Shown here: positions 1-15,621 of the stretch, in pieces
How positions within the stretch are numbered: position 1 is the first letter of the stretch
Layout: every line of letters begins with the position of its first letter
Assembly: GCA_026014495.1 (NCBI GenBank)
Contig: JAOZIF010000009.1
Location: 1 to 15,621, forward strand
Length of the DNA stretch: 15,621 nt
Source: Candidatus Bathyarchaeum sp.
Lineage (GTDB): Archaea; Thermoproteota; Bathyarchaeia; Bathyarchaeales; Bathyarchaeaceae
Direction of reading: 5' to 3'
Notes under the pieces: model-generated
The model's database searches: none
The model's input: only the letters and a program-made list of their open reading frames with translations
Told to the model about the DNA's origin: nothing
Position numbers and translations under genes: made by a program

Positions 1-2
1 AG

Positions 3-161
3 GTTTTTTTAACAATTCGTGACGACACAACAGTATGGATAACGACTTCAAACGAAAGCTGTTATGAAAGTTCTCGGCTAATGTCAAACAACTTTCATAT
101 CGTAGCGCTGGCCAGAAATTATTACAAAACAATACTCAAAGAAACTGTGGAAGACAGCTAG
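3..161 (+). CDS. Partial CDS (C-terminus only), resembles the C-terminal effector domain of TrmB-like archaeal regulators
   Basis: Frame open from base 3 to TAG at 159-161: VFLTIRDDTTVWITTSNESCYESSRLMSNNFHIVALARNYYKTILKETVEDS*. The ending SNN-x3-VALA-x-NYY-x-T recalls TrmB C-termini. Resemblance by eye only. Confidence 0.45.
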   Translation, partial: VFLTIRDDTTVWITTSNESCYESSRLMSNNFHIVALARNYYKTILKETVEDS

Positions 162-255
162 TTTCCAGTTAATAGTTAGGGCCCTTATTTGAGGGGTTTG
201 GGTCAAATTTTAACAAAAAAGGGGGGTCTGCGAGATTGTTGTCGGGTGATGCCGC

Positions 256-291
256 CGCTGGTCGCTGGTTCAAGTCCGGCCCTCGGCACCA
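256..291 (+). tRNA. tRNA 3'-half fragment (variable loop, T-arm, acceptor 3' strand, discriminator A, CCA); 5' half absent from the window
   Basis: TGGTC, then GCTGG-TTCAAGT-CCGGC T-arm (264-280), then CCTCGGC-A-CCA (281-291). No matching GCCGAGG/GCCGGGG 5' strand or D-arm at 1-255 or just downstream. The acceptor would fit a GCC-starting tRNA with A73 (e.g. Met or Phe); identity not determinable. Confidence 0.75.
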
Positions 292-465
292 CCACGTTAA
301 AATTGAGTGTTTTATTTTGTGAGTCATGACGATAACTTGTGGTCTAAAGTTTTAAATCAAAAGTTAAGCACTCAAAAGAAAGGGGGTTTGCTGAGGCTCC
401 TACACGGGCGATTAAAGAGGAAAAAATGAAAAGGGCGTTAACTTTTGATGGTTTTAAGCTATTTT

Positions 466-831
466 TTATTGTAAGATACTAATCAGCATATTGCAAACGG
501 CCTTTTTCGATTGTAAGATTTCTTTAATTCTGTTTTCGCCTTTTTCTGTAAGCGAATACAGCCTCTTCCGTTTACCATTTGTGGCCTCGAGTAGCTCCTT
601 GCGTTCCATAGAATACAGTAGAGTATAAATTGTGCCTGAACTGATTGAAACATTTAATTCATCATAAATTACTTCAATAACATCGTAGCCACTAAGTGGT
701 GTACGCTCCAGTAACTTCAGCAAAATAATGACATCCAATAGACTTCTAATTAGTCGTTCATGCATTTCTTTCAAAATCTTTGTTTCCAATTTAGTGTCAT
801 TCTGATCGGTTCTTGTTTCACATGTCTTCAA
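466..831 (-). CDS. PadR-family winged-helix transcriptional regulator
   Basis: LDVIILLKLLERTPLSGYDVI...SSGTIYTLLYSMERKELL...RKRLYSLTEKG is the PadR signature. TTG start preceded by GGAGGTGG (841-848, minus strand). Confidence 0.9.
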   Translation of the reverse strand: MKTCETRTDQNDTKLETKILKEMHERLIRSLLDVIILLKLLERTPLSGYDVIEVIYDELNVSISSGTIYTLLYSMERKELLEATNGKRKRLYSLTEKGENRIKEILQSKKAVCNMLISILQ

Positions 832-1606
832 GTTTATTTGCCACCTCCTGCAAGTCGTTAAAGAATGGATGATTGGGGTTACCCATCATCAGAAACGTAC
901 CATTTTTTGGTTCAAGCACGTCACAATAGCATGGAATTACACCTATTACTGGATGTTCAAGGACTTTTTCTATTTGACCAGCTAATTCGGCTCGTTTTAT
1001 TGAGGACCACATTCGGGTTTGAGGATAAGCTTTGTTGATTAAGACCCATGGCTTTTTTTCAAACTCATCATAAACCTCAGAAAGCATCTTTTTGACACCC
1101 TCAATATCTACGGGATTCAAAGTGACTACAACAACTGCCACATCGGAGCTAACGACAGCATTAATTGATGAATACTGGATACCAGGGCTGGTGTCTATGA
1201 TACAATAGTCTATGTGCTTTTTGTCAAAAAGTGTCTTGCGTATGGAAAAAAGTTTTTTTGCAGCACTTACTTCCCATGACCTACTTCGTCCAGTAACTTT
1301 CCGAATTGCTTCAAGAGTAGGATTTGCCAAACCTAAAAGCAAGCTTCCACGCGTATCAAAACATTCTGAAGCATCAATCAAACTTTGCTCAAGCGTACAT
1401 CGGTCAACCATAAAGTCATTCAACCAATGCACCGGAGTTTTTATCCTTTTTGAAAAAACGCTGAATAAACTTGGAGCACGAAAATCAAGGTCCAACAATG
1501 CAACATTCAAGCCATTGTTGGCGTAATTTAGCGCCAAATTTGTTGCAATAGTAGTTTTCCCAGTACCACCACGTGATGAGTGAATGGCTATTATTTTTCC
1601 TTTCAT
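818..1606 (-). CDS. MinD/ParA-family P-loop ATPase
   Basis: IIAIHSSRGGTGKTT deviant Walker A, DLDFRAPSL switch I, IIDTSPG Walker B, VLINK motif. ATGA overlap with the upstream wHTH gene. Confidence 0.9.
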   Translation of the reverse strand: MKGKIIAIHSSRGGTGKTTIATNLALNYANNGLNVALLDLDFRAPSLFSVFSKRIKTPVHWLNDFMVDRCTLEQSLIDASECFDTRGSLLLGLANPTLEAIRKVTGRSRSWEVSAAKKLFSIRKTLFDKKHIDYCIIDTSPGIQYSSINAVVSSDVAVVVVTLNPVDIEGVKKMLSEVYDEFEKKPWVLINKAYPQTRMWSSIKRAELAGQIEKVLEHPVIGVIPCYCDVLEPKNGTFLMMGNPNHPFFNDLQEVANKLEDM

Positions 1607-2040
1607 TCCGAAATCTCCGAAGCGTTAATGCAAAAATAGACTTTTCTTCCTTCACGCTTTTTGTTGACAAAGCCCAGTCTTACTAATTGATTTGCCGAAG
1701 CACTTTCTACAGCTCTCAGCCTCTTTGTTTCTTTTGACAAGTCGTCAGCTGTAGCTTCTTGAAGCTTGTATATTGCAATAACCGTTTTTCTTAACGAGTT
1801 TGGTATAGAAAGTAGAGTCATCATGTCAGGTTCGAGCTTAAGTGTTCTATAATCGGAATTTTGTTCAGGGTTTCCCTGCAGCAACTCTTTATGAATTTTT
1901 AACATTTTTGCATCAAACTCAATTATTAAATCAAGTTTCTGGTTCAATTTGTCAACTTCATCAATCAGTTTCACCAATAGCAATTTAATACTCAATTCGT
2001 CTATTGCATTGCTGTTTTCGGGTCCACCCTGCAGAGCCAA
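1603..2040 (-). CDS. Winged-helix DNA-binding protein with N-terminal coiled-coil
   Basis: C-terminal LRKTVIAIYKLQEATADDLSKETKRLRAVESASANQLVRLGFVNKKREGRKVYF is an HTH plus wing. N-terminal heptad-like LIDEVDKLNQKLDLI. Start codon uncertain (TTG). Confidence 0.8.
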   Translation of the reverse strand: MALQGGPENSNAIDELSIKLLLVKLIDEVDKLNQKLDLIIEFDAKMLKIHKELLQGNPEQNSDYRTLKLEPDMMTLLSIPNSLRKTVIAIYKLQEATADDLSKETKRLRAVESASANQLVRLGFVNKKREGRKVYFCINASEISE

Positions 2041-2047
2041 TCACCAA

Positions 2048-2073
2048 TGTATTATTGTAGCGACAATAATACA
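2048..2073. promoter_or_regulatory. Perfect 11-bp inverted repeat, candidate operator in the divergent promoter region
   Basis: TGTATTATTGT-AGCG-ACAATAATACA between the wHTH start (2040, minus) and the prenyl-synthase start (2147, plus). Confidence 0.6.
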
Positions 2074-2146
2074 GTTATGGCTTATAACACTTTTCTGTAT
2101 AGAACACAATAGTGTTAAAGAGTGTAACTTGAAATAGAACCACAAA

Positions 2147-3169
2147 GTGATGATGTTAATGTATATCGAGTCTGCTCTAAAAAAAACGTGCAATAAACTT
2201 CTTGAAGATAATGGAGGAAATGTAGCGAATAAAGCGAACTTGATATTGTTTGAAGATCCAGCTTTGAAACAACTAAAACAACCTTTAGAGTTTATTTCAA
2301 AAAATTGGCGGGATCCACTCACCCCTGCTTTAATGAAGCTTTCGTGTGAAGCTGTAGGAGGACAAGCCGAAAACACCTATGATGTAGCGGTGTCGCTTAG
2401 CTTGATGAATCTGAGTTTTTATGTCTGGGACGACATGGTAGATAAAACAACGTACAAATCATTCAAACCTACGCTTTTTGGAAAATTTGGTGAAGGACCA
2501 GCTTTGATAATTGGTGGACTTGCTTCAGCTAAAGCGTTTTCAATTCTAAATGAAATGAACACAGATATACAAAAACGTCAAATTATAACTCAGCTAATCT
2601 GGAATCTTTGGGCAAAGATGGCTACGGCTGAAAAAGTAAATGTTAGGTCGCGTAGACAGTGTTCTTCATCTGATAAACTTTGGGTGTTCACAACTGAGGC
2701 TGCCGACCTAGAAACATGTCTAAAACTTGGAGCAATCTTAGGTGAGGGTTCTGATGAAGAAGTCAAGCAACTAGGCCGATATGGACTAAACATTGGAATA
2801 ATTTTAGAATTATGGAAAGACTTTCTCGTGTCCATTAATTTGACGTTTGAACTTGCTGAAAAAATAAGAGCTAATAGATTGCCCTACTCTTTGCTGGTAG
2901 CAATGGAGCACTCTGAAAACCTTCGGAAGAACATCGAAAAATTAGCTAATATTGAGTCAATACAACCATCTGACATAAAACAAGTTGTAGAACAGGTCAT
3001 AGCAACGGAACAACTAAAAAACATCATTACACACATAGAAAAGTCTGCAAAAGAAGCAAAGAACAGCCTTTTAGGGTTAGATGCAAACGAAGCCACAGAA
3101 AAACTGGGTATGTTTGCTGAAGCACAACCCAGACTTTTTATCGAAAGCCTATCAGTATTGCAAACGTAG
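2147..3169 (+). CDS. Polyprenyl-synthetase (trans-isoprenyl diphosphate synthase) fold protein, atypical: first DDxxD intact, second degenerate
   Basis: PALMKLSCEAVGG, WDDMVD (FARM, 2429-2443), KPTLFGKFGEGPALIIG, LKLGAILGEG, LGRYGLNIGIILELWKDFL. Start could be 2147, 2150, 2153 or 2159. Confidence 0.85.
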   Translation: MMMLMYIESALKKTCNKLLEDNGGNVANKANLILFEDPALKQLKQPLEFISKNWRDPLTPALMKLSCEAVGGQAENTYDVAVSLSLMNLSFYVWDDMVDKTTYKSFKPTLFGKFGEGPALIIGGLASAKAFSILNEMNTDIQKRQIITQLIWNLWAKMATAEKVNVRSRRQCSSSDKLWVFTTEAADLETCLKLGAILGEGSDEEVKQLGRYGLNIGIILELWKDFLVSINLTFELAEKIRANRLPYSLLVAMEHSENLRKNIEKLANIESIQPSDIKQVVEQVIATEQLKNIITHIEKSAKEAKNSLLGLDANEATEKLGMFAEAQPRLFIESLSVLQT

Positions 3170-3172
3170 AGT

Positions 3173-3406
3173 TCATACTATTTGTGGCCATTTCGCGTTT
3201 GGACTGACGGATAGAATTATTGGTACAATAGAGCTCATGTAACTGTCTGGAATTTTTGCTGTTCTACACACGTTTATAAGCATTGTTTTATCCTGTTTCT
3301 CAACAGCTTCTTGAACTTTGGGGAATACATTGGGGGTCAACAATAATTGCAGATAAGACGAAATATCTCCAATTTTTTCTTTAAGTTTTTTCATCAAGAT
3401 CACCAT
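3173..3406 (-). CDS. Small hypothetical protein (73-77 aa), candidate precursor peptide
   Basis: Clean ORF filling the gap between two genes. GGTGA SD 5 nt before the ATG at 3394 suggests MKKLKEKIG... (73 aa). Ends LSVSPNAKWPQIV. Confidence 0.7.
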   Translation of the reverse strand: MVILMKKLKEKIGDISSYLQLLLTPNVFPKVQEAVEKQDKTMLINVCRTAKIPDSYMSSIVPIILSVSPNAKWPQIV

Positions 3407-3492
3407 TTAGAAAATATACTAGTTCTGCTCTTAAGATTTATTATCTAAACCAAGTATAAATCTAGTTCTTATCAAAGAAGTGATGCTGGAAA

Positions 3493-4713
3493 TTGAACGT
3501 AATACTGACTGGTTTTAAAATTGCTAAGACCGACTTTTTCGTTAATCTGATTCTCCAAGTATCTTTTCTTTCGTTATATTATGTCGCATCTGTTTCAATT
3601 CAACAACTTGTTGGTTCATCGGACGAAATCTTTCTACTGGTTTATGGAATTTACCACATAATCATCGCAATTACGTTACTGGCGTGTATGTTTTTCCTTA
3701 AAAAAATCAAAGTCCAGAATATCTATAGATGTGCCATAGCCATTTTAGCCGCACTAATCATTATTTTATTATTACCAAAAGGGCCTTTTGGGCTTGTTTT
3801 CATTTTCATAGAAGGCGTGTTTTTTGCCATAGGGCAATTAATCGCTTTCACATATTTTTGGAACATAACAACATCCGAAGAAAGGGGAAGAATAGCAGGT
3901 TTTATTGGCTTCTTTGCTATACCTCTTGCATATTTCGTGGGCATAGTCACGCAACTTCTTGATTCGTTTGGAATCGTAATTGTAGCTGCTTTTTTTGTTG
4001 CAGCAATATTAGCAACAAAAGTATTAAACCCAGAAAAGAGGTTCCGTTCTAGAAAAAATCACGAAATAGAAGATGGGGTAAGTCAAGAAAAAAGGACAGT
4101 AATTTTGTATGCTATTCCCTGGATAATATTTTCACTAATCAACGGCACAATTGATAGAAACCTTTCGCTTCACGTTATTCAGAGTGTCCCAGAATTTCTT
4201 TATTTTTTGCTTTTGCTTTTACAAACTATTGCAGCTGCTTTTGGAGCACTGAGTGGAGGAGTAATCGCCGATCTTTTTGGGAGAAAATTAGCTCTAAGTT
4301 TCAGTCTTACATTATACGGAATGAGTATAGCTCTCGGAGGCTTTGTTCAGAATATTGAGGTGTCTTATTTTGTTTTTGCATCAAGTGGCTTGAATTGGGG
4401 TATTCTATGGTCCTTGTACGGCTCTGTGGTTTGGGGTGATCTGTCAGATGAACAAAACTGTTTCAAAAGATATGCTGGTGGATTGATAATTTTCTATTTT
4501 CCCCTCGCTTTAGGGTTACTTCTTTCCAATCTAATATCTCTGATTCCCGTAGTTTGGAGTGCACTTGTAGGTTGTTCATTGATTTTTCTTTCAAACATTC
4601 CATTGTTTTTGGCACCAGAACTGTTATCTGATGATTTTCGGGACAAAATAAGATTGAAACTGCACATGAATTTTGTCAAGAAACTTGATAAAAAAATGCA
4701 CAATCAGGGGTAA
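3493..4713 (+). CDS. MFS-type transporter (about 12 TM)
   Basis: Two blocks of about six hydrophobic helices separated by a hydrophilic loop (NPEKRFRSRKNHEIEDG). GGVIADLFGRK is MFS motif A; EERGRIAG motif also present. Confidence 0.8.
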   Translation: MNVILTGFKIAKTDFFVNLILQVSFLSLYYVASVSIQQLVGSSDEIFLLVYGIYHIIIAITLLACMFFLKKIKVQNIYRCAIAILAALIIILLLPKGPFGLVFIFIEGVFFAIGQLIAFTYFWNITTSEERGRIAGFIGFFAIPLAYFVGIVTQLLDSFGIVIVAAFFVAAILATKVLNPEKRFRSRKNHEIEDGVSQEKRTVILYAIPWIIFSLINGTIDRNLSLHVIQSVPEFLYFLLLLLQTIAAAFGALSGGVIADLFGRKLALSFSLTLYGMSIALGGFVQNIEVSYFVFASSGLNWGILWSLYGSVVWGDLSDEQNCFKRYAGGLIIFYFPLALGLLLSNLISLIPVVWSALVGCSLIFLSNIPLFLAPELLSDDFRDKIRLKLHMNFVKKLDKKMHNQG

Positions 4714-5648
4714 ATATTATCTGGAAGCCTTGGAAAAACTAAAGTGTCTTTTATGTGCTCCAGATTACACAGCCACTGGATAAATCTTTCAAGACCTATC
4801 ATAAACCCCGATTGAGGAACAGAACCTAAACGCCTAAGATTCAGATACCATCTTTGGTCTGCAGTGTCTATGTTCTCTTCAGCCATCTTTTTAAGTAAAA
4901 CCTCTTTTTCTGTTATCATTTGCCCTCCTCCCGCTATTTCTCCGTAACCTTCTGGCGCAAGTAATTCTGCAGATAAAGTTAGTTCTGGCCTTTTTGTGTT
5001 GGATTTGTAGAAGAATGTTTCAGCACTGACTGGAAAATCTGTAACAAAAAACGGTTGATCAAATTGAAGACTAATCTTTTTTTCTAACTCCCTGCTTAGG
5101 GGTTTCCCCCAAAAAACATTAGTATTCTCTTTTTGTAGCATTTCGATTGCCTCGTCATATGTTACTTTTGGGAAAGGTGCTTCAATCTTTTTTAAATCCT
5201 TAGCATGACGATGTAAGTGTGTTAACTCTTCTATCGAATCCGAGGCTAAACTGTGACAAATATGCGTTAGTAACTCCTCCTGAATTCTAATCATTTCATT
5301 TAAATCGCATTGTGGAGTGACTGCTTCAATTCGCCAGTATTCCGTTAGGTGACGATTTGTTCTCACTTTTTCTGCTCTGAAGGCTGGAGCAATAGTATAG
5401 ATTTTTCCTAGATGGGCAACAAAAACATCTGCATAAGGTTGAAGTCCCTGAGCAAGAAAAGCTTTTTTTTCAAAATATTTGACCTCAAAGTAGCCAGACC
5501 ATTCTCCTGTTGCAGGTATTATTGTCGGGCCTTGGACTTCTGTAAAACCTTGATCGTTGAACCAGGACCTAGCTGAATTTAACACTTTAGCTCTGACTTT
5601 TAATACAGCTCTTTTTCTTTGATCTTGCAAATTATCGGTGTAAAACAT
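4704..5648 (-). CDS. Class II aminoacyl-tRNA synthetase paralogue: AsnRS-like catalytic domain without the anticodon-binding domain
   Basis: Motif 1 GFTEVQGPTI, motif 2 FRAEKVRTNRHLTEY, LLAPEGYGEIAGG, motif 3 GFMIGLERF, C-terminal FPRLPDNIYP. Only 314 aa; no OB-fold upstream. Confidence 0.88.
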   Translation of the reverse strand: MFYTDNLQDQRKRAVLKVRAKVLNSARSWFNDQGFTEVQGPTIIPATGEWSGYFEVKYFEKKAFLAQGLQPYADVFVAHLGKIYTIAPAFRAEKVRTNRHLTEYWRIEAVTPQCDLNEMIRIQEELLTHICHSLASDSIEELTHLHRHAKDLKKIEAPFPKVTYDEAIEMLQKENTNVFWGKPLSRELEKKISLQFDQPFFVTDFPVSAETFFYKSNTKRPELTLSAELLAPEGYGEIAGGGQMITEKEVLLKKMAEENIDTADQRWYLNLRRLGSVPQSGFMIGLERFIQWLCNLEHIKDTLVFPRLPDNIYP

Positions 5649-5785
5649 GAATTAGTTAAAAAGAATGTTTACCAAATTAAGTTTGCTGAAAAACTTTCCA
5701 AATAATTGAAAAATGAAGAAACGTGAATCACGCTAAAAATAAACAAAATTACTCTTGAAACGTAAACAAATGGACTTTTGATCTT

Positions 5786-5944
5786 TTAGTCATCATTTAC
5801 GCTCACAACAAGAACTTTTTCAACCCATGGAATTACCTGCGGGAATTTTAGAAGCTCTGTAAAAATTTCTGTAGCAAGCTCATCATTAGACAGTTCGATA
5901 CTTTCTTTCACAAGTGAAACCAAAATCTTTGCTTTTTTAGTCAT
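5786..5944 (-). CDS. Small hypothetical protein, 52 aa (not in the ORF track)
   Basis: Hand translation: MTKKAKILVSLVKESIELSNDELATEIFTELLKFPQVIPWVEKVLVVSVNDD*. GAGGT SD just upstream of the ATG at 5944. Confidence 0.7.
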   Translation of the reverse strand: MTKKAKILVSLVKESIELSNDELATEIFTELLKFPQVIPWVEKVLVVSVNDD

Positions 5945-6056
5945 CTAAACCTCATCCACAATGTCTAGATTTAAAAATCAATGATTCCAATTATTTAAAA
6001 GATTTACTGTGAATGTATTATCTGATTCTGAAAATATTTTTCTACAATTAATTTAT

Positions 6057-6122
6057 AAAAAAAGGGAGTTTGCGGGTGATGTCTCCACTGGGCGCTGGTT
6101 CAAGCCTGACGCGCGGTATCAC
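6057..6122 (+). repeat. Degenerate second copy of the tRNA-3'-half repeat at 215-292
   Basis: 6073-6122 aligns ungapped with 243-292 at 39/50 (offset 5830). The A6-G-run-T(C/T)TGC upstream is also shared (14/17), across a 12-nt deletion. Confidence 0.75.
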
Positions 6123-6154
6123 AATTTAAGATTAGAATAGACGCCACAATTGTT

Positions 6155-7042
6155 TTACTTTTTGTTATGAAACAGCAGGGGCACGCCAGCTAAGGGCAGG
6201 ACAAGTGCCCATAGGTCCATGTTGTGACCAAGGAACCATGCGTACCAGTAGCTCCATTTTGCATCTGTTCCAAAAAGCAGCCACATTACATATATAACAA
6301 GGAAATACAAACCAACCGCAGTTACAATCGCGCCAACCTTTCTCAAGTTAAGTTTCTCCAAAGACTGTGTTCCTATAGATTTTTTGGTAAAATATGCAGC
6401 ATACAATGCAAGCGCAAGTAAGCCAACTGTGGTTAAACCGAAACTTAGAATGTGATCAGGATATGCGGTGACGTATTCTATGCCTTTTTCGGTAACTGTT
6501 GATGCCCAGTTTCCAGTGTTGTTTAACCAAAACATGAAAATGTAAATTGTTCCTGCGATTAATCCCCATTTGATGGCGCCTTTTTCTGGCTTGTTTGGGT
6601 TTAGTTCAAAAAACAGTTTAACAAGCGCAACTGGAATGATAACTGATTCAACAAAAACGGGCAGCGCACTTTCGAGGATGGTACCTAAACCTAAACTTGA
6701 GGCTCCAGTGTTAAGTGCCATAAACCAGATTAGAACAGGAAAAAGAGCTAAGAAGTAAACTATCTCGCCTAAGATTACCCAACGTACAGACATTAACAAC
6801 TCAGGCTTTGAGAGGTCTTTTTTAGCGATAAAGAACAAAATCGTGAATACAGCTATTAGGGCAGCCATTGTTCTGAAGCCCAACCCAAACATGCCTGCAG
6901 TGTCGGTGAGTGCTATCCAAAAACTAGAGTGATAAATGTTGAATGCGCCCTTAATGAACTGATAACCGCTAAAGAAAAACCACACTAATGCAACACAAAG
7001 CAGACCAAATTTCAGGGGCAAATTATCTTTTGTTTCAATCAT
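6155..7042 (-). CDS. Polytopic membrane protein of unknown function (about 7-8 TM)
   Basis: 295 aa with repeated hydrophobic helices; no recognised motif. Confidence 0.75.
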   Translation of the reverse strand: MIETKDNLPLKFGLLCVALVWFFFSGYQFIKGAFNIYHSSFWIALTDTAGMFGLGFRTMAALIAVFTILFFIAKKDLSKPELLMSVRWVILGEIVYFLALFPVLIWFMALNTGASSLGLGTILESALPVFVESVIIPVALVKLFFELNPNKPEKGAIKWGLIAGTIYIFMFWLNNTGNWASTVTEKGIEYVTAYPDHILSFGLTTVGLLALALYAAYFTKKSIGTQSLEKLNLRKVGAIVTAVGLYFLVIYVMWLLFGTDAKWSYWYAWFLGHNMDLWALVLPLAGVPLLFHNKK

Positions 7043-7209
7043 TTGATCAGCTCTTAAACACCTAAAAACGTCCGTTTGTTAATTATGTCTTGGTTATTAT
7101 TTAACATTTCAATCTGACACTAATGTCACATCTGTTAGAAACAAGACCCTTCAAGAGTTAAGGTAGTCTTATTAATTCACTTCACACAATACACAATTGA
7201 GGAGTAGTT

Positions 7210-7449
7210 TTGGTAAACTTAACAGCTAGACAATTGAATCGATTTCTGTTAGGGGTTCAAGGTGTAACTGCGACATTTTGCGGCACGTTCATCATTGTAT
7301 ACTTGCTTGGATTACGTGACCTTCCAGAAAACGTTGTCTACCACTCAGACTCTACATTTAGAGCCGCACTTTCCACACTTGGTGTTCTAGCACTAATACT
7401 CATAGCGGCAACAATCGGTCTAAGTCTTTTTGTGAAACGCAAAAACTAA
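7210..7449 (+). CDS. Small 2-TM membrane protein
   Basis: TTG start after GAGGAG SD; two hydrophobic segments; basic C-terminus KRKN. Confidence 0.65.
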   Translation: MVNLTARQLNRFLLGVQGVTATFCGTFIIVYLLGLRDLPENVVYHSDSTFRAALSTLGVLALILIAATIGLSLFVKRKN

Positions 7450-7582
7450 AATTCACATATTCAACAGCATCAAGCAACCAAGCCATGTATTTGGCGACAT
7501 AATTGTCCAGTCAACAATTAAAACAGGATTAAGTGTCAGTTTAACTCCTATTATAAAACGAACCCACGCTTTACGTGAAGGA

Positions 7583-7876
7583 TTACTTCTTTTGATTTGC
7601 TGTTTTCTGGTTTACAATTCTTCTGTTTCTCACATAGAGCAAAGCATCAACACTAACCATTGTCAAGTTGATGGCATAGAAAACGACGACAAGGTCTGGG
7701 TGATAAAAGATTTTATGCAAAATACCCGCAAGATAACCAAACCAGACAATCACCAGAAAAGCTAGGCTCTTTCCGTTTATTGAATGGGAAACAATAGATT
7801 TGTGGATAGAAAAAGGCCACGCAGCGCCGAAACAAAGAAGCATGACAATTTCGAAAATGCTCATTAGGCAAATCAC
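7583..7876 (-). CDS. PQ-loop / SemiSWEET-like 3-TM half-transporter
   Basis: FEIVMLLCFGAAWPFSIHKS...GKSLAFL...GYLAGILHKI...FYAINLTMV pattern, 3 TM. Likely start is the ATG at 7864. Confidence 0.65.
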   Translation of the reverse strand: MICLMSIFEIVMLLCFGAAWPFSIHKSIVSHSINGKSLAFLVIVWFGYLAGILHKIFYHPDLVVVFYAINLTMVSVDALLYVRNRRIVNQKTANQKK

Positions 7877-7943
7877 TTTTGAGTTAGAGGTTTAGGTGCA
7901 TGTGTTACTCGGCTTTGATAAAGATGACTGTTTTTGTTTTACG

Positions 7944-8216
7944 TCAAAAGCTCTTCTTTACAATCATGTAAAGTGTAAACACAACCACCAAATATGCAGA
8001 TGTCCGAACAATTATCAGGAACGATTCTAGGTCATCTTTAAGTCCCAGAATTGTTGCCAGATGAGAAACTCCGAATAAACCAAAAGCTATACCGATGTAA
8101 AGGGGCACCGCATTACCTGTTTTTTTGTAACCAAAAAAGCCCAAGAGAAGTATTATAATGCAAAGTGTCAAGTTCACAAGGTAAATGGGGTCCAACAAAT
8201 ATGCCATAGAATGCAC
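7944..8216 (-). CDS. Small 3-TM membrane protein
   Basis: Three hydrophobic helices (VNLTLCIIILLLG, PLYIGIAFGLFGVSHL, IVRTSAYLVVVF). AGGTG SD favours the ATG at 8207. Confidence 0.7.
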   Translation of the reverse strand: MHSMAYLLDPIYLVNLTLCIIILLLGFFGYKKTGNAVPLYIGIAFGLFGVSHLATILGLKDDLESFLIIVRTSAYLVVVFTLYMIVKKSF

Positions 8217-8228
8217 CTGCTACCTTTT

Positions 8229-8534
8229 TCATGGTTTGTTCTGTTTTTTGAGGTATATATATGCAACGTAAACTATTGCTGAAATTATTGTCCAGAATAC
8301 AATGTCAGCTATCAAAGACCCTCCGGAATTATACAGTAAATAATCTTCAGGGCTTCCAGGCACAATTATTGTCACTTTTTCTAGCCAAAGAATTGGTAAA
8401 CCATAACCAGTTATTGTTGCGCCTAAACCTACAGTCATATCTTGAGAATACAGTACTGACAACAAAGTAACAACTACGCCACATATGACGACCAGCACGA
8501 TTGGTTTTATTTTCATTTTTTCATGCCATCCCAA
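8229..8534 (-). CDS. Small membrane protein
   Basis: N- and C-terminal hydrophobic helices with a GYGLP-x2-W loop. Likely start is the ATG at 8516 (MKIKPIVLV). Confidence 0.6.
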   Translation of the reverse strand: MGWHEKMKIKPIVLVVICGVVVTLLSVLYSQDMTVGLGATITGYGLPILWLEKVTIIVPGSPEDYLLYNSGGSLIADIVFWTIISAIVYVAYIYLKKQNKP

Positions 8535-8879
8535 ATTTCAGTTTTTTGAATAATACGTTTGAATTATGTGAGGCACCCGCAACGGCGCCGATGATTTTGT
8601 CGTATGGGTGATAAAAATTCACAAATGTTTCCCCCATTGATGGCTATCACACGGTATATGTCCGAGTGTTAACATATAAATCAGTTTAAAGCGGTTTCTT
8701 GTTCTTAACATTTGTGGGAGCAGTCAACAAAGAAAGCCGCATTTTTTGTTCAAAACAACAGATACAGTAGAGTCACAGCAAACAGCGACATTAAATCTAG
8801 AAAATGCCAAACAGATAACCGCATTTGGTTTCATGAAATATTAAAAAAGGCAGATGCCAGAAGGCTACTGGAGACGTTT

Positions 8880-9674
8880 ATGAAACGGCAGCACTGGGTA
8901 ATCATATTGAGCATAATAGGGATAATAGCAGTCAGCTCTGCTACAGTGGTTCCACTAAACAACAGCCCAGTTGATACTGAAGCGTTTTACTACACATACA
9001 CGGTTGTCAACACGTATCCTCATGATGAGGATGCTTTCACACAAGGGCTAGTGTTTGAGGACAGCGTCTTATATGAGGGAACAGGACACTATGGAGAATC
9101 ATCACTTCGTCGCATAGAATTAGAAACAGGTAACGTAACAAAGCTTCACTTGTTATCTGACAACTTGTTTGGCGAAGGCATTACAATCTTTGAAGACAAA
9201 ATCATCCAACTAACATGGCAAAACAACATAGGCTTTGTTTATAACAAAAGCTCCTTTGAGTTATTGCAGACTTTTGAGTACCCCACTGAAGGCTGGGGAA
9301 TCACACATAATGGCAGCGTGCTGATAATGAGTGATGGTACAGCAAACCTGTATTTTTTGGACCCAGAAACATTCCAGACAGTTGGTCAAGTTGAAGTTCA
9401 CGACAAAGAGCCCATAGATTTGCTTAACGAACTCGAATACATAGACGGAATGGTCTACTCAAACATCTGGAAAGAAGACCTGATTGTGATAATAGACCCG
9501 CAGACGGGGCAGGTCTCAGGGTGGATAGACTTGACAGGCATCAATGATTCTGCGAATCAAGCTACAAGTGGTGTTCTAAACGGGATTGCATACGACCCAA
9601 ATGAGGACAGGCTCTTTGTGACCGGAAAAAGATGGACACAACTTTACGAGATTGAACTGGTTCCGACACAATAA
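8880..9674 (+). CDS. Glutaminyl-peptide cyclotransferase (plant/bacterial beta-propeller type), N-terminal signal/anchor
   Basis: FTQGL, YEGTG, FGEGI, QLTW, EGWGI, SDG, LNELE, LNGIA, VTGKRW motifs all present. The ATG at 8880 follows GGAG and opens a signal-like MKRQHWVIILSIIGIIAV, so it is preferred over 8712. Confidence 0.92.
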   Translation: MKRQHWVIILSIIGIIAVSSATVVPLNNSPVDTEAFYYTYTVVNTYPHDEDAFTQGLVFEDSVLYEGTGHYGESSLRRIELETGNVTKLHLLSDNLFGEGITIFEDKIIQLTWQNNIGFVYNKSSFELLQTFEYPTEGWGITHNGSVLIMSDGTANLYFLDPETFQTVGQVEVHDKEPIDLLNELEYIDGMVYSNIWKEDLIVIIDPQTGQVSGWIDLTGINDSANQATSGVLNGIAYDPNEDRLFVTGKRWTQLYEIELVPTQ

Positions 9675-9735
9675 CGCGAATCAGAAAAACATGTTTTTGA
9701 TGTTGTATTTTAGTACAAGTATACAATGTAAAGCG

Positions 9736-10521
9736 TTACCATCCTCCGCCGGAACCGCCTCCTCCAGAACGTCCACCGCCTCCGCCGCCTCCAGAGCGAC
9801 CTCCGCCTCCGTAACCGCCGCCCCAGCCCCTTCCTCTTCTGCCTCCACCGAAACGGCCACCAAAAACAATCATGATACCTACAAAGATGACTATAAGCAC
9901 AATAACCCATACTGGAATCTCTTCGTCGTATGAAAGTTCTGCATTATCGTAAACATATCTTCCACGTGTTGACATGCGGTCTGTTTCATCTACAACTGGT
10001 ATCTCTAGTGTAAGAGCAATAACAGTGTAGGCAAATCCTTCCCCGTATTCACCTTCCTGAAACTTCGGAACCAAATACTCCTCTGCTATTCTACGGGATT
10101 CTACGTCTGTTATGTAGCCTTCCAGCCCGTACCCTATTTCGATTCGCCATTCCCGCTCTTCCATTGCAACAAGAACCAAGACGCCGTTATCTTTTCCCTT
10201 TTTTCCAATTCCAACCACAGAGCCGCTGGGCGTATCCAAGGGTAACTCGTTGAAGATGTACACGCCAAGCTGGACAATGTCGTTGATTTCAACTCCATCC
10301 TTTGTGATGCCGTGACCGTACAAAGAATCCACAACGTAGATGACTATCTCTGCAGTGGTGTTCGTGTCAACGTCAAGAAGATAGGATTCAATGTCATATT
10401 TCCAGTCATCAGAAATCACCTGCCCATTAACAGGCACAACTGAAACAGGAATAGACACTAAACTAGCTAAAACCATCACTAATAAAAAAGAAAAAAGAGG
10501 GGTTCTTGGCACGTGAAGCAT
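9736..10521 (-). CDS. TPM-domain (YgcG-like) membrane protein with Gly-rich C-terminal tail
   Basis: AEIVIYVV, GIGKKGKDNGVLVLVA, RIEIGYGLEGYITD, TM helix, then GGGRSGGGG tail; directly downstream of lemA. Confidence 0.92.
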   Translation of the reverse strand: MLHVPRTPLFSFLLVMVLASLVSIPVSVVPVNGQVISDDWKYDIESYLLDVDTNTTAEIVIYVVDSLYGHGITKDGVEINDIVQLGVYIFNELPLDTPSGSVVGIGKKGKDNGVLVLVAMEEREWRIEIGYGLEGYITDVESRRIAEEYLVPKFQEGEYGEGFAYTVIALTLEIPVVDETDRMSTRGRYVYDNAELSYDEEIPVWVIVLIVIFVGIMIVFGGRFGGGRRGRGWGGGYGGGGRSGGGGGGGRSGGGGSGGGW

Positions 10522-10549
10522 CTAGTCGCCTCTAGTTACTTGTTTTAGT

Positions 10550-11131
10550 TTATGTTACTGACGGAGGGTTTTCAGCTCCACTGGTAGATTCAAAGAATTC
10601 TCTAGCTTCAAATCCCCATCCTGATGCCCAGATATTTGCAGGAAAAGACCTGCGTGCGCTGTTGTAGTCTCCTACAGCATCGTTGTATCTTATGCGTTCT
10701 GTAGAAATTCTGTTTTCTGAACCCTCAAGCTCAGTAATCAAGTCTTGCACTATCGCAGACGACTCCAAGTCAGGGTACGCTTCAACAACTACTCTAAACT
10801 GATATATTGCGGAATCAAGGTTATTTGTAGCATCAACTATGGCGTTTTCGTCTCCGGTGGCTTGTGCTTGTGCCCATTGGCTTCTAAGCATTGTTACGTT
10901 TTGGAGTATAGATCCCTCATATTCTATGTAGAGTTTAGCAGCGTCCACAACATTTGGTATCAAATCAAACCTTCTTTGCAAAACAGCCTCAACATCAGCC
11001 CATGTTTCATCCACTTTCACTTCAAGATCCACTAAATTATTGTAAGTCCCAATGTATAGCGCCGCAAAAACAACTCCGACCAAAATAACCGCGACAATAA
11101 TAACCACTACAGCAATCAATTTACTGTTCAT
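10550..11131 (-). CDS. lemA: LemA family protein
   Basis: YNNLV...WADVEAVLQRRFDLIPN, VEAYPDL, ELEGSENRI...RYNDAV..YN...FPAN are LemA signatures; N-terminal TM helix. Confidence 0.95.
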   Translation of the reverse strand: MNSKLIAVVVIIVAVILVGVVFAALYIGTYNNLVDLEVKVDETWADVEAVLQRRFDLIPNVVDAAKLYIEYEGSILQNVTMLRSQWAQAQATGDENAIVDATNNLDSAIYQFRVVVEAYPDLESSAIVQDLITELEGSENRISTERIRYNDAVGDYNSARRSFPANIWASGWGFEAREFFESTSGAENPPSVT

Positions 11132-11230
11132 TATAATCCCTGAATACCTGAGAAAAACAGCATGTAATATTCTTTACGGAAAAGTCATTCACTAAAGATT
11201 AAAAAAGGGTGAACAAAACCAAAAAATTAG

Positions 11231-11250
11231 AAAAAAGGGAGATGAATCCC
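11231..11250 (-). terminator. Hairpin + oligo-T terminator
   Basis: Minus strand GGGA-TTCATC-TCCC-TTTTTT immediately after the stop codon at 11251. Confidence 0.6.
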
Positions 11251-12840
11251 TTATTCTTCCAAGATTTTGTTTGCTTCTTCGCCGTATGCTTCCATCACGT
11301 AGGGGATTCCAGAGATTTTCGCTGCTTCCTCTGTTAGCGCCATCAAGTCTTTGCGGCTAATTGTAGAGAGCCTAAAGTTTCTGCTTCCAGCCATCAACTG
11401 CTGCAAACCAACTCTAAACTTCTGGGCATACGTGTATATTCCAACAGCACCCAAAGGTATGTCCTTGATGTCTGCTCCAAACTTTTCTTCAAGTTCGGCA
11501 TAGGCAACAAAGATTTCGCTAACGTCACTGCCATACTTTGAAACAGACTTGGGCAAATTGTCTTCATCTAGCCATTGTGCTATGTTCTTTCCAACCATTC
11601 CCGGAATCATCAAGCCTCTTCCCATACAAACCGCCTTAACGTATGGGCTACCCATTGCAAGCGCCTTGAACACACCATCCTCTGAAGAGAATCCTCCAGC
11701 CATTGCAAGGTCAGGAACTCGCATGCCTTTTCGTTTAAGCTTTTCACAGAACTTGTACGTTAGAGCCTGCAGATAGAACGTTGGAATTCCCCATTCGTTC
11801 ATCATTGGCCAAGGGCTCATTCCTGTGCCTCCAGGTGCACCATCAATTGTAAGTAAGTCCAGTTTTGCTTCTGCTCCATAACGTAGTGCCATAGCTAGTT
11901 CCAAGGCAGAGTAAGCGCCTGTTTTTAGGGTAACGCGTTTGAATCCTAAACCGCGGAGACGGTCAACTTCTTCTAAGAATGCTTCTTTTGTTACAAAGCC
12001 TAGTCTGGAGTGGCGCTCAAACTCTTTGATTGCCCCTTCCTCAAACGCTACTTGATTCTCCTTAAGAGTAGGGTCAGGCGAAACAACGTAGCCTCTCTTC
12101 TTAAGTTCAACAGCACGCTTCAAAGTTTTAACTTTAATTTCTCCACCAATACACTTAGCACCCTGTCCCCACTTCAATTCGATAGTATCTAAGTCATGCT
12201 TTGATGACACATACTCAGCTACTCCAAATCGAGTGTCTTCAACGTTCATCTGGACTAGCAGTTCGCCGTAGCCTTCATGAAATTTCTTGTAAATCTGTAT
12301 TCGGCGATCCATCTCAGGTGACTTGGAAATTTTTCCATTACTATCCAGCACAAGTCCAGGGTCGATTCCACAAACGTTTTCGCCACACACAAGCGTGATG
12401 CCCGAAATTGCGGCGCCTATTGCAAAGTGTTCCCAGTTCTTTCTTGCAATCTCTGTGGAACCCAATGCACCAGTGAATATTGGGACTCGCATCTTGACCT
12501 TTTTGGTCCAGCCGTAATCTGTTTCGGTGTCCACTTTAGGGAAAAGTGCAGTGTCTGGGTCTGCTTGGACTCCTTCTGGAAGCCCTTTTGCGCCTCGGGC
12601 GTAGCCTTGAATGTTAAGGTGGGAATAATCCACGGGGTAGTTTTTGTCTGCTCCCGCTGTTACTTCTCCGAAGGGTCCAGGGTAGAGTACCTCTCGGCCT
12701 CTAAATGATGATAACCAGATTTCGCAACCGCCTTTACAGCCATCAACACATCTTGAACAGATTCCCGACATTGGGACTACGTTCTTTGATCGATTGAAGG
12801 TACCGGTTGACTCGTCTGCATTTGGTCTTCTTAAATTCAT
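11251..12840 (-). CDS. FMN-binding glutamate synthase family protein (stand-alone FMN domain)
   Basis: IELKWGQGAK-x-IGGE, TIDGAPGGTG, MAGG and KALAMG FMN-barrel motifs; N-terminal CSRCVDGCKGGC. Confidence 0.9.
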   Translation of the reverse strand: MNLRRPNADESTGTFNRSKNVVPMSGICSRCVDGCKGGCEIWLSSFRGREVLYPGPFGEVTAGADKNYPVDYSHLNIQGYARGAKGLPEGVQADPDTALFPKVDTETDYGWTKKVKMRVPIFTGALGSTEIARKNWEHFAIGAAISGITLVCGENVCGIDPGLVLDSNGKISKSPEMDRRIQIYKKFHEGYGELLVQMNVEDTRFGVAEYVSSKHDLDTIELKWGQGAKCIGGEIKVKTLKRAVELKKRGYVVSPDPTLKENQVAFEEGAIKEFERHSRLGFVTKEAFLEEVDRLRGLGFKRVTLKTGAYSALELAMALRYGAEAKLDLLTIDGAPGGTGMSPWPMMNEWGIPTFYLQALTYKFCEKLKRKGMRVPDLAMAGGFSSEDGVFKALAMGSPYVKAVCMGRGLMIPGMVGKNIAQWLDEDNLPKSVSKYGSDVSEIFVAYAELEEKFGADIKDIPLGAVGIYTYAQKFRVGLQQLMAGSRNFRLSTISRKDLMALTEEAAKISGIPYVMEAYGEEANKILEE

Positions 12841-12912
12841 TTTGCTTCATCTCTCCAGTTTTTTGCCACACGCCATAACGGTATACGGCAACCTTTCGCC
12901 ATTTAGACGAGG

Positions 12913-12930
12913 GTGCTTATAAGATTTTTC
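12913..12930 (-). promoter_or_regulatory. Candidate BRE/TATA promoter of the glutamate-synthase-family gene
   Basis: Minus strand GAAAAAAT-CTTATAAG about 75 nt upstream of the ATG at 12840. Confidence 0.45.
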
Positions 12931-13120
12931 AATAAAATAATGTAATTGACGGTAAACATTCATTTTTCACTGTTACAAAATTGCAAATATGAACGTTCAT
13001 TCATGCTTGCCATCATGCATTCAAGCGTGAAGTTTTCTGTTTTTAACCAAAAAAGGAGGTGACCTTAACAGTTTTACGTTCAGTGTGTAAACTTATTAAA
13101 ATGTAGCAGGAGGATTTTGC

Positions 13121-13594
13121 GTGAGTGGAGGCAAATCAAAAGATGAGAATCTTATTGCATACTGTGGACTTTATTGTGGAGATTGTCATGGCTTTTCAGG
13201 AAAAATCCCGGATATGGCCCGAGATTTACGAAAGGAACTAAGGGCAACAAGATACGACAAATTTGCTGGTTTCATCTCGACATTTTCGTTTGGCAAAGAT
13301 TTCAAGGAATATGAGCAGTGCTACAAGGTTCTTGGTGCAATGGTAAAGTTTCGGTGCCGAAAAGGCTGCAGAAACGGTGGAGGTTCTCCTTTTTGCAAAA
13401 TCAGAATATGTGCCCAAAAGAAGGGTATTGAAGGCTGTTGGCTGTGCGGTGAATCTGAAAGCTGCAAAAAACTGGAGTTCCTGATTCCAGTTCATGGAGA
13501 TGCACATATCAAGAATTTGCGTGCAATTAAGCGAAAAGGTAAAGATGAGGCTTTGAAGGGCAAAATGCTCTGGTATAATAAACCCAAAAAATGA
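13121..13594 (+). CDS. DUF3795-like Cys-rich putative metal-binding protein
   Basis: IAYCGLYCGDC...CRKGCR...CKIRICAQKKGIEGCWLC...C; GTG start after GGAGG. Confidence 0.82.
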   Translation: MSGGKSKDENLIAYCGLYCGDCHGFSGKIPDMARDLRKELRATRYDKFAGFISTFSFGKDFKEYEQCYKVLGAMVKFRCRKGCRNGGGSPFCKIRICAQKKGIEGCWLCGESESCKKLEFLIPVHGDAHIKNLRAIKRKGKDEALKGKMLWYNKPKK

Positions 13595-13601
13595 ACGAAA
13601 G

Positions 13602-14441
13602 CTATGTTTGGCATTTGGGACACAGGTACACGTGACCTCCACCCAAACTCAGTTTTTCTATGGATGTTCCGCATTCTGAGCAAGTTTGCTCTTTCATGTT
13701 TGGTCCCATTGCCGCAGTGTAGCCGCCTTTTATTCCGTAGAAGTCGCGGAAATTGTCTTTTCCTTTGAGCTTGAGCCTTTCTGTAACAACAAACTTGATT
13801 GCGTCGTGTAGTCTGTGCTTTTCAGTTATGTCCAGTTCTGAGGCTTTTCGTTTTGGGTGAATTTTAGCCATATACAAAATGTCCTGAAAAGTGCTGTTGC
13901 TTATGCCAACAACAGCAGCGTCTTTGCCTACAAGCACCGCCTTTAACATTCTACTTTGGTCTACAATTAACTTAGAAAAACGTTCAAAAGTGAAGTCTTC
14001 ATCAACTGGTGAGAGCTTGTTTGGGTCAAAATCTCGCTTGTACACATACGAACTGTTCAAATCATTGTCTTTACGCAATTCTATGACCCCCATGCTCGTG
14101 AGCCTAACAGTTAACACTGTACCATCGTTGAAGTCAACTCGTAAATGAAACTTGGGAACAGTTTTGTCATCTACATGATAGAAGATTTCGCCGCCGTATT
14201 CTGGACCAAAAATCAGGTTGGTGTTATTGTCAAATTTGACGCGTATTACGTTACCCCTAGAAGTTACTGATTCGATTTTTGCGTCTAAAAGCTGATTAAA
14301 CGACTTTGGGTCTTTGTCCATCATGCCTATTTTTTGTAGCCGTTCACAGTCTTTTACCAGCCATGACGTCACACGTTTACCTTTCAGCTTGTGGTTCATT
14401 TGTTCCGCAAGAATCATGGCTTCTGGAAGCTCAACACTCAT
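13602..14441 (-). CDS. Fpg/Nei DNA-glycosylase family protein with substituted catalytic residues
   Basis: N-terminal ELPE, H2TH region LKAVLV...VVGISN...DILYMAKIHP, C-terminal zinc finger CSEC...CPKCQ. Confidence 0.9.
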   Translation of the reverse strand: MSVELPEAMILAEQMNHKLKGKRVTSWLVKDCERLQKIGMMDKDPKSFNQLLDAKIESVTSRGNVIRVKFDNNTNLIFGPEYGGEIFYHVDDKTVPKFHLRVDFNDGTVLTVRLTSMGVIELRKDNDLNSSYVYKRDFDPNKLSPVDEDFTFERFSKLIVDQSRMLKAVLVGKDAAVVGISNSTFQDILYMAKIHPKRKASELDITEKHRLHDAIKFVVTERLKLKGKDNFRDFYGIKGGYTAAMGPNMKEQTCSECGTSIEKLSLGGGHVYLCPKCQT

Positions 14442-14717
14442 TAAACTAGACCTCCAATCCCCAACACATTACTTTGTCATTAATGGATATAAGTTCTAAA
14501 ACTAACACAACACATTGTTTTATCCGACAAGCAGCTCCTCGAAAACGTTCTTTCTTTTAACAAAAATTAATACAACCAGAAGAACAAGTATCGCCACTTT
14601 TTTTGGGTTCAAATCCTAATGATGCCCTCCTAGACAGTTACATTAGTACATTCTGGTAGCTATTTTAGGAAACCCGTGAAAAGATGTGAAAAATACCCAT
14701 AACGCGAATTCATTCAT

Positions 14718-15449
14718 CTATTTTATTACTTTGGCAAGATTAACAACACAATGGCAGTCACATGCTGTTCCAATTGCTAAAGTGCAAGACGTGTGAACCG
14801 TTTCTAAACGTTTCAAAAAAGAACAAAGCTCTTTTCCATCTATAGCCCCTAAGCCGCCAGTTAACTGCCTAGACATCAAAACCGCTGAAATGTCGATTAT
14901 TTTGTAGACACTAAATTCTAGAAGTTTATCCATAGAAGCAAGTTTTGGCCTGCCCGTTGACGCACATACATCCTTTGGTGGCAGACAATTATCTCTACAT
15001 CGCATGCTTGAAGGCATATAACTGACCACTATAACGCCAGAAACGTCATCAACAAACGAAACCAAGCTCTCTGGAATGTTCTTTAAAACTTCTGGAACAG
15101 CCTTCAAATAAGGTTCAAGCATACCGCCACGCTTCGCAAGCCAACACTCCACAACCTTAGCAACAGCATTGCCTGGAATAGCGGTAACCACAAAGTCAGG
15201 TGCATTGATTTCCAAAAACTGTACCAACACATCTACTGCATCACCTACAAAAAAAACTGCTTGCCCAGCCCCCAAAGAATCCAAGACAGTTAACTCAACA
15301 GAACAAAAATCAACTTCTGACTTTGCCAAGCAACCAGGGTTCAAATCAACAACCAAAACCTTAGCGCCCTTAGCCTTCAAATACCTAAGAGCATTCGTGC
15401 CAAACCTGCCTCCACCCATAACAAAAACTAGCTTACCTTTCAAAACCAA
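14718..15449 (-). CDS. NAD(P)-binding Rossmann protein with Cys-rich C-terminal domain, function unknown
   Basis: VFVMGGGRFG (GxGxxG) plus VLVVD; CRDNC...C and ACDCHC motifs. Confidence 0.75.
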   Translation of the reverse strand: MVLKGKLVFVMGGGRFGTNALRYLKAKGAKVLVVDLNPGCLAKSEVDFCSVELTVLDSLGAGQAVFFVGDAVDVLVQFLEINAPDFVVTAIPGNAVAKVVECWLAKRGGMLEPYLKAVPEVLKNIPESLVSFVDDVSGVIVVSYMPSSMRCRDNCLPPKDVCASTGRPKLASMDKLLEFSVYKIIDISAVLMSRQLTGGLGAIDGKELCSFLKRLETVHTSCTLAIGTACDCHCVVNLAKVIK

Positions 15450-15542
15450 TCAACCCCGTGACATACACTCCAGCCCTCTTTTTTGCTCGCCAGTTTTCCA
15501 TTTAATGCTGCAACCTATAACGTTTATCTGCCATGTAGAGCT

Positions 15543-15567
15543 AAAAAAGGGGATGGAAAGATTCATC
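15543..15567 (-). terminator. Hairpin + oligo-T terminator
   Basis: Minus strand GATG-AATCTTTC-CATC-CCC-TTTTTT, just after a TAG at 15571-15569. Confidence 0.45.
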
Positions 15568-15568
15568 T

Positions 15569-15619
15569 CTACGAAAAGAAATAAATGCCGTAACTGCATT
15601 TGAAACAGTCCTGAGCGGT
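15569..15619 (-). CDS. Partial CDS (C-terminal end of a gene beyond the window)
   Basis: Open frame TAQDCFKCSYGIYFFS* ending right before the terminator above. Confidence 0.4.
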   Translation of the reverse strand, partial: TAQDCFKCSYGIYFFS

Positions 15620-15621
15620 CG

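Follow-up and report, generated by a model that had tools for sequence, protein, structure and literature searches.

The described systems closest to the one considered here are three bacterial enzyme-precursor pairs, ComQ/ComX of Bacillus, StheQ/StheX of Sphaerobacter thermophilus and PalQ/PalX of Paenibacillus alvei. ComQ keeps the first Asp-rich motif (FARM) and lacks the second one (SARM) (PMC10853753), and StheX is a 69-aa protein with a folded part (residues 1–59) and a flexible tail carrying W68 (bioRxiv 10.64898/2026.08.29.745113). For all three pairs, the proposed mode is docking of the folded precursor on the enzyme with entry of the tail into the active site. No archaeal description of peptide prenylation of the ComQ, StheQ or PalQ type was found in the literature. 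The window analyzed here, 15,621 nt of contig JAOZIF010000009.1 from Candidatus Bathyarchaeum sp., contains a block that a preliminary description had read as a ComQ/ComX-like prenylated-peptide cluster. The prenylated-peptide part of that reading gained support from synteny, exclusive co-occurrence, co-folding and Trp-ending tiny ORFs in related modules, while its quorum-sensing part remained unsupported.

The central gene (2147–3169, + strand, probable start at 2159) encodes a polyprenyl-synthase-like paralogue, hereafter PS, which is a candidate peptide prenyltransferase. It matches PF00348 with 45.9 bits (cut-off 27), and structure comparison assigns it the trans-IDS fold, with a TMq of 0.79 to 1wy0 and 0.72 to the Trp farnesyltransferase Ord1. 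It is indeed a one-motif homologue, as had been noticed from the sequence: the FARM reads W-D-D-M-V-D and the SARM position K-D-F-L-V. Across the 21 aligned family members, the FARM is kept without exception (D95, D96 and D99 are invariant), the second motif is lost (K-D-x-x-V) and N-W-R-D-P-L-T-P stands in place of the basic motif of the IPP site. StheQ has Q-x-x-N-D at the pseudo-SARM; in the cassette enzyme, the Gln one turn before it and the Asn at its first residue, both implicated in StheQ, ComQ and Ord1, are replaced by invariant Glu221 and Lys224.

The candidate acceptor gene is convergent to the PS gene and not co-transcribed with it. The ORF spans 3173–3406 (− strand), and the conserved start at 3394 yields a protein of 73 aa (3173–3394), the exact length of 18 of the 20 copies recovered. 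Its single Trp lies fifth from the end, as previously described (tail ...S-P-N-A-K-W-P-Q-I-V). In the AF2 model, residues 4–62 form a four-helix domain (pLDDT >90 in the helices) followed by a disordered tail of 11 residues (63–73, pLDDT 60–67). In degree of conservation, this 62-residue domain equals the PS enzyme, the conservation covering the whole small protein beyond a leader. An aromatic-Pro pair near the C-terminus was present in 46 of 47 distinct small proteins, in 36 of them followed by exactly three residues, and these last residues are hypervariable. Because the aromatic residue is Tyr in 10 of the 47, the proposed invariance of the Trp holds only in part, namely as a conserved aromatic position; in contrast, the characterized trans-IDS-like peptide prenyltransferases all act on Trp (PMC13290415). 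There was neither a protease gene in the cassette nor a cleavage motif in the small protein. A Nif11-leader fold was considered and rejected, the match to 9zn4 (Z 4.5, rank 10) being within noise.

Co-folding of PS with the small protein gave an ipSAE of 0.79 compared to 0.47 for the best of three controls, so that the co-folding suggested for this pair passes its controls, with the tail within the interface. Of 80 solved complexes, 58 reach the pass mark of the tool, as do 2 of 110 mismatched pairs, counts which apply only roughly here since own alignments were used. The runs shared at least 87% of contacts, with a partner pLDDT of at least 81. On the small-protein side, the predicted interface includes tail residues 63–70 and 72, and on the enzyme side residues 54–59, 88, 104–107 and 220–237, around the FARM helix and the pseudo-SARM. 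Such a predicted complex would look alike for a substrate, a plug or a regulatory subunit, and it does not report the enzyme residues touching the Trp.

The likeness of this pair to StheQ and ComQ is drawn from their descriptions. As in StheQ/StheX, the enzyme has the trans-IDS fold, an intact FARM and a second motif that departs from the canonical one, and the adjacent gene encodes a protein of about 70 aa whose N-terminal part is folded and whose flexible tail has an aromatic acceptor (here a candidate one) near the end. However, binding of the full-length precursor was measured by SEC for StheQ and is only predicted here, and the Trp of StheX is at −2, whereas the cassette protein has Trp or Tyr and then an invariant Pro at −5/−4. 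The present system further differs in being archaeal, in its convergent genes and in the additional MFS-like gene, AsnRS paralogue, ParA/wHTH/PadR operon and att-like repeats. The features in common with ComQ/ComX are the kept FARM, the lost SARM, a small precursor with a near-C-terminal Trp and polymorphic residues around the acceptor; in contrast to it, the cassette has no ComP/ComA-type pair, its two genes are not co-transcribed, Tyr variants occur, and the longer precursor contains a conserved, structured domain. The cassette PS has its greatest similarity to GGPP synthases of archaea (1wy0) and was therefore probably derived independently of ComQ. PalQ/PalX (PMC10853753) resembles it in the long conserved leader domain, the conserved terminal Trp (Trp or Tyr here), the strict acceptor position relative to the C-terminus and the fact that the enzyme-precursor complex was first recognized by structure prediction. 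Unlike the cassette proteins, PalQ forms its own terpene-synthase-like cluster, and the Trp of PalX is the very last residue in a protein with an NHLP-type leader, whereas the 73-aa protein has no Pfam match.

All the elements of the preliminary description (PS-like gene, small Trp protein, MFS, AsnRS-like gene, second small ORF, regulators and repeats) were recovered where it had placed them, but the start of the block that it delimited as 2147–5944 needs correction, the conserved unit beginning at 466. The block 466–5944 apparently forms a single cassette of Bathyarchaeia that is conserved and horizontally mobile. All 20 loci examined, as far as their contigs extend, have the same gene order and strands (PadR, ParA-like ATPase, wHTH, PS, 73-aa gene, MFS-like, truncated AsnRS core), and the suspected linkage is therefore far beyond chance; meanwhile, PS identity drops from 74% to as low as 44%, and the flanking DNA varies. 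Genome G113 has the wHTH-ParA pair in inverted orientation, still adjoining the cassette. The distribution is patchy: PS orthologues were found in only 3 of 201 sampled genomes of the class and in none of five congeners examined, and the small-protein family turned up only in the same three genomes, aside from one weak further match beside a PS paralogue.

Adjacent regulators, also named previously, occupy the left part of the cassette (− strand). The operon starts with a 145-aa protein (1603–2040) that has a coiled-coil-like N-terminal part and a C-terminal TrmB/Lrs14-like wHTH (PF01978, E 1.7e-4); its gene is kept in all loci and adjoins the cassette even with the operon inverted (locus L039). 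Next comes a ParA/MinD-superfamily ATPase (818–1606; AAA_31, ParA and CbiA matches) with the Walker A sequence S-S-R-G-G-T-G-K-T and a conserved C-Y-C-D motif, 49–73% identical in 17 loci and found in distant paralogous modules as well. The last gene encodes a PadR-family wHTH regulator (466–831; PF03551, E 1e-11) and has the same position in all loci reaching it. The divergent wHTH/PS promoter region holds a perfect operator-like 9-N6-9 palindrome, GTATTATTG-N6-CAATAATAC (2049–2072), 9 nt upstream of the wHTH start, with none expected in shuffles. In 15 of 15 loci compared, a degenerate copy can be aligned, and a conserved TATA-like ATATAAGA comes after it.

A 406-aa MFS-like membrane protein is encoded divergently from the small gene, as already reported (3493–4713, + strand); it is a candidate exporter that matches PF07690 just under the cut-off (31.3 versus 33.4 bits) and always comes next after the small gene in the cassette loci. 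The aaRS-derived enzyme proved to be an AsnRS paralogue of 314 aa without the anticodon-binding domain (4704–5648, − strand), the catalytic core of which aligns to residues 128–434 of the P. horikoshii AsnRS 1x54 (258 bits). It is 50–53% identical to full-length Bathyarchaeial AsnRS and, among the loci seen, was found only inside the cassette. Like the class IIb aaRS paralogues AS-AR (archaeal asparagine synthetase A, 3p8t) and EpmA/PoxA, which also lack the anticodon-binding domain, it consists of the catalytic core alone and keeps the class II motif 2 and 3 arginines; unlike them, it has no conserved side-chain-binding Arg in G-G-S-x-R, this position being variable in the family, and it is much nearer to genuine AsnRS, its scores being only 59 bits against AS-AR and 56.6 bits against EpmA (cut-off 286.9). 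By analogy with these enzymes, amidation or the aminoacylation of an acceptor other than tRNA would be conceivable functions. The second small ORF (5786–5944, − strand, 52 aa, no family match in profile searches) travels with the cassette, being kept in 9 of 19 loci on either flank.

A module of ParA/wHTH/PadR, PS and MFS recurs at 25–33% PS identity, and PS is paired with MFS in 15 of 17 tabulated loci of distant paralogues. Throughout the PS superfamily, the IPP-site motif has been lost; most of the distant paralogues keep a DDxxD-like SARM, so the loss of the SARM is not a feature of the whole superfamily. Convergent to PS, these modules have a tiny ORF of 12–24 codons, except for one with an 85-aa homologue that ends in Trp. 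The tiny ORFs are Lys-rich, with P-x-R and an aromatic residue, mostly Trp, within the last one to four residues; this pattern, defined after seeing the sequences, was present in 13 of 16 loci, whereas shuffles predict 0.11 and the opposite strand gave 0. The present genome has a second module, in which the sole small-ORF candidate has a Tyr and no Trp.

Judging from sequence, models and analogy, it is on balance marginally probable that the PS-like enzyme prenylates the near-C-terminal Trp or Tyr of the adjacent 73-aa protein in a mobile cassette, with export and regulation. The enzyme would no longer elongate isoprenoids; it would bind an allylic prenyl diphosphate via the intact FARM, the four-helix domain would dock on it with the disordered tail entering the active-site cavity, and the prenyl group would be moved to the Trp (or Tyr) at −5. 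The AsnRS-derived enzyme, probably still making an acyl-adenylate, would add a further modification, the MFS-like protein would export the product, and the wHTH-ParA-PadR operon, facing the PS gene over the palindrome, would control or assist the system. The product may be released by cleavage as a peptide, serve as a signal, act as an antimicrobial lipopeptide or remain a lipid-anchored protein. If true, this would be an archaeal counterpart of the tail lipidation by bacterial ComQ, StheQ and PalQ.

In a rather unlikely lipid or terpenoid pathway, PS would make or rearrange a small isoprenoid, MFS would move it across the membrane, and the 73-aa protein, an accessory or regulatory subunit instead of a substrate, would gate the active site with its tail. 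PS, MFS and ParA/wHTH/PadR are indeed the core common to all paralogous modules, one of which has a geranylgeranyl-reductase-like gene and two have tandem PS genes; some trans-IDS enzymes are heteromers that include a small non-catalytic subunit (3aqb and 9kp1 among the structure matches), and co-folding does not distinguish substrate from subunit. However, a structural-subunit role is impossible for peptides of 12–24 residues, encoded at the same position and bearing a C-terminal Trp, the aromatic-Pro at a fixed distance from the end of a disordered tail looks like an acceptor site, and the superfamily-wide loss of the IPP-site motif argues against such a pathway. Moreover, the known small trans-IDS subunits have 140–250 aa and mimic a trans-IDS protomer. 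Prenylation could also serve a ComQXPA-like pheromone, cleaved, exported and sensed to change transcription, which we consider improbable: nothing points to quorum sensing, since neither a histidine kinase nor a response regulator is present, nor do the cassette genes include a receptor-like membrane sensor or a protease. The fixed PadR and wHTH genes, the conserved palindrome, hypervariable last three residues like those determining pherotypes, and a patchy, mobile distribution like that of polymorphic pheromone loci would fit it, yet the precursor domain is conserved as strongly as the enzyme, the two genes are convergent, and an antimicrobial cationic lipopeptide or a lipid-anchored protein would fit equally.

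Two further readings were considered. In one, quite improbable, the block would serve to maintain or partition a small integrative element whose cargo is decayed or non-enzymatic, PS and the AsnRS-like protein being pseudoenzymes or binding proteins linked by co-transfer only. A ParA-like ATPase with two DNA-binding proteins resembles archaeal partition cassettes (pNOB8 AspA-ParB-ParA), two loci have tRNA-end repeats on both sides of the block, decay has affected PS, the small gene and MFS at two (L035 and L036), and the G-G-S-x-R Arg is variable. Against it, the FARM and about 70 other PS positions are invariant at 55–74% identity, the AsnRS-like family keeps its motif 2/3 arginines, the block contains neither a replication nor an integrase gene, and old paralogues have retained the same architecture, an argument for functional selection. 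In the other, highly improbable, a membrane-lipid GGPP synthase and an archaeal AsnA-type asparagine synthetase are chance neighbors with housekeeping roles, as the geranylgeranyl pyrophosphate synthase names that some sources give to PS orthologues and sub-threshold NCBIfam asparagine synthetase A matches would have it. However, PS lacks the SARM and the IPP site, a canonical paralogue (262 bits) is encoded elsewhere in the genome, PS orthologues are too patchily distributed, and the AsnRS-like protein reaches only 170.8 bits (AsnA cut-off 368) and, as aforementioned, matches the solved archaeal AsnA 3p8t poorly; the genome encodes a non-discriminating AspRS plus GatB, and no full-length AsnRS was found in it.

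The att-like repeats postulated around the block are 55-nt direct repeats, 76% identical and resembling tRNA 3′ ends: the left copy (238–292) comprises a T-arm, an acceptor strand and a CCA-like end, and the right one (6068–6122) is more decayed. No intact tRNA was found at the repeats, the left copy not being called by ARAGORN at default settings or Rfam. Its 3′ end is present in five of five congeners, and it probably represents either the scar of an attachment site or the 3′ portion of a tRNA that escaped detection. At one other locus, too, direct repeats of this kind flank the cassette.

All genes and the repeats listed in the preliminary description are present in the window, where the cassette region consists of eight tightly packed genes. 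Those for a wHTH protein of 145 aa (1603-2040), a ParA/MinD-type ATPase (818-1606) and a PadR regulator (466-831) lie on the minus strand and share one operon, since neighbouring genes overlap by 4-14 nt. The gene of the polyprenyl-synthase-like protein (PS; 2147-3169, plus strand) is divergent from this operon, and the ATG at 2159 is the start used in homologues. It is followed by the convergent gene of a 73-aa small protein (3173-3394, minus strand, in an ORF extending to 3406), which ends 3 nt past the PS stop, and by an MFS-like gene divergent from the latter (3493-4713, plus strand). The gene of a 314-aa AsnRS catalytic core (4704-5648, minus strand) convergently overlaps the 3' end of the MFS-like gene, with a 52-codon ORF (5786-5944, minus strand) coming next. 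This 52-aa ORF, with a conserved I-P-W and no match to any known family, also accompanies the cassette at other loci (among them L002, L003, L022, L027 and L032), lying either to the right of the AsnRS-like gene (minus strand) or to the left of the PadR gene (plus strand).

With PS as the query, 420 proteins were retrieved from the databases at E <= 0.001. Leaving aside the window's own gene call, the best 120 matches listed were 55-74% identical, and every organism-named one among them belonged to Bathyarchaeia. Linkage of PS, small gene, MFS and AsnRS paralogue across Bathyarchaeia, as had been anticipated, was seen in the loci examined: in 3 metagenomic or genomic contigs and 17 species genomes the order PadR(-), ParA(-), wHTH(-), PS(+), small(-), MFS(+), AsnRS-like(-) was constant as far as the contigs reach, at PS identities down to 44%, with variable flanking genes. 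In one genome (G113) the wHTH-ParA pair was flipped and still adjacent, which favours functional coupling over mere inertia. Orthologues of PS (>= 39% identity) occurred in only 3 of 201 genomes evenly sampled from the class and in none of five congeners (92-97% complete). The small-protein family was found in exactly those three genomes, and the one extra weak match in this sample adjoins a PS paralogue. Two loci are decaying cassette copies: the PS gene is truncated in both (L035, L036), and in L035 so are the small and MFS genes, next to full-length ParA, PadR and AsnRS-like genes.

The PS protein matched PF00348 with 45.9 bits (cut-off 27), and a profile of 21 members detected both the archaeal GGPP synthase 1wy0 (E 4e-19) and Ord1 (9v4g; E 6e-8), a Trp farnesyltransferase. 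Its AF2 model (pLDDT 86.9) had a trans-IDS fold that was matched best by 1wy0 (TMq 0.79), with Ord1 close behind (0.72); PS is thus homologous to the trans-isoprenyl-diphosphate synthases and shares their all-alpha fold in the model. Its description as a one-motif enzyme holds for all 21 aligned members. The Asp residues of the first Asp-rich motif (FARM; D95, D96, D99) are invariant in 21 of 21 sequences, and the FARM is also retained in all distant paralogues. At the position of the second motif (SARM) all 21 members have K224-D225-F-x-V, with the second Asp alone retained, and in all of them the IPP-site basic motif (G-K-R-x-R region) is replaced by N-W-R-D-P-L-T-P. A trans-IDS cannot elongate chains once both its SARM and its IPP-site residues are gone; FARM retention preserves donor binding (PMC13290415; bioRxiv 10.64898/2026.08.29.745113). 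Function as a chain-elongating GGPP or FPP synthase is thus contradicted by the absence of the SARM DDxxD and of the basic IPP-binding residues in 21 of 21 members. The NCBIfam synthase equivalogs likewise gave at most 70.8 bits against cut-offs of 275-600. The genome encodes three further PF00348 genes, one of them canonical at 262 bits.

The convergent neighbour of PS, 3 nt from its stop, encodes a candidate small precursor with a near-C-terminal aromatic residue. It is 73 aa long in 18 of 20 recovered copies, and its AF2 model consists of four helices (residues 4-62, pLDDT > 90) followed by a disordered tail (residues 63-73, pLDDT 60-67). An invariant Trp near the terminus had been expected. 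An aromatic residue followed by Pro is indeed present in 46 of 47 distinct members, and exactly three hypervariable residues follow the Pro in 36 of 47; the invariance of the Trp itself did not hold, the aromatic residue being Trp in 36 and Tyr in 10 of the 47. No Pfam family was matched by the small protein, and none of 33 members matched the Nif11 or NHLP Pfam models at E up to 10. In the fold search the Nif11 leader 9zn4 ranked no higher than tenth (Z 4.5, rmsd 4.5 over 62 residues), which is the noise level for helical bundles. Foldseek against the PDB gave no match below E 4, the Atlas structure matches were unnamed helical proteins, and the best Z of the VIA wide fold search was 5.9, with no ACP among its rows that would point to a carrier protein. 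To regard the conserved Cys43 as an aminoacyl-thioester site for the AsnRS paralogue would be pure speculation. A predicted 220-aa protein fusing the N-half of a PS orthologue to the C-half of the small protein (P0145, L066) was left out of the evidence, since it comes from a 1240-nt contig seen in one sample only and probably reflects chimeric assembly.

Co-folding of enzyme and peptide, proposed earlier as a check, predicted binding: ipSAE was 0.79 (0.78-0.80 in three runs) against 0.47 for the best control. Of 80 solved complexes 58 attain the pass mark, as do 2 of 110 mismatched pairs; these counts are approximate here because of the custom alignments. The runs had at least 87% of contacts in common, with a partner pLDDT of at least 81. 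On PS, the pseudo-SARM helix (230-237) and residues 272-286 form the contact surface for helix 1 of the small protein, and residues 54-59, 88 and 104-107, which flank the FARM helix and line the cavity, form that for tail residues 63-70 and 72. The model supports binding of the small protein by PS; it cannot tell whether the tail would be a substrate or a plug, being equally compatible with both. Between W- and Y-type partners, PS differs at positions 139, 160 and 189, none of them in the interface, as judged from two Y-type enzymes only.

The same genome contains a second, older module (contig C73, L040:6284-11270) with two PadR genes and PS-like, MFS-like, ParA and wHTH genes. Its PS is 27% identical to that of the cassette and has a FARM H-D-D-I-I-D and a second motif E-D-F-I-D; past the PS stop, a 230-nt tandem duplication results in two identical 14-codon ORFs ending in R-I-Y-G-V. 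Similar modules were found at fifteen more loci in related genomes. Most of these PS paralogues retain a DDxxD-like second motif; like the cassette PS, the paralogues have lost the IPP-site motif. At 13 of the 16 paralogous-module loci, a tiny ORF of 12-24 codons is present on the opposite strand within the first 130 nt past the PS stop. Its product is Lys-rich at the start, contains P-x-R and has an aromatic residue (Trp in 10) among the last 1-4 positions, one example ending in K-P-I-R-L-A-G-S-W-I. In shuffles this pattern appeared at a mean of 0.11 loci (maximum 2), and on the other strand at 0; since it was defined post hoc, after inspection of the sequences, the excess is more meaningful than the exact figure. 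Thus, the gene convergent to PS appears to encode, throughout, a product (peptide or protein) that has an aromatic residue close to its end, which is the strongest comparative argument for PS acting on that residue. In the congener G160, another module (L037, G160:C18, 3999-9791) carries an 85-aa small-protein homologue ending in Trp beside a PS paralogue; the module further includes an MFS gene, a geranylgeranyl-reductase-like gene, ParA and KaiC/RecA-like ATPases, and its PS-like protein has kept DDxxD.

Only a few systems, all from bacteria (ComQ, StheQ, PalQ, ChrPC), are known in which trans-IDS-like enzymes prenylate peptides or proteins, and according to a 2026 review every member characterised so far is bacterial and Trp-specific; a non-exhaustive literature search found no archaeal example. 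In ComQ, StheQ, PalQ and the P domain of ChrPC, the FARM DDxxD binds the prenyl donor via Mg2+. ComQ has the same pattern as PS, with the FARM kept and the SARM degenerate, and the small protein is analogous to PalX (PMC10853753). In architecture the small protein also matches StheX: this substrate (69 aa) of StheQ, a homologue of ComQ, is folded from 1 to 59 and has a flexible tail with W68. In ComQ and StheQ the pseudo-SARM is N-D-x-x-x, with the Asn important by mutagenesis (bioRxiv 10.64898/2026.08.29.745113). A Gln is conserved one helical turn before the (pseudo-)SARM in peptide Trp prenyltransferases (PMC13290415; bioRxiv 10.64898/2026.08.29.745113). In contrast, the residue at that turn in PS is an invariant Glu221, not Gln, and the first pseudo-SARM residue is an invariant Lys224, so that, compared by published residue features, the Gln and Asn of StheQ/ComQ correspond to Glu221 and Lys224. 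The distant paralogues have no Gln before the second motif either, the directly preceding residue being mostly Arg.

The proposal of a ComQXPA-like quorum-sensing locus was not supported: no HisKA, HATPase or Response_reg domain was found in any of the 8 cassette proteins, which leaves the cassette without ComP/ComA partners, and its genes alternate strands instead of being arranged on a single one as in ComQXPA. Unlike the substrates of the Trp-specific bacterial enzymes, the cassette family has Tyr in place of Trp in 10 of 47 small proteins. Because of the Gln-to-Glu and Asn-to-Lys changes, the lack of ComP/ComA partners and the tolerance of Tyr, the cassette is not filed as a ComQ-family member. 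Placed by published features, it is classified as a putative archaeal variant of trans-IDS-like peptide/protein prenylation, and by analogy StheQ/StheX and ComQ/ComX would be the systems it most resembles in its proposed working. A more specific scheme, which we consider rather improbable, would make the 73-aa protein a mature one, with no leader-plus-core organisation, lipid-anchored by C-prenylation of Trp/Tyr at a constant spacing from the C-terminus as an archaeal non-cysteine counterpart of the CaaX box; the AsnRS paralogue would then add a tRNA-independent modification, with all of this encoded on an integrase-less 5.8-kb cassette that inserts at tRNA 3' ends. If the prenylation reading is true, the chemistry of trans-IDS-like enzymes extends to Archaea, in a globally abundant uncultured lineage, with a different active-site solution (Glu/Lys for Gln/Asn) and possible Tyr acceptors. 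It would also open a concrete way into the study of signalling between cells, antagonism or protein lipidation in Bathyarchaeia. Apart from this, the cassette is of note for its AsnRS paralogue, a new one without an anticodon-binding domain, and as a compact mobile unit lacking an integrase.

The AsnRS-like protein (314 aa) aligns solely to residues 128-434 of P. horikoshii AsnRS (1x54, 258 bits), the N-terminal anticodon-binding (OB) domain being absent. The asnS models gave 265-282 bits, under their cut-offs of 343-414, and full-length AsnRS of other Bathyarchaeia were 50-53% identical. The family retains G-Y-G-E as well as the arginines of class II motifs 2 and 3. The Arg of G-G-S-x-R, the side-chain-binding residue in AspRS/AsnRS structures, varies among the members (M, R, T, L, K, S or A). 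The protein is probably an ATP-dependent adenylating enzyme whose acceptor or substrate has changed. Identity as an archaeal asparagine synthetase A (AS-AR) was rejected: NF005052 scored 170.8 bits against a cut-off of 368, and the solved enzyme 3p8t gave 59 bits over residues 189-309 only. The genome encodes a non-discriminating AspRS, GatB and GatE, and its assembly, which is 93% complete, yielded no full-length AsnRS; free Asn would therefore have no usual consumer, which also counts against AS-AR. The paralogue is present in every locus of this cassette type reaching that far and absent from the older paralogous modules, and in the G160 module the small protein occurs without it. The MFS-like protein matched PF07690 over residues 20-312 at E 1.3e-7, with 31.3 bits just below the gathering score of 33.4, and has a D-x-x-G-R-K loop motif.

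The cassette is bracketed, as the preliminary description had it, by att-like direct repeats: two 55-nt copies at 238-292 and 6068-6122, 76% identical and 5.83 kb apart. They are regarded as tRNA-3'-end-like rather than as tRNA genes, given that ARAGORN, by default or with introns allowed, and Rfam at E up to 5 found no tRNA there; only at a relaxed threshold did ARAGORN report a dubious intron-bearing tRNA-Ser (188-291). At another locus (L023) the cassette is flanked at one end by an HD-domain gene plus tRNA-Glu, and a phosphoglycerate mutase gene borders it at the opposite end; the final 27 nt of the tRNA-Glu are repeated (25/27 identical) just past the AsnRS-like gene, 5.77 kb away, and no integrase was found near this cassette. 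Among the other loci this is the only clear tRNA-derived bracketing pair, the weak 29-39-nt pairs at L028 and L030 being possibly due to chance. The tRNA-like 3' end of the window was found in all five congeners. In two of them (G160, G098) this end and the right-hand neighbourhood are present without the cassette and with other DNA in between, which supports insertion without delimiting it. Taken together, the repeats, the congener sites and the patchy distribution indicate an integrase-less unit inserting at tRNA 3' ends. Elsewhere in G160 (L061, G160:C9, 44793-46470) two copies of the tRNA-like 3' end lie 1.6 kb apart, suggesting a recurrent insertion hotspot. In three congeners (L062-L064) the region corresponding to window 238-292 is a conserved tRNA-like 3' half with a long-variable-arm look that ARAGORN did not detect, and which may be part of a tRNA gene that is split or contains an intron. 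A defence or phage origin of the cassette was not favoured, as PADLOC returned nothing meaningful and PHROGs only generic ParA and DNA-binding matches. Three kb to the right of the cassette, a glutaminyl cyclase (PF05096, 319 bits; 8712-9674) is encoded; it is probably unrelated, because it lies outside the repeat-bracketed block in a region that is syntenic in congeners without the cassette. Further on (9736-15449) follow genes for a TPM-domain protein, LemA, a glutamate-synthase-like protein, DUF3795, an Fpg/Nei-like glycosylase and a Rossmann-fold protein.

At 2049-2072, in the divergent promoter region between the wHTH and PS genes, a perfect palindrome of the form 9-N6-9 is located 9 nt upstream of where wHTH starts. 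A conserved TATA-like box comes after it, and degenerate copies of the palindrome can be aligned at all 15 loci compared. This fits a putative operator for autoregulation by one of the two wHTH proteins. In the ParA-like ATPase (818-1606) the signature Lys of the deviant Walker A motif is replaced by Arg (S-S-R-G-G-T-G-K-T), and a C-terminal C-Y-C-D-V-L is conserved in at least 90% of 17 orthologues, reminiscent, by analogy, of the metal-bridged dimers of Get3/NBP35-type relatives.
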